Assembly: GCA_041653615.1 (NCBI GenBank)
Contig: JBAZEZ010000005.1
Location: forward strand, 23,289 to 87,288
Reading direction: 5' to 3'
DNA length: 64,000 nt
Source of the DNA: Candidatus Ratteibacteria bacterium
GTDB lineage: Bacteria > Ratteibacteria > UBA8468 > MWAK01
In this document: positions 1 to 64,000 of the stretch, one piece after another
Layout of the letters: every line of letters begins with the position of its first letter
Position numbering within the stretch: position 1 is the stretch's first letter
Notes under the pieces: model-generated
The model's database searches: none
Seen by the model: the letters and a program-made list of their open reading frames with translations, nothing else
Told to the model about the DNA's origin: nothing
Made by a program: the position numbers and the translations under genes

Positions 1-2
1 AA

Positions 3-155
3 GTTGTCAGAAGAGATAACGGCAAGTCGATTGTCGTGAGGATAAATGACCGTGGGCCGTGGATAAAAGGATACATTATCGACCTGTCGCGCGCGGCCGC
101 GGAAAAGTTGGGGTTGGCCGGAACTACGGAAGTGAAAATTCGTCTGGTAGAATAA
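3..155 (+). CDS. C-terminal fragment of an RlpA-like (double-psi beta-barrel) lipoprotein; the 5' end lies outside the window
   Basis: Frame 3 translates to ...VVRINDRGPWIKGYIIDLSRAAAEKLGLAGTTEVKIRLVE* with a stop at 153-155. The 'VNDRGP...IDLS..AA..LG' pattern is typical of the RlpA DPBB C-terminus. Confidence 0.45.
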   Translation, partial: VVRRDNGKSIVVRINDRGPWIKGYIIDLSRAAAEKLGLAGTTEVKIRLVE

Positions 156-188
156 ATCGTTTCGGAAGAACTAACCGGAGGGAAAAAG

Positions 189-959
189 ATGAAAAGATGG
201 ATGTTGATTGTTTGTCTGGGTTTTTTCGCGGTCGGACTTTCCGGCTGTATGGAAATGGAAACCAGGTATCATGTTTATCCGGATGGTTCGGGAAAGATGG
301 CCGGGCTTTTCAGTTTGGATCCGGTGGCGATGATGGGCGCGATGGCCGGTACCTTTAAAATAAAAGCGGCAACCGTTACGGATACTGCCCTGGTTCCTCC
401 GGCGCCGCCCAACCCATCCGCGGAGCTTGAGAAGATGGGTATTTCCGGTATCTCTAAGATTAACACTACCGTTACTGTTTATTATAACGATATTTTGAAA
501 TTCAAGGAATCCGTAAATCAGAAGAAACCGGTGGTCAAGGAACTGGTTTGGGAGAAGAAAGACGACCTCTACCATCTTAAGTTTGTGTCGGATATGGACA
601 AACTAAACGAGCCGTCCGCGTTGCCCGGAAAGGAATCCGGCAAAGAAACCCCGCCGGCAAAGAACAATCCGGCCGACAAAGCGATGATGTTGACTCTGAT
701 GCAGGGCGTAAAATTTTCGTTCATTCTGGTGATGCCCGGCAAAGTGGTTAAGAGTAACGGCAAATCCGAGGGCCGGGAGGTTAGGTGGGAGTTTGCCGGA
801 AATGAGTTGGTGAACGCGAAAGATATTGTGTTTGAAGCTTTTTCGGAAACGTCCTGTCCGGAATTGGACGAGGAGTTCCGGAAGTTTAAGGAAGAATCAT
901 CCGCGGCCAACAAAAAAATGAAAGAAACTTTTGCCTCTTTTGCGCCGGTATCAAATTAG
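189..959 (+). CDS. hypothetical secreted lipoprotein
   Basis: The N-terminus MKRWMLIVCLGFFAVGLSGC carries a lipobox. The single complete 256-aa ORF has no recognisable catalytic motif. Confidence 0.5.
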   Translation: MKRWMLIVCLGFFAVGLSGCMEMETRYHVYPDGSGKMAGLFSLDPVAMMGAMAGTFKIKAATVTDTALVPPAPPNPSAELEKMGISGISKINTTVTVYYNDILKFKESVNQKKPVVKELVWEKKDDLYHLKFVSDMDKLNEPSALPGKESGKETPPAKNNPADKAMMLTLMQGVKFSFILVMPGKVVKSNGKSEGREVRWEFAGNELVNAKDIVFEAFSETSCPELDEEFRKFKEESSAANKKMKETFASFAPVSN

Positions 960-993
960 TACAAACGCAATAAGTAAATTTAAATCAATAAAT

Positions 994-1105
994 TGTAGGG
1001 GCGGGGTTACATCCCCGCCCAAACGTAGGACAGGCGTCCGCCTACGCCAAGGCTTCGGCGGACAAGTCCCGCCTGTTATTTGTAGTTACCGAGCTTGCTC
1101 GGTTC
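994..1105. repeat. GC-rich REP-like composite hairpin element: tgtaGGGGCGGGGttacatCCCCGCCC, further hairpins, then the ACCGAGCttgGCTCGGT palindrome
   Basis: A perfect 9-bp stem GGGGCGGGG/CCCCGCCCC is visible. Related copies occur at 23166-23255 and 41085-41140. The ACCGAGCTTGCTCGG part recurs at 17639-17660. Confidence 0.6.
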
Positions 1106-1132
1106 TGTTAGTGTAAAAACAGGGGGTATGAC

Positions 1133-1708
1133 ATGAAAGTTATTGCTTTTAACGGAAGCGCCCGCAAAAACGGTAACACCGCTATCTTGATAAAGCATGT
1201 TTTTAAGGAGCTGGAAAAAGAAGGGATTGGGACCGAACTCATTCAGTTCGCCGGCCATAAGACGCAGGGGTGTATTGCCTGCGGCAAATGCCGTTCCGCC
1301 AAAAACAAGCGCTGCGCGATAACGGATGATTTGGTAAACGAATGTATCGGAAAGATGCTTGAGTCGGACGGTATTATTCTTGGTTCGCCGACCTATTTCG
1401 CCGATTGTACCATCCAGATAAAAGCGTTGATGGAACGCGCGGGTATGGTTGCCCGGTCTAACGGCGACCTTTTCCGGCGTAAAATCGGCGCTTCGATTGT
1501 GGCTGTCAGGCGGGCCGGAGCAATCCACGCTTTTGATACCATGAACCACTTTTTCACGATAAGCCAAATGATTACCGTTGGGTCTTCTTACTGGAACATC
1601 GGCGTCGGCCGCGAAATCGGCGAGGTGGAAAAAGACGAAGAGGGGTTGTTGACGATGAATACTCTGGGGAAGAACATGGCCTGGCTTATAAAAAAAGTGC
1701 GCGCCTAA
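1133..1708 (+). CDS. iron-sulfur flavoprotein (Isf) / NADPH-dependent FMN reductase family
   Basis: The N-terminus MKVIAFNGSARKNGNT is a flavodoxin-like fold start. The compact cysteine motif CIACGKCRSAKNKRC (CX2CX2CX7C) is characteristic of Isf proteins of anaerobes. Confidence 0.7.
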   Translation: MKVIAFNGSARKNGNTAILIKHVFKELEKEGIGTELIQFAGHKTQGCIACGKCRSAKNKRCAITDDLVNECIGKMLESDGIILGSPTYFADCTIQIKALMERAGMVARSNGDLFRRKIGASIVAVRRAGAIHAFDTMNHFFTISQMITVGSSYWNIGVGREIGEVEKDEEGLLTMNTLGKNMAWLIKKVRA

Positions 1709-1732
1709 AATATCCGGCCGCGTACCGATTTT

Positions 1733-2365
1733 TTATAACTTCTTCGCTTTGTCCGTAATTCTTTTGACAAACCCGGTTTTTCCCTCGGTATATGCTTCGC
1801 GGTCGTTGCGGTACAGTTTTGCCAGCCGGTACTTGAGTTTTTCGTAGCGCCGGACCGTTTCCGGATGCCGGCGCAGATAATCCCGGAACAACAGGCGGTC
1901 CCAGAGCGGATGGCCGGCCGGAGCCATGTGCAGATGGTACCGCAGTTTTTCCGCCCCTTCGACTTCGTATCCTTTCATAAACATCATGTGTCCGGGTGGT
2001 TTTGGTTGATTGGCAACCCAGGTATAACCGTATCCCTGTTTTTTCAGTTCCGGGATTATTTTACGCTTGGCCGTTTTGAACGAGGTTACTTCCACTAAAA
2101 TATCAATTACGGGTTTGGCGGTTGATCCCGGGACAGCCGTACTGCCGAAATGTTTTGTTCGGACGATTAGCCCCGGACCAAACTGTGATTTGAGAAATTT
2201 GGCTTCCGCCCGGTATAACTTTACCCAGGCCGGGTCATACTCCACCACCGCGATTGGGTATTTTTTCCCCAATTCTTTTCGGTCGAAACCAGGGGCAGCC
2301 CCTTTTTTTTCCCGAGGATTTGAATCCATAAATTTATTATATCCCGAATTTTCCCGGAAGTTCAA
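1733..2365 (-). CDS. GrpB family protein (nucleotidyltransferase-like, UPF0157)
   Basis: The core HFGSTAVPGSTAKPVIDILVEV matches the GrpB signature (H.GSTSVPGL.AKP.IDI). Confidence 0.65.
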   Translation of the reverse strand: MNFRENSGYNKFMDSNPREKKGAAPGFDRKELGKKYPIAVVEYDPAWVKLYRAEAKFLKSQFGPGLIVRTKHFGSTAVPGSTAKPVIDILVEVTSFKTAKRKIIPELKKQGYGYTWVANQPKPPGHMMFMKGYEVEGAEKLRYHLHMAPAGHPLWDRLLFRDYLRRHPETVRRYEKLKYRLAKLYRNDREAYTEGKTGFVKRITDKAKKL

Positions 2366-2430
2366 TTAGAAAGGGGTGTTATAATATTATTGTTTACCTC
2401 GAAAGACTTAGCCGGATTCCTAAAACCATC

Positions 2431-3612
2431 ATGCCAAAAAGAAGGTTTATTGTCCATTTGGACATGGATGCTTTTTTCGCCGCCATTGAACAGCGGGATA
2501 ACCCGGATTTACGCGGCCGTCCGGTGGTTATCGGTGCCGACCCGAAGGCCGGTAAAGGCCGGGGTGTGGTATCCACCTGCTCGTACGAAGCCCGAAAATT
2601 CGGCATTCATTCCGCCATGCCTATTTCTACCGCCTACCAAAAATGTCCCCAGGCCGTTTTCTTAGAGCCGGATATGGAAAAATACAGCGGCGTTTCCGAC
2701 CGGATAATGGAAATTTTTTATGCTTTTACCCATGCCGTGGAACCGGTGAGCGTTGACGAGGCGTTTTTAGATATAAGCGACACCTATATTCATTTCGGGA
2801 CCCCGCCGCAAACCTGTTTATTAATCAAATCGCGGATAAAAGAAGTCACGGGATTAACCGCTTCAATCGGTTTGGCTCCGAACAAGCTGGCGGCTAAAAT
2901 CGCTTCCGAAATCAACAAGCCCGACGGCATGGTGGAGGTTACGCCGGAAAACCTGCTTGCTTTTCTGCGGCCCCTGGATTTGAAAAAGATTTGGGGCCTG
3001 GGTGAGAAGAGCCGGCTTATTTTGAATAAGGCAGGGATTAAGACCATCGGAGAACTCGCCGACCGGAACATCCGGGAAATAGTCGCCCTGTTCGGTAAAA
3101 CAGGCGCTTATTTCTGGCAACTGGCCAACGGCATCGATGAACGGGAAGTAGAATCGGGAACCGAAGCCAAGTCAATCAGCAATGAATTTACTTTCGACGA
3201 GGATACTTCGGCTGTTCCGGAAATCAGGGCCGCTTTGCTTTCGCTTTGCGAAAGAGTGTCAAGCCGTTTGCGGCAGGCCGGCTGCAAGGGCAAGACTATC
3301 ACTTTAAAGATAAGGTTTGCCGATTTTGAAACGTTTACCAGGGCGGTCACGATTAAAGAATCGACTAATTCCGTGGACATGCTTTACCGGAAAATCAAGC
3401 TGTTGGCGGATGGTTTTTCAATCAAAAGGAAAAGGGTGCGGCTGGTCGGGGTGAAGGTTTCCGGCCTCCTTCCTTTGGATATCCAGGGGATTCTTTTCAA
3501 ATCAGAGAGTGAGAATCGTTCTGAAAAGTTGTATCAGGCGATAGACGAAATCAGGGAGAAATTCGGCTATGATTCCATCTATCGGTCAAGTACCGGAATC
3601 ACCCGCAAATAA
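2431..3612 (+). CDS. dinB: DNA polymerase IV (Y-family translesion polymerase)
   Basis: The N-terminus MPKRRFIVHLDMDAFFAAIEQRDNPDLRGRPVVIG is a canonical DinB/UmuC start. The 393-aa length fits. Confidence 0.9.
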   Translation: MPKRRFIVHLDMDAFFAAIEQRDNPDLRGRPVVIGADPKAGKGRGVVSTCSYEARKFGIHSAMPISTAYQKCPQAVFLEPDMEKYSGVSDRIMEIFYAFTHAVEPVSVDEAFLDISDTYIHFGTPPQTCLLIKSRIKEVTGLTASIGLAPNKLAAKIASEINKPDGMVEVTPENLLAFLRPLDLKKIWGLGEKSRLILNKAGIKTIGELADRNIREIVALFGKTGAYFWQLANGIDEREVESGTEAKSISNEFTFDEDTSAVPEIRAALLSLCERVSSRLRQAGCKGKTITLKIRFADFETFTRAVTIKESTNSVDMLYRKIKLLADGFSIKRKRVRLVGVKVSGLLPLDIQGILFKSESENRSEKLYQAIDEIREKFGYDSIYRSSTGITRK

Positions 3613-4476
3613 TTTCGATTCGGTAAAAGAGATTATCCATGTCGGGTCAACCGGTTTCCCCTGCAAGTAAACGCCGAAATGAAGGTGCGGTCCGGTAGAC
3701 CAGCCGGTGTTGCCCACTTCGGCAATGACTTCATCCTGTTTTACCGTATCCCCGGCCTGTTTAAAGATTTTGGACAGGTGAAAATAACAACTGACCACTC
3801 CCTGCCCGTGGTCGAGAATCAGAAGGTTGCCGTAGATATTAAAATTGCGCCCGCTTAAAATGACTCTTCCTGAATTCGCGGCCTGAACCGGCGTGCCTTC
3901 CGGAGCATCAAGGTCGATTCCCCAGTGGTAGGAACTGTAGGTTTCCAGGTCGCGTTTGAGGCCAAATTCGGTAGTGATTTCACCCCGGAGCGGTCCATAA
4001 AACGGCTGATTCCAATATTTTTTGGAGTCCCGGTGATTGATAGCGGCCAGGACTTTTTTCTGTTGCTTGGAAATGGATGGTTGCGCTTTTCTCATGTTGC
4101 GGCTGGCCTTACCCAGGAATACCGTTCTTATCTCCCTTGGAGTTACGTTCACTAAGGAAGAATGTTTTTCTTCCGGTTCGGCCGGAGACGTTTTTTCCAC
4201 AACCAGTTCTCTTTCTCCGGCGGTTTTAATGCCCAGGGGCAGCAAGATTTTCCAGACGCCTTTTGAGACCGGAAAAGGTTTATATATTTTATGTTCAAAG
4301 AGAACTTGGTATTTGTTTTCCGGATTTCCTTTAATCTGGAGTAAAAAACCTTCCCCGGCAGTTGGGTTTTCCGGCAATGTTCGGAGGGTAAACGCCTGCA
4401 GTTGAGATACGATTAACTGGCATCCTAAAAATAAGATAAGGGAAGAAAGGTTCCGGCCGAAAGACGGTGGTTTCAT
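3586..4476 (-). CDS. M23 family (LytM-domain) metallopeptidase
   Basis: The C-terminal HWGIDLDA...NTGWSTGPHLHFGVY motifs are M23 signatures. The likely start is MKPPSFGRNLSSLILFLGC at 4476, followed by a signal/TM segment. The longer ORF-track start at 4746 overlaps the upstream gene and is rejected. Confidence 0.75.
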   Translation of the reverse strand: MKPPSFGRNLSSLILFLGCQLIVSQLQAFTLRTLPENPTAGEGFLLQIKGNPENKYQVLFEHKIYKPFPVSKGVWKILLPLGIKTAGERELVVEKTSPAEPEEKHSSLVNVTPREIRTVFLGKASRNMRKAQPSISKQQKKVLAAINHRDSKKYWNQPFYGPLRGEITTEFGLKRDLETYSSYHWGIDLDAPEGTPVQAANSGRVILSGRNFNIYGNLLILDHGQGVVSCYFHLSKIFKQAGDTVKQDEVIAEVGNTGWSTGPHLHFGVYLQGKPVDPTWIISFTESKLFAGDSGT

Positions 4477-4994
4477 ACGGTCGGGCGGTTTGCCTGGTCT
4501 ATCTGGGCGGAGAGGAGATTTTTGACTTCCCGCGGGCGGGAAATGTTTTTCCAGGCGCAGGCCGAGTTTTCGGTGCCGGCGGTTGTGATGAAGATGTCGC
4601 CGCAGCCGGTCAACCGCTGGCTGATGCTGATGATAACCCGGATGTCCTGAATCCGTGAAAGCGGGGTTTCGTAAAGGTCCTTGGCGATTATGCCTTGGTG
4701 CCGGAACAGGCGGCGGTTGGTAAAACCATAGATGGTTTTTTGCCAACGCAGGAGGTGAATCAAGAAGAAGATAACCGCGGCGGATATCAAGACCGCGCCG
4801 ATTGGTTTTACGCGGGCATAGGTGCGGGTGTAATAGGTTAAGACTATGCCGCCAATCAGAAGGATTAGGCTGACGACGGCCGGTTGGAAGAGAAAATAGA
4901 ATTTCTGGGGTCGACCGGCGAAAATGACTTGTTCGCCGGGTTCAAGCATCCCGGCCGGGATTATGCCTGAGTAATCACGGGTTTTTTTATCCAT
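4473..4994 (-). CDS. bacterial PH-domain (DUF304/bPH_2, YdbS/YdbT-like) membrane protein
   Basis: Two TM helices are followed by the ...GIIAKDLYETPLSRIQDIRV motif typical of bPH_2. Its stop overlaps the M23 start by 4 nt, indicating an operon. Confidence 0.5.
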   Translation of the reverse strand: MDKKTRDYSGIIPAGMLEPGEQVIFAGRPQKFYFLFQPAVVSLILLIGGIVLTYYTRTYARVKPIGAVLISAAVIFFLIHLLRWQKTIYGFTNRRLFRHQGIIAKDLYETPLSRIQDIRVIISISQRLTGCGDIFITTAGTENSACAWKNISRPREVKNLLSAQIDQANRPTV

Positions 4995-5076
4995 AAGTTT
5001 TCCGGCAAACTTCCATACCGGAAAAATTATAGCACAACGTAAGGAAAAATACGATTAGCGTGTATTCGGAGTATAG

Positions 5077-5694
5077 TTATCGATAAAAAGATATACCAAG
5101 GAAGAATTTAGTGGAATTCAACGGGATGTTGGGTTCCGCGGTGTTTCCGTTGGAAAGATGATGGAACCGGCAGTTCAGGTCAAGACTCATTGTATCCGAT
5201 ACGAAAAATCGCAATCCGGCTCCGGCCTGATATGTACCGTTGAATTCGCTTCCTAAATCGGGTATATCAAGATTTGTGTAAATCAGCCCGGCCCCCGCGA
5301 AAACATAAGGAACTATTTTTTTGGAACTTGTAAAATTACGGCTTAACAGAAGGTTGAACCCTGCCATTTGAGCATCTTTGGGACTTTGGACAAAAGAAAA
5401 AGGTACTTCAACCAGCAGTTCCGGACGGCCCCGATACCATGATTTCCCGGTTTTTCCGGACAAGAAATAACCGTATCGATACACCAAATCAATCGTTTCC
5501 ACTCGCGTGCGGGTTTTACCCCAGCCGGGATGTGAAGACCCGTATCCGCCCAGAAATCCCCACTCGCTTTTCGCGTTAAGGTAGCTATCCGGCGCGGATT
5601 GAACTTGAGGTTGTTGGGCAAAGAGCGAAAAGGGAAGGAAAAGAAAGAGAAAGAAAAAAACCTGGATTTTGGAAAAGTTAATTTGCCTGCCCAT
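5077..5694 (-). CDS. outer-membrane beta-barrel protein, PagL-like acyloxyacyl hydrolase (lipid A deacylase) family
   Basis: It has a signal peptide and ends in an aromatic-rich beta-strand (GISFYR). The HHLSNG (HxSN) motif resembles the PagL His/Ser active site. Confidence 0.45.
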   Translation of the reverse strand: MGRQINFSKIQVFFFLFLFLPFSLFAQQPQVQSAPDSYLNAKSEWGFLGGYGSSHPGWGKTRTRVETIDLVYRYGYFLSGKTGKSWYRGRPELLVEVPFSFVQSPKDAQMAGFNLLLSRNFTSSKKIVPYVFAGAGLIYTNLDIPDLGSEFNGTYQAGAGLRFFVSDTMSLDLNCRFHHLSNGNTAEPNIPLNSTKFFLGISFYR

Positions 5695-5727
5695 TTTTTT
5701 TAAAAATCCACCGTTTAAGATTTAAAA

Positions 5728-7023
5728 TTATAAAGCCGGATTTTTAAGAATAACCTCGCCGGAATCAATCAAACTTATCATTGCCTCCGTTGCTTTTCTG
5801 CCAAACTGGCGGTCTGTATTTTTCCGGAGTTGTCGCTTGGCCTCTTTCAGGGTCAGCGCGTTTCGGTAAGCGCGCGGGGAGGTCATGGCATCAAAGGCAT
5901 CCGATACGGCCATTATCTGGACCAGGGGAGGTATGGAATCCCCTTTTAAACCATCGGGATAGCCTTTGCCGTCTACTCTTTCGTGGTGGTGTTTTATTAA
6001 GGGGATTCCCGAGGCCAGTCCGTCAAAGGGTAAAATCATTCTTGAGCCGATTACCGGGTGCTGTTTGATAGCATCCCACTCTTCTTTGTTCAATTTGCCC
6101 GGTTTGTTAAGGATGGAATTGTCTACGATAATTTTTCCGATGTCATGGAGAATGCTGAAGTCTGATAAAATCTGAATCTCGGTTTTGGACATCTTTAATT
6201 TTTCCGCCATCTTAATCGCGTATTCTCTTACCCTTTCCGAATGACCCCGGGTATAAGGGTCTTTTTCTTCCAGAGCCACAATAAGGGCTTTCGCGATATC
6301 CAGGTAACTGCGGCCAAGTTGGTAATTCAGCGTATGGGTAGTCAGGAAAGTAGCCAGGAAATTAGAAAAAATGGAAAAAAACTCGATTTCCTCCCGGCTG
6401 AATTTTCTCGGTTTCGGAAAATAAATGCTGCAAACGCCCAACTTGCTTTCCGAAGTAACCAAAGGCGTTGAGAGTAGCGAACCAACGCCTTCTTTTAGCG
6501 CGTATTCCGGCGAGTGGTAGCGGTTATTGATTCGCAGGTCTTCTACGGCGTAAACTTTTTCTTTTTCATAGGCAAGTCCGGCAATGCTTGTGCCGACCGG
6601 CAGAGAGGGTTTTTCGTGTTGGTATTTTTTACTTACGCCGTAATTTGCTTTCAAAATAAGGTTCCCGGACAATTTATCGAAAAGCCGGACATTACAGGCT
6701 TTAGCGTTCATCAGTTTAACTATCTTTTCCAGGGTATAGTTTAACACGCTTTCCGGATTTTGGTGCATATTTTGACAAAGATATTTACAAATATCGTTAA
6801 GCATAAGAAGGAGATTGGAAATCTTAGGATGAACCTTCCGTTTCATTAGCAGCCTCCGCTGGAAATACAAAGGAATTACTGCCGTGCAATCGCGAGATAA
6901 AGTTCTGGTTGTGGATAGCTTACAATTTATAAGGTGCAATTTTTCTGCCATGTTTCTGGTTTCAAGTTTTCGTATTATAAATTGTCTGAAATCTATTGAT
7001 ATATAAAGGGATATGTAAATCAC
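5728..7023 (-). CDS. GAF-domain HD-GYP c-di-GMP phosphodiesterase
   Basis: The C-terminal half contains HDIGK ... HHERVDGKGYPDGL (HD + GYP motifs). The N-terminal half is GAF-like. The exact start is uncertain (MAEKLH... is a possible alternative). Confidence 0.75.
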   Translation of the reverse strand: MIYISLYISIDFRQFIIRKLETRNMAEKLHLINCKLSTTRTLSRDCTAVIPLYFQRRLLMKRKVHPKISNLLLMLNDICKYLCQNMHQNPESVLNYTLEKIVKLMNAKACNVRLFDKLSGNLILKANYGVSKKYQHEKPSLPVGTSIAGLAYEKEKVYAVEDLRINNRYHSPEYALKEGVGSLLSTPLVTSESKLGVCSIYFPKPRKFSREEIEFFSIFSNFLATFLTTHTLNYQLGRSYLDIAKALIVALEEKDPYTRGHSERVREYAIKMAEKLKMSKTEIQILSDFSILHDIGKIIVDNSILNKPGKLNKEEWDAIKQHPVIGSRMILPFDGLASGIPLIKHHHERVDGKGYPDGLKGDSIPPLVQIMAVSDAFDAMTSPRAYRNALTLKEAKRQLRKNTDRQFGRKATEAMISLIDSGEVILKNPAL

Positions 7024-7169
7024 TGTTCACTTTTGTTAAGGCATTTTTTGTTCAAGTATTGGTACAAATTTGTGCAGTATGTACAAATTGGAACGCATGT
7101 TTGATTTTTCTTTGATAACATTTTGACAAAAACAGCGTATTTATGTTCTAATATTGGAAACGTTGCAAT

Positions 7170-7257
7170 ACGGGGAGGTCGTAAAAGCGGCCTGAGAGTT
7201 TCGAGAAACCATCGGATAACCCGCGGAACCTGATCTGGATAATGCCAGCGTAGGGAA
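7170..7257 (+). ncRNA. TPP (THI-box) riboswitch aptamer
   Basis: ACGGGGAGG...GCCTGAGAG...AACCTGATCTGGATAATGCCAGCGTAGGGAA matches the THI-box consensus (CTGAGA; ACCTGATCTGGATAATGCCAGCGTAGGGAA). Confidence 0.85.
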
Positions 7258-7275
7258 AAAAGTTCAGATGTTAAT

Positions 7276-7312
7276 GAGCCCCTATGCGCCTGGTATACGG
7301 GCTTTTTTTATT
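7276..7312 (+). terminator. intrinsic terminator (riboswitch expression platform)
   Basis: GAGCCCCTATGCGCCTGGTATACGGGCTTTTTTATT forms a stem GCCC/GGGC followed by a U-tract. Confidence 0.6.
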
Positions 7313-7319
7313 GGTATAA

Positions 7320-7388
7320 AGCCCGCCTTCGCAAAGCAGACACCTCGTTATCAGGCGGCTTCGCCGCCACAAGGTGTCCCTGCTACGG
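7320..7388 (+). promoter_or_regulatory. conserved structured 5'-leader motif (copy A) directly upstream of the thi4-1 SD
   Basis: AGCCCGCCTTCGCAAAGCAGACACCTCG-ttatca-GGCGGCTTCGCCGCC-acaAGGTGTCCCTGCTACGG. The same architecture (CCUUCGCAA / P1 / GCGGCUUYGCCGC hairpin / P1' / UGCUAYGG / SD) is seen at four other loci. Confidence 0.55.
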
Positions 7389-7438
7389 TTTTACCCGTCG
7401 AAGCTTCAGTGAAGGAGGGCGGGCAAAGGAGGAAACGC

Positions 7439-8245
7439 ATGCAACTGGATGAGATTAAGATTTCTAAGGCTATCATTGAGTCGTTTAACAAAAAACTGGT
7501 AGCCGCGTTGGATGTTGACGTGGCAATTGTCGGGGCGGGTCCGGCCGGCATGGTCTGCGGCTATTATCTGGCTAAAGCTGGAATAAAAGTAGTGCTTTTT
7601 GAAAGAAAACTTTCCGTCGGAGGCGGGATGTGGGGCGGCGGCATAATGTTCAACGAAATCGTGGTTCAAGACGCGGGCAAGAGAATTTTAGATGAATTTG
7701 GTATCAAGAGCACCCGTTACGAAAAGGGCTATTATTTGGCTGATTCCGTCGAGTCGGTTTCAACTCTCTGCTCCAAGGCGGTAAAAGCGGGGTTAAAAAT
7801 TTTCAACCTTATCAGCGTTGAAGATGTAATGGTGCGTGATAAAAGAGTGGCGGGCTTGGTATTAAATTGGACAGCGGTTGAAATGGCTAATCTGCACGTT
7901 GACCCGATTACCATGCGCGCCAAATTCGTGGTAGACGCCACCGGACATCCGGCAGAAGTGGCGCGTATTGTCGAGCGAAAATCCGGTATCCGGCTTAAGA
8001 CAAAAACAGGGAAGACCATGGGTGAACAATCCATGTGGGCACAGGTGGGAGAAGATATAATTGTGAATAATTCCAAAGAAATCTGCCCCGGCCTGTATGC
8101 TTGCGGCATGTGCGCGAACGCGGTATTCGGCGGTCCGCGCATGGGTCCCATCTTCGGCGGAATGCTTCTGGCGGGAGAAAAAGTCGCCAAAGATTTGATT
8201 AAAAGACTTTCAAGTTCAATCGACAAGGCGCGCCGTATCGGGTGA
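7439..8245 (+). CDS. thi4: Thi4-family thiazole synthase (archaeal/anaerobe type)
   Basis: [23 protein letters not shown] is an FAD Rossmann motif. ...[11 protein letters not shown]... and [20 protein letters not shown] are Thi4 signatures. The start is set at the ATG preceded by AAGGAGG (7421-7427); the longer ORF would overlap the riboswitch. Confidence 0.85.
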
Positions 8246-8961
8246 TGATTAGAAATAGAAAAAGACCCCTGTCCCGGTCGGCGTTTACGCTGATTGAACT
8301 ATTGGTGACGATTGCTATAATCGGAATACTCGCGGCGTTGCTGCTGCCGGTTTTAGGGAGTGCCAGGGAAAGAGCAAAACAGACGGTTTGCGCCAGCAAC
8401 CTCAAACAGATAGGGATGGCGTTTTACATGTATCTGAATGATTACGACGGCTTTTTCCCTTGCGCCGGCGACCCAATAAGCTCAAGCCCCGCTTACTGGT
8501 TATGGATGGGGCGGGGCTGGAAAAGTTTTGTCGCTCCCTACATCGGGAGTTCAGTTTCCGTCCGGAATCCCGGTGTTTTATTCTGTTTTTCAGACCGGAC
8601 CGCGGCCGCGAACTGGGATTCAACCTCTTACGCCTATTCCTTATCTTTTTACCACTCCCCCGAGCAGATTAACACAATGACCGATGCAAGTTATACTTAT
8701 GATGCAGGCAAGATTACCCCGACCATTCCCCAGAAAGAAGGCAGAGTCAGGTATCCCGACAAAAAGGTACTGGTAGGCGAATGGCTTGACAACCACACCG
8801 GCGGAAACAACAACTGGTGGTCCTGGGGCGGGGGGAGGAATTACCTTTTTGTTGACGGGCACGTAGAATTCATCAAAGCGAGTAACATTATACCGGCAAA
8901 CGATAACCTGCCCGATGTTAATCTCACCGTAGACGGTATTGAAGGGAAGGATGTGAATTAA
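8242..8961 (+). CDS. prepilin-type N-terminal cleavage/methylation domain protein with DUF1559 (H-X9-DG) domain
   Basis: [22 protein letters not shown] is a type-IV pilin-like N-terminus. ...[16 protein letters not shown]... and the C-terminal DGHVEF are typical of DUF1559 proteins, which are abundant in Planctomycetes, Verrucomicrobia and Omnitrophota. Confidence 0.75.
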
Positions 8962-8990
8962 GGGTTTTTTTGGTATAATGATGTAAAGAT

Positions 8991-9404
8991 ATGAAACTTT
9001 GCAGCGCGTGTTTATTGGGAATAAGCTGTCGGCACGACGGCAAGAGCAAAACAAACAAGAAAATTATCAAACTTTCCGAAAAAGAGAACTTAATTCCTGT
9101 CTGCCCGGAACAGTTAGGGGGCCTGCCGACACCCAGAAAATCTTCAGAGCAAAAAGGGAGCAAAGTAATCACCGAATCCGGCCGGGATGTTACCGGGAAT
9201 TTCAAGAGAGGCGCGAACGAAGTTTTAAAAGTAGCCAAATTATTCGGCGTTCAAGAAGCAATCTTAAAACAAAACAGCCCTTCCTGCGGCTGTGGAAAAA
9301 TCCTGGACGGTTCTTTTTCGGGTAGAATCATCAAAGGAGATGGAGTTACCGCCGTTTTGCTGAAAAAGAACGGAATTAAGGTTTTGACCGAGGATGGTTT
9401 TTAG
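8991..9404 (+). CDS. DUF523 (TudS-like, Cys-rich) protein
   Basis: MKLCSACLLGISCRHDG...SPSCGCG carries a conserved Cys pattern like DUF523/2-thiouracil desulfidase family proteins. Confidence 0.45.
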   Translation: MKLCSACLLGISCRHDGKSKTNKKIIKLSEKENLIPVCPEQLGGLPTPRKSSEQKGSKVITESGRDVTGNFKRGANEVLKVAKLFGVQEAILKQNSPSCGCGKILDGSFSGRIIKGDGVTAVLLKKNGIKVLTEDGF

Positions 9405-9592
9405 CGTTGTTGAAACTCCGCCCGGAAGGCGTGTTATAATAAAAGTTAAAGATGAGTTCAAAATCGGGAAGCGGAAACGATTTCCTTGGTTGCCTGTTCT
9501 GGTTTGTCTGCCTTTTTCTGGCCATATTTATCCCCCTGATGATAATTACCCATCACCATCATCGGTGGCATTTTTAATACGGCTCATTTTCG

Positions 9593-9889
9593 ATGTCAAC
9601 AATTGACATAACCGTTGCCCACTGCTTTTCCCAGGACGAAGCCCTCCGGCGCACTCGCGGCTTATTGGAAAGAATACAAAAACAATTTGCCGGTGCAATT
9701 AACGACCTTCAACAGGAATGGAATGGAAACACCGGCACGTTCGGTTTTTCCGTGATGGGGTTGTCCATATCCGGAAAACTGTACGTGGAGCCGTCCGAAG
9801 TAAAACTTACAGCCGACCTTCCTTTCGCGGCGGTCTTCTTTAAAGATAAAATTGAGTCGGTTATCCGGGAACAGTTGGAGAATTTATAA
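9593..9889 (+). CDS. small protein resembling the putative polyhydroxyalkanoic-acid system protein family
   Basis: The 98-aa ORF MSTIDITVAHCFSQDEALRRTRGLLERIQKQF... resembles that family in length and pattern. The assignment is weak and from memory. Confidence 0.3.
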   Translation: MSTIDITVAHCFSQDEALRRTRGLLERIQKQFAGAINDLQQEWNGNTGTFGFSVMGLSISGKLYVEPSEVKLTADLPFAAVFFKDKIESVIREQLENL

Positions 9890-9931
9890 ACAGTACTCCG
9901 TGACGACTGTCATTGCGAGGAGCGAAGCAAC

Positions 9932-10177
9932 GTGGCAATCCCAACCTTGGAAAACGGGTTCTTTACCAGAATCTTCGGTTCCGGCGAGACGCTTTTAAGC
10001 TTTGATACTTATCAGTTTAAAGATTACTCCAAGGTGGTTGCAACCAGATTTAACCCGGAAGAGAAGTTAAAAAGGCGGAAAGAGGTATTCCCCAAGGATT
10101 GCCAGAAAGCCTTTGAAATGGGCGCTTGCTTTGCAAAGAGGAATGGATTCATGGATTTAAGAAGCTTAAAAAGTTAA
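9932..10177 (+). CDS. hypothetical protein
   Basis: An 81-aa ORF with a GTG start and no recognisable motifs. Confidence 0.2.
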   Translation: MAIPTLENGFFTRIFGSGETLLSFDTYQFKDYSKVVATRFNPEEKLKRRKEVFPKDCQKAFEMGACFAKRNGFMDLRSLKS

Positions 10178-10221
10178 GGGACAATAAACAAGAAGTGATC
10201 GTAATTATTCCCTTTCTATAG

Positions 10222-10740
10222 GTGAAAGTGGAGGTAGATATGGAAAACGGCTTTCGATTATTATTCCAGTTTTTAGCGGCTTTAGCAACTACCTTGGCTG
10301 CCGTTGCGGCTTGGCAAGCAACAAGGGAAACTCAAAAAAAGACCGCTGCTGACATATTAATGAAGATTACAGACGCGTATGCATCTCCTGAAATGTTAAC
10401 CGGCATGAAGCTTTTAAGTGAATGGCAAAAAAACCACGGTGAAAATTTTGCCAAGGTCTTTGGCGAATTACGGAGAAGTAATTATGATGAAATTGAGCAA
10501 ATCGATAAAGCGAGAAGGCGGTTTTCCCATTATTTTCATCAGATTAGATTATTATTGGAATGTGGTTATGTAGATAAATTTTTTGTAAAGAAAACCGTGT
10601 CAAAAGAACAAGTAGAGTTTCTGCTACGAATTATAGAACCATTAGGAAAAAGCTTAAATCCTGACTATGACCAGACCACTTTTAGGACTGTTGAGGCGAT
10701 ATTTTCGAAGGAAAAAATACTGAAATATATGGGTACATAG
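10222..10740 (+). CDS. hypothetical membrane-anchored protein at the edge of the AT-rich island
   Basis: The N-terminal hydrophobic helix LLFQFLAALATTLAAVAAW is followed by a charged helical domain with no known motif. Confidence 0.4.
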   Translation: MKVEVDMENGFRLLFQFLAALATTLAAVAAWQATRETQKKTAADILMKITDAYASPEMLTGMKLLSEWQKNHGENFAKVFGELRRSNYDEIEQIDKARRRFSHYFHQIRLLLECGYVDKFFVKKTVSKEQVEFLLRIIEPLGKSLNPDYDQTTFRTVEAIFSKEKILKYMGT

Positions 10741-11013
10741 ACAGCATTTTTTCGGTTTATGTTATTCTTTAGTTAATTTTTGACCTTCACCGAAAACTTA
10801 GTTTGGAACAGTTCAGATTGATCTTTGAACGCAGAGAAGAAGTATAATTTGAAAGGTAGAAACATTAACAAGAAAAACAGTCTGGATCAGTATCAAATCG
10901 CAAACCAGGAATTAGGTTAATTTGCCCAAAAAGGTTTAAAGACATCAAAGTTTCTGATCTTAATGTAAATTCAAAACCGTGATTATAGAAAAGCGTAGAT
11001 ATTTGACTGAATT

Positions 11014-11940
11014 ATGAATATTTGGCGATTGAACGTAAGAGAGACCCAAATTGAAGAGTGTATAAGAAATCGAAGATTTGCTTTTGATACTCGTCCCAGA
11101 AACCCGGAAATCCACAGAGGAGACGTTCTTCTCCTGCAATTAGTATTAGCCGACGCTAAGAAATTCGGTAAGGAAAGTAACAGAATCGAATTTGTTCTGA
11201 TATTTGATCACTACGAAGAGGATCATGATGGAACAGCAAGCGCTTATTATTGGCCAAGGGCAGGTAAGACATGGCGCTGGATACTTTTCTGCAGTGATGT
11301 TGTACCAACCATCCCTTTTTCTCTAGAAAAACTTTCTGTTTCTGCCAACTATTTTGGTCAAACAAACCCCGTCCGGATTTTAGAAAAGGATGTAAGCAAA
11401 ATTATCCCGTATTTATTGCGCTACGCGGCCCGGCCTATAGAAGAGATCGGAAAGAAGATACACAACATTGTTGTGCATGACGCTGCGGCCGAGTCTAAGC
11501 TTTGGGCTTTGCTGCGAAATAACGATAGGATAGTTGAAGACTTCCCGGACCAGGTTGAATGGGTCACTGTTATCGAGCGGAAAGAGATAAGGCGAAATCC
11601 GGAACTCCCTATTGCACTTAAAGAGCTCTACGATTACAAGTGTCAAGTTTGCAAGGAAGATTTTAAAGGTAAACCTTATTCAGAAACCCATCACGTTATA
11701 TGGCTCTCGCGCGGCGGGGTTGACCACAGTAATAATCTAATTGTAGTCTGTCCCAACCACCATAGAATCATACACGAAACCAAGCCCGACTTTGACAGGC
11801 ACAATCTCGCTTTTGTTTATCCGAATGGTTTTCAGGAACATCTTAAACTTAAGGACCACCTTAAGGATCCGGGTTTGCTGCAGAAGATTATTGAATGGTC
11901 GTCGAAGCGTAATAAAGTAATAGGGAAAGAAAAGACGTGA
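11014..11940 (+). CDS. PUA-like (EVE/ASCH-type) N-terminal domain fused to an HNH endonuclease; candidate modification-dependent (Type IV) restriction enzyme
   Basis: The C-terminus CQVCKEDF...ETHHVIWLSRGGVDHSNNLIVVCPNHHRIIH is a classical HNH (C-x2-C...HH...N...C-x2-HH). The N-terminus MNIWRLNVRE...GDVLLL resembles EVE/PUA-like starts. It sits in a low-GC island. Confidence 0.55.
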   Translation: MNIWRLNVRETQIEECIRNRRFAFDTRPRNPEIHRGDVLLLQLVLADAKKFGKESNRIEFVLIFDHYEEDHDGTASAYYWPRAGKTWRWILFCSDVVPTIPFSLEKLSVSANYFGQTNPVRILEKDVSKIIPYLLRYAARPIEEIGKKIHNIVVHDAAAESKLWALLRNNDRIVEDFPDQVEWVTVIERKEIRRNPELPIALKELYDYKCQVCKEDFKGKPYSETHHVIWLSRGGVDHSNNLIVVCPNHHRIIHETKPDFDRHNLAFVYPNGFQEHLKLKDHLKDPGLLQKIIEWSSKRNKVIGKEKT

Positions 11941-11955
11941 ACGGGTTGGTAATTC

Positions 11956-12911
11956 ATGTTCCCGAGTGAATTTCTTATACCGGCGAAATATATGGATGAT
12001 AACAAAGTAAGGCTCGCGGCGTTCAATTGGTTGGAAAAACAGGTAAAGATTCACGGAGATACGCTTCCGCGGCAACTCTTAGTGGATGGTTTTGTTCTTG
12101 ATGGTCAACGAGTTCCTTTGGTGTCGGTCCAGGGTATATTTAGACCAAAGATTTTATCGGAGATTCCCATATCAATTACAACAACAGCTAAAGGACCTTA
12201 CAAAGATCGGATGAGTTCGGAAGGTCATATCATTTATAGTTACCGCGGTACTAATCTGCAGCACCCTGAAAATATCGGTCTTCGCAAAGCCTTGGAGCGC
12301 GGAATTCCCCTTATATATTTCCATGGGCTTATTCCCGGGAAATATTTTGCGGCTTGGCCTGTTTATATTGTCGGTGATAATCCGCACGATTTGGAGTTCA
12401 GTGTTCTTGTGGATGACAAAATTTATATTAATAGAACAAATATCGTAAGAATAGGCGAAAATCTTTTAGTTCGCGACCAAGAAGAAGAGGGAAGGAGAGA
12501 ATACATCACGACCATGGTAAGACAGCGCTTGCACCAGCGTGGGTTTCGGGAGCGCGTGCTTGAAGCATATCATAACCAGTGTGCCATGTGTCATCTGCGT
12601 CATGTTGAACTTCTGGACGCTGCGCATATTATTTCCGACGGGGAACCGGGAGGCGAACCCGTGGTGAGTACGGAATATCTCTATGCAAATTGCACCATGC
12701 AGTATTTGATAACTTTTTCCTCGGCGTTCGACCCGATTTTGTCATAGAGGTTAGAAAGGACATTCTTGACGAAGAAGATGGACCGATGCTTATGCATGGA
12801 CTAAAGGGTCTTCACGGAAATTATCTTTGGACACCAAAGTCTTTAGATGTTAAGCCCAGCATTGTAAATCTTAAGATCAGGTATGAGAGGTTTATAATAG
12901 GACCGAATTAG
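11956..12911 (+). pseudogene. SRA-like N-terminal domain fused to an HNH_2 nuclease (Type IV restriction-like), disrupted by a 1-nt frameshift near 12670
   Basis: Frame 1 reads ...RGFRERVLEAYHNQCAMCHLRHVELLDAAHIISDGEPGGEPVVS. The HNH_2 motif continues in frame 0 as GISLCKLHHAVFDNFFLGVRPDFVIEV...LMHGL. The sequence agt-ac-gga appears where agt-aac-gga (S-N-G) is expected, so one A is missing. Confidence 0.55.
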
Positions 12912-12935
12912 ACCCTGAATTTTCTTTTGGCTATT

Positions 12936-13433
12936 TTATGGGTAGTTTAACTGGCAGGCGGGTTTAATGCCGCGTTTTTCGTAATACTGCTGGTGGTACT
13001 CTTCGGCCGGGTAGAATTCCTGCGCGGGAACGATTTTTGTGACTATCGGGCTCTTAAACTTTCCTGATTTTTCAAGTTTTTGTTTAGATAACTGAGCTAT
13101 TTTTTCCTGTTCCGGAGTATGGTAGAAGATGACGGAATGGTATTGCGGCCCCATATCCGGGCCCTGGCGGTTTGGGGTGGTTGGGTCGTGCATTTTCCAG
13201 AAGAGGTCCAGGAGTTGCTGGTAAGATACTTGGCTTGGGTCGTATTCCAACTGCACAACCTCCGCGTGTCCGGTCTTTTTGGTTGAGACCTCTTCGTAGG
13301 TGGGATTTTTCAGGGTTCCGCCCATGAAGCCGACCGTAGTTTTGACCACCCCTTTTAATTGGCGGAACGTTGATTCCGTACCCCAAAAGCAGCCGGAGCC
13401 GAAAGTTGCCGTTTCAAAAGGCGCCGATTTCAT
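12936..13433 (-). CDS. msrA: peptide methionine sulfoxide reductase MsrA
   Basis: [13 protein letters not shown] is the MsrA active-site motif (GCFWG). Confidence 0.9.
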
Positions 13434-13599
13434 ATCTGACAGTATAACATGAAGCTATATTTTTACGGAACTGGATTCCCGCTTAAAACATGCGGGAATG
13501 ACATGATTTGTTTGCAGGAATGACAGCATTTGCCGGACAAGTGAGTTTGGGGGAAAGTATGATAAAATATGCGGTAATAACAGAGTATTTACATAGCGT

Positions 13600-14739
13600 A
13601 TGAACCTACTATACATCGCTTTCAAAAACCTGTGGCACCGAAAAGTGCGCACCTTTTTGACCATATTCGGTGTCGGCGTCAGCATCGCCGCGTTTGTGTC
13701 TTTAAGGGGCTTGGCGGTGAGCATGGTGGAAGCCTTCCGGACGACTTACCAAGAACGCGGAACCGACCTGGTTGTTTTGGAAAAAGGCAGTTTTGACCTT
13801 TTGTCCAGCCGGCTGGATGAAAGCTTCGTTGATAAGATTAAGGCGGTTCCGGAGGTTTTAAGCGTAAACCCCGTGCTTCTTGATATCACGATTACGAATT
13901 TTATGAATTATATCCTGATATACGGCTGGGAAGCGCATTCCAACCTTTTTTCCAACCTGAAGATAACCGGGAAGGCGCCGGTCAATGAGCATGACGCGAT
14001 AATCGGGGCGATGCTGGCTAAAAAGCTTAATAAAAAGATAGGGGACAGTGTGGATGTAAGGGGAACCGCTTTTACGCTGACGGGGATTTTCCAGAGCCAA
14101 AGTTTATTTGAGGAAGGCAGCGTCATCGTGCTTCTTCCGGTGCTCCAGCGCATTAAAAAAATGGAGCATCAGGTTACCTTGTTGAACATTTCCCTTCGGA
14201 AAGGTTTGAAACCCAATAAATGGTTTGTTTTTAAAGAGGAGAAGCCGGATAAACAGGTGCAACTGCGCATAAGCCAGCTTGTGCCGGAAGGGGAAGTGAA
14301 GGACCTGGAGGGGATTGTTTCTTCGGAGAATATCCTGGCTATTTTCTCAAAATTCAGCTGGGCGGTATCGATTGTGGCTTTTATTATCGCCATCCTGGGG
14401 ATAGCCAATAACATGATTACTTCGGTGCTGGAACAAACCAGGGAGATAGGCGTTCTGCTGGCCATCGGCTGGAGAAAAACCCGGATAGTTTCCCTGATTT
14501 TGTATGAATCGACGTTGTTGGGACTGATGGGGGGCGCGATGGGTCTGTTCCTGGGATATGTGACCATCAGGATTTTTGCCTCGATGCTTCAGATGCAGAG
14601 TATTTCTAATATCAGCCTGGATTTTCTGTTTGTGGTGAAAGCAATCGCCGCTTCGCTTGTGTTGGGCTTATTGTCGGGTATCTATCCGGCCCTGAGGGCT
14701 GTTTCCATACAGCCCATCGAGGTATTGCGTTATGAATAG
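13600..14739 (+). CDS. ABC transporter permease, FtsX/MacB/LolC-like
   Basis: The N-terminal TM is followed by a large periplasmic domain and three C-terminal TM helices. The FtsX-like pattern ...GIANNMITSVLEQTREIGVLLAIG... is present. Confidence 0.8.
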   Translation: MNLLYIAFKNLWHRKVRTFLTIFGVGVSIAAFVSLRGLAVSMVEAFRTTYQERGTDLVVLEKGSFDLLSSRLDESFVDKIKAVPEVLSVNPVLLDITITNFMNYILIYGWEAHSNLFSNLKITGKAPVNEHDAIIGAMLAKKLNKKIGDSVDVRGTAFTLTGIFQSQSLFEEGSVIVLLPVLQRIKKMEHQVTLLNISLRKGLKPNKWFVFKEEKPDKQVQLRISQLVPEGEVKDLEGIVSSENILAIFSKFSWAVSIVAFIIAILGIANNMITSVLEQTREIGVLLAIGWRKTRIVSLILYESTLLGLMGGAMGLFLGYVTIRIFASMLQMQSISNISLDFLFVVKAIAASLVLGLLSGIYPALRAVSIQPIEVLRYE

Positions 14740-15400
14740 CGGGTTTATCGTAGAAGCGAAAAACCTTTCCAAATTTTACGAGAACGGCCGGGTGGCCGCT
14801 TTGAGTGAAATCAATTTACAGGTAACAAACGGTGAGTTTTTGACGATAAGAGGGTCCAGCGGCAGCGGAAAATCAACGCTGCTGCATCTTTTGGGCGGCC
14901 TTGATTTGCCTACCAAAGGCGAAATTTATTTTGAGGACAAAAACCTTAAAGATATGGTCCGGCAAAGCAAGTTCCGGATAAATAACATCGGTTTTGTCTT
15001 CCAGACTTTTTATCTCTGGCCGATTCTGAACGTGCTGGAAAATGTTTTGCTGCCGTTGCTTGAATCCGATTTTGACAAGAAAGAAAGAATCAAGAAAGCG
15101 GATTTACTGATTAATATGGTAGGGCTTGAAGGCAAGCGGCTTTTTGCCGTGAATAAGCTTTCGGTGGGAGAAAGGCAGCGCGTAGCGATAGCCAGGGCGC
15201 TGGTGATGGGCCCGAAATTATTGCTCGCGGATGAACCGACCGGCAGCCTTGATTCCAAAAACAAGGAAAACGTGCTTGATATCTTCCTGAGGGTGAACCG
15301 GGAAAAGAAGACCACGATAATCATGGCGACCCACGAAACCGGCAAATCATATCAATTCAGCCGGAGCATTGAACTTTTAGACGGAAGGATTATCGCTTAA
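14732..15400 (+). CDS. ABC transporter ATP-binding protein (MacB/LolD-like)
   Basis: GSSGSGKST is a Walker A motif. [15 protein letters not shown] is an ABC signature. [12 protein letters not shown] is a Walker B motif. Confidence 0.85.
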   Translation: MNSGFIVEAKNLSKFYENGRVAALSEINLQVTNGEFLTIRGSSGSGKSTLLHLLGGLDLPTKGEIYFEDKNLKDMVRQSKFRINNIGFVFQTFYLWPILNVLENVLLPLLESDFDKKERIKKADLLINMVGLEGKRLFAVNKLSVGERQRVAIARALVMGPKLLLADEPTGSLDSKNKENVLDIFLRVNREKKTTIIMATHETGKSYQFSRSIELLDGRIIA

Positions 15401-15419
15401 ACATAAAGGAGACCGCGCG

Positions 15420-16595
15420 ATGCCCGGAATGAAAAAATGGCAGCATAATCTGGTCAGGAACAGCATGGACAAGTACCGCCAGGCCTTGGAGAATTACTAC
15501 ATCAAGGACAAGCAGCTGGTGGAGGTTGGCGGCGGCTATAAGGCTTTTTCGCTCTTAAGCCCTCCCATCGGCTCGCCCGCGGCCAAACGCAGAATCCGTT
15601 TTATCATAAAAAACATCTCCGATAAGAATACCGTTGTCGAGGGTGAAGGGATCGTTTCTCCGGGCAAGCGGACTCCGCATTTTATCACTATCGCCGTTAC
15701 TTACGACTGCCAATGTGATTGCAGCCATTGTTCGGCCCATTCCTATAAAGAGAAAGTCGGGCAGGATAACGACCAGTTAACCATACCCGAACTGAAGGGA
15801 GTTGTAAACCAGGCGATTGACATCGGCAGTACCTGCGTCATTTTTACCGGCGGGGAGCCGCTGCTGGTGGACGGAATATTTGACCTTATCCGATCGGTCG
15901 ATAAGCGAAAGGCGGTCTGCACAATTTTTACCAACGGCGAATTTCTGGATAAAAAAACCGTCGCAAAACTGAAAAAAGCCAAACTGTTCGGTATTTTTGT
16001 AAGCCTGGATTTTGCCGATGCCGACAAACATGACGCTAACAGGCAGAGAGACGGTCTGTTTAAAAAAGCCGTCGCGGGGATAAATCTGTGCCGGGAAAAC
16101 GGGATACTTACGGGCATCTCGACTTTTGCCACCAAAGAAAAGATTGTCAGCGGCCAGCTGGATGATATTATGGAGTTGGGGAAAAAGCTGAATGTCCTGG
16201 AAGTGTTTATCTTTGATGTTATCGCGACCGGCAAGTTGAATTCGGAACAGGCCTGCATGCTGGACGAAGAGGATGTCGGCGCGATCAAGAAATTCCGGCA
16301 GAAGTATAATTCAAGGCCGGATTACCCGCGCATAATACATCAGACGATGTTTACCAGCATCGCTTATCCGTGTGTTTCGGAAGGATGCCCCGCCGGCGTG
16401 GCGCAGATGCATGTCCGCGGCAACGGAAATGTTTGTCCCTGTGATTTCACCCCGCTTTCTTTTGGGAATGTCCGCCAGAAAAAGCTAAGCGATATTTGGA
16501 AAGCGATTACCGAGGATGAACTATATTCCAAGGCGTCGAAAGTCTGTCGACTCTCCGACAAAGATTTTCTAAGAAGAATATCACCGCAGGTATAA
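15420..16595 (+). CDS. radical SAM protein with C-terminal SPASM/twitch domain
   Basis: YDCQCDCSHC contains a CxxxCxxC motif. The C-terminal Cys-rich CVSEGCPAGVAQMHVRGNGNVCPCDF is typical of SPASM domains. A roughly 90-aa N-terminal extension precedes the core. Confidence 0.75.
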   Translation: MPGMKKWQHNLVRNSMDKYRQALENYYIKDKQLVEVGGGYKAFSLLSPPIGSPAAKRRIRFIIKNISDKNTVVEGEGIVSPGKRTPHFITIAVTYDCQCDCSHCSAHSYKEKVGQDNDQLTIPELKGVVNQAIDIGSTCVIFTGGEPLLVDGIFDLIRSVDKRKAVCTIFTNGEFLDKKTVAKLKKAKLFGIFVSLDFADADKHDANRQRDGLFKKAVAGINLCRENGILTGISTFATKEKIVSGQLDDIMELGKKLNVLEVFIFDVIATGKLNSEQACMLDEEDVGAIKKFRQKYNSRPDYPRIIHQTMFTSIAYPCVSEGCPAGVAQMHVRGNGNVCPCDFTPLSFGNVRQKKLSDIWKAITEDELYSKASKVCRLSDKDFLRRISPQV

Positions 16596-16608
16596 CGGCC
16601 GGGAAAAA

Positions 16609-17595
16609 TTACAAGGACAGGTTAAGGCGGGTGGCCAGGGGCTGGGGAGCAGGGGAGGCGATAATTTCTTGGGCTGGTTTGGTTTTGCCGTACTTGACCG
16701 TTACCCTTTTGGCTTTACTGTCGGAGTATCGGGCGGTGAGGCGGGCGGCCAGGCGGATGGCGGTTTTAGTTTTGGGCCCCTGCAGGATGGTGATGGGGCT
16801 TCCGATGATAGGTACCATAAAAAGATAATCCTCTTTTGGTTTTAACTTCCGCAGGGATTCATTCTCTCCGTGGTCTCTCCCGACGATAATCCTATTTTTG
16901 TGATACCGGAAATGGCGGCCGAATTTGAGCAGTTCGATGTCATTCCAGGTGATTTGTTTTTTGCGTTGGAAAAGGTCTTTCAGTTTTTTGGCGAATTGTT
17001 CCATGGTCAGAAGGCAGCCGCCGCCGGCGCAGGCGTAGTCGTTGACGGAAAATTCACCGGCAATCTCCATCTGGGGTTTGCGGCTCCGGCCTTCGATTGA
17101 CAGCAGTTTCCGCCGGTCCACCCAGCCCTTTTTTTCCGGTTCGGTTTCGGCCAGGAGTTTTGCGGAGAGAGGGCGCAGTATCCTGCCGACCAAGCCGGCC
17201 TCTTTTTCCACAATCCTTAATGCCGGCATGCGCTGGGACATGGGACGCTGGCCCAGGACTTCGCCGGTTACGATGAATTTGGCGCCCATTTTTTTGCCCA
17301 TTTGCCAGGCCTTGCGGAACATGAAGGCGTGACAGTCTATGCAGGGGTTGATGGCGGAACCGTAGCCGTGTTTAGGGTTTCGGAGCATCTTTAGATAATC
17401 CTGGCGGAGGGGTATGTTTTTAAAAGGGATGTTGAGTTTTTCCGCAATTCGGGCCGGGTATTTTTTTTCGTTGCCCCAGAAAATAGAGGCAAAGTGGACG
17501 GCGGTCAGGGCGACGCCCTGGTCTTTGATTAGTTTAGCGGCCAGGGCGGAGTCGAGGCCGCCGGAGACAAGGACGAGGGCGCGGATTTTTTTCAT
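16609..17595 (-). CDS. PP-loop ATP pyrophosphatase, ThiI/MnmA-like tRNA thiolation family
   Basis: KIRALVLVSGGLDSALAA is a PP-loop SGGxDS motif. ...FIVTGEVLGQRPMSQ resembles ThiI. The start is set at MKKIRAL. Confidence 0.55.
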   Translation of the reverse strand: MKKIRALVLVSGGLDSALAAKLIKDQGVALTAVHFASIFWGNEKKYPARIAEKLNIPFKNIPLRQDYLKMLRNPKHGYGSAINPCIDCHAFMFRKAWQMGKKMGAKFIVTGEVLGQRPMSQRMPALRIVEKEAGLVGRILRPLSAKLLAETEPEKKGWVDRRKLLSIEGRSRKPQMEIAGEFSVNDYACAGGGCLLTMEQFAKKLKDLFQRKKQITWNDIELLKFGRHFRYHKNRIIVGRDHGENESLRKLKPKEDYLFMVPIIGSPITILQGPKTKTAIRLAARLTARYSDSKAKRVTVKYGKTKPAQEIIASPAPQPLATRLNLSL

Positions 17596-17638
17596 AGTGT
17601 GCGTTTTGGACGCAGGTCCCGTTTTAACTGTAGTTGCC

Positions 17639-17695
17639 GAGCTTGCTCGGCGTTTTAAAAGAGCCAACCAAGGTTGGCGCCTACAAATTTTTGTG
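17639..17695. repeat. REP-like hairpin pair (ACCGAGCttgGCTCGG; GCCAACCaaGGTTGGC) downstream of cysK
   Basis: The tgtagttgccgagcttgctcggc part matches 1081-1104. The palindromes are visible directly. Confidence 0.5.
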
Positions 17696-18628
<933 letters not shown>

Positions 18629-18641
18629 GTGACCCCCTTTG

Positions 18642-18743
18642 TTGGACGCAGATTACCGCAGATACAGATTAAAGATTGTTTTAGCGAATTACCAAAAAAT
18701 GCTCTTTTGCATTATCCTGCTGTTTCTGCGTATATCTGCGTCC
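18642..18743. mobile_element. MITE-like element, family A, copy 1 (TIR TTGGACGCAGAT ... ATCTGCGTCC)
   Basis: Terminal inverted repeats are perfect, with shared internal blocks (cgcagata, cagattaaaga, ctgcgtatatctgcgtcc). The other copies are at 21999-22122, 29832-29963 and 45482-45598. Confidence 0.7.
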
Positions 18744-21700
18744 TATTTAATAGATTTTTTCTTCCAGAGAAAATAGATGGCGGGATAGACGATTAATTCC
18801 ATGCCGAAGGAAGTGAATATGCCGCCGACCATCGGCGCGGCGATTCGCTTCAGTACGTCGGCGCCGATTTCATGCGTCTGTGCCCACATGATAGGGAGCA
18901 GTCCGATGAAAAGGACCGAGGCGGTCATTACCTTGGGCCGGACCCGTTTTACCGCGCCGTGGATGATGGCCTCCTTCAGGTCGTTGATTGTTTTCAGGAG
19001 GCCGTTCTTCTTCCGTTCTTCGTAGGAAAGATCCAGGTAGAGCAGCATGAAGATTCCGGTCTCCGCGTCCACGCCCAGCAGGGCGATGATTCCGACCAGG
19101 ACGCCGATGCTCAAGTTGTAATGGAGCAGGTAGAGTATCCAGACGACACCGATGAGGGAAAAGGGAACCGCCAGCAGGACGATGAAGGTCTTGGGAAAAC
19201 TCCGGGTATTGAAATAGAGGAGGAGGAAGATGATGAGGAGCGTCAGAGGCACGACCACCTTCATCCGTTCCTTCACCCGCTGCATCGACTCGTATTGGCC
19301 GCTGAAAACCAGGTTATAGCCGGCCGGGAGTTTCAGGTTATCGTTTAATTCTTTTTTGGCGTCGGCGACGTAACTGCCGATGTCCCGGTTGGCCACATCG
19401 ATGTAGACGTATCCGGCCAGCGACCCGTTTTCATCCCGAATCATGGACGGACCCGAACTTAATTCTACGTCGGCAATCTGTCCGACGGGGATTTGGCTTC
19501 CGGACGGCGTGGGGATGTAGGTCTTTTTTATCTTTTCGACGTCGTCCCTCAATTCCCGCGGGTAGCGGACGTTTATCGGCAGCCGCACCCGGCCTTCTAC
19601 GGTCTGGCTGATGTTTTCGCCGCCGATGGCGGACATCAGCGTTGTCTGAACGTCTTCTACGGTTAGTCCGTAGCGGGCAATCTCTTCTCTTTTGAGCGTA
19701 AAGTCCACAAAATAACCGCCGCCGGTCCTTTCCGCGTAGATGCTGCGGGTTCCCGGCACTCCTTTGAGCAGGGCTTCAATTTGCAGGCCGATTTCTTCGA
19801 CTCTTTTTAAATCATCTCCTTGGATTTTTATCCCGACCGGGGTGCGGATTCCGGTAGTCAGCATATCAATCCGGGCCTTGATGGGCATCGTCCAGGCGTT
19901 GACCTGGCCGGGGATTTGTAATTTCTGGTCCATTTCCTGAATCATTTCGTCCCAGGAAATTTTGTCCGGCCAGAGCAGCCGCAGGGAAGGCTGAAGAAAT
20001 TCCGGGACGCGGTTGGAATACCACCTGGGTTTGGAGCGCCACTGGTTCTGGGGTTTAAGTAAAACGGTTGTTTCCATCATGGAGTAGGGCGCCGGGTCGG
20101 TAGAGGTGGCGGCCCGGCCTGCTTTGCCGAAGACGCTGGTAACTTCCGGAAACGACTTAAGAATCTTATCCTGAACACCCAGCAGTTTGGTTGCCTCTGT
20201 CACCGAAATGCCGGGCGGAGTGGTTGGCATATATAAGATGCTGCCCTCATTGAGCGGAGGCATAAATTCCGTGCCCAGTTTGAAGAAGAACGGCATGGAA
20301 ACCAGAAAGAGAAGCACGGTCGAGAAGATGACAAGGCGCGGTTTACGCAGGACAAAATGGACAACTGGTTCGTACCATTTGAACAGGGCCCGGCTGACCG
20401 GGTGTTTTTCTTCGGAGTGAATCCGGCCCACCAGGAGGTGGTTGACTATCCCGCAGAGCCATTTCGGTTTGAATTCGTAAAAGTCGAGTTTGGTAAAGAG
20501 GAGCCGGATGGCCGGGTCAAGCGTAATGGCCAGAACCGCCGCAAAGAAGAGCGCGAAATTTTTGGTGAAGGCCAGTGGTTTGAAAAGACGACCTTCAATT
20601 CCTTCCAGGGTGAAGATAGGCATAAAGGCGACCGCGATGACCAGCAGGGAGAAGAAAGAAGCCTGGCCCACTTCTTTAATGGCGCTGATTAAGACTTCCC
20701 GGTAATCTCCCTGTCTGCCTCCCTCTTCCCAGTGAGAAAGTTTTTTGTGGGAGTTTTCCACCACCACAATGGCCGCGTCCACCATGGCGCCGATGGCGAT
20801 GGCGATGCCGCCCAGGCTCATTATGTTGGCGGTCAGTTTCATGTAGTACATCGGGATGAAAGCGATTAAGACCGCGATGGGCAGCGTGATGATGGGGATG
20901 ATTGCGGAAGGGAAATGGAGCAGGAAGAGGAGGATGATTAAACTTACCACAATCATTTCCTCGCGGAGTTTGCTTTTCAGAGTGTTGATGGCGCGATGGA
21001 TTATCTCGGAGCGGTCGTAGGTGATTACCAGTTTTACGCCTTCGGGGAGTTGGATTGTCTTCAATTGTTCTTTGACCCGGTTGATGACCTCCAGGGCGTT
21101 TTCCTGATACCTGATTATGACAATGCCGCCGACTACTTCGCCCCGGCCGTTCAATTCCGCCACGCCCCGTCTGATGTCCGGCCCGAATTGGACTGTGGCG
21201 ACGTTACTGATTCGTACCGGTACGCCGTTTTGGTCGGTTTTAAGGACGATATCCTCTATGTCTTTCAGCGATTTGAGGTAGCCCCTGATGGTTACCATGT
21301 ATTCCCGGCCGGAGATTTCCAGGAGCCGGGCGCCGGCTTCCTGGTTGGATTTTTGCAGGGCCATAACCACGTCATTGAGCGGGAGGTTGTAAGCGAGCAG
21401 GGCGTTGGGGTCAATGGTCACCTGATACTGTTTGGTGAAGCCGCCGACCGAGGCAACTTCCGAAACTCCCTTGACCGATTGCAGGGCGTACTTCAGGCGC
21501 CAGTTCTGGAAGGTGGTCAAATCTTCCAGGGAATTTTTGCCGGTATCGTCGACCAGAGCGTATTCAAAGACCCACCCCAGCCCGGTGGCGTCAGGACCGA
21601 TTTCCGTCTGAACCCCGGGCGGCAGTTGGGATGTTACCTTGGAGAGGTATTCTGTTACCCTGGAGCGGGCCCAGTAGATGTCGGTTCCGTCTTCAAAAAC

Positions 21701-21991
21701 CACGTAGACGTAGGAGAACCCGTAATCGGAGAAACCGCGGATGTCTTTGACTTTCGGCGCGCCCAGGAGGGCGGTTGTAATCGGGTAGGTAACCTGGTCT
21801 TCGATAACCTGGGGCGGCCGGTCCCAGCGGGAAAAGATGATAACCTGGGTGTCGGAAAGGTCGGGAACCGCGTCCAGCGGCAGGTTCTTCAGGGCCAGGG
21901 CGCCGGCGATGGCGGCGGCAGCAACCAGGATTAAGACTATAAATTTGTTCCGGGCGCTGTAATCGATTATCTTTTCAATCCAGCCATCCAT
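18743..21991 (-). CDS. cusA: heavy-metal efflux RND transporter (CusA/CzcA family)
   Basis: The 1082-aa protein has 12 TM helices and two large loops. AIGAMVDAAIVVVEN is an HME-RND motif. It is genetically linked to an adaptor, an OMP, copA and csoR. Confidence 0.8.
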   Translation of the reverse strand: MDGWIEKIIDYSARNKFIVLILVAAAAIAGALALKNLPLDAVPDLSDTQVIIFSRWDRPPQVIEDQVTYPITTALLGAPKVKDIRGFSDYGFSYVYVVFEDGTDIYWARSRVTEYLSKVTSQLPPGVQTEIGPDATGLGWVFEYALVDDTGKNSLEDLTTFQNWRLKYALQSVKGVSEVASVGGFTKQYQVTIDPNALLAYNLPLNDVVMALQKSNQEAGARLLEISGREYMVTIRGYLKSLKDIEDIVLKTDQNGVPVRISNVATVQFGPDIRRGVAELNGRGEVVGGIVIIRYQENALEVINRVKEQLKTIQLPEGVKLVITYDRSEIIHRAINTLKSKLREEMIVVSLIILLFLLHFPSAIIPIITLPIAVLIAFIPMYYMKLTANIMSLGGIAIAIGAMVDAAIVVVENSHKKLSHWEEGGRQGDYREVLISAIKEVGQASFFSLLVIAVAFMPIFTLEGIEGRLFKPLAFTKNFALFFAAVLAITLDPAIRLLFTKLDFYEFKPKWLCGIVNHLLVGRIHSEEKHPVSRALFKWYEPVVHFVLRKPRLVIFSTVLLFLVSMPFFFKLGTEFMPPLNEGSILYMPTTPPGISVTEATKLLGVQDKILKSFPEVTSVFGKAGRAATSTDPAPYSMMETTVLLKPQNQWRSKPRWYSNRVPEFLQPSLRLLWPDKISWDEMIQEMDQKLQIPGQVNAWTMPIKARIDMLTTGIRTPVGIKIQGDDLKRVEEIGLQIEALLKGVPGTRSIYAERTGGGYFVDFTLKREEIARYGLTVEDVQTTLMSAIGGENISQTVEGRVRLPINVRYPRELRDDVEKIKKTYIPTPSGSQIPVGQIADVELSSGPSMIRDENGSLAGYVYIDVANRDIGSYVADAKKELNDNLKLPAGYNLVFSGQYESMQRVKERMKVVVPLTLLIIFLLLYFNTRSFPKTFIVLLAVPFSLIGVVWILYLLHYNLSIGVLVGIIALLGVDAETGIFMLLYLDLSYEERKKNGLLKTINDLKEAIIHGAVKRVRPKVMTASVLFIGLLPIMWAQTHEIGADVLKRIAAPMVGGIFTSFGMELIVYPAIYFLWKKKSIK

Positions 21992-21998
21992 AGTAATT

Positions 21999-22122
21999 TT
22001 TGGACGCAGATTACGGCAGATAATTGCGGATACATATTAAAGATTAATTCAGAGAATTGCTAAGAAATACTCTAAAATTATCCCTTAGTATTATCCTGTA
22101 TTTTCTGCGTATATCTGCGTCC
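21999..22122. mobile_element. MITE-like element, family A, copy 2
   Basis: tttggacgcagattacggcagata...ttctgcgtatatctgcgtcc. It lies between the adaptor and RND genes. Confidence 0.7.
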
Positions 22123-22128
22123 AGTTTC

Positions 22129-23157
22129 TTATTGGTTTACCGCTGATTTAAGCCGGCTTTCCGAATCAACGAAGAAATTACCGGAGGAGACAACCGCGTC
22201 GCCTTCTTTTAAACCGGAGAGTACTTCGTAATAACCTTCGGCCTTATTGCCCAGGGTCACGTCTCGGGATTGGAAATAGCCGTCCGGGGTAGCCAGAAAT
22301 ACTACGTTGCGTTCACCGGTATTCACCACCGCTTCTTCCGGAACCGCCAGCTTTTTGCCCAGGGAGATTTTTACCCGGGCGTTGACGAACATGCCCGGTT
22401 TCAATTTGCCGCCCGGATTTCCAATTTCCGTACGGGCCTGGACGCTTCTGGTCGCTGGGTCAAGTACCGGACTGACGGCGGCAATCTTTCCGGCAAAGAC
22501 TTCGCCGGGAAAGGCGGTCGCGGTTATTTCCACCGGCAGGCCGTTTTTAACCAGGCCCATATCGTATTCATAAACGGAGAGATAGGCCCAGATTGTTTTC
22601 TGACCTTCCGCCAGGTAGAGGTTGCTCTGCGGTTTTCGTTCCCAGACCAGTTTTCGAACCTGGTTTTTATCCATGCCCATCAACAAGAGTTTTTGCTTGG
22701 CGGCATCAGTAAGGGCAACCGCTTCTTTTTTTGCTTCGGACTCGGAATCGGCGCCGGATGTTTCTTCCATCTTTAGCGCCTGCAGAAATTCTTCCTGGGC
22801 TATGTACAGGTCGGGGTCGTAGGCGATTTTGCCCACCGTGCGGATTTCACGCGTCAAGTCCTGTTTCTTTACCTCGGTGGTCTTGATTCCAACCAGCTGT
22901 TGTTTCTCCGGGCTGATTTGCATCCCTTCCGGCGCTGTTGGTTTCGCTTCTTCCTCGTACACCGGAAGATAGTCCATACCCATCTCGTCCTTTTTGAAGA
23001 CCGGCGAAGTAATTTCGAGGTTCATCGGGTTGCGGTAGAAAAGAATCTTCCGGTCTTTTTCCGGCGGTTGTTTTCGGGAGTGGGGAATAATTCCGATCGC
23101 GGCAATCAAGACCAGTAAGATAACAAGGACGCTGATTATTATATTTTTCTTTTTCAT
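22129..23157 (-). CDS. efflux RND periplasmic adaptor (CusB-like membrane fusion protein)
   Basis: An N-terminal TM/signal is followed by a beta-barrel/lipoyl-like pattern. It sits between the OMP and the HME-RND pump. Confidence 0.75.
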   Translation of the reverse strand: MKKKNIIISVLVILLVLIAAIGIIPHSRKQPPEKDRKILFYRNPMNLEITSPVFKKDEMGMDYLPVYEEEAKPTAPEGMQISPEKQQLVGIKTTEVKKQDLTREIRTVGKIAYDPDLYIAQEEFLQALKMEETSGADSESEAKKEAVALTDAAKQKLLLMGMDKNQVRKLVWERKPQSNLYLAEGQKTIWAYLSVYEYDMGLVKNGLPVEITATAFPGEVFAGKIAAVSPVLDPATRSVQARTEIGNPGGKLKPGMFVNARVKISLGKKLAVPEEAVVNTGERNVVFLATPDGYFQSRDVTLGNKAEGYYEVLSGLKEGDAVVSSGNFFVDSESRLKSAVNQ

Positions 23158-23165
23158 ACGGTTTC

Positions 23166-23255
23166 TATGTAGGGGAGGGGCTACGTCCCCTCCCGCCTAC
23201 GCTAAAGCTACGGCGGGCACAGCCCGCGGGCGGGGATTCAACCCCGCCCCTACAG
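23166..23255. repeat. GC-rich REP-like composite hairpin element
   Basis: tgtaGGGGAGGGGCtacgtCCCCTCCC ... GGGCGGGGattcaaCCCCGCCCctacag. It is related to 994-1105 and 41085-41140. Confidence 0.6.
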
Positions 23256-23257
23256 TT

Positions 23258-24580
23258 TTAAAACAACATTTCTTTTTCCGGTGAGACACCGGCGATAGAG
23301 AGGGATATTTCGTTTAAGGTTATTTCTCTTAATCCTTGCGCCGAAAGGTAATTAACGGAAAAGTCAAGAAAAGTCCGTTCCGCGTTCAATAAGTCGGCCA
23401 GATTGGTCTTTCCCGTTTGATACCCGGATTGAGCTATTTGGGTGGCCGCTCGGCTTTTTGGCAGGAGGTTTTCCCGGTAGAGTTTCACTTCCCGGTCTGC
23501 CTGTCTCCAGCGGAAGAGCCCGTCGGCCAGCCCTGCGGCTAAATCCAGTTCCTCGGCCGAAAAGGCCGCTTCCGTCATCTTTACGGTGCTCTTGGAAGCG
23601 GCAATCTGGCTGGCGGCTTTTCCCGGCCAGGGAATTGATATTGACAGCAAGGGCCTGGTGAGAGCCATTCCGGAAAAGAGGCCCTGCATCAAACCGATAT
23701 TAAAATCAGGCCATTGCTCCTTGTATGCCAACTTAACATAAACTTCACTCTGTTCTATCTCGTTTCGCAGGAGAGCCAGGCGGGGGTTTTTGGCCTGGAC
23801 GGATTCCCAGATATTTTTTTCCGAAAAACCTGCTTCGGTGAAGGGCAGGGCGGCTGGCGGTTTTGGAATCCGGTCAGATTGGAGTATGCCTAAAGCGGCG
23901 CCGAATTGGGCAATCAACACTTTTTCGGAATCTTTAAAGTTCGCCAGCATATTGGCCAGCTTCTCTTTTTCAATCTGGATTGTAATCGGGTCAAGCAGGG
24001 ATGACTCGTTGGTCTTTACCCTGGCTAAACTCACGTTTTCCTGTGCTTGAAGAAGTTTTAATATATCTTCCGTGAGTGTAATCTTTTCTTCCAGGACCCA
24101 GAACTGATAGGAAATTTCTTTTACCCGGAAAGCGGTTTGAAAGACCGCTGCTTCAAAAAGATGACTATTTTTGCCGGCTTCCAGGGAAGCCGCTTCGCCG
24201 GAAAGGGAAAGCTTGCCGGGCGCCGGTATCGTAAACATGATGCCGGGCATCAAAGAATCTATGACGCTGTTAAAATCCAAAAGTGAAAGCTGGGGATTGG
24301 CCGGGTACTTGGAGGCGTTAATCGCCTCCACCGCGTTTTTCCACTGGTAGAAAGCCTCTTCCACTCTGGGGTTGTTGAGGACCGCGTACTTAACAAAATC
24401 TTTGAGTTCCGAATCGGCGGTCAAGACCGGCAATTGGGGTCTGGCGTCTTTCGGCCGGTACTGTTTTTCAACCCGGGCAATCTTTTCTCTTTCGGCTTTC
24501 TCAACTTTGGTGGCCGGACCGGCGCAACCGGAGATTACTAAAAGAAGCGAGACGCAAATTAGTAAAAGTCTGGTCTTCAT
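23258..24580 (-). CDS. TolC-family outer-membrane efflux lipoprotein (CusC-like)
   Basis: The lipobox LLVISGCAG and two repeat halves with coiled coils are characteristic of OEP family proteins. Confidence 0.8.
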   Translation of the reverse strand: MKTRLLLICVSLLLVISGCAGPATKVEKAEREKIARVEKQYRPKDARPQLPVLTADSELKDFVKYAVLNNPRVEEAFYQWKNAVEAINASKYPANPQLSLLDFNSVIDSLMPGIMFTIPAPGKLSLSGEAASLEAGKNSHLFEAAVFQTAFRVKEISYQFWVLEEKITLTEDILKLLQAQENVSLARVKTNESSLLDPITIQIEKEKLANMLANFKDSEKVLIAQFGAALGILQSDRIPKPPAALPFTEAGFSEKNIWESVQAKNPRLALLRNEIEQSEVYVKLAYKEQWPDFNIGLMQGLFSGMALTRPLLSISIPWPGKAASQIAASKSTVKMTEAAFSAEELDLAAGLADGLFRWRQADREVKLYRENLLPKSRAATQIAQSGYQTGKTNLADLLNAERTFLDFSVNYLSAQGLREITLNEISLSIAGVSPEKEMLF

Positions 24581-24581
24581 C

Positions 24582-25070
24582 CTATTCCACGATTAATTTG
24601 CCGGTCATTCCGGAATGACCGAAGCCGCAAAAGACGGAGCAACGGAAGACAAAAGTTCCTTTTTTGTCGGCCAGAAACTCTATCTTTTTTGTTTCACCTT
24701 TATTGACCGGAACGTTTATGCCGTATTCCTTGATCGTCAGGCCGTGAGCAACGTCTTCCGAGGTGAAGTTTATCCTCACGATGTCGTTCTGTTTTACCCT
24801 TATTTCCGCCGGAACAAACGCGTATTTTTTGGCGACTACGTTAAATTCTTTTATCCGGCTGAGATATTTTTCCGGGTTCTTCTTAAAGTCGCTGATGCAC
24901 GCCGCGCAGCAGAAATAGTAGGTTTTCCCCTTATATTGATAGGAGACAGACGGGGATGCCTTTCCGCCCAGTACCGGGCAGATACCCGGATTTTCCACGG
25001 CTGAAGCAAGCGGAAGCAGAAGACCGAAAACCAACATTAGCAACAAACTACCCTTCAGAATTCTCTTCAT
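24582..25070 (-). CDS. secreted YHS/TRASH-domain + cupredoxin-like protein with CuA-type motif (paralog 1)
   Basis: A signal peptide is followed by YYFCCAACISDFKKNPEKY (YHS/TRASH) and a C-terminal FRCSVFCGFGHSGMTG (C-x3-C-x3-H-x2-M, the CuA pattern). The start is set at MKRILKG, preceded by GAGGGAG. Confidence 0.6.
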   Translation of the reverse strand: MKRILKGSLLLMLVFGLLLPLASAVENPGICPVLGGKASPSVSYQYKGKTYYFCCAACISDFKKNPEKYLSRIKEFNVVAKKYAFVPAEIRVKQNDIVRINFTSEDVAHGLTIKEYGINVPVNKGETKKIEFLADKKGTFVFRCSVFCGFGHSGMTGKLIVE

Positions 25071-25085
25071 CTTATTCTCCCTCGG

Positions 25086-25150
25086 CCGCCATAGCATGGA
25101 TGCCGGTGCGGCAAAGCCGCTTTGTTTAAGGCGTCCGTAGTGTGAAGGTG
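25086..25150 (-). promoter_or_regulatory. conserved structured 5'-leader motif (copy B) upstream of the cupredoxin paralog-1 SD
   Basis: The mRNA sense reads ACCUUCACACUACGGACGCC-uuaaacaAAGCGGCUUUGCCGCac-cGGCAUCCAUGCUAUGGCGGCCGAGGGAG-AUG. Confidence 0.5.
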
Positions 25151-25183
25151 ACCGCGTTAAGTTTACAAAGTCTGGTCTTCATC

Positions 25184-25636
25184 CTATTCCACGATTAATT
25201 TGCCCTGCATTTTAAAATGGCCCATACCGCAGAAGACCGAACAGCGGAAGACAAAGGTTCCCGTCTTGTCAGCCAGAAACTCCACCTGTTTTGTCTCTCC
25301 CTTTTTGGCCGATATGTTTATGTTATATTCTTTAATCATGAAGCCGTGGGTAGCGTCTTTGGGAGCAAGGATTATCCTTACGGTGTCACCCTGCTTAACC
25401 CTTATTTCCGCCGGGTTGAACTCATATTTCTTGGCAATTACTGTGAACTCCTTTATCTGGCTTGGGGCTTTTACCGTTGAGCTATTACCTGTTTGTGCGC
25501 TAATATCGCCAGGGCCTTTTATGCTCTTAACGGCCGCCGATGCAAAAGAAACCGAAAGACCAAGAAACAATACCACCAGCCACCAACTTTTCCTCAAAGT
25601 AACCATACGTCCTCCTTTTGTGATAACTTTTTTCAT
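25184..25636 (-). CDS. secreted cupredoxin-like protein with CuA-type motif (paralog 2, no YHS domain)
   Basis: The C-terminal FRCSVFCGMGHFKMQGKLIVE is nearly identical to paralog 1, and the 3' flank is duplicated. Confidence 0.55.
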   Translation of the reverse strand: MKKVITKGGRMVTLRKSWWLVVLFLGLSVSFASAAVKSIKGPGDISAQTGNSSTVKAPSQIKEFTVIAKKYEFNPAEIRVKQGDTVRIILAPKDATHGFMIKEYNINISAKKGETKQVEFLADKTGTFVFRCSVFCGMGHFKMQGKLIVE

Positions 25637-25639
25637 TTC

Positions 25640-25918
25640 TCAACCGGTGAATTTTTTATAGATTTCCATTAGTTCTTCGACCTTATCTTTGACCTTCCGG
25701 CTGTTCCGGGAGACCATCGCCTGCCGCACGCAGGTGTTGATATGGTTTTCCAGGACGAGCAGGCCGGCAGCCTTCAGGGCTCCGGCGACCGCGGAAATCT
25801 GCTGCAGGATATCAACGCAGTATTCGCCATTTTCTACCATACGGCTGATGCCCTTGATTTGGCCTTCAATCTTTTTGAGCCGCGGCTGCAGTTTTTTCAT
25901 TTCCCGTTCGGTAATCAT
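25640..25918 (-). CDS. csoR: CsoR/RcnR-family metal-sensing transcriptional repressor (copper-sensitive operon repressor)
   Basis: The 92-aa all-helical protein contains LKKIEGQIKGISRMVENGEYCVDILQQISAV...HINTC (Cys–His–Cys ligand pattern). It lies upstream of copA. Confidence 0.8.
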   Translation of the reverse strand: MITEREMKKLQPRLKKIEGQIKGISRMVENGEYCVDILQQISAVAGALKAAGLLVLENHINTCVRQAMVSRNSRKVKDKVEELMEIYKKFTG

Positions 25919-25984
25919 ACTTGAGTATCCTTATCGTTTTAGTCAGATTATACCCTACCCCAGTATAGTGTGTCAAATGACCGA

Positions 25985-28252
25985 TCAAAGTTTCAAATTG
26001 CGCAGCCGTAAAGAATTGCCGATAACGGAAACCGAACTGAAACTCATGGCTGTTCCGGCAATTATCGGGCTTAAGAGCAAGCCGAAAAACGGGTATAGGA
26101 CTCCGGCGGCGACCGGAATGCCGATGGCGTTATAAATAAAGGCAAAGAACAGGTTTTGCCTGATGTTTTTCATGACGCTCCGGCTTAAGCGCAAAGTTTT
26201 AACGATTCCGCCCAAGTCTCCCTTGACCAGCGTTATGCCGGCGCTTTCAATGGCCACGTCGGTTCCGGTGCCCATGGCTACGCCTACCTCGGCTTGGGCT
26301 AAAGCGGGCGCATCGTTAATGCCGTCACCGGCCATCATCACGACGGCTCCGTCCTGCTGGAATTTTCGCACTATTTCCCGCTTGTCTTTTGGTTCCAGTT
26401 CCGCCTGAAAACCATCAAGGTTCAATTGTTTGGCAATCACCCCGGCTGTTTTATGGTTATCGCCGGTTAGCATGATGATTTTTAACCCCATTTTATGGAG
26501 CGCTTCTATCGCAGCGGGCGTGGTTTTTTTAATTGGGTCTGAAATTCCCAGAATTCCGGCTATTTTGCCTCCAATCCCAACCCAAACAATGGTTTGGGCT
26601 TGATTTCGCAAAACGGCAGCCTGGTCGCTCAACTCTTCGGGGATGTTTATTTTCATTTCTTCGATAAATTTTTGTTTACCGACGATAACGGATTTACCGT
26701 TGACATTTCCTTTTATTCCCTGGCCGATGATTGATTTAAAATCGGACGCGGAAAGAATTTTCGCGTCGCGTTCGCGCGCAAAATCAACAATGGCCCGTGC
26801 CAAAGGGTGCTCGCTGCCCTGTTCCAGGGAAGCGGCCAGGCTTAAAAATTCCTGCCTGTCCCAACCCGGAGCCGGAACGGCGGCCGTTACGTAGGGCTTT
26901 CCTTCGGTCAGCGTGCCGGTTTTGTCGATTAGAAGGTGGGTGATTTTTTCCGATTTTTCAATTGTTTCCGCGTTTTTAATTAAAATGCCCGTCTGGGCGC
27001 CCCGGCCCACCCCGACCATGATTGACATGGGTGTGGCCAATCCAAGGGCGCAGGGACAGGCGATAATCAGAACGGCAATGGCGTTGACAAAAGCATAGGC
27101 CAGTTTTGGGTTCGGTCCCCAATGAAACCAAATTATGAAAGCGAATACGGAAATTGTGATGACAGCCGGGACAAAATAACCGGAGACCCGGTCGGCCAGT
27201 TTTTGAATCGGCGCGCGGCTTCGCTGGGCTTCCGAAACCATGCGGACAATCTGCGACAGCAATGTTTCGGAGCCGATTTTTTCGGCGCGCATTAAGAATG
27301 TTCCGGTCTGGTTGACGGTCGCGCCCACAACCTTGTCTCCGATATTTTTTACAACCGGGATGGGCTCGCCGGTAATCATCGATTCATCTACGGCGCTTTG
27401 CCCTTCAACTATCGCGCCGTCCAGCGGAATTTTCTCTCCGGGGCGCACCCGGAGAATATCTCCCCGTTGAATGGTATCGATGGGAACATCCTCTTCGACA
27501 CCAGCGCGGATACGGTGGGCATTTTTTGCCGCCAGGCCCAGCAGCGCTTTAACGGCCCGGCCGGTCCGGCTGCGGGCTTTCGCTTCCAACAGCTGTCCCA
27601 GGACAACCAGAACCGTAATGGCCGCGGCCGCTTCAAAGTAAAGGTCGATATTTCCCATCTTTTTAAGCGAATCCGGAAAGAGCCGCGGTAGTAAAAGAGC
27701 GATTGTGCTATAGCCGTAGGAGGCCCCTACGCCCAGGGCAATCAAAGTAAACATATTTAAACTTCTATTTACAATAGATTTCCACGCCCGGACAAATAAA
27801 AAACCGCCGGACCAAAATACGACCGGGGTGACCAGCAGAAATTGAATCCAGGCAGAGACCGGGTAGAGGATAGCTGATTTTTTTGCTATGGGCGGAAGCA
27901 TATTTCCGGCAGACAGAATGATGATTGGGGTTGCGAAAAGCAGTCCGGTCCAAAATTTGCGGGATAAAAGGCGGAGTTGTTTATCTTCTTCGTTATTTTC
28001 CGGTTCAGGGTTTACCGGCTCCAGATGCATTCCGCATTTCGGGCAATCTCCGGGTTTATCCTGCCTGATTTCCGGATGCATCGGGCAGGTGTAAACAGCT
28101 TTGTCTCCGGCGGTTGATTTTACGGCAGGGGGCTTTGCCAGGAATTTTTGCTTGCAGTGCGGGCTGCAAAAATAATAGGTAAGGCCGTTTTGCGTGAGCG
28201 TAATAGCCCCGGTTTTTTTGACTTCCATACCGCAAATCGGGTCTCTGGGCAT
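25985..28252 (-). CDS. copA: copper-translocating P1B-type ATPase with N-terminal TRASH/YHS and Cys4 metal-binding domains
   Basis: Motifs present are CPC ([13 protein letters not shown]), [17 protein letters not shown], an N-terminal ICGMEV...[12 protein letters not shown], and CPMHPE...CPKCGM. Confidence 0.9.
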
Positions 28253-28260
28253 AGTTCAAC

Positions 28261-28749
28261 TCATTCGACGATTAACCGGCCGGTCATTTCGGATTTTTTC
28301 CCGACATAAACAAGCGGGGAGCGAAATATGAATGTTCCTTTTTTGTCGGCCAGAAATTCTATCTTTTTTTCTTCATTCTGTATGACCGAAACGTTTATGC
28401 CGTACTCTTTTATTATCAGGCTGCGATTAACGTTTTTAGCGATGAAGGTTATCTGTACGATGTCACCCTGCTTCATCTTTATTTCTAACGGAAGAAACGA
28501 ATAAGTTTGGGCAAGTAACGTGATTTTTTTTATCCGGCTGAGGTATTTTTCCGGGTCTTTTTGGAAATTGATGACGCACTCCGGGTTGCAAAAGTAATAT
28601 GTTTCCCCGCCGTATTTACAAGAATTGGACAGGGATGCTTTTTTGCCCAGGACCGGGCAAAGACCCGGATTATCGGCTGCTAAGGCGGCAGACGCCAGAA
28701 GACCAAAAACCAAAACCAACAAAAGGCCACGCTTCCGGATTTTATTCAT
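28261..28749 (-). CDS. YHS-domain + cupredoxin-like paralog 3 with degenerate metal site
   Basis: It has the same architecture (signal peptide, YYFCNPECVINFQKDPEKY) but the C-terminus reads FRSPLVYVGKKSEMTG, so both Cys and the His are lost. Confidence 0.5.
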   Translation of the reverse strand: MNKIRKRGLLLVLVFGLLASAALAADNPGLCPVLGKKASLSNSCKYGGETYYFCNPECVINFQKDPEKYLSRIKKITLLAQTYSFLPLEIKMKQGDIVQITFIAKNVNRSLIIKEYGINVSVIQNEEKKIEFLADKKGTFIFRSPLVYVGKKSEMTGRLIVE

Positions 28750-28766
28750 CGTTCATTTTTTTCTTT

Positions 28767-29807
28767 TTAAATCAGTCGGGCAAGTTTTTCCGTTATTGCC
28801 CAGTATGGGTCGGTTTTTGGGTGTTCCAGGTTAAAGGCGTGGTTGCCCGCGGTAATTTTCAGGCCGTCTTCTTGCCCGGTGACTTCGCCGACGATACTGC
28901 TTAAGATGTTGTTTTTCGTAAACGCCGATACCAGCTCTCCGGCTTCTTTGGGGTCCACCACGGCGATGAGCGTGCCCTCGCTGATGGTTGCGAATGGGTC
29001 AATTTGGAAGTGTTCGCAGGTCTTGATGATAACCTCCTGCTTTACGATTAAATCCTGTTCAACCTTTATCCCGTATTTGCCGGCCCGCGCCATTTCATAG
29101 AGGCCTCCCCATATTCCGCACTCGGTGGCATCGTGCATTACCCGCACTCCCGGGAACTCCCGGGCGACGGCGCAGTCGTCCATGACGGACATCTGGAAGA
29201 ATACGTCCTGGGCCTTCTTTTGAAAGTCCGCTCCAAAAGCCGCCTGGAATTTTTCGGGAAAAGAGATGGCCAGCAGCCCGGTTGTTTCAATGGCCGGCCC
29301 CTTGGTTATAATAATCTGGTCGCCAATCTTTACCCGGTGGGGACCGCGCAGTTCCGCTTCGGTTCCCTGGGCGATGGCGGTGGCGCCGCCCACCATCGGA
29401 TAGTTGCAGCCGGCGTAACGGGCGGTGTGGCCGGTGATAATGCTGATGTTGTATTTCTCGGCTTCCCGGTGGACCGATTCCCACATTTCCGTTAACTGCG
29501 CTTCGGTTATTTCCGGCGGAAGATTAAGATCGACGGTAAGGTACCGGGGTTTCAGTCCGGATACGGCGACGTCCGAGCAGATAATGTGAAAAGCAAACCA
29601 GGCCGCCCGGCTGAATCCGTATGCCGGGACGATGAAGAACGGGTCGGTCGAGAACGCGAGGCAGGTATCGCCAATCTTCACCACGCCGTAATCAACGCCG
29701 TGGCGCGGTCCGATGATGACATTTTTATCCTTGGCGCCCAGGCGCGGATAGATAACCCGGTCAAAAAATTCCGGGTGGATTTTCCCGAGTTCCGGCAGTT
29801 TTTCCAT
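28767..29807 (-). CDS. AIR-synthase-related (PurM-like) family protein
   Basis: The PurM-superfamily N-domain pattern DYGVVKIGDTCLAFSTDPF... and a C-domain are present. The specific member was not identified. Confidence 0.45.
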   Translation of the reverse strand: MEKLPELGKIHPEFFDRVIYPRLGAKDKNVIIGPRHGVDYGVVKIGDTCLAFSTDPFFIVPAYGFSRAAWFAFHIICSDVAVSGLKPRYLTVDLNLPPEITEAQLTEMWESVHREAEKYNISIITGHTARYAGCNYPMVGGATAIAQGTEAELRGPHRVKIGDQIIITKGPAIETTGLLAISFPEKFQAAFGADFQKKAQDVFFQMSVMDDCAVAREFPGVRVMHDATECGIWGGLYEMARAGKYGIKVEQDLIVKQEVIIKTCEHFQIDPFATISEGTLIAVVDPKEAGELVSAFTKNNILSSIVGEVTGQEDGLKITAGNHAFNLEHPKTDPYWAITEKLARLI

Positions 29808-29831
29808 AATTTAATTGTATAGGGATTTCTT

Positions 29832-29963
29832 TTGGACGCAGATAAGCGCAGAAATAACAAGATAATGATTAAGAGATAATTTAAGAGTAATTCTTTAGAG
29901 CACTTCTTTAAAGTAATCTTTAATAATCTGTATCTGCGTTTATCTGTGGTAATCTGCGTCCAA
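29832..29963. mobile_element. MITE-like element, family A, copy 3
   Basis: ttggacgcagataagcgcagaaata...ctgtatctgcgtttatctgtggtaatctgcgtccaa. Confidence 0.7.
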
Positions 29964-29972
29964 TGAAGTTAA

Positions 29973-31298
29973 TTATTTCTGACTTTTGCCCAGGGCCTGG
30001 TCAAGGTCCGCGATGATGTCTTCGGTGTTCTCCAATCCCACCGAGAGCCGGACGTAATCTTCGGTAACGCCGGTGCTGACCTGTTCCGCCGGGGTCAGCT
30101 GTTGGTGCGTGGTGCTGGCCGGATGGATAATCAGGGTTTTGGCGTCGCCGATATTGGCCAGGTGCGATATCAGTTTTACCGATTCAATCAATTTACGACC
30201 TGCTTCCTTGCCGCCTTTAATCCCGAACCCGAGGATACCGCCGAAGCCTTCTTTCAGGAAGGTCTTTGCCCTTTCGTGGTCCGGATGCCCGGGAAGTCCG
30301 GGATAATTTACCCAGGAGACGGCCGGATGTTTTTCCAGCCAGGCCGCGCAGGTTAGGGCGTTGATGGAATGCTGGCGCACCCGCAAGGGCAGGGTTTCAA
30401 TTCCCTGGATAATCTGGAAGGAGTTGAAAGGCGAGATACAGGGGCCGAGGTCCCGGAGGAGATTGACCCGCGCTTTAAGAATGTAAGTCAGGCCCGGCGC
30501 CACCGCTTTATCGTGATTGCCGAAGGCCTGCCAGAAAGAGAGGCCGTGGTAAGACGGGTCCGGCTCGGTCAGTTCTGGAAACTTTCCGTTGGCCCAGTTA
30601 AAGGCGCCGCCGTCCACAATGGCGCCGCCGATGCTGGTTCCGTGTCCGCCCAGGAATTTGGTCAGCGAATAAACGATGATGTCCGCGCCCAGGTCAAAAG
30701 GTTTCAGGAGCGGCGGCGGTGAAACGGTGTTGTCGATTATCAGCGGGATGCCCTGTTTGTGGGCGACGGCCGCGATTGCTGGGTAATCGTCAACGTTATT
30801 TTTAGGGTTGCCGATGGATTCCAGGTAAAGGAGCCGGGTATTTTTGTCGATGGCGGCGGCAAAGTTTTTCGGGTCGGCGGAGTCCACGAACCTTACTTCA
30901 ATTCCAAATCGGGCCAGGGTGTAGTGAAAAAGAGTGTAGGTCCCGCCGTAGAGATAACTGGTGGAGACGATATTCTGGCCGGATTTGGTGATGTTAAGTA
31001 TCGCCAGGGTAATTGCCGCCTGGCCGGAAGCAACCGCCAGGCTGCCGGTACCGTTGTCCAGGGCGGCAAGCCGCTTTTCCAGGACGTCGGTGGTCGGGTT
31101 CTGTATTCGGGTATAAATATTACCGAATTCTTTCAGGGCGAAGAGGTCGGCCGCGTGCGCGGTATTTTTAAAGACATAACTGGTTGTCTGGTATATCGGC
31201 ACCGCCCGCGAACCGGTGGTCGGGTCCGGTTCCTGGCCGGCGTGTAAGGCCAGCGTTTCCACTTTCTGTTTTGTTTTACCCCTTCCGTTTTTTTCCAT
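29973..31298 (-). CDS. metY: O-acetylhomoserine/O-acetylserine sulfhydrylase (PLP-dependent, MetY family), paralog 1
   Basis: [28 protein letters not shown] is a canonical Cys/Met-metabolism PLP-enzyme N-terminus. The PLP Lys region [10 protein letters not shown] is present. Confidence 0.85.
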
Positions 31299-31401
31299 GA
31301 AATATATTATAACACCTTCTTACCGGCATTGCGACAGCAAGAATTCGGTAACAAAAAACATATTTTTAATTCTGTGTATTCACCGTAATTTTCGGCGTTG
31401 C

Positions 31402-32337
31402 CTAATCCGCAAATTCCTGGAAGAGCCAGGTGGAAAGGTATCTTTCGCCGGTGTCAGGAAGTACCGCAACAATCGTCTTCCCTTTAGATTCCTTTCTTTT
31501 GGCGATTTCAAGGGCGGCCCACAACGCCGCTCCGCTGGATATGCCGACGAAGATACCTTCTTCGCGTGCCAGCTTCCTGGCTACTATTCCCGCGTTCTCG
31601 TTGCTTACCTGGATAATCTCATCGATGATTGACCGGTTCAGGACGCCTGGTATGAAACCGGCGCCTATCCCTTGGATTTTGTGCGGGCCGGGTTCGCCGC
31701 CGGAGAGCACCGGCGAATCGACCGGCTCAACGGCGACAATCTTTACCGACGGCCTTCTCTTTTTCAATACCTCTCCCACGCCGGTGACCGTCCCGCCGGT
31801 ACCTACGCCGGAGACAAACACGTCTATGTTTCCATCCGTGTCATTCCAGATTTCTTCGGCGGTCGTCTTCCGGTGGATTTCCGGGTTTGCCGGGTTTTCG
31901 AACTGCTGCAGGACGAAACTGTTGGGTGTCGCGGCCTTAAGTTCTTCGGCCTTCTGAACCGCGCCTTTCATGCCTTTCGCGCCTTCGGTCAGCACCAGTT
32001 CCGCACCGAGAATCTTCAGCAGCTGCCTGCGCTCGATGCTCATGGTGTCCGGCATCGTAAGTATCAGACGGTATCCTTTGGCGGCGGCGACGAAGGCAAG
32101 AGATATGCCGGTGTTGCCGCTGGTCGGTTCGATGATGACTGTGTCCTTTTTAAGCAAGCCCTGTTTTTCGGCTGTTTCAATCAGCGCCACGCCGATTCTG
32201 TCTTTTACGCTGGAGAGCGGGTTGAAAGATTCCAGTTTTACCAGTACCGTGGCGTGTAAACCATTCGTCAACCGGTTGATTTTTACCAGCGGTGTTCTTC
32301 CCACCGTTTTGGTTATGTCCGCGTATATTTTGCTCAT
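31402..32337 (-). CDS. cysK: cysteine synthase, paralog 2
   Basis: [23 protein letters not shown]... is a paralog of 17696-18628. The start is set at the ATG preceded by AAAGGAG; the longer ORF-track N-terminus is rejected. Confidence 0.85.
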
Positions 32338-32350
32338 GTTTTCTCCTTTG

Positions 32351-32424
32351 CCGCGCCGTAGCATGGACGCCTCGGGGCGGCGAAGCCGCCGGGAAACGAG
32401 GCGTCCGCATTGCGAAGGCGGGCT
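32351..32424 (-). promoter_or_regulatory. conserved structured 5'-leader motif (copy C) upstream of the cysK2 SD, flanked by 16-nt direct repeats
   Basis: The mRNA sense reads CCCGCCUUCGCAAUGCGGACGCCUCG-uuucccg-GCGGCUUCGCCGCC-CCGAGGCGUCCAUGCUACGG. The flanks CUAUGGCGCGGCAAAG / CUACGGCGCGGCAAAG are direct repeats. Confidence 0.55.
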
Positions 32425-32467
32425 TTGCCGCGCCATAGTTATTATACATAGGCGGGCTTTTTTGTTT

Positions 32468-34689
<2,222 letters not shown>

Positions 34690-34796
34690 TCAAATCTCCT
34701 GAGGTTGCGCCTGATCTTCCAGTCGTTTGGTCATCTCGGCTTTTGTTCTCTTTTTGTTTTTCCGGTGGTCCGGTGCAGTCAAACACTATTTTTGGA

Positions 34797-34979
34797 TTAG
34801 ATACCACCTCCTTTCTCAATCAGCCAGGCGCTTTCATAACGTTCCTTTTCCGCTATTTCCGTCTGGACTATTCTGGAATTGTGGACCGTAATTGTAATTG
34901 AACCGTATTTAATACTTAGTATTTTTTTGGCGATATCGCTTACAATCGATTCGTTTATGCTTTTTTTGTTCTCTTCCAT
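34797..34979 (-). CDS. DUF2292 (YezD-like) small protein
   Basis: YGSITITVHNSRIVQTEIAEKERY resembles the YezD pattern (G.V.I.VHDG.V.QI...EK.R). Confidence 0.45.
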   Translation of the reverse strand: MEENKKSINESIVSDIAKKILSIKYGSITITVHNSRIVQTEIAEKERYESAWLIEKGGGI

Positions 34980-35027
34980 GCACTCTCCTTCGGTCGCCAT
35001 AGCCCTGCGCTGCGGCGACCTTGAAAT

Positions 35028-35068
35028 AAAAAAGCCCGTTACCTTTTTTGTCTGGTAACGGGCTTTTT
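35028..35068. terminator. bidirectional intrinsic terminator
   Basis: AAAAAAGCCCGTTACC-ttttttgtctG-GTAACGGGCTTTTT has a perfect 11-bp stem with A/T tracts on both sides. Confidence 0.7.
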
Positions 35069-35337
35069 AAATCTTTCTTTTTGAAGAATCCAATGTTACA
35101 TAAATTGGCTTCTCCTCGTTACCAGCGAGAATTTCCGCATACAGCAACACATGACCATGCGGACTTTCTGCTGGCGGATGATGTAGTCCTTTTCAGGACT
35201 GATTCCTTTTTCCGTTTTTTGATTTATCTTTATCATTTTGATGATTGATTACTATTCTAATGATTTTGGTAATATTATAATCTTACAAAACAAATCTTGT
35301 CAAGTCTTTTTCTTAAATCAATGGTTTTAGTTCAAAT

Positions 35338-35814
35338 TTATCCAGCCAGTTTCTTTGCCAGCCGCGCAATACGGTCGCCCAACGCTAGACACTGTTCTTT
35401 CGCCCGCTGGTCCGGCATGCCGATCGCCACCGGTCCGTAATGATCCCCGCCGTAAGAACCCTGGACAACCATTCCGTGAATAAGCATCGCCTCCAGAATA
35501 CTTAGAATGGTTGTTTCGTTGCCGCCGCCGATGTTGGCTGCGGAACTGAAAGCGCTGCCGACTTTTCCCTCTAGTTTTCCGTGGAACTTCACGCTCTCGT
35601 CCAGGAGTTTCTTTACTTCCCAGGCAAGCGTACCGTAGTAGGTGGGCGAACCGATAATGATGCCGTCGTAACCAAGCAGGTCTTCTGGCTTGACCTCGGC
35701 AACTTCCTTCAGGTTAACCTCGGCGCTTTTGTCTTTGGCTCCCCGCGCCACCATCTCCGCCATCTTTTTGGTATTTCCGCTCCGGGAGTAATAGATCACC
35801 AGTATTTTAGCCAT
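35338..35814 (-). CDS. flavodoxin-like NAD(P)H:quinone oxidoreductase (WrbA-type)
   Basis: MAKILVIYYSRSGNTKKMAE is an FMN-binding start. ...IIGSPTYYG... is a WrbA pattern. Confidence 0.7.
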   Translation of the reverse strand: MAKILVIYYSRSGNTKKMAEMVARGAKDKSAEVNLKEVAEVKPEDLLGYDGIIIGSPTYYGTLAWEVKKLLDESVKFHGKLEGKVGSAFSSAANIGGGNETTILSILEAMLIHGMVVQGSYGGDHYGPVAIGMPDQRAKEQCLALGDRIARLAKKLAG

Positions 35815-35839
35815 TATTCACCTCTTAAGTAGTCAGAAA

Positions 35840-36649
35840 TCATTTTGGTTTAGACCCAAAAACCTTTATACTTACAACCGAACCTGCAATTTCTCTTAAC
35901 TTTTCGGCTGGTATGTTTAAATCTTCAATGACCGCTTTTGCGGTTGGGTCGTTAGCCATAAATTCAACCGGAAATGCCGCTTCTTCGAGTATCCGTACCT
36001 CCTGAAATCCCGCCGCCCTTATTGTTCTCAAGTATTCGTCTTTCTTTGTCGTTCCGGCAAGACAGCCGACATACGCCTGAATAGAATTTTTGAGGCAACC
36101 TGGGAGTTCCTTTACCAAAACAAGGTCGGAAACCATCAATTGACCTCCCGGTTTCAGAACCCGGAATGCCTCCCGGAAGACTTTTTTCTTATCCGGCGAC
36201 AGGTTTATAACGCAGTTTGAAATAACCATATCAACGGAATTTTCAGCAACAGGCAGGCTCTCAATTTCCCCGAGCCTGAACTCAACATTTCCGTAGCTGC
36301 CTTTCTTAGCGTTCTCTCTCGCTTTTTCAATCATCTCCGGCGTCATATCCACACCGATGACCTTGCCGCTTTTGCCGACTTTTTTGGCGGCAAGGAAAGA
36401 ATCGAAGCCCGCACCCGAACCAAGGTCAAGGACGGTTTCGCCCTCTTTTAGGGAAGCGAACGCGAGCGGATTACCGCATCCAAGGTTCAGGTTTGCGCCT
36501 TCAGGAACCGCCCCAATCTCTTCCTGGGTGTACCCGATTTTTTTGCTGATGTTTTCGGTAGAGTATCCGGGCGAATAACAAGAACTGATTTTCTTGGCTA
36601 TTCCGGCGTAGCCTTTTCTTACCGCTTTCTTTATCTCTTTCTCATCCAT
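35840..36649 (-). CDS. arsM: arsenite S-adenosylmethionine methyltransferase-like protein
   Basis: VLDLGSGAGFD is SAM motif I. ...VISNCVINLSPDKKKVFREAFRVLKPGGQL resembles ArsM, including the conserved Cys residues. Confidence 0.65.
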   Translation of the reverse strand: MDEKEIKKAVRKGYAGIAKKISSCYSPGYSTENISKKIGYTQEEIGAVPEGANLNLGCGNPLAFASLKEGETVLDLGSGAGFDSFLAAKKVGKSGKVIGVDMTPEMIEKARENAKKGSYGNVEFRLGEIESLPVAENSVDMVISNCVINLSPDKKKVFREAFRVLKPGGQLMVSDLVLVKELPGCLKNSIQAYVGCLAGTTKKDEYLRTIRAAGFQEVRILEEAAFPVEFMANDPTAKAVIEDLNIPAEKLREIAGSVVSIKVFGSKPK

Positions 36650-36664
36650 TTGCTGCCTCCATAG

Positions 36665-36943
36665 TTATTTCTTCAATATTTCTCCCATGATCGGCCCGAG
36701 CATCTCTTCTACCATGCCGGCAAGGCTCTCGGCTTTAATTAAAGAGATGCAGCAAGTTTTTTCTTTTCCCCAGCTTACAATCGCCAACTTATCACCCGGC
36801 CGAATGCCCGCCTTATCTCTGATTTCTTTGGGGAGCACCATCTGTCCCCGTTTGTCAACGCTAATCAGCGATTCAACCTTGCAGCAACCCAATTCTTTGC
36901 CCAGCAGTGCACAACCCGAGTTTTTCTTTTTTTGCTTAGCCAT
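36665..36943 (-). CDS. AbrB/MazE/SpoVT-family DNA-binding protein with Cys clusters
   Basis: VDKRGQMVLPKEIRDKAGIRPGDKL is a swapped-hairpin AbrB domain. Unusual CALLGKELGCC and CC motifs are also present. Confidence 0.55.
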   Translation of the reverse strand: MAKQKKKNSGCALLGKELGCCKVESLISVDKRGQMVLPKEIRDKAGIRPGDKLAIVSWGKEKTCCISLIKAESLAGMVEEMLGPIMGEILKK

Positions 36944-37107
36944 TTACGCCTCCCTTTTTTATCAGCATAAGCTGATTATTCATAATATTCTGCTTATACT
37001 GAAATTGTAGCATCATCTGAAATACGCTGTCAAGTTTTGTTATTGTGCGACGTGGCAGCGCCCGGAAACTTATGCGCGATTTGCCGGGCGCTGCAACTGG
37101 AGGGGTG

Positions 37108-37881
37108 TTACTTTGATAGTTTCCGTTTTATTTCCTGAGCGGCTTTCCTACCCGAAAACAACATTCCCCCGAAAGTAGGTCCCATACGCGGTATGCCGTA
37201 TACGGAAGCCGCCGCCATTCCGACCGCAAAGAGACCGGGGTGTATTTCGCCTGTTTTTTCCACGACGAGGTTCTCTGAGGTGTTGACATCCATCGGGCCG
37301 TAACCTTGTAGTTTCAGCAAACCTCTTTTTTCCAGGCTTTTGGCTACCCAGGCGTCATGGCCGGTGGCATCGATTACGACTTTTGTTTCCAGGGCGATGG
37401 GGTCGACGCAGGTGATTTGCCTGGGCAGGGCGGAAACCGGAGCCCAGTTAATTACCGCTCCTTCCACCTGGTTGTTGCGGTAAACCACATCGTCAAATTT
37501 GGTGAGGTTCAGAATTCTGGCCCCGGAATCGCAGGCGGCGGAGATGAGTTTTGAACAGGCGGTTGGACCGTCCGCGGTAAACAGGCCGTCCGTTGCTTTT
37601 TTGTAAGGTATCTTTAACTCGTCAAGAAACTTATCGGCCGGGGCCCGGAAGGTCAGTGTATTCATGAAATAACCGCCGACCCAAAAACCCCCTCCGATGT
37701 AGTTGTTACTCTCAATCACCAATGTTTTCAGTCCGGCGTTTGCCAGGTCGCGCGCCGCTATCAGTCCGCTCGGTCCACCCCCAACTACGATGACGTCCGA
37801 AACGATATACTCGTCAAACCACCGGCTGAATTCTTTGACAATCGCCCGGCTTACCTGCGCCTCCGTTATCTTGCTGAACAT
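37108..37881 (-). CDS. thi4: Thi4-family thiazole synthase, paralog 2
   Basis: VIVVGGGPSGLIAARDLANAG ... VIDATGHDAWV ... GMAAASVYGIPRMGPTFGGM. The start is MFSKIT, preceded by GAAGGAGGAAG. Confidence 0.85.
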   Translation of the reverse strand: MFSKITEAQVSRAIVKEFSRWFDEYIVSDVIVVGGGPSGLIAARDLANAGLKTLVIESNNYIGGGFWVGGYFMNTLTFRAPADKFLDELKIPYKKATDGLFTADGPTACSKLISAACDSGARILNLTKFDDVVYRNNQVEGAVINWAPVSALPRQITCVDPIALETKVVIDATGHDAWVAKSLEKRGLLKLQGYGPMDVNTSENLVVEKTGEIHPGLFAVGMAAASVYGIPRMGPTFGGMLFSGRKAAQEIKRKLSK

Positions 37882-37895
37882 CTTCCTCCTTCGTC

Positions 37896-37966
37896 CGCCG
37901 TAGCAAGGATGCCTCGTAGCGGCAGAGCCGCTTGGAACGAGGCATCCGTATTGCGAAGGCGGGCCT
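37896..37966 (-). promoter_or_regulatory. conserved structured 5'-leader motif (copy D) between the TPP-riboswitch terminator and the thi4-2 SD
   Basis: The mRNA sense reads CCCGCCUUCGCAAUACGGAUGCCUCGU-uccaAGCGGCUCUGCCGCU-ACGAGGCAUCCUUGCUACGGCGG-ACGAAGGAGG-AUG. Confidence 0.55.
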
Positions 37967-37996
37967 TTTGACCTGAAGAGGATAAATCGCGGAGGC

Positions 37997-38045
37997 AATA
38001 AAAAACCCCTTAGGCAGGCGGTATCGCATGCAATAAGGGGTGTCC
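37997..38045 (-). terminator. intrinsic terminator of the second TPP riboswitch
   Basis: The mRNA sense reads GGACACCCCUUAUUGCAUGCGAUACCGCCUGCCUAAGGGGUUUUUUAUU. Confidence 0.6.
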
Positions 38046-38057
38046 AGGTTCATGCTT

Positions 38058-38146
38058 CTTCCCTCCGCTGGTATTACCCAGATCAGGTTCTGCGGGTTAT
38101 CTGTTTACTTCTCAGAACTCTCAGGCCGCTCTTACGACCTCCCCGT
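38058..38146 (-). ncRNA. TPP (THI-box) riboswitch aptamer, second copy
   Basis: The reverse complement reads ACGGGGAGGUCGUAAGAGCGGCCUGAGAG...AACCUGAUCUGGGUAAUACCAGCGGAGGGAAG, roughly 85% identical to 7170-7257. Confidence 0.85.
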
Positions 38147-38203
38147 TTAATTATTGATAATATTAAAGCATACCTGCGCTGTTACTGTCAAAATTTTGCA
38201 GCG

Positions 38204-38854
38204 TTAGAACGAGTACGAAAGGCCGATGGTTATCACCGGATAGAGCTGGAACTGGTCGGCGTCGTCCTTGTATGTTTTTATTTGTTCCGCGATGTTGTTG
38301 TCCAGTTCCGTTTGCAGAAGGGGGTCGCTCGCGGTGGCGCGGAGACTGACGTCCGGCGAACCGACGTAGGCAACACCGAGGTCTGCGGAAAAATACCAGT
38401 GCGAAGAGGCGTGAACGGCGTTGCCCCACCCGATTCCAATATAAGGGCCGACCGTGTTGTCGAAATCAATCTTGCCGCGGATGTCAGTGACGGCGTAATC
38501 AACGTCGTTAATAGTCACGGTCTTGTTCTGGTCTGAGATTTTCAGATAATTGTCGGTGAACATCACGCCGCCCGAAACACGGAAGCCGCTGTCTTTAAAA
38601 GGATGCCAGTCGAGCAGTATCGGGACATTGAGCAGGTTAATGTCGGCGTCCGCTTCGTTGATGTCCTGAGTTGTATTAAAAGCGCTGACCCCGGCACGCA
38701 GGTTGAGATTATCGTTCAGCTTGAACGTTAAGTCACCGCCCGCGCCGGTTGTTCCGCCTTTGAGCGTTAAGCCGACCCCGGCCTGCGCGATGGAACCCAA
38801 CCCTAAGATTACCGCAAAACCCGCCACCGCCGCGCACAAATTCCTCACTCTTTT
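38204..38854 (-). CDS. small outer-membrane beta-barrel protein (OmpA-like 8-strand/OmpW-type), unknown family
   Basis: The signal peptide MKRVRNLCAAVAGFAVILGLGSIAQA is followed by alternating strands and a C-terminal ...IGLSYSF. The start is set at MKRVRN. Confidence 0.5.
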   Translation of the reverse strand, partial: KRVRNLCAAVAGFAVILGLGSIAQAGVGLTLKGGTTGAGGDLTFKLNDNLNLRAGVSAFNTTQDINEADADINLLNVPILLDWHPFKDSGFRVSGGVMFTDNYLKISDQNKTVTINDVDYAVTDIRGKIDFDNTVGPYIGIGWGNAVHASSHWYFSADLGVAYVGSPDVSLRATASDPLLQTELDNNIAEQIKTYKDDADQFQLYPVITIGLSYSF

Positions 38855-39032
38855 CATTTGGCCTCCCGGCATAAAATGCTGTTTAGTACTGCGCATTCGT
38901 TTCTTATTTATCATATTATACTTCAAGGCATGTGTCTGTCAACTAAAAAGTTCCAAAACTATCATTTTTCACCCGGAAACTCTAGTTTTTAAAACAAGCC
39001 AAATAACGAAAACGATTTGACGTTCCCGCCGT

Positions 39033-39737
39033 TTGACTGATAACATATTTTCGCGAATGGCAGAAAACCGGAAGTTAATGATAAGGGACTTGGCCAGGGT
39101 GGAGAGGCCCCGGGAGAAATTAATTAAGTATGGTCCGGCGCGTCTTTCCAACCGGGAATTGCTGGCTATTATTTTAAGGACCGGCGGCAAGAACGAAAAC
39201 GCGCTTGATTTGGCCGGCCGGGTACTCCGGAATTGTAAATCCGAGGGATTGTCTTTTGCGTCTTACGCTGAAATTCGGAAAATTTCCGGCATCGGACCGG
39301 CCAAGGCGTGCGAGATTCTGGCCTGTTTTGAACTGGGCCGGCGCTTCTTAAAGGGGAAAATTTCCAGCCTGTTCCTGAAACCGGAGGACGTCTGGAAAGA
39401 ACTGAAAGACATAAGAGGATTAAAAAAGGAGCATTTTGTCATTTTTTATCTGGACAGCCGCAACCAGGAGATAAAACGGGAGATTATTTCCGTGGGTTCG
39501 CTCAATGCCAGCCTGGTTCATCCGCGGGAAGTTTTTGAACCGGCGGTGAGCAGTCATGCCGCTCAGGTTATTATGGCGCATAATCATCCCTCCGGAAACC
39601 CGGAGCCGTCCCGGGACGACCTGGAGATTAACCGGAGATTGGTGGAGGCCGGAAAGATTTTGGGCATAGAAGTGATAGACCACATAATCGTGACCGCAAC
39701 CGGCTACTTGAGCTTTAAAGAAAAAGCTTTGATTTAA
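39033..39737 (+). CDS. radC: RadC-family JAB/MPN domain protein
   Basis: An HhH N-domain is followed by HNHPSGNPEPSRDDLEINRRL, the JAMM motif. Confidence 0.85.
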   Translation: MTDNIFSRMAENRKLMIRDLARVERPREKLIKYGPARLSNRELLAIILRTGGKNENALDLAGRVLRNCKSEGLSFASYAEIRKISGIGPAKACEILACFELGRRFLKGKISSLFLKPEDVWKELKDIRGLKKEHFVIFYLDSRNQEIKREIISVGSLNASLVHPREVFEPAVSSHAAQVIMAHNHPSGNPEPSRDDLEINRRLVEAGKILGIEVIDHIIVTATGYLSFKEKALI

Positions 39738-39738
39738 A

Positions 39739-40413
39739 ATGGCTGCTTCCGCGAACCAATCTTTTTTGGTCAGGGGTTTTGAACCGGCGGACCGGACCAG
39801 GATAAGAGCGATTAGTTGCGCAACCGCGTTTCACGGAGTGCTGCCGGAGCGTACCTGCCGGGTTGATTGCCGTCTTCTGGCCGACCTGCTGACCCGTTAT
39901 TACACCGATTGTGAGCCGGAATCTATTCTGGTGGCAGAATCCGGGGGCAGGGTAGTGGGCTATATAATGGGAGCGGTCAGCACCAGAAGTTTTTCCCGCG
40001 CGATGCTCCGGTTGGTTCTGTTCAAGACAATTCCGGGAATTTTGCTCGGCCGCTACCGGATAAACAGCCAGGGACTGGTCATTTTGGCGGTTCTGCTGGC
40101 CGGTACGGTAAAAGGAGAACGCGACCCGGATTTGGAAGAAGAATACCCGGCCCATTTGCATATTAACATTGACGATGAATGCCGGCAGGCTGGTTTGGGT
40201 TCAAAACTCATGACCGCCTGGTTCCAACGTCTTAAGGAAAAACAGATTAAAGGCGCGCATCTTAGCACGAATTCCGCCAACGAAGGAGCCATCAGGTTCT
40301 TTCGGCGTTTTGGTTTTCAGCGGTGTCATCGCCGGCGCTCCACCTTTTGGAGCTTTGCTTACGGCCGGCCGGTGTATGTTGAAATTTTCGCCCGGAAGAC
40401 ATTTTCCGTTTAG
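39739..40413 (+). CDS. GNAT-family N-acetyltransferase
   Basis: ...HLHINIDDECRQAGLGSKLMTAWFQRLKEKQIKGAHLSTNSANEGAIRFFRRFGFQ is acetyl-CoA binding motif A-like (Q/RxxGxG/A). Confidence 0.55.
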   Translation: MAASANQSFLVRGFEPADRTRIRAISCATAFHGVLPERTCRVDCRLLADLLTRYYTDCEPESILVAESGGRVVGYIMGAVSTRSFSRAMLRLVLFKTIPGILLGRYRINSQGLVILAVLLAGTVKGERDPDLEEEYPAHLHINIDDECRQAGLGSKLMTAWFQRLKEKQIKGAHLSTNSANEGAIRFFRRFGFQRCHRRRSTFWSFAYGRPVYVEIFARKTFSV

Positions 40414-40506
40414 TCCGCAATCTTTTTTCCGATTTTATTTTGGCTGCGATTTGACAGTGTACCAACCAGACGGTATAATATGTTTCAATAATCAAGCGAA
40501 ACATTT

Positions 40507-41046
40507 ATGGGTAAAAGAAAAAATTCTTACGATAATATTCTGAACGCGGCGGAAGCGGTTGTGCTGAAAGTGGGGGCCGCCCACATGACGCTTGATTCCG
40601 TAGCCCGGAAGGCCGGCGTCAGCAAGGGAGGTCTGCTGTACAATTTTTCCACCAAAGAGATTTTGTTAAAGGCGATGGTAAGCCGTTTGATTCGCTGTTT
40701 TGAGGAAGAACGGATAAAAAAGATAGCTAAAATGAAAGAGGAGCCGGCGCGGGAAATTAAAGCGCACATTCTTTCCATGCTTGCCCGGAACTGTCGGACC
40801 GACCGGAGTGCGTCCGCCTTGCTTGCCGCTATCGCGTATAACCCTAAATTAGTTGAGCCCATCCGTAAAGACGGTCTGAAATTTATGGCGGAGATTACTA
40901 CGCCCGGGCTTGGATTTGAGCGAAAAGCCATTATTTTGCTTGCGGCGATGGGACTCCATTTGCAGGAGGTCCTGCAGGTGTCCTGTCTGAACGAGAAACA
41001 ACGTAAAGGCGTAATTACCGAATTACTTCGGCTGTCCGAAGGATAA
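40507..41046 (+). CDS. TetR/AcrR-family transcriptional regulator
   Basis: ILNAAEAVVLKVGAAHMTLDSVARKAGVSKGGLLYNFSTKE is a TetR HTH motif. It lies upstream of the RND efflux operon. Confidence 0.8.
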   Translation: MGKRKNSYDNILNAAEAVVLKVGAAHMTLDSVARKAGVSKGGLLYNFSTKEILLKAMVSRLIRCFEEERIKKIAKMKEEPAREIKAHILSMLARNCRTDRSASALLAAIAYNPKLVEPIRKDGLKFMAEITTPGLGFERKAIILLAAMGLHLQEVLQVSCLNEKQRKGVITELLRLSEG

Positions 41047-41084
41047 ATTTTGACGAAGGCGGGCTTACAAACAGACAATATTTT

Positions 41085-41140
41085 TGTAGGGGCGGGGTTA
41101 CATCCCCGCCCGCGGGAGGGGCACAGCCCCTCCCCTACAT
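41085..41140. repeat. GC-rich REP-like composite hairpin element
   Basis: tgtaGGGGCGGGGttacatCCCCGCCCgcGGGAGGGGCacaGCCCCTCCCctaca. The first hairpin is identical to the one at 997-1019. Confidence 0.6.
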
Positions 41141-41156
41141 TGCAAGGGAGTCAATT

Positions 41157-42275
41157 ATGGACAGAAACGTTTTGAGAAAAAGAACCGGTCTGCCGGTTTT
41201 CGTTCCTATGCTTATCATTTTGTTTTTTCTTCCCGGGTGTTCCGGCAAGAAAGAAAAAACATTGCCGGTGGCGGAGAAGGTGCCGGTGACCGCGGTGGCA
41301 GCAACGACGAAGGATGTTCCCGTAAAATTGACCGCCATCGGAAACGTCCAGGCCTATTCCACCGTTTCGGTTACCTCGCGGGTTACCGGGCAGCTGCTTA
41401 ACGTATATTTCACCGAAGGTCAGAGTGTTGCCAAAGGGCAGAGACTTTTCCTGGTTGACCCGGAACCAAAAAAGATAACCGTCAGCCGTATGGAAGCGGG
41501 ACTGGCCGGGAACAACGCACAACTTCTTAACGCCCGGGTGGAGGAGCGCCGTTACGCAGAGTTGGTAAAGAAAGGATTTGTCGCCCAGGCGGATTACGAT
41601 AACATCCACACCCAGATGGCTGCGTTGGAGGCAATGGTACAGGGTGCAACCCAGGACTTGGAAAACGCCCGGCTTCAGTTGAGTTACTGCACGATTTACG
41701 CCCCGATATCCGGTCGGACCGGAAACCTGCTGGTACACCAGGGTAATCTGGTGGGCGTGGAACCCCTGGTGGTTATTAACCAGATTCAGCCGGTCCTGGT
41801 TACTTTTTCCATCCCGGAGCAGCGCCTGACTGAAGTCAGGGAATTTATGAAAAGCCATACCTTGAAAGTGGAAGCGGTTTTATCCGGAAGCCAGCCGCGT
41901 TCACTCTTTGGTTCGCTCACTTTTATCAATAATGCGGTCACCGCCAACACTGGTACCGTCGAACTGAAAGCCGTTTTTAATAATAGGGAAAACCTGCTTT
42001 GGCCGGGGCAATTTGTGAGCGTGGTCTTAAGTCTGACCACCCTGAAGAATGTGGTGGTCGTTCCCGCTCCGGCGGTCCAGATGGCCAGCGACGGACAGTT
42101 TATCTTTGTGGTCAAACCGGATTCTTCGGTGGAAAAACGGCTGGTTGAAGCGACGGCGGTTTCGGAGACCGAGATGATTGTGGAAAAAGGAATCAGCCCG
42201 GGAGAAACGGTGGTGACCGACGGACAGCTGCGCCTGATTCCCGGAGCAAAGGTAACGATTAAAGGCCAGAAATAA
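41157..42275 (+). CDS. efflux RND periplasmic adaptor subunit (AcrA-like lipoprotein)
   Basis: The lipobox FFLPGCSG is followed by HlyD/biotinyl-lipoyl-like and beta-barrel patterns. It precedes an RND pump. Confidence 0.8.
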   Translation: MDRNVLRKRTGLPVFVPMLIILFFLPGCSGKKEKTLPVAEKVPVTAVAATTKDVPVKLTAIGNVQAYSTVSVTSRVTGQLLNVYFTEGQSVAKGQRLFLVDPEPKKITVSRMEAGLAGNNAQLLNARVEERRYAELVKKGFVAQADYDNIHTQMAALEAMVQGATQDLENARLQLSYCTIYAPISGRTGNLLVHQGNLVGVEPLVVINQIQPVLVTFSIPEQRLTEVREFMKSHTLKVEAVLSGSQPRSLFGSLTFINNAVTANTGTVELKAVFNNRENLLWPGQFVSVVLSLTTLKNVVVVPAPAVQMASDGQFIFVVKPDSSVEKRLVEATAVSETEMIVEKGISPGETVVTDGQLRLIPGAKVTIKGQK

Positions 42276-42374
42276 TGTAGTGCGACCCTTTAAGGTTTTT
42301 AATGGTGTCATCCTGAGCCTTTTTTGCGAAGGATCTCGTTTTTAACAGCGAGATTCTTCGGCTAACGCCTCAGA

Positions 42375-45300
42375 ATGACAGGCAGAAAAACAATGAGTAT
42401 ATCTGAAATATTTATCCGTCGTCCGGTGGCAACGGTTTTAATCAGCATTGCCATTTTGCTGGCCGGTGTTGTTGGGTTTAAACTCCTTCCGCAGAGTACC
42501 ATGCCCAATATCGACCTTCCCACCATCCAGGTTACCGCTGCTTTGCCGGGCGCCAGCCCGGAAACGATGGCTTCTTCGGTCGCCACTCCGCTGGAAAAAG
42601 AATTTTCCGCCATTTCCGGATTGGACTCCATGAATTCCACCAGTTCTACCGGGATGACCCAGATAACCCTGCAGTTTAATCTCAGCCGTAAAATCGACGC
42701 GGCCGCCCAGGATGTTCAGGCAGCCATATCCATAGCTTCCTATCAACTACCCAGCGATATGCCTGCTCCGCCTTCATACCAGAAGATTAATCCGGCGATT
42801 CAGCCGATTCTGTTTCTGAACGTTACTTCGGAAACGATGCCTCTTTCCAGGGTAAATTATTACGCATCAAAATATATTTCCCAACGTCTTTCCATGGTAG
42901 ACGGTGTCGCGCAGGTTCAGGTCTACGGGGCGCAGAAATACGCGGTCCGGATTCAACTCGACCCGGAGAAACTGGCCGCGCACTCGGTTGGAATGGACGA
43001 GGTCGTAGCCGCTATTAAAGCAGGGAACGTAAATTTGCCCACCGGAGTTTTGAACGGCAGCGCCAGGACTTTTACCGTTGAATCGAACGGACAACTGGAA
43101 AACGCCGACGCCTACCGTAATTTGATTATTGCTTATCGCAACGAATCTCCGCTGCGCCTGGGAGAGGTTGCGCAGGTGATTGACAGCGTGGAGGAGATTA
43201 GGACGGCCGCCTGGTTAAACAATGACCAGCGTGCCCTTGTGCTGGCTATCCAGCGCCAGCCCGGCACCAATACGGTGGCCGTGGTGGACCGGGTCAGAAA
43301 ATTGCTGCCGGAGCTCCAGGCACAACTGCCGGCCTCAATAAAATTAGAAATTTTCTTTGATATGTCCCAATCCATCCGGGAGTCGGTACGCGAGGTTAAA
43401 TTCACCCTGCTTATCACGATGCTCCTGGTGATAATGGTGATATTCCTCTTTTTGCGGAATGTGCCGGCGACCGTCATTCCGGGCGCGGCGCTGGCTATGT
43501 CCATCATCGGCACTTTTGCCGTAATGTATTTTTCCGGTTTCAGCCTGAATATTCTTTCCCTGATGGCCCTGTCTCTCTGTACCGGTTTTGTGGTTGACGA
43601 CGCCATCGTCATGCTGGAAAATATCGTCCGGCACGTGGAGCATAAGGAAGAGCCCTATCAGGCCGCTCTGAACGGGTCGAAGGAGATCGGTTTTACGATT
43701 ATCGCCATGACGCTTTCGCTGGTGGTGGTTTTTGTTCCGGTCCTTTTTATGGGAGGGGTATTAGGGCGCATCTTTAAGGAATTCGCGGTTACCATCAGCG
43801 CGGCAATCCTTATTTCCGGGTTTATCTCCCTGTTTCTTACGCCCATGCTGTGCAGCCGTTTCCTGAGAGTCCACCCGGTCGGTGAGAAGCATAACCGGTT
43901 TTATAATTACTTGGAAAACGGTCTGGCTTGGCTGCGGCTTGGATACGAAAAGAGCCTGCGGAAGGTTATGGAGTACCGGTTGGTCACCATCGTGATTGGT
44001 TTTGTGGTTTTAATTGCCACCGGTTTTCTTTTCGCAAGAATACCCAAAGGTTTTATTCCGAACGAAGACTGGAACGTTCTTCTTACCCAGACCGAAGCTG
44101 TCCAGGGGATATCTTTTGATTCCATGGCTGCTCATCAGCGGGCGGTGGCCGAGGTCATCGGACGTAATTCCAACGTTGAAATGATAATGCACGTGGTCGG
44201 TTTTATGGGTACCGCCAACACCGGCTTTATGTTCGTGCGCTTGAAGCCCAGGGTTGAGCGTACCCTGGACGCGGACGGAGTGATTGAATCGTTGAGAGGG
44301 GAAATCTCCGGAATTCCGGGTATTAAGGTCTTTATGCAGAACCCGCCGGCAATTCCCATCGGCGCCCACGAGATGAAGAGCCCGTATCAATTTACACTGC
44401 AGAGCCCGAATACCGCTGAACTCTACCGTTATACCGAAATACTGGAAGAAAAGATGAAAGGCATAGAAGGGATTCAGGATGTTTCCAGCGACCTTCAGAT
44501 GCAGAACCCGCAGGTTAAAGTGGAGATAGACCGGGATAAGGCTTCGGCGTTGGGTATCTCTTCCTACCAGATTGAAGACCTGCTTTTCAGCGCTTACGGT
44601 TCCCGGAAAGTTTCCACCATCTTTATGCCGGAGGACCAGTATAACGTAATACTGGAATTACAGGACCAGTATCAGCGGGACCCATCGGCGCTGTCAAAAC
44701 TTTACCTGCATTCTAATACCGGCGCTTTAATTCCGTTGAGCGCGGTGGTAAAGACGGGGCAGAGCGTAGGACCGGTATCGATTAACCACCAGGGTCAGCT
44801 TCCGTCGGCAACAATAGCATTTGGTCTGAAACCCGGAATATCTTTGGGAGGTGCCAGCGCCGCGGTAAAGAAAATGGCAATCGAGACCCTGCCGACCAGC
44901 ATCAACGGAAATTTTCAGGGAACAGCCCAGGTTTTTCAGTCTTCCGCCAAGGGTTTTCTCTGGCTTTTCCTGGGGGCAATTTTAATCATTTATATAGTCC
45001 TGGGAATTCTTTACGAAGATTTTATTCATCCGATTACGATTTTAAGCGGGCTTCCGTCCGCCGCGTTCGGCGCGTTGCTGGCTCTTTTAATCTTTAGGAT
45101 GGAACTGAATATTTACGCGATAGTGGGAATTTTGATGCTGATTGGAATCGTGAAGAAGAATGCTATTATGATGATTGATTTTGCGGTTCAGGGGATGAGA
45201 AACGAGGGAAAGAGCGGGAAAGAGGCGATTCTTGACGGCTGTCTGATTCGTTTCCGGCCCATTATTATGACTTCAACCGCTGCTTTCATCGGCTCTTTGC

Positions 45301-45476
45301 CGATAGCGATTGGGCTTGGCGCTCACGCGGCCGGCCGGCGTCCTCTGGGATTGGCGGTGGCCGGCGGCCTTTTGTTTTCGCAGATACTGACCCTTTATTT
45401 GACCCCGGTCTTCTTTACCTATATGGAGGATTTCAAAAAGTGGCTGAAGCGGTTTTCCCGGCATAAAAATTTATAA
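42375..45476 (+). CDS. multidrug efflux RND transporter permease (AcrB/HAE1 family)
   Basis: The 1033-aa protein begins MSISEIFIRRPVATVLISIAILLAG, a typical HAE1 start, and has 12 TM helices. Confidence 0.9.
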   Translation: MTGRKTMSISEIFIRRPVATVLISIAILLAGVVGFKLLPQSTMPNIDLPTIQVTAALPGASPETMASSVATPLEKEFSAISGLDSMNSTSSTGMTQITLQFNLSRKIDAAAQDVQAAISIASYQLPSDMPAPPSYQKINPAIQPILFLNVTSETMPLSRVNYYASKYISQRLSMVDGVAQVQVYGAQKYAVRIQLDPEKLAAHSVGMDEVVAAIKAGNVNLPTGVLNGSARTFTVESNGQLENADAYRNLIIAYRNESPLRLGEVAQVIDSVEEIRTAAWLNNDQRALVLAIQRQPGTNTVAVVDRVRKLLPELQAQLPASIKLEIFFDMSQSIRESVREVKFTLLITMLLVIMVIFLFLRNVPATVIPGAALAMSIIGTFAVMYFSGFSLNILSLMALSLCTGFVVDDAIVMLENIVRHVEHKEEPYQAALNGSKEIGFTIIAMTLSLVVVFVPVLFMGGVLGRIFKEFAVTISAAILISGFISLFLTPMLCSRFLRVHPVGEKHNRFYNYLENGLAWLRLGYEKSLRKVMEYRLVTIVIGFVVLIATGFLFARIPKGFIPNEDWNVLLTQTEAVQGISFDSMAAHQRAVAEVIGRNSNVEMIMHVVGFMGTANTGFMFVRLKPRVERTLDADGVIESLRGEISGIPGIKVFMQNPPAIPIGAHEMKSPYQFTLQSPNTAELYRYTEILEEKMKGIEGIQDVSSDLQMQNPQVKVEIDRDKASALGISSYQIEDLLFSAYGSRKVSTIFMPEDQYNVILELQDQYQRDPSALSKLYLHSNTGALIPLSAVVKTGQSVGPVSINHQGQLPSATIAFGLKPGISLGGASAAVKKMAIETLPTSINGNFQGTAQVFQSSAKGFLWLFLGAILIIYIVLGILYEDFIHPITILSGLPSAAFGALLALLIFRMELNIYAIVGILMLIGIVKKNAIMMIDFAVQGMRNEGKSGKEAILDGCLIRFRPIIMTSTAAFIGSLPIAIGLGAHAAGRRPLGLAVAGGLLFSQILTLYLTPVFFTYMEDFKKWLKRFSRHKNL

Positions 45477-45481
45477 ATTAT

Positions 45482-45598
45482 TTGGACGCAGATTTTCGCA
45501 GATAACCGCAGATACAGATTAAAGAATTGCTTTAAATAAGTACCTTAAAATTATCGTCTGATCCTTATCCCGTAGTTTCTGAGCTTATCTGCGTCCAA
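45482..45598. mobile_element. MITE-like element, family A, copy 4
   Basis: ttggacgcagattttcgcagataaccgcagatacagattaaagaattg...gagcttatctgcgtccaa. It starts 6 nt after the RND stop codon. Confidence 0.7.
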
Positions 45599-45638
45599 AG
45601 GAAATTCTTAGGTAATTAAATTATTTCAGGAGGTTGTT

Positions 45639-46916
45639 GTGGTGAAAATAAAATATATTTTTCTGATTGTTTGTATTCTTTTCGCCGGTTGTTTTTCGGT
45701 TCGGGCGGAAGAGGCCATCGCGAAAAATTCAACCCTTACCCTTGACCAATGTATTCGGGTCGGACTGCAAAACCACCCGGATATCGCGGCCTATGCCGGC
45801 AATGTCAATGTCTACCAGGCCCGGGTCGGTCAGGCCAGGTCTGCTTATTATCCTCATTTTAGTTTAACATCCGGATATTCCCGCGATAAAATGACTCCGC
45901 CCCCGACTATGCCTGAGATGTTGAGTTATTCCGTTGGTCTTTACCTCAACCAGAACATTTATGATTTTGGCCAGACCGGCAGCAAGGTAAAAATTCAGAA
46001 TCTAAATCTGGGAGCCGCCGCTTTGGACCTGGACGCGGTTTCAAACCAGGTTGCCCTGAATATAAAACAATCCTATTACGCGGTATTGAAGGCGGAGAAG
46101 AATAAGGAGGTGGCTGAAGAATCTGTCCGGGTGTTTGGAAAACATCTTGACCAGGCGAAGGCGTTCTTTTCCGTGGGGCAGAAACCCCGTTTTGACGTTA
46201 CCCGGGCCGAGGTGGATTTAAGCGGCGCAAAATTAGGGCTCATTAAGGCCGAAAACGCTTTGAAGGTTGCCCGGGTGACGCTGAATAATGCCATGGGCGT
46301 TCCGTCTGCCCCGGAGTATTCAATTGAGGATAATCTTTCGTTCCAGAAATATCAGGTGACCATGGAAGAGGCGCTGGCCAGGGCGTACTCAAACCGGCCG
46401 GACCTGAAAGGGGTCGTTGTCCGGAAAGAGGCGGCGCTGGAATCGGTCAGGTTGGCCCGTAAGCAGTATTTGCCCGTTATTTCCGGAACCGCGAGTTACT
46501 CGCAGGGGAATGACGAGTTTCCGCTTAAAGAAGGATGGGGTGTCGGCGTTAATCTGGCGGTACCGATTTTTAATGGGTTTGAAACCAAAAACCGGGTGGC
46601 GGAGGCTAGAGCGGCCGAGACGGTTCTGCGGGCAAACGAAGAATCGCTCCGGCAGTCCATCATACTTGAAGTACAGCAGGCGTATCTGGGTTTACGGGAA
46701 GTGGAAGACAGTGTTTCTACTTCAGAGCTTCTCGTAAGGCAGGCGCGGGAAAGTTCCGAGATTGCCCAAGGCCGGTATGATGCCGGCGTGGGAAGCCCGC
46801 TTGAAGTTACCGACGCGCAGATTACTTACGTGGAAGCCCGGCAGAATTATATTGAGACGCTTTATCAATATCAGGTTGCCCGGGAATCGCTTCAGAAAGC
46901 CATGGGACTTCAATAG
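45639..46916 (+). CDS. TolC-family outer-membrane efflux protein
   Basis: It has a signal peptide and two OEP repeats (…LTLDQCIRVGLQNHPDI…; …EEALARAYSNRPDL…). Confidence 0.8.
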   Translation: MVKIKYIFLIVCILFAGCFSVRAEEAIAKNSTLTLDQCIRVGLQNHPDIAAYAGNVNVYQARVGQARSAYYPHFSLTSGYSRDKMTPPPTMPEMLSYSVGLYLNQNIYDFGQTGSKVKIQNLNLGAAALDLDAVSNQVALNIKQSYYAVLKAEKNKEVAEESVRVFGKHLDQAKAFFSVGQKPRFDVTRAEVDLSGAKLGLIKAENALKVARVTLNNAMGVPSAPEYSIEDNLSFQKYQVTMEEALARAYSNRPDLKGVVVRKEAALESVRLARKQYLPVISGTASYSQGNDEFPLKEGWGVGVNLAVPIFNGFETKNRVAEARAAETVLRANEESLRQSIILEVQQAYLGLREVEDSVSTSELLVRQARESSEIAQGRYDAGVGSPLEVTDAQITYVEARQNYIETLYQYQVARESLQKAMGLQ

Positions 46917-46930
46917 AAAAGGAGGGGAAA

Positions 46931-47254
46931 ATGGCCGAGTGTTTTTTTCACATGGGGAGACCGGCGGTAACTCGTTGTAAACAGTGCGGGAAACCGCTTT
47001 GTTCCGACTGCCGCCTGGTGACCGAAGACGGTCTTTTTTGCGGTGACAAGTGCGCGCAGACCGCCAGTGTTTTTGCGAAAAGGTCACAGAATTTGGAAGA
47101 GAAGAGATCGGCGCGGCGCAAAGGGGTTCCGGCCGGGTTGATTAGATTTATTATATTTGTGATTGTTGTCGTGGTCGTTTATAATTTAGGTAAGCAGCTT
47201 ATAGCCCAGGGATTTGTGGAAAAGTTACTGCAAACCATTAAAAGAACCGGGTAG
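46931..47254 (+). CDS. zinc-ribbon (B-box-like, Cys-rich) protein with C-terminal TM helix
   Basis: CKQCGKPLCSDCRLVTEDGLFCGDKC is followed by FIIFVIVVVVVY. Confidence 0.4.
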   Translation: MAECFFHMGRPAVTRCKQCGKPLCSDCRLVTEDGLFCGDKCAQTASVFAKRSQNLEEKRSARRKGVPAGLIRFIIFVIVVVVVYNLGKQLIAQGFVEKLLQTIKRTG

Positions 47255-47266
47255 CGGGGAGGTTCC

Positions 47267-48517
47267 ATGCCAACTGACGATTTTAACGAAAAAACAAATT
47301 CGAGAGTCAGCCAAAAAGAAGGCCGGGACATTCGCGGAGGGCAGACCGAAGAAGACCAGACAGCGGCTGTACAGCTTTCCAATATCGTAAATCAGGCGAT
47401 TAGTTCCAAAGCAACTGACATTCACCTGGAAGTAGAAGAAAACGGACCTAAGCTCCGCTACCGGATTAACGGCATCCTTTATGAGTTTCCGGCGCCTTCC
47501 GCCGAACTTTACTCCCGCGTTATTTCCCGGTTGAAGGTCCTCTCCGACCTTGATGTTTCCGAAAAGAGAATTCCGCAGAGCGGCTATGCTTCCTACCGGG
47601 CCGGAGACCGGAAGATTGACATGAGAATTTCCATCTTCCCTTCCATTTTTGGCGAGTCTTCATCTATCCGCGTTTTGGACCGCAACAATATCGTCCTGGG
47701 TTTTGACCGGCTTGGGTTTTCCCCGGAGATACTGCCGCAGTATCTCCGTCTGCTGGAATTGACTTCCGGAATGGTCCTGGTAACCGGACCGACCGGCGGG
47801 GGAAAGACTACCACGTTGTATGCTTCGCTTAACAAAATTCGGAACGGACGAAAAAAAGTTATTACGCTTGAAGACCCGGTGGAGTATCATATTGCCGGCG
47901 TTACCCAGGGGCAGATAAATCCCAAAGCCGGTTTCACCTTCGCGGCCGGGTTGAGGTCAATCTTGCGGCAGGACCCGAACGTGGTTATGGTTGGTGAAAT
48001 TCGGGATACCGAAACCGCGGCTACCGCCATGCAAATTTCTTTAACGGGTCAGATGGTTTTTGCCACGCTTCACACCAATACCGCCCCGGGCGCGGTAACC
48101 CGGCTCCTGGATATGGGAATTGAGCCCTATCTGGCGGGTTCCTCTCTGGTGGGTGTAATCAACCAGACGCTGGTGGGCCATATTTGTCAGAAATGCAAAG
48201 AAGAGTATCAGCCGGACCCGGATATTTTGGTCGAAGCAGCCGGTGATTTGGAGAAGTTCGGGAAGATAAAATTTTTACGGGGCAAGGGTTGTCCGAATTG
48301 CAACCAGTCCGGTTATCAAGGAAGGATTGGACTGTATGAACTCATGGTTATCAATTCTCGGCTCCGGGCGACAATTTTGCGGAAACCTTCTACGGAAGAG
48401 GTGACCGGCGTGGCTCTTGAATCCGGTATGATAACGATACGGCAGGACGGCTTGAAAAAAGTGGCCGAAGGTATCGTTACGATTGAAGACATGGTTCAGG
48501 TTACCCGTCGCGAATAG
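47267..48517 (+). CDS. GspE/PilB-family secretion ATPase (short form lacking N1 domain)
   Basis: VTGPTGGGKTT is a Walker A motif. Asp/His boxes are present. CQKCKEEY...CPNCNQSG is the tetracysteine motif. Confidence 0.8.
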   Translation: MPTDDFNEKTNSRVSQKEGRDIRGGQTEEDQTAAVQLSNIVNQAISSKATDIHLEVEENGPKLRYRINGILYEFPAPSAELYSRVISRLKVLSDLDVSEKRIPQSGYASYRAGDRKIDMRISIFPSIFGESSSIRVLDRNNIVLGFDRLGFSPEILPQYLRLLELTSGMVLVTGPTGGGKTTTLYASLNKIRNGRKKVITLEDPVEYHIAGVTQGQINPKAGFTFAAGLRSILRQDPNVVMVGEIRDTETAATAMQISLTGQMVFATLHTNTAPGAVTRLLDMGIEPYLAGSSLVGVINQTLVGHICQKCKEEYQPDPDILVEAAGDLEKFGKIKFLRGKGCPNCNQSGYQGRIGLYELMVINSRLRATILRKPSTEEVTGVALESGMITIRQDGLKKVAEGIVTIEDMVQVTRRE

Positions 48518-48518
48518 T

Positions 48519-48637
48519 CCGATTCGTCTTCATTCATATAGCGGCGTTGGCCGCGCGTCAGCTTCCTCGGCGTACTTCCGTGTACGCCTTCGTTGTTTAC
48601 TTCTCGCCGCCTTGCTCTATTTCTGAATACGAATCGG
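48519..48637. mobile_element. MITE-like element, family B, copy 1 (TIR CCGATTCGTCTTCATTCAT ... TTCTGAATACGAATCGG)
   Basis: It begins 2 nt after the gspE-like stop. A near-identical copy lies at 52660-52780. Confidence 0.65.
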
Positions 48638-48647
48638 TGTACAATTT

Positions 48648-49337
48648 ATGTTTATCAATAATTATAAGCGGTTGCTAAAAGCGGCGCAGGTTGGGGACGC
48701 CGCTAAAATCGGCGTCCTGATAGATAGAAAAGCCGATGTTAACGTCCGGAACAGCCGCGGGCTTACGGCTTTGCTGATTGCGGCGCGAAACGGCTGCGAA
48801 GACGCGGTAAAGGTTTTGCTCTCCGGCGGCGCGGATGTGAATGCCGCAGACGAGCAGGGAAATACCGCCCTGATAACGGCGGTGGAGCAGAATTATTTGG
48901 AAATCGTAAAGACGCTATTGGCGGGAGACGCGGTAGCGGACCGTTGCAATCATGGGGGCGAGACGGCTTTGATGACGGCTTCCAGGAAAGGTTTTGCCGA
49001 AATAGCGGAGTTGTTGATAAAAGGCGGAGCAGATGTTAATCTTAAAGACAAAGAAGGCGTCACGGCTCTGATGCTGGCGGCGGCGCGCGGCCACACCGGG
49101 ACAGTCCGGATGTTGATAGAAGGCCGGGCGGATTTGAATGCCCGGAACAATATTGGTTTTACCGGTCTGATGTTTGCCTGCTGGAAGGGACGGACCGAAA
49201 CGGTGAAGGCGTTGCTCGCCGGTGGCGCGGATGTTAATGTTAAGAAAGAGGACGGTGTTACCGCCATGATGTCCGCGGCTGTCGCCGGGCACGCGGAGAT
49301 TGTTCAGATAATCAAGGATGCCGGCGCCAAAGGATGA
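48648..49337 (+). CDS. ankyrin-repeat protein (about 6 repeats)
   Basis: Repeated G.TALM.AA..GH..IV..LL..GADVN units are present. Confidence 0.85.
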   Translation: MFINNYKRLLKAAQVGDAAKIGVLIDRKADVNVRNSRGLTALLIAARNGCEDAVKVLLSGGADVNAADEQGNTALITAVEQNYLEIVKTLLAGDAVADRCNHGGETALMTASRKGFAEIAELLIKGGADVNLKDKEGVTALMLAAARGHTGTVRMLIEGRADLNARNNIGFTGLMFACWKGRTETVKALLAGGADVNVKKEDGVTAMMSAAVAGHAEIVQIIKDAGAKG

Positions 49338-49347
49338 GGTCCCTAAT

Positions 49348-50082
49348 ATGAAAATATTTCGTGCTGTTGTGTTCAGGTCAGCTCTTACCTTTCTTCTGAC
49401 GGTGACCGCGTGTTTGACATGCGGCGCCGCGCCGCGTGTAGGTTCGCCCGAAAATCCTTTCGTGCTTACATCTACCACCCCGACTCTTCGTTGGGAAAAA
49501 GTTCCCGGCGCGGATTTGTACGCCCTGTACGTCAGCCGGTATCCTTACGAGTCGAAAGATATTGTTTTTAAGAATGAGTCGCTGAAGAAGACATTTTTTA
49601 AGGTTCCGGACGGTTGTTTGGTTGACGGCGAGCGATACCATTGGAACGTCACGGTCCGGAAAAAGTCCGAATGGAGGGATTCTTCCGAACCTTTTTATTT
49701 CCGGGTTAAACTCAATAAACCGACGGCCCGGGATTGGTACCGGCAGGGAAACGCTGCTTTCGAAAGAGAGGAATACGATACGGCGCTGCGTTGTTACACG
49801 AAATTGATTGAAATGGAACCGGATTTGGCCGAGGCTTATCACGTTCGCGGTACGGTTTATGGAGCTAAGAGCGAATACGAAAAGGCTTTGACCGATTTTG
49901 ACCGCGCGATTCGGCTGGACCCTGATTACGGCGAGGCTTATTACGGCAGGGCGATAGTCTATTCCGCGCAGCAGGAATACGGTAAAGCGGCGGCGGATAT
50001 TACAAAATCCAAGGCCCTGGGTTTTCCGGTCAACCCGAAGATGGTTGAATTGCTGCTTAAGGTTACCGGGGTCAAGGAATAG
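49348..50082 (+). CDS. secreted TPR-repeat protein
   Basis: A signal peptide at MKIFRAVVFRSALTFLLTVTA is followed by three TPR units (…AEAYHVRGTVY…; …GEAYYGRAIVY…). Confidence 0.65.
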   Translation: MKIFRAVVFRSALTFLLTVTACLTCGAAPRVGSPENPFVLTSTTPTLRWEKVPGADLYALYVSRYPYESKDIVFKNESLKKTFFKVPDGCLVDGERYHWNVTVRKKSEWRDSSEPFYFRVKLNKPTARDWYRQGNAAFEREEYDTALRCYTKLIEMEPDLAEAYHVRGTVYGAKSEYEKALTDFDRAIRLDPDYGEAYYGRAIVYSAQQEYGKAAADITKSKALGFPVNPKMVELLLKVTGVKE

Positions 50083-50172
50083 CAAGGTTCTACCGCTGCC
50101 GGTAAGCCGCCGCCCGGCGTTTTTTCACAGGTATAATTAAACAGAATTCGGGAAAATGTTATCTAATCAATT

Positions 50173-51459
50173 ATGTTAATTATGCGGAGAAAGACGGCGC
50201 TTTTTGTTTTTGCTGCCCTGTTGTTATTTCAAACTAAAATAATTTTAGCCGGCCCGATTCAGACGGGTGACCGCCTTACTTTGGAAAAATGTCTGGATAT
50301 TGCCCGGACAATGAATCCGCAAATACTGACCGCGGAACAGGCGGTAAACGCAAGTCAGAGCAGAATCGGCCAGGCAAAGGCAAACTATTATCCTCAGCTA
50401 AACGTATCTTCCGGATACAATCACGGCTGGTCTTCGACCGGAACCGCCTCGGGTTCTTCGGACCAGTTTTCAGCCAATATCGGAGTCAGCCAGAATATCT
50501 GGGATTTCGGCAAGACATCCACCCAGGTAAAAGTTTCCAACCTAAACCTGGATTCGGCTTCTTTCAACCTCGGTAATGTCTCCAGCCAGATAGTCCTGCA
50601 GGTAAAACAATATTATTATCAACTTCTCCAGGCTCAGAAGGCCGAAGGAGTTTCCCGGGAGGCCGTGGCGCAATACCAGAAGCATTTGGAGCAGGCGCAG
50701 GGATTTTACGAAACCGGCCGAAGCCCCAAGTTTGACGTGACTAAGGCGCAGGTTGATCTCGGTAATGCCAGGCTGGACCTGATAAACGCGGAGAACGCTT
50801 CCCGGATTGCCCTGGTTAATTTGAATAATGCCATGGGTCTTTTGGACGCGCCCGAATATACGGTGGAAGACAATCTTGCCCTCCGGCACCCGGAAATTAT
50901 TCTGGCGGATGCCTTGGAAACCGCCTATCGGAACCGGCCGGACTTGAACGCGGCTGTTACCCAACGCGAAGCAGCCGGTTTATCGGTGGACCTCGTCCGA
51001 AAGGGTTACTACCCGACCTTGTCCGGTAGTGCCGGCTACGGCTGGTCCGGCGGAAATTTCCCCCCGGGTAACGATAGTTGGAGCGCCGGAGTTACATTAT
51101 CCGTTCCGATTTTTAACGGGTTTTCAACTAAGTACAAAGTGGATGAGGCCGGCGCTAATTTTCAAGCGGCCAAGAGCCAGGAAGAGACCGCGAGACAAGG
51201 TGTATCTCTTGATGTGAAACAGGCTTATTTAACTCTTCAAAGCGCGGAGGCTAAAATTCCGGTGGCGGAACTGACCGTTACCCAAGCCAGAGAAAATTTG
51301 GAACTGGCAAACGGCCGGTACGAGGCCGGAGTCGGCAGTCCGATTGAGGTGACTGACAGTCAGGCGGCTTACAGCCAAGCGCGATATGCCTATATTCAGA
51401 CCCTTTATCAATATCAGATTGCTCAAGCCGGTCTGGACAAAGCAATAGGAGTACAATAA
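50173..51459 (+). CDS. TolC-family outer-membrane efflux protein
   Basis: It has a signal peptide and two OEP repeats, paralogous to 45639-46916. Confidence 0.8.
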   Translation: MLIMRRKTALFVFAALLLFQTKIILAGPIQTGDRLTLEKCLDIARTMNPQILTAEQAVNASQSRIGQAKANYYPQLNVSSGYNHGWSSTGTASGSSDQFSANIGVSQNIWDFGKTSTQVKVSNLNLDSASFNLGNVSSQIVLQVKQYYYQLLQAQKAEGVSREAVAQYQKHLEQAQGFYETGRSPKFDVTKAQVDLGNARLDLINAENASRIALVNLNNAMGLLDAPEYTVEDNLALRHPEIILADALETAYRNRPDLNAAVTQREAAGLSVDLVRKGYYPTLSGSAGYGWSGGNFPPGNDSWSAGVTLSVPIFNGFSTKYKVDEAGANFQAAKSQEETARQGVSLDVKQAYLTLQSAEAKIPVAELTVTQARENLELANGRYEAGVGSPIEVTDSQAAYSQARYAYIQTLYQYQIAQAGLDKAIGVQ

Positions 51460-51462
51460 AAA

Positions 51463-52659
51463 ATGAACAAACCAAACAAAAAGAAAAGATTGCTGGTTTT
51501 CGGTTCTATTCTCGCGATTTTGTTTTTGGTCATTCTGGCGGTTAAAATCGCGAAAAACAAGGAATCGGCGCCCAAGTTCCGCACCGAAAAGGTGACCCGG
51601 GGAGATGTTGTTACCACGGTTACGGCGACCGGCGCCATTAATCCGGTGACCACCGTCCAGGTCGGTACCCAGGTTTCCGGCACCATCAAGCGATTGTTCG
51701 TGGATTTTAATTCCACGGTGCGGAAAGGGCAAATGATTGCCCAGATAGACCCGACCTCCCTTGAGGCTCAGGCGGAACAGCAGCGGGCCGGTCTTATTTC
51801 CGCAAAGGCTAACGTAATCAAAGCGCAGGCGTCTCTCCTTGATGCCGACCGGACTTATAAACGCGACCAGGAACTCTTTTCCCGGAACCTGATCGCGCGC
51901 AGCGAATTGGACGTTGCCGAAACCAACTACCAGGCGAATGTGGCTTCGGTTGACGCGGCCAAGGCCCAGGTGACTCAGGCGCAGGCGTCTCTGAAGTACG
52001 TGGAGACCAACCTTGGTTACGCGAGGATAGTTTCTCCGGTGGATGGAATCGTTATCTCCCGCAATGTTGACGTTGGTCAGACGGTGGCCGCCAGTTTTTC
52101 AACGCCGACCTTGTTTACTATTGCCCAGGACTTGACCAAGATGCAGATTGACGCCAGCGTGGCGGAAGCGGATATCGGAAGCATCAAAAACGGCCAGCCG
52201 GTGGAATTTACCGCCGACGCTTATCCGGAGGATATATTTCACGGCTCGGTCTGGCAAATTAGAAATGCGGCCATAACTGTTTCAAACGTGGTTACCTATG
52301 ATGTAGTAATCAGGATGGATAATAAGGACTTGAAGTTAAAGCCCGGTATGACCGCCAACATTTCGTTTATTATTTCCACCCGGAAGGGCGTTCTGCGCGT
52401 GCCGGACGGCGCCTTAACTTTCATTCCTTCAGACGTTAAATCTAATGGCAAGTCAAAGGATAGGGGGGCAGGGGTCTGGATTCTCCAGGACGGAAAGCCG
52501 AACCGAGCCGGGGTGACTACGGGTGAAAGCAACGGTACTTTTACGGAAATTACTTCAGGTCAACTGCAGGAGGGTGGCTTGGTAATAACCGGTTATCTTG
52601 TTTCGCCTAAGAATAATTCCGGGAACAACTCAGGGCAGCGTCCGCCCAGAATGTTTTAG
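51463..52659 (+). CDS. MacA-like periplasmic adaptor (HlyD family)
   Basis: An N-terminal TM is followed by a coiled-coil hairpin and beta-barrel. It lies upstream of an ABC ATPase and FtsX permease. Confidence 0.8.
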   Translation: MNKPNKKKRLLVFGSILAILFLVILAVKIAKNKESAPKFRTEKVTRGDVVTTVTATGAINPVTTVQVGTQVSGTIKRLFVDFNSTVRKGQMIAQIDPTSLEAQAEQQRAGLISAKANVIKAQASLLDADRTYKRDQELFSRNLIARSELDVAETNYQANVASVDAAKAQVTQAQASLKYVETNLGYARIVSPVDGIVISRNVDVGQTVAASFSTPTLFTIAQDLTKMQIDASVAEADIGSIKNGQPVEFTADAYPEDIFHGSVWQIRNAAITVSNVVTYDVVIRMDNKDLKLKPGMTANISFIISTRKGVLRVPDGALTFIPSDVKSNGKSKDRGAGVWILQDGKPNRAGVTTGESNGTFTEITSGQLQEGGLVITGYLVSPKNNSGNNSGQRPPRMF

Positions 52660-52780
52660 CCCAATTCGCCTTCATTCATATAGCGGCGTTGGCTTCGTCA
52701 GCAGCTTCCTCGGCGTACTTCCGTGTAAGCCTGCGTCGCTGCTTCCTTGCCGCCTTGTTCTATTTTTGAAGGCGAATTGG
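52660..52780. mobile_element. MITE-like element, family B, copy 2
   Basis: cccaattcgccttcattcatatagcggcgttggc...tatttttgaaggcgaattgg. It begins 1 nt after the macA-like stop. Confidence 0.65.
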
Positions 52781-52800
52781 TATAAATTTCGGTATAAATT

Positions 52801-53493
52801 ATGACTCTGCTTGAACTTTCCGGAGTATCCAAGGTTTATAATTTGGGCGATGTCAGTGTGACCGCGCTCAATAATGTTTCGGCTAACGTGGAAGAAGGTG
52901 ATTTCCTGGCGATTATGGGTCCCTCCGGTTCCGGGAAGTCAACCTTTATGAATATTGTCGGTTGTCTGGATAAACCAACTTCCGGACGTTATTTGCTGGA
53001 AGGCAAGGAAGTCGGCCGGCTGGACCGGGACACCCTGGCCGCCGTCCGGAATGAAAAACTCGGTTTTGTCTTCCAGGGTTTTAACCTTCTTTCCCGAACT
53101 TCAGCTTTGGAGAACGTGGAACTTCCGATGCTTTATTCCGGGGTTCCTTCGGGAGAGAGAAGGCGCAAAGCTTTAGCCATGCTTAAGTCCGTAGGTTTGG
53201 AAGGCAGGGAAAGACATTATCCCAACCAATTATCCGGCGGGCAGCAGCAGCGGGTCGCCATCGCCCGGGCCATCGTCAACGACGCAGCGGTTTTACTGGC
53301 CGACGAACCGACCGGGAACCTTGATACTCATACCAGCGCTGGAATAATGGAACTCTTCGTAAAACTCAATCGCGAATCTGGCATTACCGTTATCCTAGTA
53401 ACTCACGAACCGGATATCGCCGCGTACAGCAAACGTATCCTGAGATTTTTGGACGGTAATATCATTGCCGACGAAAAAAGAAGCCTGATATGA
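52801..53493 (+). CDS. MacB-like ABC transporter ATP-binding protein
   Basis: [24 protein letters not shown] and [11 protein letters not shown] are present. Confidence 0.85.
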
Positions 53494-54719
53494 TTAGCGT
53501 AAGCGCCACTATCAAAATTTCCCTAAGGGCTTTGCAGACCAACAAGATAAGGTCAGGCCTTACCATCCTGGGTATTGTGATTGGCGTGGGCGCGGTAATC
53601 GCCATGCTGGCCATCGGCAATGGTGCGCGTCAGCAGATTACCGACCAGATTTCCAGCATCGGTAGTAATCTTTTGATGGTGCGGTCCGGTTCGTCCGCTT
53701 CCGGAGGGGTAAGAATGGGCGCCGGTACTCAACCGACCCTGACCTTGCTGGACGCGGAAGCAATTATAAAAGATTGCCCTTCGGTAACCGCGGCCGCTCC
53801 GGTAGTTAACGGCGGAGCGCAGGCGATAAACGGCAATAAAAACTGGTCAACTTCCGTCACCGGAAGCACTCCGGACTTTTTAGAAGTCAGAGATTGGCAG
53901 GTGGCCGAGGGCCGTTCGATAACCGACCAGGACGTTCGGAGCGCGGCCAAGGTCTGCCTGTTGGGCGCCACCGTGGTTGACAACCTCTTTGGTGACCAAC
54001 CTCCGACCGGTAAGGTCATCCGGCTTAAAAATATGCCCTTTATGGTGGTTGGCATGCTGGCCAGCAAAGGTCAGTCGGCGATGGGCCAGGACCAGGACGA
54101 TGTCATTATAGTGCCGGTAACGACCGCCCAGAAGAAGCTCTTCGGCACTTCTTTTCCCGGAATGGTTAATACCATTACGGTGAAGGCGAACAGCGCCGAA
54201 GGAACCAAATCGGCGCAACAAGAGATAGAGAACCTTTTAAAACGCAGGCACCACATCGGTTTGGGAAAAGACCCTGATTTTACGGTCCGCGACCTTACCC
54301 AAATCATGCAGGCCGCCGAACAATCCAGCCAGGTTATGACTATTCTGCTGGGCGCTATCGCTTCCATCTCGCTGTTGGTGGGCGGAATCGGCGTGATGAA
54401 CATAATGCTGGTCTCGGTTGCCGAGCGGACCCGTGAAATCGGCATTCGGATGGCGGTTGGCGCCAAGACTTGGGACATACGCCTCCAATTTATCACCGAG
54501 GCCCTGACCCTATCCCTCATCGGCGGAATTATCGGAATCATGTTTGGCGTAATCGGCGCCAAGGTTATTTCCGTAAAGGCCGGCTGGCCGACCGCCGTGT
54601 CGCTTTCCTCGATTATGATGTCCTTCGGTTTTTCCGGTTTCGTGGGCATCTTCTTCGGTTTCTACCCCGCCTACAAAGCTTCCCTGCTTAACCCCATCGA
54701 CGCCCTCCGGTACGAATGA
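53490..54719 (+). CDS. MacB-like ABC transporter permease (FtsX family)
   Basis: An N-terminal TM and periplasmic domain are followed by three TM helices and a C-terminal ...LNPIDALRYE. Confidence 0.85.
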   Translation: MISVSATIKISLRALQTNKIRSGLTILGIVIGVGAVIAMLAIGNGARQQITDQISSIGSNLLMVRSGSSASGGVRMGAGTQPTLTLLDAEAIIKDCPSVTAAAPVVNGGAQAINGNKNWSTSVTGSTPDFLEVRDWQVAEGRSITDQDVRSAAKVCLLGATVVDNLFGDQPPTGKVIRLKNMPFMVVGMLASKGQSAMGQDQDDVIIVPVTTAQKKLFGTSFPGMVNTITVKANSAEGTKSAQQEIENLLKRRHHIGLGKDPDFTVRDLTQIMQAAEQSSQVMTILLGAIASISLLVGGIGVMNIMLVSVAERTREIGIRMAVGAKTWDIRLQFITEALTLSLIGGIIGIMFGVIGAKVISVKAGWPTAVSLSSIMMSFGFSGFVGIFFGFYPAYKASLLNPIDALRYE

Positions 54720-54820
54720 AATTGATATAAATACAATCAATGTCGTTGACTTAAAAAAAGAATATGGCTTAAAATAACCCTATCTTCTTTTATTTCTCCT
54801 CTATAAAACAGATTAATAGA

Positions 54821-56428
54821 ATGAAAAAGAACTGTTGGTGGAGATGTTGCTTGATAGCCGGGTTTTTATTTTACCTGGCTGGGTGTTCGGCGCAGCATTA
54901 TCGGGAAAGCGCGGACCGCGAGGTTTACCGCATCCTGGCGGAGAAGAAGGGGCCGGGTCCGGTGGTTTCTTTTGATATTGAACCAAAAAGTCCGCCGGTT
55001 TTTTTGCCGGGCGAGATAAAAGAGGTCGGCCTGCGGGAAGTGCTTCAGCTGGCAGCCCTGCACAGTCGGGAATATCAGGATAGGAAGGAGAGTCTTTATC
55101 TGCAAGCGCTTAGTCTCACGGCCCAGCGCCACAACTATCGGCCCAGGTTTGGCGCTGGTATCAACGTCGACTGGACAACCGCCGGTAAGGACAGTGTGAG
55201 TGTTGCCGGCGATTTTTCGCTTGTCCAGTGGTTGGCCGACGGCTCCCAGGTTACCCTGAATCTGGGTACGGATTTTTTACGGTATCTGACCGGCGACCCG
55301 CAAGAGTCGCTCGGTTCGCTCTTGAGCCTTAATCTCCTGCAGCCTATTTTTCGGGGCGCCGGTCGACGGGTTGCCCGGGAAAATCTCACCCAGTCCGAAC
55401 GGGATGTTGTTTACGCCATCCGCTCTTTTTTGCATTATCAGCGCACCTTTTCGGTTGCAATTACCACCAATTACTATCAACTCCTGGAGCAGAAGATGGT
55501 GTTGTCTAACGAAGAGAATAATTATCAGCAATTGGTGGCAAATCGCCAGCGCAGCGAGATGCTGGGTGAAGCCGGTCGTTTACCCCTTTTCCAGGTGGAT
55601 CAAGCCCGCCAGGATGAGTTGAAAGCTTACGAACGGATGATTTCGGCCCGCACAATTTACCAGGAAGAGGTTGACCAGTTTAAGGTTTTGTTAGGATTGC
55701 CGGCTAACGCCGCCATTCGTTTCAGCGACAAGGAGGCCGAGGAGTTGACTACCCGGGCACTGCCGGTTCTCCAGCTGGACCTGGCGCAGGCGCTCAAGAT
55801 ATCTTTGCAAAACCGGCTGGATCTGATGAGCGCCCTGGACGCGGTTGAGGACGCCGGTCGCAAAGTGACGGTTTCCCGGGATAATCTTCGGTCCGACCTT
55901 TCGTTTGTTGGCGCTGCCAGCGGTTCGACACCGGAGGATGAAAACACGGTTCTAAAATTTGAATCGAATAAAGTTGATTACAGCGCCGGTTTGCATCTGA
56001 ATTTACCCGTTGACCGGTTGACGGAAAGGAATAGTTATCGCCAGAGTTTAATTTCTCTGGAACACAGCCGCCGCAACCTGTCTTTGGTGCAGGACAGCGT
56101 TTCTTTGGGAATGCGCACCGCCTGGCGCAACCTGGAACAAGCCCGGCAGAGTTACGAAAATCAAAAGATCAGTTTAGCGTTGGCGCAACGGAGGGTGGAG
56201 AGCACTAACATGCTGCTGGATGCGGGCCGGGCATCCCAGCGGGACCTTTTAGAGGCACAGAGCGCCAGTCTGCAGGCACGCAACAGCCTTCTGGCGGCAA
56301 CGGTTGATTATCTTTCCGCCGACCTGGCTTTTTTGCGGGACGCAGAGATGCTGGAGATTGGCAGCAATGGTGTTTGGACGGGAGATTGGAATGCGCAAAC
56401 TAATACGGATACAGAGATTAAAAACTAA
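54821..56428 (+). CDS. TolC-like outer-membrane efflux lipoprotein
   Basis: The lipobox FLFYLAGCS is followed by OEP-like repeats. Confidence 0.65.
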   Translation: MKKNCWWRCCLIAGFLFYLAGCSAQHYRESADREVYRILAEKKGPGPVVSFDIEPKSPPVFLPGEIKEVGLREVLQLAALHSREYQDRKESLYLQALSLTAQRHNYRPRFGAGINVDWTTAGKDSVSVAGDFSLVQWLADGSQVTLNLGTDFLRYLTGDPQESLGSLLSLNLLQPIFRGAGRRVARENLTQSERDVVYAIRSFLHYQRTFSVAITTNYYQLLEQKMVLSNEENNYQQLVANRQRSEMLGEAGRLPLFQVDQARQDELKAYERMISARTIYQEEVDQFKVLLGLPANAAIRFSDKEAEELTTRALPVLQLDLAQALKISLQNRLDLMSALDAVEDAGRKVTVSRDNLRSDLSFVGAASGSTPEDENTVLKFESNKVDYSAGLHLNLPVDRLTERNSYRQSLISLEHSRRNLSLVQDSVSLGMRTAWRNLEQARQSYENQKISLALAQRRVESTNMLLDAGRASQRDLLEAQSASLQARNSLLAATVDYLSADLAFLRDAEMLEIGSNGVWTGDWNAQTNTDTEIKN

Positions 56429-58178
56429 GTTGGTATTTTGGGCTAAAATACCCCCAAAAAGAAAACGTTTGTTTATTTGGCTTTTTCCGGCGGTGATTAT
56501 TTTGCTGCTCGTCCTGATGCTGGGAGGCCGGAAAGAAAAGACCACGGAGTTGACCTGGCGGGTCCAGCCGGGCGATTTAAGGGTGACGGTGTTGGAAGGC
56601 GGAACGCTGAAAGCGGTGCGGAGCCAGGATATCCTTTCTGAAGTTGAGGGGCAGAGTACGATTCTGGATATTGTGCCGGAAGGGACCGTGGTGACCGAGG
56701 AAGATATTAAAAATGGTAAGGTGCTGGTGCGCCTGGATTCTTCCCAGATGAGAGAGAGATTAGCCCAGGAAGAGATTAATTTACAGAATGCGGAGACAAC
56801 GCTGACCGATGCCCGGGAAGGTCTTCAAATCCAGGTTAACCAGAATGACACCAACGTTCGAAAAGGCGAATTGAGTTTGACTTTTGCCAGGATGGAACTG
56901 GAAAAGTATCTGGGCAGCCGTTTGACGGAGACGGTGTTGAAGCAGAAAGGTGAAGTCAAACCCGGAGAAATTTTTGCCAGCCCGGACCTGGAGGGCGAAG
57001 CTCAGCGCCAGATGAAACAGTTCAAGAATGCGATAGATTTGGCCAAAGAACAGCTTTCCCGCGACCAGGACCGTTTGAATTGGACCAAAAAACTGGTGGA
57101 GAAGGGCTACGCAACCCGGGGAGAACAGGAGGCCGATAATCTGGCAGTTCAGCAGCGGCAGGTGGAAACCGAGCAGGCCCAGACCGGGTACCTTCTTTTC
57201 AAGAACTATGATTTTCCCAAGGAATTGGCAAAGCGGTTTTCCGATTTTCGGGAAGCCGGAGAAGAGTTGACCCGTATTAAGGCCAATGCCCGGTCTCAAG
57301 AATCCCAGGCCCGTAACCGATTGGTGACCCGGCAAGCCTCTTATGTATTGACGCAGGATCGGGTCAAACGTTATCAGACCCAGGTGGAAAAAAGCATTAT
57401 TGTCGCCACCCAGCCAGGCATCGTGGTTTATGCCAGCAGTGCTAATCCTTTTCGATCAGGTCAGCCCATTCAGGCCGGCGCTACGGTTTATCAGCGCCAG
57501 GCCATTATTACCTTGCCGGATATTTCCCAGATGTCGGTGGAACTAAAAGTACCGGAGTCTTCCATTGATAAGATTCGGGAAGGGCAGACGGCACGGATTA
57601 CGGTGGATGCTTTCCCGGGTATGTCTGTTGCCGGCAAAGTAAGCAAGATGGCGCTTTTGCCGGATGCCACCATGCGTTGGATGAACCCGGATATCAATGT
57701 GTACGCGGTAGAGGTTGTTCTGGACCAGGAAATGCCGGACCTGCGGCCCGGAATGTCAACCCAGGTGGAGATATTGGTGGCTGAGCTTAAAAATGTTCTT
57801 TTGATTCCACTTTCGGCGCTCCATGTTTCAGACGGTAATTACTCGTGCGTTAAGATGGTCCGGCGCCGGTCGGTTGAGGTTCCGGTGGTAATCGGATTGA
57901 ATAATGAGAATTTTGCCGAAGTGAAAAGCGGCCTGAAGCGCGGAGATGTGGTATTCCTATCCGGAGCTGCTACTCTGCCGACGCTGGTGTCGGAAACGCC
58001 GAAAATGGAAAAGGTTGCGCCGGATAATGAGGGAATCGCTAAAGAACAGCCTGTTTCCAAACAGCCGATAGAACCGGTCGGCGGAAAGACCGGCGGGAAA
58101 ACCAGTGTTGAAAATGGCGGTGGCGCACCGGCTCCGGTTCGGCAAAGGCCGATTATCCGGGAAGAAAAACTAAAATAA
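56391..58178 (+). CDS. long HlyD-family periplasmic adaptor (coiled-coil rich)
   Basis: A TM helix (LFIWLFPAVIILLLVLML) is followed by a long coiled-coil, a beta-barrel and a Pro/Gly-rich C-terminus. The start is set at MRKLIR; the longer ORF overlaps the upstream OMP. Confidence 0.65.
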   Translation: MRKLIRIQRLKTKLVFWAKIPPKRKRLFIWLFPAVIILLLVLMLGGRKEKTTELTWRVQPGDLRVTVLEGGTLKAVRSQDILSEVEGQSTILDIVPEGTVVTEEDIKNGKVLVRLDSSQMRERLAQEEINLQNAETTLTDAREGLQIQVNQNDTNVRKGELSLTFARMELEKYLGSRLTETVLKQKGEVKPGEIFASPDLEGEAQRQMKQFKNAIDLAKEQLSRDQDRLNWTKKLVEKGYATRGEQEADNLAVQQRQVETEQAQTGYLLFKNYDFPKELAKRFSDFREAGEELTRIKANARSQESQARNRLVTRQASYVLTQDRVKRYQTQVEKSIIVATQPGIVVYASSANPFRSGQPIQAGATVYQRQAIITLPDISQMSVELKVPESSIDKIREGQTARITVDAFPGMSVAGKVSKMALLPDATMRWMNPDINVYAVEVVLDQEMPDLRPGMSTQVEILVAELKNVLLIPLSALHVSDGNYSCVKMVRRRSVEVPVVIGLNNENFAEVKSGLKRGDVVFLSGAATLPTLVSETPKMEKVAPDNEGIAKEQPVSKQPIEPVGGKTGGKTSVENGGGAPAPVRQRPIIREEKLK

Positions 58179-58874
58179 ATGGTTGAACAAAACAAAAAAA
58201 TACCGGCGATACAGTTGGAAGAAATCAGCCGGATTTACCAAATGGCGGCAGGCGAGGTAGCGGCCCTGGCGGGAATTAATCTCACAGTGGAACAGGGTGA
58301 ATACATGGCGATTATGGGTCCATCCGGTTCCGGCAAAACAACCCTGTTGAATCTGCTGGGCTGCCTGGATCAGCCCACCGGCGGACGATATTATCTCGGC
58401 GGAGAAGATGTTTCGGCGCTTCCCGACGACCAGCTTTCGGAAATTCGCAACCGCAAAATAGGTTTTATATTCCAGTCGTATAACCTGATTCCGGAATTGA
58501 CCGTTCTGGAGAATATTGAGATTCCACTTTTTTACCGGAATCCTCATGACTCGGACGGACTTCAACGCGCGGTCCGCCTGGCGGAAATGGTCGGCCTCGG
58601 CAGCCGTTTGGACCACCGGCCGGCCCAACTCTCCGGCGGGCAACAGCAACGGGTGGCTATCGCCCGCAGCCTGGTAAATGACCCGCTTATTATTCTGGCG
58701 GATGAGCCGACCGGCAACCTTGATTCCACAACCGGGCAGGAGATCCTTTCCGTCCTGCAGGAGATGCATCGTCAGGGTAAGACGCTGGTGGTTATTACTC
58801 ACGACATCAGCGTGGCGCAACACTCTTCCCGAATAATTAATATTGTGGACGGGCACATAAAAGAACAAAACTAA
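58179..58874 (+). CDS. MacB-like ABC transporter ATP-binding protein
   Basis: [24 protein letters not shown] and [11 protein letters not shown] are present. Confidence 0.85.
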
Positions 58875-60166
58875 TGATACTTCCTTTATTCTTTCAGCGG
58901 AACCTGACGGTCGGTTTAAAAAGTCTCTGGCACCGGCGGCTCCGTTCTTTGCTGACGGTTCTGGGCATCGTTTTTGGCGTGGCTTCCGTTATCGCGATGC
59001 TGGCTATCGGCGAAGGCGCCAGTTACGAGGCCCAGCAGCGGATTAAACAGATGGGCAGTTTGAATATCATCCTGCGCAGCGTCAAAGCGCCGGTTGGCGG
59101 TCCGGGTGCTAAGAAAAACACCCAAAGCACATCGGGTATGTCGATAGACAAATATGGTTTACTCCGGAGCGATTTTTCCCGGCTTAAGACCATTCCTTCG
59201 TTAAACCAGTCGGCCCAGTTGCGTCGGACAAGGGAGACGGTCTGGCAGGGAGAGTGGAGCTTTCCCGGACAACTGGTATCGACCAACCCAAGTTATTTTC
59301 AACTGGTCAGCCTCTCTTTGGCGTCCGGCCGGTTATTTAATGAAGATGACAATCTCCATCGGTCCAATGTGGCGGTGCTGGGCGCCGGCCTTGCCCAAAA
59401 ACTTTTCCCACTGGGCGGCGGTCTCGGGGAGACTGTCCGGGTTAAAAGGAACTATTACCGGGTAATCGGAATCTTATCGGACCGCAGTATCTCCGGCGGC
59501 GGGTCTACGGTGGCGACGGAAAACGTCAATTATGAAATTTACATCCCGTTCTTAACCGGAATGAGCCAGTTTGGAGAGTTCATTTTTAAAAATGAGGCGG
59601 GAAGCGTTCAGCGGGAATGGGTGGAATTGCACGAAATAGTGCTGAAGGTTGGTTTGGAATCCGACATTCCGGCAACCGTTAGTTTAATCTCGGCGGAGTT
59701 GAAGAGAAGCCATAAGGCGGATGACTACGAGATTATGGTGCCTCTGGAACTTCTAAAACAGGCCGAGCAGACCAAGCGTATTTTTAATATTGTCCTGGGG
59801 TCTATCGCGGCTATTTCGCTGTTAGTGGGCGGCATCGGCATCATGAATATTATGTTGGCCAGCGTTATGGAACGGATTCGGGAAATCGGTCTGCGCCGGG
59901 CTTTGGGCGCCCGCAAGCGGGATATCGTAACCCAGTTCCTGTCCGAGGCGGTAATTCTTTCCGCCATCGGCGGTGCTATCGGCGTTATCCTGGGAATTTT
60001 TGTCCCGGCGCTGGTTACGCGCGCTACCGGCATGAAGACAATCGTTACGCTCTGGTCTCCCATCCTTGCCTTTGCCATTTCCGCGGCCATCGGAGTTATT
60101 TTCGGTTTCTATCCGGCCCGTTCCGCGGCCGAGTTGGACCCGATAACCGCTTTGCGCAACGAATAG
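58874..60166 (+). CDS. MacB-like ABC transporter permease (FtsX family)
   Basis: It has the same architecture as 53490-54719, with a C-terminal ...LDPITALRNE. Confidence 0.85.
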   Translation: MILPLFFQRNLTVGLKSLWHRRLRSLLTVLGIVFGVASVIAMLAIGEGASYEAQQRIKQMGSLNIILRSVKAPVGGPGAKKNTQSTSGMSIDKYGLLRSDFSRLKTIPSLNQSAQLRRTRETVWQGEWSFPGQLVSTNPSYFQLVSLSLASGRLFNEDDNLHRSNVAVLGAGLAQKLFPLGGGLGETVRVKRNYYRVIGILSDRSISGGGSTVATENVNYEIYIPFLTGMSQFGEFIFKNEAGSVQREWVELHEIVLKVGLESDIPATVSLISAELKRSHKADDYEIMVPLELLKQAEQTKRIFNIVLGSIAAISLLVGGIGIMNIMLASVMERIREIGLRRALGARKRDIVTQFLSEAVILSAIGGAIGVILGIFVPALVTRATGMKTIVTLWSPILAFAISAAIGVIFGFYPARSAAELDPITALRNE

Positions 60167-60239
60167 GGGAACAACCTGGAAGCCGTTTAAAAAGCCCGCC
60201 TGTTTTTTTCCATACTAATTTAATATCAAATCAGTATGC

Positions 60240-61058
60240 TTAGCGCAGGTGATATTCGGACAATTTAACAAAGCGGAAACCTTTCTTCTTAAGTTCCGGC
60301 ACCGCGGCGATTATCCCTTCGGCAGTCTCTTTCTCCGGGTGGTTCATGTGGCAAATGATGATTGAACCTGGTCCGGCAGTAAGGAGAGCTGTCTTAACCT
60401 GCGCGGCAGAATAGGTGGCGCCTTTGTCGCCCAGTATGCTGAAACCGACCGCTTGATAACCTAATGCTTCAACGATTTTTAAAGCCACTTCGTCGTAATA
60501 GGCGGTTCCGGACCGGTAATATTTCGGTTTGCGGCCGGTCAATCGTTCTATTTTTTGACCGTTTGTTTCCACTTCTTCAAACACCTCTCCCGAATTAGCG
60601 GTGCCTTTAATGCCGTAGACCGACCGGCCGTTTACGGAGCAGGGCCGGTGTAGCCATCCGTGATTTTCAATTTCAAACAATTTGTTGCTTGCCAGCCGCT
60701 TGAATGTTTCCGGATTTTTATCAATCCAGCGGCTATTGATAAAAAGAGTGGCGGGAACGCTTTCTTGAATCAGGAAGGTTATTAATTCCGTATCGTACCC
60801 GTCTTTTTCCGAACCGCAGGCGTCAAGAGTGAGCGCGACAACTTTTTGACGCGTGTTCAGCCGGGTTTTGACGCCGGGTAGAACTTCGGCCCACTGTCGG
60901 GGGTCTTGGCCGTTGAAACGGGAAACAGTGTCCTTTTTGCTGAGGGTGCCTTGATTATTCCGGTTTTTCGGGCTTTGGCCCGAAAGGGTGGCCCCCGAAA
61001 TAAAGATAAGGACGAATACGGCCGAAAAGAGCGTAAATCCTAACGGAAAATGTCTGAT
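60240..61058 (-). CDS. polysaccharide deacetylase (NodB-homology) family protein; start codon unresolved
   Basis: ...KVVALTLDACGSEKDGYD...FEIENHGWLH... has NodB motifs (TFDDG-like, H-x-x-x-H). The ORF is open from 61079 with a signal-peptide-like FTLFSAVFVLIFISGATLS but contains no ATG/GTG/TTG before it. Confidence 0.6.
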   Translation of the reverse strand: MRHFPLGFTLFSAVFVLIFISGATLSGQSPKNRNNQGTLSKKDTVSRFNGQDPRQWAEVLPGVKTRLNTRQKVVALTLDACGSEKDGYDTELITFLIQESVPATLFINSRWIDKNPETFKRLASNKLFEIENHGWLHRPCSVNGRSVYGIKGTANSGEVFEEVETNGQKIERLTGRKPKYYRSGTAYYDEVALKIVEALGYQAVGFSILGDKGATYSAAQVKTALLTAGPGSIIICHMNHPEKETAEGIIAAVPELKKKGFRFVKLSEYHLR

Positions 61059-61289
61059 ATTCGTGGTTTTTCTTAAAGTTTAGCCGGGGAATAATGATAT
61101 TTCTTGAACTTTTAGCTGGTTTGAAATCACCTCTCGTTTCTCGGGTATGTTATCACAGATTGAAGTGTTTCTCCAGCCGGCGTCATAAGCTCGATATTTC
61201 GGGTAATGGTATCAGCACAATGATTTTTTGACACAATTGTGTTATACTAAATAGACAAAAGGTTAAATAAAAATGGGGGGGGTAAGATA

Positions 61290-61934
61290 ATGGCAGAATT
61301 ACAAAACGAGCAGGCAATTATTGTCAATGCCGGAACCGGCGAGTTTTTCGGTAAGATAAAAGAAGTTAAAAACAATGAGGAATACGAAATATCTTTTTTT
61401 GATAATAAATCGTGTTGTTGGGCATCAAAAATTTCCTCAGAAAAAAATAGCCTGGTAGGACAACAATGCCGGGTTTATTATTTAAACAAAGAAAGAATCC
61501 GCTCTTTCTTTACGGCAACCATATCTTCCGCAAATGGCAATTTCATTCTTCAGCAGAGTTCTTCCGCCGGTTCCCAGGTCAGGCAAATCAGACACTTTGC
61601 GCGTTTTAAAGTCGATTTGCCGGCAACAGTCATGAACGAAAATCTTCTAGGGAGAGGTGTTATCATAAACGATGTCCTGCCGGGTGTGGGAATCAACGTG
61701 AAAACCTTTAATATCAGCACGGGCGGAGTAGGGATAATTTCGGAAATTCCGTTTCAGCTGAATTCCTTCATTACTATAGAGGTAAATTTTTGCGGGGAAA
61801 AAGTTAAGGCAATAGGCGAGGTAAAATATTGCCTGAAAAATGATGCGCTCTTTTTTGCCGGCGTGGAGTTCATTGTAATATCGGAGGAAACAAAAGGAAG
61901 ATTGGAAAACCTGCTGCTGGTTTTGGGAGCTTAG
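61290..61934 (+). CDS. PilZ-domain (c-di-GMP-binding) protein
   Basis: RQIRHFAR (RxxxR) and NISTGGVGI (D/NxSxxG) fit the PilZ motifs. Confidence 0.5.
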   Translation: MAELQNEQAIIVNAGTGEFFGKIKEVKNNEEYEISFFDNKSCCWASKISSEKNSLVGQQCRVYYLNKERIRSFFTATISSANGNFILQQSSSAGSQVRQIRHFARFKVDLPATVMNENLLGRGVIINDVLPGVGINVKTFNISTGGVGIISEIPFQLNSFITIEVNFCGEKVKAIGEVKYCLKNDALFFAGVEFIVISEETKGRLENLLLVLGA

Positions 61935-62103
61935 CTCAAAACGGCGGGGAGGGAAATAGCTGCCCGGTGAGGATTCGGCGGTTTCGGCTTCACCGCGCCT
62001 CAACTCGGCCACCCGCTGGCAACGTTCCCTATTCGGTCGCCTCGCCTGACTTCGCTCCCCTCGAATCCTCAATACCCGGGCTTTAGGCGGGATTAAAATT
62101 GGG

Positions 62104-62174
62104 CTGCCCGGTGAGGATTCGAACCTCAACGCCCAGCTTCAAAGGCTGGTGTGCTACCATTACACAACCGGGCA
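62104..62174 (-). tRNA. tRNA-Gln (anticodon UUG)
   Basis: The reverse complement reads TGCCCGG-TT-GTGT-AATGGTA-GCAC-A-CCAGC-CTTTGAA-GCTGG-GCGT-TGAGG-TTCGAAT-CCTCA-CCGGGCA-G. The cloverleaf has 7-bp acceptor and 5-bp anticodon and T stems. CCA is not encoded. Confidence 0.8.
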
Positions 62175-62183
62175 ATAACTATA

Positions 62184-62214
62184 GTGAATAGTGAACTGTG
62201 AACAGTGAACGGTA
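62184..62214. repeat. left GTGAA-rich inverted repeat flanking the four-helix-bundle cassette
   Basis: AGTGAATAGTGAACTGTGAACAGTGAACGGTAA is an imperfect reverse complement of 62606-62634. Confidence 0.6.
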
Positions 62215-62219
62215 ACAGA

Positions 62220-62606
62220 CTAAACTGCTGTTTTTAGTTTTCTAACCAATCCTGAAATAAGCTTGAAAGTTGTGGTTGTCAACGAAACAGTATCTTTGTA
62301 ATTACGTTCATTTAGATAGTTTAACTTTAACGATATTTCCAGTTGTGTGTCAAGTTCACTTAAAGAACCTTGAGATATACTCAGAAATTGTAAGAATTCC
62401 TTCGTAGAATTACGTGCTGCTCCTTCCGCAATATTACTGGCAACCGATACTGCACATCTGCGCATCTGATTCGTCAATCCATAAATTTCTTCTTTTGGGA
62501 AAAGGCTTGTTATTTTGTAAATTATTTCCGTTAGTTCTATAGATTTTTGCCACACTTCCAATTTTTTATGCGGTCTTACTGCTTCATTTGTTTTATCTTT
62601 TTCCAT
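62220..62606 (-). CDS. four-helix-bundle protein (23S rRNA intervening-sequence protein family)
   Basis: ...LEVWQKSIELTEIIYKITSLFPKEEIYGLTNQMRRCAVSVASNIAEGAAR... matches the characteristic family (Q.RRA.SI..NIAEG). It is flanked by inverted repeats. Confidence 0.7.
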   Translation of the reverse strand: MEKDKTNEAVRPHKKLEVWQKSIELTEIIYKITSLFPKEEIYGLTNQMRRCAVSVASNIAEGAARNSTKEFLQFLSISQGSLSELDTQLEISLKLNYLNERNYKDTVSLTTTTFKLISGLVRKLKTAV

Positions 62607-62634
62607 TCACCGTTCACCATTTACCATTCACTGC
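62606..62634. repeat. right GTGAA-rich inverted repeat flanking the four-helix-bundle cassette
   Basis: TTCACCGTTCACCATTTACCATTCACTG overlaps the start codon. Confidence 0.6.
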
Positions 62635-62636
62635 TT

Positions 62637-64000
62637 TTAATGTCGAAAATGGCGCTGGCCGGCCATAACCATTATCATTCCATATTTTTCCGCGGCGGCC
62701 AGGACCTCGGCGTCTTTCTTGGAACCGCCCGGGTGGATGATGGAAATCGCGCCTTCCTTAGCAACCACTTCCAGGGCATCCGGGAACGGGAAAAAAGCGT
62801 CGGAAGCCACCGCGGCTCCGGAGACGTCGAATCCGAAACCTTTTGCTTTGGAGACCGCAATCTTGGCGGAATCAACCCGGGACATCTGGCCGGCTCCAAT
62901 GCCGATGGTCTGGCCGCCTTTTACCAGAATGATGGCGTTGCTCTTGGTGTATTTAGCCACCAGGTAAGCAAACTTCATCTCTTCCAGTTGAGCCGCGTCC
63001 GGGGACTTGACGCTGACCACCTTCAGTTCCGAAAAAAGGGCGGTGTCAACGTCCTGGACCAGAAAACCGCCGCTTACCTTCCGAAAATCGAATTTCCCCC
63101 CTTCTTTTTTGGGCCAACTCAACCGCAGTACCCGGATATCCGGTTTCTTTTTGAAGATATTAAGTGCCGTCTCGTTGTATTCCGGAGCAATTACGCATTC
63201 CACAAAACCGGTGATAATTTCAGCCGCGGTATCTTCGGCTACCGGACGGTTTAGCGCTACGATGCCGCCGAAGGCGCTGACCGGGTCGCAGGCGCGCGCT
63301 TTCTGGAAGGCGGTCAGGATATCCGGGCCAAGCGCGACACCACAGGGGTTATTGTGCTTGACGATTACCGCCGCTTCCGGGTCTAATTCCCGGACCAGGG
63401 AGAGGGCGGCTTCCAGGTCAAGGTAGTTGTTGTAGGAAAGTTCTTTGCCCTGGAGTTGTTCGGCGTCGACCAGGAGCCCGATTTCGGAACGGAAACTCTT
63501 TTGCCGATAGAGACTGGCTTTCTGGTGAGGGTTCTCGCCGTACCGCAAATCCGCAATCTTTTCCAGGAGCAGGGAGATTCGGGCCGGGAAAGCCGGCGCT
63601 TCTTTTTCCTGATTGAGATAAAGGGAAATAACCGCGTCATACATTGAAGTTTTCGCAAAGACCGCGGCGCCCAATTGCCGGGCGATTTCTTTTGAAATCC
63701 TGCCTTTTTTTAATTTCAGTTCGTTGATGATTGCCGGGTACTGATTTGGGTCCGAAAGGACAACCACGTCCGAACTGTTTTTGGCGGCCGCCCGCAGAAG
63801 GCTGGGACCTCCGATATCAATATTTTCAATGGCGGTCTCCAGGTTGGTTTCTTTTTTTGCCGCTACTTTTTCAAACGGGTAAAGGTTGACGCAGACCAGG
63901 TCGATTGGCCTGATTTTCTCTTTTTCAACTTCTTCGCGGTGTTTCGGAACTTCCCGCCGGAAGAGAATGCCGGCAAAGATTTTGGGGTGCAGGGTTTTAA
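62637..64000 (-). CDS. purH: bifunctional AICAR transformylase / IMP cyclohydrolase (partial; the N-terminus lies beyond the window end)
   Basis: The C-terminal AICARFT domain ends ...MVMAGQRHFRH. Upstream, in frame to the window edge, it reads ...LKTLHPKIFAGILFRREVPKH, a classical PurH motif. Confidence 0.9.
   Translation of the reverse strand, partial: KTLHPKIFAGILFRREVPKHREEVEKEKIRPIDLVCVNLYPFEKVAAKKETNLETAIENIDIGGPSLLRAAAKNSSDVVVLSDPNQYPAIINELKLKKGRISKEIARQLGAAVFAKTSMYDAVISLYLNQEKEAPAFPARISLLLEKIADLRYGENPHQKASLYRQKSFRSEIGLLVDAEQLQGKELSYNNYLDLEAALSLVRELDPEAAVIVKHNNPCGVALGPDILTAFQKARACDPVSAFGGIVALNRPVAEDTAAEIITGFVECVIAPEYNETALNIFKKKPDIRVLRLSWPKKEGGKFDFRKVSGGFLVQDVDTALFSELKVVSVKSPDAAQLEEMKFAYLVAKYTKSNAIILVKGGQTIGIGAGQMSRVDSAKIAVSKAKGFGFDVSGAAVASDAFFPFPDALEVVAKEGAISIIHPGGSKKDAEVLAAAEKYGMIMVMAGQRHFRH

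Follow-up and report, generated by a model that had tools for sequence, protein, structure and literature searches.

The window, by which we mean the whole 64-kb stretch of DNA that was analysed, contains two copies of a non-coding element of about 120 nt, each lying in the spacer between two neighbouring genes and co-oriented with their transcription (Table 1). Copy A starts 1 nt past the TAG stop codon (48515-48517) of a gene for a T2SSE-type ATPase and ends 10 nt before the ATG (48648) of an ankyrin-repeat gene; a comparison of N-termini places the start of some orthologues 4 codons further upstream. Copy B starts 1 nt past the TAG stop codon (52657-52659) of a MacA-like gene and ends 20 nt before the ATG (52801) of an ABC ATPase gene, the first part of a split MacB-like transporter. 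The original prediction had placed two copies of this length right after a gspE-like and a macA-like stop codon, the second of them between macA and macB of one operon. The Pfam-supported genes agree with this, including the order of a HlyD-type adaptor followed by ABC_tran and MacB_PCD/FtsX domains; copy B starts at 52661, one base past the 52660 given earlier.

The two copies can be aligned from end to end, and the similarity ceases at the element borders, the flanks being unrelated. The identity across the element was measured as 83% in place of the predicted value of about 85%. Two 23-mers of the element occur exactly twice each in the window, as compared with 0 expected from 100 shuffles. 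The covariance model scored copy A at 135 bits and copy B at 142 bits, and neither this model nor a profile HMM detected a third copy in the 64-kb window. A tandem duplication straddles the boundary at which copy B ends on the right and reaches to the ATG of macB; it is not a flanking target-site duplication.

Table 1. The two element copies and the genes next to them in the window.
Feature	Position	Strand	Basis
GspE/PulE-type T2SS/T4P ATPase gene	47267..48517	+	Pfam T2SSE, E 2e-113; orthologues share end codon
Copy A, palindromic element, core CCGATTCG...CGAATCGG (CC...GG), T2SSE-ankyrin junction	48519..48637	+	Alignment, fold, covariance model
Copy A, left terminal-stem arm CCGATTCGTCTTCA	48519..48532	+	13/14 paired with 48624-48637
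Copy A, apical hairpin GGCGTAC-TTCCGT-GTACGCC	48569..48588	+	Family-conserved; also in T. lovleyi relative
Copy A, right terminal-stem arm TGAATACGAATCGG	48624..48637	+	Pairing with left arm
Ankyrin-repeat protein gene	48648..49337	+	Pfam Ank
MacA-like periplasmic adaptor (HlyD family) gene	51463..52659	+	Pfam HlyD_D23; NCBI name: efflux RND adaptor
Copy B, core CCAATTCG...CGAATTGG, MacA-like/MacB-like junction	52661..52780	+	Alignment, fold, covariance model
Copy B, left terminal-stem arm CCAATTCGCCTTCA	52661..52674	+	14/14 paired with 52767-52780
Copy B, apical hairpin GGCGTAC-TTCCGT-GTAAGCC, one mismatch	52712..52731	+	Fold
Copy B, right terminal-stem arm TGAAGGCGAATTGG	52767..52780	+	Pairing with left arm
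Tandem duplication GGTATAAATT-TC-GGTATAAATT across copy B right end, up to macB ATG	52779..52800	+	Read from sequence
MacB-like transporter, split, downstream of copy B	52801..54719	+	Pfam
ABC ATPase part of MacB-like transporter	52801-53493	+	Pfam ABC_tran
MacB_PCD/FtsX permease part of MacB-like transporter	53490-54719	+	Pfam

The element is 119-125 bp long, and the inverted termini described in the original prediction are the outer part of an imperfect palindrome that takes in the whole element. Its ends read (A)TACC... and ...GGTA(T). The 14-bp termini, CCRATTCGYCTTCA and TGAAKRCGAATYGG, form a terminal stem that is extended by 2-3 pairs in most copies and has a conserved C-T mismatch at position 10; 11-14 of the 14 positions are paired in all nine copies from Candidatus Omnitrophota that are described below. 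Inward of this stem are an internal loop, a second helix, a variable middle and a conserved apical hairpin, GGCGTAC-TTCCGT-GTACGCC. Secondary structure prediction, proposed earlier as a check for a strong hairpin, gave RNA folds of -45.6 kcal/mol (z -4.7) for the + strand of copy A and -50.1 kcal/mol (z -5.6) for that of copy B, and the opposite strands of both copies folded equally well or better. Across copies, the fold energies ranged from -45 to -55 kcal/mol and the z-scores from -4.7 to -8.2.

An alignment of the nine copies folded by RNAalifold yielded 40 pairs, 8 of them with a compensatory change. In a 37-pair structure that we specified ourselves, 94.9% of cells were paired and 8 pairs were changed on both sides, as compared with 2.3 +/- 1.0 in column shuffles (0/500 reached 8) and with 0-4 when the register was slid by 1-3 columns. 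When the more distant copy of Trichlorobacter lovleyi (see below) was included, a compensatory change was seen in 12 of 39 pairs. Two positions in the terminal stem are compensated between copies A and B (position 3, G-C vs A-T; position 9, T-A vs C-G), indicating that the pairing is being maintained, and one compensatory change was found also between the orthologous copies L005 and L011. This upkeep could come from the selection of source copies for their competence in transposition, with the termini or a single-strand hairpin as its target, from selection on RNA, or from repair templated by the opposite arm of the quasi-palindrome. In a hand tally, single-sided changes did not clearly yield G-U more often than A-C on the transcribed strand, which does not favour an RNA-specific constraint.

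As predicted, the element is non-coding: no open reading frame of at least 80 aa runs across it. Six-frame translation left two frames of the consensus open, and a coding role is ruled out by the 1-nt indels between copies and by the stop codons directly upstream. No sigma-70-like promoter was found in a promoter scan, and the one terminator-like call was weak, concerned only the apical hairpin of copy A and was not conserved in copy B. Searches of the window and seven loci against Rfam 15 at gathering thresholds gave no match on any copy, and permissive scans returned nothing on copy A (E <= 10) or on the T. lovleyi locus (E <= 1).

The element is not confined to the window. In NCBI records, proteins of the window are listed under 'Candidatus Ratteibacteria bacterium'. 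An exact 21-mer scan of bacterial contigs, with one genome per species, matched three contigs of JAHJUB01 and one of JAPLMK01, both of them Candidatus Omnitrophota MAGs, and a 20-mer scan of JGI metagenomes matched five contigs, two of them duplicates of the MAG loci. In total, nine distinct full-length copies with unrelated flanks were collected from at least three genomes and from metagenome contigs, and three decayed remnants (L023, L017 and L025) were found in addition. This census is a lower bound, as an exact scan overlooks copies that have diverged further, the L023 remnant being one of them. The search pattern was one exact block, so that its invariance among the copies carries no information; the invariant block CTTCATTCATATAGCGGCGTTGGC, which overlaps it, was dropped as a sign of constraint for this reason. 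One further covariance-model match, at 12780-12886 of L017, was weak, lay inside a coding region and was judged spurious. No match was found in viral contigs or in phage GenBank entries, and a phage origin was rejected on these grounds. The claim of a MITE-like dispersed family is borne out by seven further copies in other Omnitrophota MAGs and metagenomes and by a diverged relative on a T. lovleyi plasmid.

Pairwise identity among the nine copies was 81-94% (mean 87.5%), and pairs from different genomes can exceed the similarity of copies A and B, as in the case of L004 and L007 (94%) or of L010 and copy B (92%). Such a star-like pattern of similarity is typical of transposable-element families. 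The copy number is low, with 2 copies per 64 kb in the window and at least 3 in one MAG. Copies at different loci of different genomes were 88-94% alike, as compared with only about 70% at third codon positions of genes that are orthologous in these genomes. Such likeness has to be accounted for by recent activity, by movement from one lineage to another, by conversion among copies or by constraint on the sequence. The operons that host the element are functionally unrelated and concern efflux, a secretion ATPase, metK-coaE, priA, RNase G and cobN.

The precise placement of the element relative to stop codons, claimed in the original prediction for the two copies in the window, was seen again at most of the independent loci. 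At seven loci the left end directly follows a stop codon, with 1-2 nt between the stop and the CC terminus: TAG-T in copy A, TAG-C in copy B, TAG-CA in the L017 remnant, TGA-TG in L007, TGA-TA in L010, TAA-TT in T. lovleyi and TAA-CA in L006, where no upstream gene could be called. At L009, the left end is 5 nt from the stop. An upstream gene could be called at six independent loci, and at five of them the element lies within 2 nt of the stop of this gene (binomial p ~4e-4, under the assumption that about 15% of the positions in a spacer of 15-20 nt qualify). The element is co-oriented with transcription at 7/9 loci, a bias that is not significant by itself, and the two loci with the reverse orientation, L004 and L005/L011, do not show stop abutment. 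The other foot of the element is usually located 4-27 nt before the next start codon, so that the spacer is essentially filled. As orthologues show, the stop codons were there before the element and do not come from its sequence.

The abutment can be read in two ways. It may result from a preference, in one orientation, for a short target motif of the T[AG][AG] type, and elements of the IS200/IS605 type are known to prefer a short target motif in one orientation. Alternatively, it may be a matter of survivorship, as if only those insertions persisted that re-join the stop and the start codon at the base of the stem and so disturb neither the coupling of translation nor the region in which the downstream gene is initiated. 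Random DDE insertion would predict neither the stop abutment nor the orientation bias, both of which could be due to selection on RNA function.

The same junctions were compared in close relatives. The macA-macB junction is free of the element in L013 and L014, with MacA proteins 89% and 88% identical and spacers of 15 and 16 nt, respectively, and in L015 (MacA 68% identical), where the spacer is 4 nt. At the T2SSE-ankyrin junction, for which relatives with T2SSE proteins 89-91% identical were examined, the window has the full element, L023 has one from which about 60 central bases were deleted (64-nt spacer), and L017 retains just CACCATTCCGCCTTTAT and CGGT, a vestige of the termini that has an 11-nt run in common with L023 at the same offset. 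L019 has there an unrelated 21-nt spacer with no recognisable element, even though a full copy is present at a different locus (L007) of JAPLMK01, the MAG to which L019 belongs. In L022 and L024 the junction is occupied by other inserts, 131 and 215 nt long and rich in hairpins. At the metK-coaE junction, L004 carries a full copy in reverse orientation, L025 (MetK 91%) a degenerate remnant of 72 nt, L026 (MetK 91%) an unrelated 31-nt spacer, and a relative with a MetK 94% identical a 342-nt insert of other repeats. The orthologous copies L005 and L011 are 87% identical to each other, with 94% identity in the coding flank and 86% in the non-coding flank. The L011 copy has a 28-nt palindrome nested in it.

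Junctions that are empty or hold decayed remnants in close relatives support the MITE-like reading of the original prediction, and this pattern of presence and absence is the signature of insertion and decay. The element was gained at some sites, changes there roughly as fast as non-coding DNA, loses internal parts by deletion, and is dispensable, since close relatives do without it at the same junctions. In all this it behaves like selfish DNA and not like a regulatory site that is essential.

A relative of the element was found outside this phylum. In a blastn search of 7.3 Gb of plasmids, one match (79% over 71 nt, E 2e-3) was obtained on plasmid pGLOV01 of Trichlorobacter (Geobacter) lovleyi SZ, between a DUF2149 gene, which ends in TAA, and cobN; it is the single such copy in the plasmid collection, the remaining matches being short chance matches. 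The covariance model built from Omnitrophota copies matched this plasmid-borne element over its full length (45.9 bits, E 1.5e-8 for 0.4 Mb searched). The match was on the + strand only, whereas true copies score 26-48 bits also on the reverse strand. The pGLOV01 element is about 67% identical to the Omnitrophota copies and has 19-bp inverted termini (TTCCGATTCCATTTCAAGG), an apical hairpin and an overall fold like theirs (-43.9 and -54.8 kcal/mol on the two strands), and its stop-codon placement and orientation are those of the Omnitrophota copies. We judged it to be a true but distant relative. The TTG start of T. lovleyi cobN is annotated inside the element.

Bacterial MITEs are recognised as small elements (< ~400 bp) without a transposase gene that have terminal inverted repeats, flanking duplications, dispersed polymorphic copies, a cognate autonomous element and the ability to form an RNA stem-loop (PMC3184786). 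Our element has the size (119-125 bp), the lack of a transposase gene, the terminal inverted repeats, the dispersed and polymorphic copies and the long RNA stem-loop. An alignment of copies, suggested earlier as a means to define both the inverted repeats and the target-site duplications, delivered the former, with 11-14/14 positions paired in nine copies, and no demonstrable example of the latter. TA is the commonest dinucleotide on both flanks and is present on both sides in 4/9 copies, while in the variants CA/TG and TG/CA the two flanks complement each other instead of forming a direct repeat, which looks like an extension of the stem. No duplication could be derived from the filled and empty sites at macA-macB and metK-coaE, where the spacers are too diverged to be aligned through the junction. 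Neither a transposase nor a RAYT/Y1 protein nor an integrase was found among the ~60 ORFs of the 64-kb window, and 230 kb of related loci contained no solo termini and no longer element with the same ends. An IS1595-family gene in L017 is not bordered by termini of the element. Because a target-site duplication and a cognate transposase could not be shown, 'MITE-like' is the right strength for the name, not 'MITE'.

Several known systems resemble the element, and in form it is closest to ERIC, Correia and REPIN sequences. ERIC is a non-coding, TA-flanked, full-length imperfect palindrome of 127 bp that forms a long RNA stem-loop; it is found in transcribed intergenic regions by the ends of ORFs, varies in presence among relatives, and affects flanking mRNA in an orientation-dependent manner (PMC3184786, PMC2229807). 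It is like our element in size, palindromic build, intergenic setting and presence or absence among relatives, and differs in the host phylum and in its TA duplication, which is not demonstrable in our case. To our knowledge, a strong abutment of one end on stop codons is not a defining feature of ERIC. Moreover, a blastn search (word size 11, E <= 0.1) with the family consensus gave no match in 5,426 complete E. coli genomes; as these contain ERIC, descent from it was rejected. The Correia/NEMIS elements of Neisseria and RUP of S. pneumoniae are non-autonomous, 100-160 bp long, TA-flanked, with inverted termini, and are co-transcribed into hairpins that are substrates of RNase III (PMC2229807). 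Correia and RUP are IS630-type MITEs with defined TA duplications and RUP has a candidate cognate element, IS630-Spn1, whereas neither feature was shown for ours. Correia elements also have IHF sites and promoters, none of which was detected here.

In REPINs, which are hairpins of ~100 nt, two inverted blocks are conserved, the spacer between them is less so and compensatory changes are frequent; they lack a duplication, and singlets are their decayed form (PMC3116915). The criteria for REP and REPIN sequences are palindromes of 20-40 nt with a GTAG or CGTC tag and an inverted doublet (PMC3733652). The termini of our element have neither tag, an ATAG being present only internally, on both arms, and no RAYT gene is located in the window. 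Thus, classical REP/REPIN identity was rejected. GTAG-tagged REP-like hairpins were observed elsewhere in the window, hinting that REPIN-type machinery may be present.

In Geobacter genomes, multicopy palindromic repeats occupy a non-random subset of intergenic regions, often with several per spacer (PMC2996986), and a true relative of our element lies on pGLOV01 of T. lovleyi. None of four motifs of the element occurs in the published supplementary alignments of G. bemidjiensis repeats, and we found no description of this family. Cultured Proteobacteria, Neisseria and streptococci are familiar hosts of small palindromic repeats; a full-text search of the literature yielded no description of such repeats in Omnitrophota. 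The kind of element is well known; this family is undescribed.

Taken together, these results suggest that both copies quite probably belong to a family of non-autonomous palindromic mobile elements, MITE-like in form, which are moved in trans, insert or survive at operon junctions against the upstream stop codon, are co-transcribed as a long hairpin and decay neutrally. Other explanations have to be set against this one. That the two copies are a local segmental duplication, or are alike by chance, has virtually no probability left: they are the only two in 64 kb and lie 4.1 kb apart, but their flanks are unrelated, no chance matches were expected, and the same element is present at other loci in other genomes. 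The original prediction would have yielded to a local duplication if just two copies existed; it is this alternative that fails, and both local duplication and chance are refuted. There is also a superficial likeness to integron attC sites, which bound gene cassettes, as do the 120-nt repeats of Vibrio cholerae: these are imperfect palindromes of ~120 nt as well, located after stop codons, mostly co-oriented and 80-90% alike. However, the core sites R'' (RYYYAAC) and R' (GTTRRRY) were found at neither end, on either strand, of the 9 sequences tested (eight Omnitrophota copies, without L011, and that of T. lovleyi), no integrase is encoded in the window, the genes on either side are conserved partners in an operon and remain next to each other also where the element is missing, and one copy is reversed between metK and coaE. 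The core-site and synteny tests refute attC identity, which we regard as nearly impossible.

Two further readings concern what the hairpin does and how it moves. It might be a selected cis-acting RNA structure between cistrons, with its feet at the stop and the start codon, that sets the ratio of their expression and for which any mobility would be secondary; it could act as a barrier to 3'-exonucleases, as a site for RNase III or RNase E, or as a structure whose melting by the terminating ribosome couples downstream initiation. We consider this improbable. The compensatory changes that keep the hairpin, including the one between L005 and L011, the orientation at 7/9 loci and the left end 1-2 nt from the stop at 5/6, the same placement and orientation in T. 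lovleyi, and copies that are more alike than synonymous sites between genomes would all fit with it, and ERIC and Correia elements are precedents for effects at the RNA level (PMC2229807, PMC3184786). Nevertheless, close relatives lack the element at the same junctions, so that it is dispensable, the copies in L023, L017 and L025 were eroded by internal deletion, and orthologous copies diverge like non-coding DNA. Functionally unrelated host operons, the reverse orientation at two loci, the lack of a canonical terminator, promoter or Rfam match, and single-sided changes without a clear preference for G-U over A-C also speak against it. A REPIN-like repeat, moved as single-stranded DNA by a RAYT or an IS200/IS605-type HUH transposase in one orientation, beside a short motif and without a duplication, seems unlikely. 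Such a mode of movement would account for the orientation bias, for the undetectable duplication and for an end that abuts a short T[AG][AG]N1-2 motif; the full-length palindrome, the conserved sub-terminal blocks and the compensatory changes are as described for REPINs (PMC3116915), and GTAG-tagged REP-like hairpins do occur in the window. On the other hand, two recognisable REP units of 20-40 nt are not present, the ends lack the GTAG or CGTC tag (criteria in PMC3733652), no Y1 transposase is encoded in the window, and the left conserved block is partly an artefact, being the search pattern itself. A further reading, in our opinion rather improbable, is a hairpin transposon that homes to stop codons, targeting the nucleotide just 3' of them in a fixed orientation in two phyla, perhaps as single-stranded DNA moved by an HUH enzyme, with a foot-to-stop and foot-to-start geometry that would preserve, or be co-opted to tune, the coupling of translation and the fate of the mRNA at operon junctions.

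The preferred explanation therefore remains the MITE-like mobile family, which seems to be resident in a clade of Candidatus Omnitrophota ('Ratteibacteria') and to have a diverged relative in Geobacterales. An enzyme whose gene lies elsewhere in the genome would move its copies in trans. A TA-targeting DDE transposase of the IS630/Tc1 type is a possible, still tentative, candidate for this enzyme because TA is the commonest flank on both sides. We have more doubts about a single-strand hairpin transposase of the HUH class (IS200/IS605 or RAYT type), proposed because of the lack of a duplication, the orientation bias, the end abutting a short fixed motif and the hairpin covariation; the remaining probability goes to an enzyme of some other kind. 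Insertion, or survival, would be almost restricted to the very short spacers of co-transcribed genes, where the left end of the element is set against the preceding stop codon, and the element would be transcribed with these genes as a stable RNA hairpin of ~55 bp between the cistrons. After insertion, it diverges about as fast as non-coding DNA and is worn down by internal deletions. As a by-product, the hairpin may alter the processing or stability of mRNA or the coupling of translation between MacA and MacB and between T2SSE and its neighbour. Effects on macB or on the ankyrin gene would be plausible if the case of ERIC and Correia elements is taken as a guide (PMC2229807, PMC3184786), but since the element is absent from relatives, any such effects would not be required.

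The family indicates that the compact genomes of uncultured Omnitrophota carry active or recently active selfish hairpin DNA, which builds up alongside further families of repeats in the handful of nucleotides that separate the genes of an operon. The element explains variable intergenic lengths, possible assembly breaks and miscalled start codons, such as the TTG of T. lovleyi cobN. The feature most worth following is the stop-codon abutment and orientation common to two phyla. Should the abutment reflect a choice of target or selection for coupling, this would be directly testable in the culturable T. lovleyi SZ, and if homing to stop codons were true, the element would represent a class of mobile DNA that seeks out stop codons and brings a regulatory effect of its own.

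At the right end of copy B of the element, window positions 52779-52800 hold a tandem duplication, GGTATAAATT-TC-GGTATAAATT, which runs from the last two bases of the copy to the macB ATG and looks like the product of slippage, not a target-site duplication. Beside copy A, the ankyrin-repeat gene starts (MFINN...) 4 codons downstream of the start of some orthologues (M[IV]QN[IL]FISN..., as seen in the related junctions L017, L019 and L022). Directly 3' of the copy (48638-48650), the former start region can still be made out as GTACAATTT, and the short N-terminal form is common to the window and the relatives' junctions L023 and L024. In the diverged relative of the element on Trichlorobacter lovleyi plasmid pGLOV01 (L028, 1579-1609), the annotated TTG start of cobN falls within the palindrome and an in-frame ATG follows at 1609; thus, the gene probably begins further downstream than annotated.

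The copy of the element in metagenome contig L011 contains a nested 28-nt perfect-stem palindrome (CCCTTTCCAGATCTTTGGAAAGGG, 186-213), which the orthologous copy in L005 lacks. In the short metagenome contigs L005, L006, L009, L010, L011 and L012, the element tends to sit close to a contig end, at a distance of 95-160 nt, as if the neighbouring sequence may also be repeated, or assemblies may break nearby. Frames +0 and -2 of the 126-nt family consensus are free of stops; in-frame insertions into genes are known for the Rickettsia palindromic elements.

The window also carries other repeats (see the table). A second small dispersed family has inverted termini (TTGGACGCAGAT...ATCTGCGTCCAA) and GCAGAT-like iterations inside, and its four copies in the window lie in intergenic spacers. 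The GC-rich hairpin repeats with a GTAG tag, TGTAGGGGCGGGG-TTACAT-CCCCGCCC, are REP-like, and their occurrence is a hint that this genome may have a RAYT-type system. A gene of the Thi4 family follows each of two TPP riboswitches, which are about 86% alike.

Features of the window and of junctions in related genomes
Feature	Sequence	Positions	Strand	Location
Second repeat family	window	18641-18748, 21999-22127, 29806-29978, 45467-45624		
GTAG-tagged hairpins	window	990-1020, 23223-23258, 41085-41116		
TPP riboswitch 1	window	7161-7274	+	upstream of Thi4-family gene
TPP riboswitch 2	window	38043-38155	-	upstream of Thi4-family gene
Unrelated hairpin/repeat insert	L022	8122-8252		T2SSE-ankyrin junction
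Unrelated hairpin/repeat insert	L024	1911-2125		T2SSE-ankyrin junction
Unrelated hairpin/repeat insert	L027	1736-2077		metK-coaE junction

At junctions that hold the element in some genomes, close relatives carry 131-342 nt of inserted hairpin or repeat sequence unrelated to it. The T2SSE-ankyrin spacer of L024 contains a piece related to the GTAG-tagged hairpins of the window, and the metK-coaE spacer of L027 a piece of the second repeat family (1989-2026). These operon spacers of a few nucleotides act as common landing pads for several repeat families.

Follow-up and report, generated by a model that had tools for sequence, protein, structure and literature searches.

The DNA analysed here, a stretch of 64,000 nucleotides referred to as the window, contains an intact tRNA-Gln(UUG) gene on the minus strand, as the first-pass annotation had proposed. 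ARAGORN places this gene at 62100-62175 and finds it to be the sole tRNA of the window. In the tRNA sense, the gene is followed by a spacer, an inverted and interrupted copy of the tRNA 3' end (arm B), an 83-nt interior, a direct copy of the same 3' end (arm A), and the 3' end of a convergent PilZ-domain gene. The element from arm A to arm B, just downstream of tRNA-Gln, comprises 123 bases and is non-coding. The features of the locus are as follows.

62104-62174, minus strand: intact tRNA-Gln(UUG) gene (Rfam RF00005 tRNA model, 62.7 bits)
62103-62121, minus strand: copy C, the 3' end of the tRNA-Gln gene itself, which is the repeated core (sequence comparison)
62082-62102, minus strand: spacer of ~21-24 nt from the tRNA end to arm B (alignments with relatives)
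62061-62081, minus strand: arm B, an interrupted inverted copy of the core (11-nt and 6-nt exact reverse complement)
61978-62060, minus strand: unit interior, 83 nt, non-coding (homologous to unit 2 of the relative L089; reverse complement of the units of L085 and L110)
62018-62046, minus strand: inner stem-loop H2, GGCGAGGC-GACCGAATAGGGA-ACGTTGCC (consensus fold)
61959-61977, minus strand: arm A, a direct copy of the core at the distal unit boundary, in attR-like position (19 of 19 nt identical to copy C)

Several other genes surround these features. Between purH and tRNA-Gln, the window carries a gene for a 23S-rRNA-intervening-sequence/four-helix-bundle protein (128 aa, 62220-62606, minus strand; PF05635, E = 6.5e-39), and the GC content of this region is low (34-36%). 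The PF05635 ORF is bracketed by inverted GTGAAYNGTGAAC-type repeat arrays (~62184-62215 and 62607-62636), which could form a long stem, and the cassette is absent from this position in the relatives L084, L110, L086, and L087. On the other side of the element, polysaccharide-deacetylase and PilZ genes occupy positions 60240-61934, between a MacB-type permease gene and the element, with part of this segment being low in GC (35-44%). In the relative L085, the deacetylase and PilZ genes are absent and the permease gene abuts the unit (2790-2996), which is another indel at the same hot spot.

Copy C runs from midway in the T-loop (CGAAT) through the 3' strands of the T-stem and acceptor stem to the discriminator G and ~1-2 nt beyond. 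Copy C and arm A both read GCTGCCCGGTGAGGATTCG on the plus strand; arm A in the tRNA sense is CGAATCCTCACCGGGCAGC, and the 17-nt core of the tRNA-Gln 3' end is CGAATCCTCACCGGGCA. The two direct copies are spaced 144 bp start to start, with 125 bp between them, and are the only core matches in the 64 kb when up to 3 mismatches are allowed. Shuffled sequences gave a mean of 0.03 matches, with none of 100 shuffles containing two or more, and a chance origin of the direct repeat was thereby ruled out. The direct copy reported by the first-pass annotation is thus an exact repeat of 19 nt, although it lies at 61959-61977 and not at 61963-61981. Arm B reads TCGAATCCTCA-ATAC-CCGGGC on the plus strand and GCCCGG-GTAT-TGAGGATTCGA in the tRNA sense, and its 4-nt insert (62072-62075) is located exactly at the acceptor/T-stem junction. 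By our estimate, the chance of finding a specific 10-11-mer within ~150 nt is of the order of 1e-4. The opposite-orientation fragment previously placed at 62061-62079 is therefore real, but it extends to 62081 and is split by 4 nt. Arm B (62061-62081) and arm A (61959-61977) constitute terminal inverted repeats, and no target-site duplication flanks them in the window sequence. The left edge of identity, between ..GCC and CGAATCC, is common to the window and the relatives L087 and L089, and in the relatives each core copy is followed by a spacer of similar length with a Y-rich end (...CCTGAA/CCTAAA). The direct-repeat geometry had been attributed to integrase-type insertion, and it does match the insertion pattern at tRNA and tmRNA genes, such as Dehalococcoides ssrA.

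Arm B can pair with the copy at 61962-61977 to form a 10+6 bp stem with a 4-nt bulge that encloses 84 nt, in good agreement with the stem of roughly 16 bp around about 80 nt described before. An equally good partner for arm B is the 3' half of the tRNA itself, with a 24-nt loop, and this pairing is the computed optimum for the whole precursor. The RNA folding energy of the whole region is not unusual (z = -0.2), and folding as single-stranded DNA is modestly unusual (z = -2.7 and -2.1). The consensus fold consists of the terminal stem, whose arms are both tied to tRNA sequence, and one inner hairpin, H2. Conservation of the H2 loop (12-13 nt, GAC(N)GAWTARGGA) extends over four units, with the H2 stem being variable; covariation in H2 was not significant, with 75 of 500 shuffles reaching the observed score, despite two pairs being changed on both sides. 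In the window, L087, and L089, the 4-nt bulge interrupts the 16-bp stem at one and the same place; L085 and L110 lack the bulge. There is no ORF or coding capacity within the window unit, and inspection by eye revealed no conserved small-peptide ORF in the interior. No promoter-like site was found in the interior, nor was a consistent T-run found after the hairpin.

No Rfam (15) family was detected over 61959-62081, even at E <= 10, or in the related loci, and the tRNA covariance model identified no second tRNA over the same positions at E <= 10. A second tRNA, a pseudo-tRNA, and a tmRNA were each considered and rejected, with neither Rfam nor ARAGORN giving a match. A Pfam scan of the 46 ORFs of the window, which extends 62 kb downstream and 2 kb upstream of the tRNA, revealed no integrase, invertase, or transposase; the integrase with a matching attP that the first-pass annotation had envisaged was thus missing from these ORFs, and no phage attP match was obtained either. 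The flanks of the relatives likewise yielded no recombinase. A downstream gene in L087 was considered as a candidate integrase and rejected, as its product is an HTH_17-T2SSE ATPase. We also looked for a phage attP or a phage-borne tRNA-Gln by scanning IMG/VR for three patterns, namely arm B, the 17-nt core, and the motif of the inner loop, and this candidate was rejected: only chance matches inside coding DNA were returned, with no tRNA nearby. No phage, plasmid, or IMG/VR sequence contained the core in an attP-like context, and blastn against plasmids and phages showed no similarity.

Among the window ORFs are genes for efflux systems, purine, thiamine, and sulfur amino-acid genes, and a gene for an HNH protein. 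Two TPP riboswitches exceed the Rfam threshold (7161-7274, plus strand, and 38043-38155, minus strand; 63 and 62 bits), with a Thi4-family gene just downstream of each (7268-8245, plus strand, and 37108-37998, minus strand, respectively). After the gene for the HNH-endonuclease-domain protein (11014-11940) comes an ORF of 263 aa that matches no Pfam family (region to 12747), and the ~2 kb upstream of the HNH gene (8961-11014) contain no ORF of at least 180 aa; the segment 11014-12747 might be a defence or mobile module.

Relatives of this locus were located by means of a protein search with the neighbouring purH and contig look-up. They form a candidate-division-TA06-like clade, one member being labelled candidate division TA06 by its source. 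A purH scan of genome contigs returned, among the matches listed, only relatives of at most 50% identity, none with this tRNA end. The contigs L092, L095, L096, L108, and L109 end at or before the tRNA and are uninformative; in every relative with a sufficiently long contig, purH has tRNA-Gln directly downstream. The window strain is present in three other assemblies, four in total, with 100% identical sequence. In L084, whose purH is 93% identical to that of the window, the 477 nt available before the contig end contain no unit, only REP-like hairpins. One unit each is found in L110 (purH 92% identical) and L085 (88%), whereas L086 (70%) has none. L087, L088, and L105 (purH 70%) each contain one unit of ~285 bp, and L089, with the same purH protein as L087, has two units and a third junction that stops after GCCCGG, so that a 46-nt junction is present three times. 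Copy number therefore differs between strains with an identical purH protein, namely one in L087, L088, and L105, and two plus a truncated third in L089. Within a strain only a single orientation was seen, both in the four assemblies of the window strain and in six assemblies of the L087 species.

Numerous assemblies and contigs break exactly behind this tRNA, and the downstream flanks are unalignable and different in every lineage. Because of these unalignable flanks, and because none of the lineages compared offers an empty site with the same flanks, the insertion boundaries given here are those that we infer rather than ones that were demonstrated. The comparison of the locus, which the first-pass annotation had suggested, indicates that the DNA downstream of tRNA-Gln is an insertion hot spot in every relative. 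In a small control sample, 13 non-Gln tRNAs at unrelated loci had no such downstream repeats.

The tRNA genes and their surroundings differ in further respects. At position 37 (62145), the anticodon loop of the window tRNA-Gln reads CTTTGAA (A37), and that of all relatives examined reads CTTTGGA (G37). The discriminator is G in the window, L084, L085, L110, and L086, and A in L087 and L089, and the base found in the local tRNA is also that of its downstream direct copies. In the segment 2219-2540 of L085, an ORF for a GIY-YIG nuclease (PF01541, E = 4.7e-16) lies immediately upstream of tRNA-Gln and is preceded by a duplicated tRNA 5' half up to the anticodon loop (~2219-2256), which gives the impression that a small cassette entered the anticodon loop carrying a 5' half of its own. 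Within 1620-2210, the same relative has an ORF for an IS200-like Y1 transposase (RAYT-like, PF01797) flanked by REP-type hairpins with GTAG heads, e.g., tgtagcggtgcgatttatcgcac. Similar hairpins of REP-like type, as well as the motif GTAGCTTTAGCGAAGG, are found again near the tRNA of relatives and within the larger units (L084 5410-5450 and 5560-5830; L110 7585-7650), with a near-copy in the window at 23196-23211.

The units behind this tRNA range from ~100 to 385 bp and form a family that spans lineages with purH only 70% identical. The window unit aligns along its length with unit 2 of L089, which has an extra REP-like insert of ~105 nt; the two interiors match with z = 12.8, and the first 57 interior positions are identical at 48. 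L087 and unit 1 of L089 share a 5' module, which comprises the spacer, arm B with a TGCT insert at the same position, and GGGAGC, as well as a 3' module, and their centres differ; in L089 unit 1, a 108-nt insert interrupts arm A. Similarity of the L085 and L110 units to the window unit and L089 unit 2 is seen only after reverse complementation, with z = 4.3 and 3.7 in that orientation and -1.2 and -1.7 in the forward one, and hence the unit is inverted relative to the tRNA in these two relatives. Even so, both still have an inverted-type arm beside the tRNA, and at the far side 13-18 nt of the tRNA end recur in direct orientation; arm B is decayed in L110. In L085, TACAGCCC comes after the distal copy, but in L110 it comes after the tRNA, an arrangement consistent with recombination between direct repeats having removed a first unit.

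Four-fold degenerate sites of purH served as the neutral yardstick for the conservation of the units. L085 and L110 are identical at 0.71 of these sites, and their units are identical at 95 of 100 positions. The window and L089 share 0.49 of the four-fold sites, which is near saturation, and the window interior is identical to that of L089 unit 2 at 84% (48 of 57). Between the window and L110 the four-fold identity is 0.83, and the L110 unit is inverted and 95% identical to that of L085; between the window and L085 it is 0.72, and the unit is inverted and, by our count, ~60% similar. The units are thus conserved, or have spread, far better than neutral DNA, and their relationships disagree with those of their hosts, the window unit being nearest to that of the distant L089 and not to those of the close relatives L110 and L085. 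Neither a passive scar nor vertical inheritance of a host element readily accounts for above-neutral identity together with this mismatch to the host tree; turnover and exchange of a mobile unit would produce that pattern. No other copy of the unit was present in the 64-kb window or in the 1.1 Mb of loci compared, and when all JGI metagenome contigs were scanned for arm B plus the adjacent module, matches occurred at the purH-tRNA-Gln locus only. The unit, being restricted to one locus, is therefore not a dispersed MITE.

On these grounds we tentatively propose, with somewhat less than even confidence, that 61959-62102 is one unit of a lineage-specific group of gene-less, site-specific insertion elements at the 3' end of tRNA-Gln. 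Each unit would consist of a ~23-nt spacer, an inverted and interrupted copy of the tRNA 3' end, a structured interior, and a direct copy of the tRNA 3' end. Crossover in the T-loop would leave the tRNA intact, and the displaced copy of the tRNA end would mark the far boundary, as in integrase-mediated insertion. Because every insertion would regenerate the target, units could accrete head to tail, and they could be lost again through recombination between direct repeats. A unit could insert or flip in either orientation, given that its arms copy one core in opposite directions. The units would be attachment-site DNA only, mobilised by a recombinase encoded elsewhere. We infer that the movement is driven by a site-specific recombinase, and likewise that the units are mobile to this day and were not immobilised recently.

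The points that argue for such elements are the repeat geometry, the homology of the units, their stacking, presence or absence, and two orientations, the restriction to one locus, and the conservation together with the host-tree mismatch. Other small selfish cassettes at the same tRNA, namely the 23S-IVP gene in the window and the GIY-YIG and IS200-like Y1 transposase genes in L085, lend further support. Several points speak against it. A double-stranded circular intermediate would be very small at a unit length of 121-144 bp, and the inverted arm is superfluous in the standard integrase model. The four identical assemblies of the window strain give no sign of ongoing movement in that population. 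Neither the window ORFs nor the flanks of relatives revealed a recombinase, and no attP-like context was found in phages, plasmids, or IMG/VR. Selection for a host function could equally yield above-neutral conservation. As regards the earlier interpretation of a remnant att site, the att-like geometry is retained, but a one-off scar does not fit homologous units that stack and occur in both orientations. The idea of an att-like site is thus partly supported, and the term scar undersells the repeat-flanked segment.

A host function could reside in a useful structure with which the tRNA-Gln transcript ends, namely a long hairpin made of tRNA-end sequence. Such a hairpin might act as terminator or insulator for the convergent genes, serve as a processing signal of the RNase P/RNase III type, or yield a small RNA from the tRNA trailer. 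The units are always directly 3' of tRNA-Gln and lie between convergent genes in 4 of 5 contexts (the window, L085, L110, and L089), and they offer a stable terminal stem, an interior conserved above synonymous sites, and an inner hairpin with a conserved loop on a variable stem. In addition, both arm substitutions (in arm A of L087 and arm B of L089 unit 2) give G-U pairs on the tRNA-sense strand. We nevertheless consider a host element unlikely, because the unit is absent from L084 and L086 and variable in copy number within one species. The units of L085 and L110 are inverted yet 95% conserved, and a transcript initiated at the tRNA would carry their complement. Broken arms are tolerated, as illustrated by the 108-nt insert in arm A of L089 unit 1 and by the decayed arm B of L110, and a consistent T-run, an Rfam family, and significant covariation are all missing from these units. 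Pairing of arm B with the 3' half of the tRNA, which is the predicted optimum, would be expected to harm tRNA folding.

Alternatively, the units may be passive relics with neither activity nor function, left by a decayed, cargo-deleted island or by decayed tandem copies of tRNA-Gln, and rearranged afterwards through duplications at the locus, inversions across the inverted arms, and minor insertions. According to the tandem-copy version, a unit would represent the acceptor 5' strand, a 4-nt remnant, the T-arm, and a T-loop insertion. The 4-nt insert of arm B indeed lies at the acceptor/T-stem junction, exactly where the D and anticodon arms would have been deleted, the spacers between core copies are alike, as in a tandem tRNA array, and no recombinase was found. 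Furthermore, partial tRNAs are well known as debris of old integrations (bioRxiv 10.1101/2020.12.28.424599). Relics should, however, drift neutrally, whereas the units are identical at 95% and 84% where four-fold sites are identical at 71% and 49%, and the flanks are unalignable. Their similarity does not track host relatedness, the interior bears no resemblance to a D or anticodon arm, with no second tRNA at E <= 10, and copy number differs between strains with identical purH. We therefore regard passive relics, too, as a rather improbable explanation.

A more specific proposal concerns single-stranded DNA. By analogy with known folded recombination sites, the two arms may snap into a stem that mimics the double-stranded 3' end of the tRNA-Gln gene, and the unit would then be a recombination substrate folded from a single strand. 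The 4-nt extrahelical bulge would mark one strand, as in attC or the CTX-phi attP hairpin, and a recombinase specific for the tRNA end would insert gene-less circles of ~145 nt, whichever way round, and every insertion would restore the target. We present this only as a speculation that is very unlikely to be correct; if it were, the units would represent a new class of minimal, tRNA-mimicking, hairpin-borne mobile element. Least probable of all is an invertible DNA switch, in which a site-specific invertase would flip the 83-bp interior by way of the inverted arms and alter the expression of a neighbouring gene: there are inverted arms of 16-17 bp around a short segment and both orientations exist among lineages, but the two orientations are ~40% diverged, so that the flip is old and not that of a running switch, only one orientation occurs in the four window-strain and six L087-species assemblies, no invertase gene is nearby, the interior has no promoter-like site, the neighbours are convergent with nothing obvious to switch, and arm B is decayed in L110.

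If the units do move as site-specific insertion elements, they would rank with the smallest known elements that integrate site-specifically, being parasites of a tRNA-targeting recombinase, and a fast-turning-over array would be possible at a tRNA 3' flank with no integrase in sight. This would affect how "partial tRNA" signals in metagenome-assembled genomes are read, as such signals also break assemblies at these positions. Should the hairpin serve the host instead, it would be an unusual tRNA-trailer structure made from the tRNA's own sequence. So far, the units are confined to one uncultured clade related to candidate division TA06, and we view them as a modest curiosity and not as a major surprise.

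Several known systems resemble these units in part. At the ssrA gene of Dehalococcoides, tandem islands with 20-bp repeats of the ssrA 3' end result from insertion midway in the T-loop, and a subset of these islands, devoid of integration genes, was put forward as cis-mobilizable elements (CIMEs) (PMC3146451). The units behind tRNA-Gln share with ssrA islands and CIMEs the intact gene, head-to-tail stacking downstream of it, a strain-variable number, and the presence of units that contain no integration gene. A CIME is defined by retention of attL and attR with no recombination or transfer genes between them, and the architecture of the units agrees with this definition. Of the features of an integrative element at a tRNA, the bounding direct repeat and the intact tRNA are present, and the internal integrase gene is absent. 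In contrast to ssrA islands and CIMEs, whose known examples carry kilobases of cargo, the units are 120-385 bp long and contain no gene; they also begin with an inverted copy of the core, such that their ends form a hairpin, occur in both orientations, and have no cognate integrase that we could see.

Partial tRNAs have also been described as remnants of repeated integration at one site by tycheposons and related elements in Prochlorococcus islands (bioRxiv 10.1101/2020.12.28.424599). Partial tRNA copies downstream of a full tRNA and tandem junctions are common to such remnants and to the units, but tycheposon remnants are scattered debris beside integrase-bearing elements, whereas the units constitute a coherent, conserved homologous family with a fixed architecture.

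With MITEs, BOX, REP/BIME, and Correia elements, the units have in common a size of 100-400 bp, inverted-repeat ends, a modular hairpin-rich interior, occurrence in either orientation, and nested insertions. Unlike those elements, the units are not dispersed and occupy one locus per genome as far as is visible; they also differ from MITEs in that there is no target-site duplication and the inverted ends copy the end of the adjacent tRNA gene. Integron attC sites and the CTX-phi attP(+) hairpin are folded single-strand recombination sites that imitate a double-stranded chromosomal target. The units resemble them in having inverted target-like copies ~85-90 nt apart and a target that would be regenerated on insertion, which would lead to arrays. 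A foldable stem with unpaired bases at a fixed position may be a further resemblance, the bulge being seen in the window, L087, and L089 and absent in L085 and L110. They differ in that the arms contain no R/L box (GTTRRRY) or dif-like site and that no integron integrase or filamentous-phage genes accompany them, and involvement of single-stranded DNA is, for the units, a prediction only. Compared with all of these systems, what seems unusual about the units behind tRNA-Gln is the combination of a gene-less length of 120-385 bp, a start with an inverted core whose ends form a hairpin, and occurrence in both orientations.

Follow-up and report, generated by a model that had tools for sequence, protein, structure and literature searches.

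Results

Organization of the purH/tRNA-Gln locus

The 64-kb stretch of DNA analyzed here (the window) contains, on its minus strand, a small gene enclosed by two inverted arrays of short repeats, in the order purH stop, 5' arm, PF05635/TIGR02436 gene, 3' arm and tRNA-Gln. The host gene upstream, purH (AICARFT/IMPCHase), is transcribed in the same direction; its 3' part occupies positions 62637-63767, with the stop codon at 62637-62639. The 5' arm (62603-62633) sets in 4 nt past this stop and reads CAGTGAAT GGTAAAT GGTGAAC GGTGAAT GG, amounting to about four heptamers. The gene itself (62220-62606) codes for a four-helix-bundle protein of 128 aa, and its ATG (62606-62604) lies within the 5' arm. 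The 3' arm (62183-62215) reads TTACCGT TCACTGT TCACAGT TCACTAT TCACT, the complement of GTGAAY heptamers, and ends 7 nt from the host tRNA-Gln (UUG; 62100-62175), which is situated immediately downstream on the same strand. An earlier note on this DNA had described a four-helix-bundle gene between the purH stop and tRNA-Gln, flanked by inverted repeats, the right one overlapping the start codon, and this description holds. Both of its repeat strings are present, AGTGAATAGTGAACTGTGAACAGTGAACGGTAA at 62183-62215 and TTCACCGTTCACCATTTACCATTCACTG at 62606-62633, and the coordinates it had assigned to them were each off by one base.

The GC content of the ORF is 34%, versus ~49-50% in its surroundings. 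The neighboring genes are those for PilZ, a deacetylase, MacAB/TolC-type efflux components and purH (the window extends up to position 64000), and no integrase, transposase or reverse transcriptase is found within 12 kb of the cassette. A promoter and terminator scan reveals no terminator-like site between purH and the cassette, nor from there up to the tRNA. The scan also places a promoter-like site inside the ORF (62353-62324), which could drive the tRNA independently, with counts of such sites in the scan at chance level. In Rfam, searched with E-values up to 10, neither the arms nor the cassette match any family, the matches in the window being the tRNA and two TPP riboswitches elsewhere. 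There is no rRNA match anywhere in the window, and the cassette is thus not situated within a 23S rRNA helix (9, 25 or 45). PADLOC returns no defense-system match, and the RNase III signature motif is absent from the 64-kb window, a result which is uninformative for the whole genome.

Heptamer arms and the predicted stem

The arms had previously been read as iterations of a GTGAA(C/T) pentamer, but the actual unit is a heptamer, NGTGAAY, with a period of 7, and the two arms are the sole period-7 tracts in the 64 kb. When up to one mismatch is allowed, GTGAAYNGTGAAY has seven matches in the window, six of them within the arms, against an expectation of 0.72. A repeat search extends the inverted repeat to 43 nt, with 77% complementarity and 364 nt between the arms. 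The left flank aligned locally with the reverse complement of the right flank gives a score of 37, the window-wide best at that spacing. Dinucleotide shuffles score 13.5 +/- 2.3 and none of 5000 reaches 37; in the shuffled-sequence comparison that had been proposed for these repeats, the arms therefore beat 5000 of 5000. A search for further copies of the repeats and the gene, likewise proposed, yielded none within the 64 kb.

Folding of the minus-strand RNA produces a 28-bp closing stem between the two arms in both the MFE and the centroid structures (z = -3.8), in line with the long-range stem that had been anticipated from the two repeats; the 5' arm corresponds to paired positions 9-38 of the folded RNA. 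A weak inner extension of the stem (62216-62225, minus strand) is predicted to pair with 62590-62602, contributing eight further long-range pairs and including the stop codon. That the arms would fold into a 28-bp stem enclosing the gene is thus a prediction which the folding calculations support. The start codon is sequestered in this predicted stem, yet the protein family is strongly conserved, with 24 invariant columns.

The four-helix-bundle protein

The 128-aa protein is, by its profile matches, a firm member of PF05635 (E 6.5e-39; 132.9 bits against a cut-off of 33.8), with residues 14-118 covering positions 1-105 of the 106 in the profile. It also exceeds the cut-offs of 24 bits for TIGR02436 and 137 bits for NF008911, scoring 126.3 and 138.1 bits, respectively. 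The closest structure is 2GSC (XCC0516 of Xanthomonas campestris; E 8.1e-33, residues 7-120), followed by 2RLD (E 3.6e-05). Together with 2GSC, the free-standing subfamilies NF008911 and TIGR02436 give the best matches. The domain matches are confined to PF05635 and bAvd-like profiles, the latter remaining under their cut-offs (bAvd PF22296, 24.4 bits versus 40; the Avd equivalog NF033474, 28.7 bits versus 80). Profile searches detected no nuclease, recombinase or transposase domain, including the HUH (Y1) transposase. The family is basic, with a pI of ~9.2.

Orthologous cassettes and empty sites

Two relatives carry orthologous cassettes at the same purH/tRNA-Gln site (L081 and L082, with 91% and 79% protein identity), the closing stems of which measure 30 and ~23 bp, despite reshuffled 3' arms. 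In three others (L117, L112 and L115) the same junction lacks the cassette, and purH is followed directly by tRNA-Gln, with a single ACGGTAA unit retained in L112. The nucleotide identity of purH to that of the window is 89.8% for the empty relatives versus 89.4% for the occupied L081. Since empty sites thus occur in relatives only ~10% diverged in purH, the arms and the gene constitute a single discrete unit of insertion or deletion. The proposal of a discrete cassette is thereby borne out, the empty junctions belonging to relatives as close in purH as the occupied one. A comparison of the occupied (window, L081, L082) with the empty junctions reveals no target-site duplication.

The arm-flanked design across the family

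The arm-flanked design is general to the gene family, as shown by a survey of 96 distinct homologous loci that span many phyla and include viral contigs. Heptamer arrays are located beside the gene in 65 of the 96 loci (68%), versus 4.9% of control windows taken from the surveyed loci, a ~14-fold enrichment adjoining the gene; the same architecture appears in viral (phage) contigs. The arrays have a median of 4.4 units (~31 nt). The heptamers vary from locus to locus, yet they agree between both arms of one locus: in 57 of 74 genome loci, three or more 7-mers of the 5' arm recur in the reverse complement of the 3' arm, compared to 15% of cross-locus arm pairs, and strong arm alignments are obtained in 48 of 73 loci. 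In three loci (L006, L036 and L090) the arrays are direct rather than inverted.

The cassettes are embedded in operons. Co-orientation with the gene is seen for the upstream neighbor in 63 of 68 loci, for the downstream neighbor in 59 of 65 and for both in 52 of 58, with a median gap of 48 nt from the upstream stop to the start of the gene. Examples are the dnaK-dnaJ (L015) and accB-accC (L009, L020 and L045) operons. The GC content of the ORF is below that of the flanks in 69 of 72 loci.

Heptamers of all phyla have a common AGTGA core (3.96 bits versus a null of 2.99 +/- 0.10), the consensus of the unit being A-G-T-G/R-A-N-N, and the G-rich array is the 5' one in 30 loci versus one. The common core and the fixed polarity of the arms hint at sequence-specific recognition. 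A Shine-Dalgarno origin of the AGTGA core and of the G-rich 5' polarity was considered and rejected, because shuffling the arrays does not weaken their binding to the anti-Shine-Dalgarno tail, and scrambled probes give the same result. The duplex energies of the long arms, compared between sense and antisense, divide the loci 45 versus 28 (p = 0.10), and this comparison is dominated by GC content. In a cleaner test based on mismatch type, mismatches between the arms that the sense RNA could accommodate as G.U pairs are not in excess (65 versus 93), which lends no support to base-level selection on sense-strand RNA pairing.

The arms also follow the protein. The number of 7-mers shared between arms averages 11.6 for pairs at 65-80% protein identity, versus 3.5-4.1 for distant pairs, and the close pairs with shared arm 7-mers include the cross-phylum set L033/L053/L046. 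The two paralogues of L019, separated by 800 nt, have arms of different heptamer families. In the genomes of L012/L017, L031, L064 and L080, the heptamer family of the local cassette also occurs in additional arrays or in hairpins lacking an ORF, and the arms of the xanthomonad gene (L009 and L020) belong to the GGGAATC family.

Discussion

A proposed free-standing counterpart of the 23S rRNA intervening sequence

Intervening sequences (IVSs) that carry an ORF within 23S rRNA have been known since 1993, and are found in Leptospira, Brucella and Haemophilus as well as in Coxiella. The IVS of Coxiella burnetii contains an S23p ORF, a 28-bp terminal stem and tandem GACAGAT heptamers in variable number; cleavage in the stem by RNase III was shown in vitro, with mapped ends and a cut at the first repeat, and its authors judged the ORF to be decaying and probably not translated (PMC4990558). 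The comparison of the arms with the Coxiella flanks, which the earlier note had suggested, brings out an S23p ORF, a 28-bp stem and tandem heptamers in common. The protein family is the same (S23p is PF05635), and in both cases the ORF lies in the loop of a stem of terminal repeats, 28 bp in Coxiella and 28 bp as predicted for the cassette. In both, the arm preceding the ATG consists of tandem heptamers (strain-variable in number in Coxiella), the GC content is under that of the host and there is no mobility gene. The cassette differs in its location outside rRNA, in a spacer separating a protein gene from a tRNA gene, in its heptamer (GTGAAY versus GACAGAT), and in the strong conservation of its protein family, the Coxiella ORF having been judged to be decaying and probably untranslated.

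On these grounds the cassette may be regarded as a free-standing element of the ORF-bearing IVS class, co-transcribed with its host genes and having a stem cut by RNase III, a reading which we consider slightly more likely than not. The evidence comes from the locus and the survey: the arms score significantly against shuffles and are predicted to form a stem, the architecture recurs across the family, the cassettes are embedded in operons, and their presence or absence is polymorphic among relatives. We infer co-transcription and RNase III cleavage at the purH/tRNA-Gln locus, the cleavage of the cassette RNA by homology with the Coxiella element. According to the proposed mechanism, a promoterless gene and two inverted heptamer arms would have been inserted together into the purH/tRNA-Gln spacer, whereby read-through from purH would transcribe the cassette. 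The 5' arm, rich in G, would then pair with the C-rich 3' arm into a 28-bp stem around the whole ORF, including its start codon, and RNase III would cut this stem, freeing an ORF RNA of ~430 nt and parting the purH mRNA from the tRNA-Gln precursor. Such a cut would insulate the insertion from the host genes and thus make it tolerable in operons or rRNA helices. The arms would change as whole heptamers are gained, lost or reshuffled, and pairing would persist because tandem heptamers can pair in any register. Weighing against this reading are the sequestered start codon in a strongly conserved family, the lack of a G.U excess among the arm mismatches, the AGTGA core and fixed polarity of the arms, the three loci with direct arrays and the promoter-like site within the ORF.

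Alternative interpretations

The arms may instead be sites recognized in a sequence-specific manner by the four-helix-bundle protein or another factor, in the way of terminal inverted repeats or of an operator-like array. The action would be exerted on DNA (mobility, as for REP sequences around RAYTs) or on RNA (autoregulation), with the stem and RNase III being secondary. We consider this explanation rather unlikely. It draws on the A-G-T-G/R-A-N-N core shared by the units of all phyla, the fixed polarity of the arms, heptamers that track protein relatedness even across phyla (L033/L053/L046), the separate families of the two L019 paralogues, the additional same-family arrays or hairpins in four sets of genomes, the three loci with direct arrays and the basic character of the protein family. 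bAvd, a homologue of the PF05635 protein, is said to bind nucleic acids. The protein, however, has no nuclease, recombinase or transposase domain, and we know of no catalytic activity for it; no target-site duplication distinguishes occupied from empty junctions, no further array of the family appears in the 64 kb, and arms inherited together with the ORF would likewise correlate with protein identity. The xanthomonad arms, for their part, belong to a genome-wide GGGAATC family of ~186 arrays with 70 inverted pairs (PMC4692102), in keeping with recognition. Stem pairing alone does not require a common AGTGA core or a fixed arm polarity, and direct arrays occur at three loci. Recognition of the arms and their cleavage by RNase III are not mutually exclusive.

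Three further explanations were considered. The arrays could be slippage-prone simple repeats or host hairpins with the gene between them by chance, given that heptamer arrays without the gene exist in Xanthomonas, Nostoc and Beggiatoa (PMC4692102, PMC4679880), that such arrays are known to be over-represented among the simple repeats of bacteria and that 4.9% of control windows contain them. The ~14-fold enrichment at the gene, the shared heptamers of both arms within a locus, the fact that the sole two arrays of the 64 kb flank the gene and the joint absence of arms and gene at empty sites render this improbable. It is very improbable that the gene is an orphan Avd accessory gene left by a diversity-generating retroelement (DGR). 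PF05635 is the commonest family beside DGR reverse transcriptases (PMC10053308), and the weak bAvd and NF033474 similarities would fit such an origin, but both scores are far under their cut-offs, the best matches are NF008911, TIGR02436 and 2GSC, and there is no reverse transcriptase in the 12 kb on one side, with purH on the other. Least probable of all is that an element integrated at tRNA-Gln brought the gene along as cargo. In favor of this are 19 nt at 61959-61977 that duplicate the 3' end of the tRNA, together with other small insertions around tRNA-Gln in relatives, and the earlier note had seen att-like scars at the tRNA as support for mobility. The 19-nt duplicate and a conserved 120-nt element are nevertheless situated 3' of the tRNA and the cassette 5' of it; the scars, being on the far side of the tRNA, are thus uninformative on the cassette. 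No integrase was found within 12 kb, and homologous cassettes occupy operon spacers without a tRNA.

Relation to other repeat systems

Small inverted-repeat elements such as Correia/NEMIS in Neisseria and ERIC in enterobacteria also reside in operon spacers, are co-transcribed and form long hairpins, those of Correia being cut by RNase III, thereby changing the stability of neighboring mRNAs. They have no ORF, a fixed terminal sequence and many copies per genome, and Correia duplicates a TA target, whereas the cassette has an ORF and locus-specific heptamer arms, occurs once in 64 kb and shows no duplicated target. The REP-RAYT system is similar in that a single gene lies between inverted copies of a short repeat, in some genomes (xanthomonads and Deefgea) the repeat is also dispersed as arrays or ORF-less hairpins, and different paralogues have different repeat families (L019). 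RAYTs, however, are HUH tyrosine transposases, the four-helix-bundle protein is not known to have enzymatic activity, and the 64-kb window contains no dispersed copies of the repeat. Avd, a distant homologue that shares the four-helix-bundle fold family and is described as forming a basic pentamer, is adjoined by a partner reverse transcriptase and a template repeat, both absent near the cassette, the Avd scores of which are sub-cut-off. Integron gene cassettes, with their single attC at the 3' end and their arrangement in arrays beside an integrase and attI, differ from the present one, which has repeats on both sides of its ORF, lacks an integrase and is solitary in core operons; tRNA-targeted integrative elements differ as well, there being no integrase here and an att duplicate that does not bracket the cassette.

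The heptanucleotide families compared were GGGAATC of Xanthomonas, GGGGAYT of Nostoc, TAACTGA of Beggiatoaceae and STRR of cyanobacteria. Like the arms, these arrays are intergenic, typically of ~4 units and often in convergent inverted pairs, as exemplified by the intergenic tandem GGGAATC heptamers of X. campestris with their 70 convergent inverted pairs (PMC4692102). They differ in mostly having no gene between the arrays. The papers on these families view the arrays as quadruplex-forming or regulatory, and draw no link to PF05635. No paper linking PF05635 genes with flanking heptamer arrays outside the Coxiella IVS was found in a search outside of which most subscription journals lay, and an earlier mention is possible.

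Conclusions

To our knowledge, the origin and spread of the IVSs and the function of their protein have so far been without explanation, while thousands of free-standing genes of the family bear the annotation "four helix bundle protein" without context. If the cassette is indeed a free-standing IVS-class element, the rRNA inserts would be a special case of a far commoner one, a promoterless gene with inverted heptamer arms that is found in phage contigs and within operons across many phyla, and that is gained or lost as a whole. A more speculative extension, which we regard as rather doubtful, is that PF05635 proteins are the cognate partners of heptanucleotide arrays, each spreading or maintaining its own AGTGANN-type family in a RAYT/REPIN-like manner. 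The terminal repeats of the gene would then be its own heptamer family, and the ORF-less hairpins would be derivatives of the cassette. If true, this would account for the movement of ORF-bearing rRNA IVSs, and give both a role to the 'S23p' protein and a source to the STRR, GGGAATC and TAACTGA families. The old questions concerning the IVSs would become testable in cultivable hosts, such as Xanthomonas, with its accB-XCC0516-accC arrangement and a solved structure, and the flavobacteria; cultivable carriers include X. campestris, Sphingobacterium alkalisoli and Flavobacterium pectinovorum. For annotation and operon biology, the cassettes may split core polycistronic transcripts, among them dnaK-dnaJ, accB-accC and purH-tRNA.

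The cassette and its arms

All relevant features of the locus lie on the window's minus strand. The earlier note placed a gene of the family known from intervening sequences (IVSs) of 23S rRNA between purH and a tRNA, and profile scores and coordinates bear this out. The 128-aa ORF (62606-62220) is flanked by the stop codon of purH (62637-62639; AICARFT/IMPCHase, E 2.4e-109 for the gene) and, downstream, by tRNA-Gln(UUG) (62175-62100), and is a firm member of PF05635 ("23S rRNA-intervening sequence protein"; 132.9 bits, cut-off 33.8), as well as of TIGR02436 and NF008911 in the profile search. Among solved structures its closest relative is Xanthomonas campestris XCC0516 (2GSC, E 8e-33), and an identical protein is recorded for a Candidatus Ratteibacteria MAG. 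The four-helix-bundle protein is basic (pI about 9.2), and the GC content of its ORF is 34%, versus 49-50% in the flanks.

Both repeat strings of the earlier note were recovered, one base away from where it had put them, as two inverted arrays (62183-62215 and 62606-62633). The unit, which the note took to be a pentamer, is the heptamer NGTGAAY, repeated about four times in tandem in each arm. The arms are the only period-7 tracts in the 64 kb, and of seven near-matches to GTGAAYNGTGAAY in the window, six lie within them (0.72 expected). The inverted repeats are also better than random for their composition: aligning one flank to the reverse-complemented opposite flank gives a score of 37, against 13.5 +/- 2.3 for dinucleotide shuffles (0/5000 reach 37), and no other pair in the window at equal spacing matches this. 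When the minus-strand RNA 62640-62176 is folded (z = -3.8), MFE and centroid structures alike show the long-range closing stem that the note had anticipated, with 28 base pairs between 62632-62603 and 62212-62183, four of them G.U, and two single-base interruptions. The predicted stem starts 4 nt past the purH stop, includes the ATG of the ORF, and ends 7 nt ahead of the tRNA. The arms match no Rfam family, no PADLOC match was obtained, and neither gene nor arms have a second copy within the 64-kb window. Elsewhere in it are two TPP riboswitches above the Rfam gathering threshold (7161-7274, +; 38043-38155, -) and two successive efflux operons of similar make-up (50173-60166, +), each with an outer-membrane factor, an HlyD-type adaptor, an ABC ATPase and a MacB/FtsX permease.

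Occupied and empty sites

The cassette occupies the same site in two relatives whose protein is 91% (L081) and 79% (L082) identical, and metagenome contigs scanned with the tRNA-Gln sequence of the lineage supplied empty sites. There the purH stop is separated from the tRNA by 5 nt (L117), 23 nt (L112), 45 nt (L115) or, in the more distant L111 and L116, 85 nt. Occupied and empty sites differ by exactly the arms plus the ORF, and no target duplication was seen when their junctions were compared; the cassette is thus a discrete unit of gain or loss. In the final 255 nt of purH the window shares 89.4% identity with the occupied L081 and 89.8% with the empty L115, so that lineages equally close to it are polymorphic for the presence of the cassette. 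At the three occupied loci the predicted closing stems measure 28, 30 and about 23 bp. The window and L081 have identical 5' arms, while the units of the 3' arms are reshuffled; arm turnover proceeds by whole heptamers. A single arm-like unit (AAACGGTAAG) in the 23-nt spacer of the empty L112 (180-205) could be a remnant of a lost cassette or a starting point for arms.

The att-like scars which the earlier note associated with the cassette do exist, in that the 3' end of the tRNA is copied over 19 nt at 61959-61977, but they have no bearing on it, since their position is 3' of the tRNA and the cassette is on its other side. In the region just 3' of the tRNA (61959-62099, -), the copy closes a segment of about 120 nt which resembles a small insertion at this end of the tRNA. 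The two ends of the segment pair (GCCCGGG...GAGGATTCG with CGAATCCTC...CCGGGC) and it is kept in long perfect blocks in L082; its fold is no better than that of shuffles (z = -0.2), and it has no Rfam match. The tRNA-Gln region of this lineage is a hotspot of small insertions (L082 566-690, L081 740-1140): L082 carries an extra 109-nt segment between CTCACCGGGCAGC duplicates, and this segment recurs about 230 nt further on; in L081 a GIY-YIG endonuclease gene has a partial tRNA-Gln copy on one side and the complete tRNA on the other.

Architecture and operon embedding across the family

The comparison covered 80 loci encoding relatives of the protein, from one genome per species, of Bacteroidota, Proteobacteria, Acidobacteriota, Firmicutes, Planctomycetota, Verrucomicrobiota, Elusimicrobiota, CPR and others, together with 28 from viral contigs. 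On reading the flanks, tandem arrays enclose the gene on both sides in most of them. The heptamer varies between loci (GTGAGGA, AGTGGTT, GGGAATG, GTGACGA, GGTCAGG, GTAAACG, AGTCTGG and so forth), and within one locus both arms carry the same one. The 5' flank and the reverse-complemented 3' flank have at least three 7-mers in common in 57/74 genome loci and at least five in 44/74, compared with 15% and 4.8% of cross-locus pairs, and the arms align with a score of at least 30 in 48/73. A strict detector found an array adjoining the gene in 65 of 96 distinct loci; among 978 control windows taken from these loci the rate was 4.9%. Of 92 arrays, 80 have period 7 and most others period 8, with a median length of 4.4 units (about 31 nt), and the GC content of the ORF is below that of its flanks in 69/72 loci, by 8 points on average. 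In one viral contig (L084, 3-2483) an 826-codon open frame overlaps the gene in a different frame, and flanking arrays are absent.

The cassettes are located inside operons. The upstream neighbour is co-oriented with the gene in 63/68 callable loci, the downstream one in 59/65 and both in 52/58, while in general about half of all genes are co-directional with the neighbours on both sides. Little space is left for a promoter, because the gap between the upstream stop and the cassette start (median 48 nt) is taken up by the arm. Cassettes lie between dnaK and dnaJ in a Burkholderiales MAG (L015), and between accB and accC in Xanthomonas, Pseudoxanthomonas and Luteimonas (L009, L020, L045).

Proposed processing signal or recognised sequence

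The weightiest outside evidence comes from the IVS of Coxiella burnetii, 428 nt in helix 45 of 23S rRNA. It contains an S23p ORF, is lower in GC than the genome, and has terminal inverted repeats that close it with a 28-bp stem, with two or three tandem heptamers (GACAGAT), depending on the strain, just upstream of the ATG; recombinant RNase III of Coxiella and of E. coli excises it in vitro, the 5' cut falling at the first heptamer (PMC4990558). The anatomy of the window element agrees with it point for point, although its site is an mRNA-tRNA spacer rather than 23S rRNA, and on these grounds it is most likely a free-standing IVS-type cassette. A remnant of a diversity-generating retroelement is unlikely: profiles of the accessory protein Avd score far under their cut-offs, and the neighbours (PilZ, a deacetylase, two MacAB/TolC-type efflux operons, purH) include no reverse transcriptase. 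The IVS-type cassette would be co-transcribed from purH, pairing of its arms would give RNase III a stem of sufficient length, and cleavage would free the ORF RNA and part the purH mRNA from the tRNA precursor. The earlier suggestion of an RNase III signal agrees with the predicted stem and the Coxiella anatomy, with co-transcription and cleavage at this locus being inferred.

Several features are unaccounted for by RNase III processing and, taken together, keep alive a second reading, in which the arms are targets of sequence-specific recognition, perhaps by the four-helix-bundle protein itself, which is basic and pentameric. Once aligned by rotation, the heptamers of all phyla have the core A-G-T-G/R-A-N-N in common (3.96 bits, null 2.99 +/- 0.10). 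A Shine-Dalgarno origin of the AGTGA core was tested and ruled out. The arrays run G-rich 5' and C-rich 3' in 30 loci and the opposite way in one; as inverted repeats read the same on either strand, the polarity is a property of the repeat rather than of ORF orientation. Loading of Rho on a C-rich arm, if transcribed first, is a possible reason for it. Arm mismatches show no sense-strand G.U bias, and three loci (L006, L036, L090), from two Flavobacteriales genomes and one viral contig, carry direct arrays of up to 11 units, which cannot form a closing stem. The heptamers also track protein relatedness, across phyla as well. In a marine biofilm MAG (L019) two paralogues 800 nt apart (265-785 and 1492-1872) are each enclosed by their own family, ATGAAYA-type and AGTRATY-type. 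The first of these has an additional outer, nested array pair. In some genomes further arrays of the local cassette's heptamer family lie 0.5-1.6 kb away (L017 2486-2566, L012 2474-2515, L031 3104-3140, L064 2771-2799, L080 919-958), among them an ORF-less hairpin in Deefgea (G-rich array, 17 nt, C-rich array). In xanthomonads the arms of the gene between accB and accC, a relative of 2GSC, are inverted GGGAATC-type arrays (L009 1466-1500 and 1885-1922; L020) and belong to the genome-wide GGGAATC family, which in Xanthomonas has been published as quadruplex-forming, without a link to the PF05635 gene, and of which 70 inverted pairs show the same convergent polarity (PMC4692102). Sequence-specific recognition would liken arms and gene to REP sequences and RAYT genes, and is compatible with RNase III processing.

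The protein family, ORF-bearing IVSs, the Coxiella heptamers with their RNase III cut and, in a few genera, families of heptamer repeats are already known. The searchable literature yielded no report of free-standing PF05635 genes as inverted-heptamer-arm cassettes, of the common core and polarity of their arms, of their embedding in operons and phage genomes, or of their presence/absence polymorphism. As a rule, free-standing PF05635 genes are cassettes with inverted heptamer arms, and cleavage of the stem by RNase III would account for such insertions being tolerated in operons and in rRNA helices.
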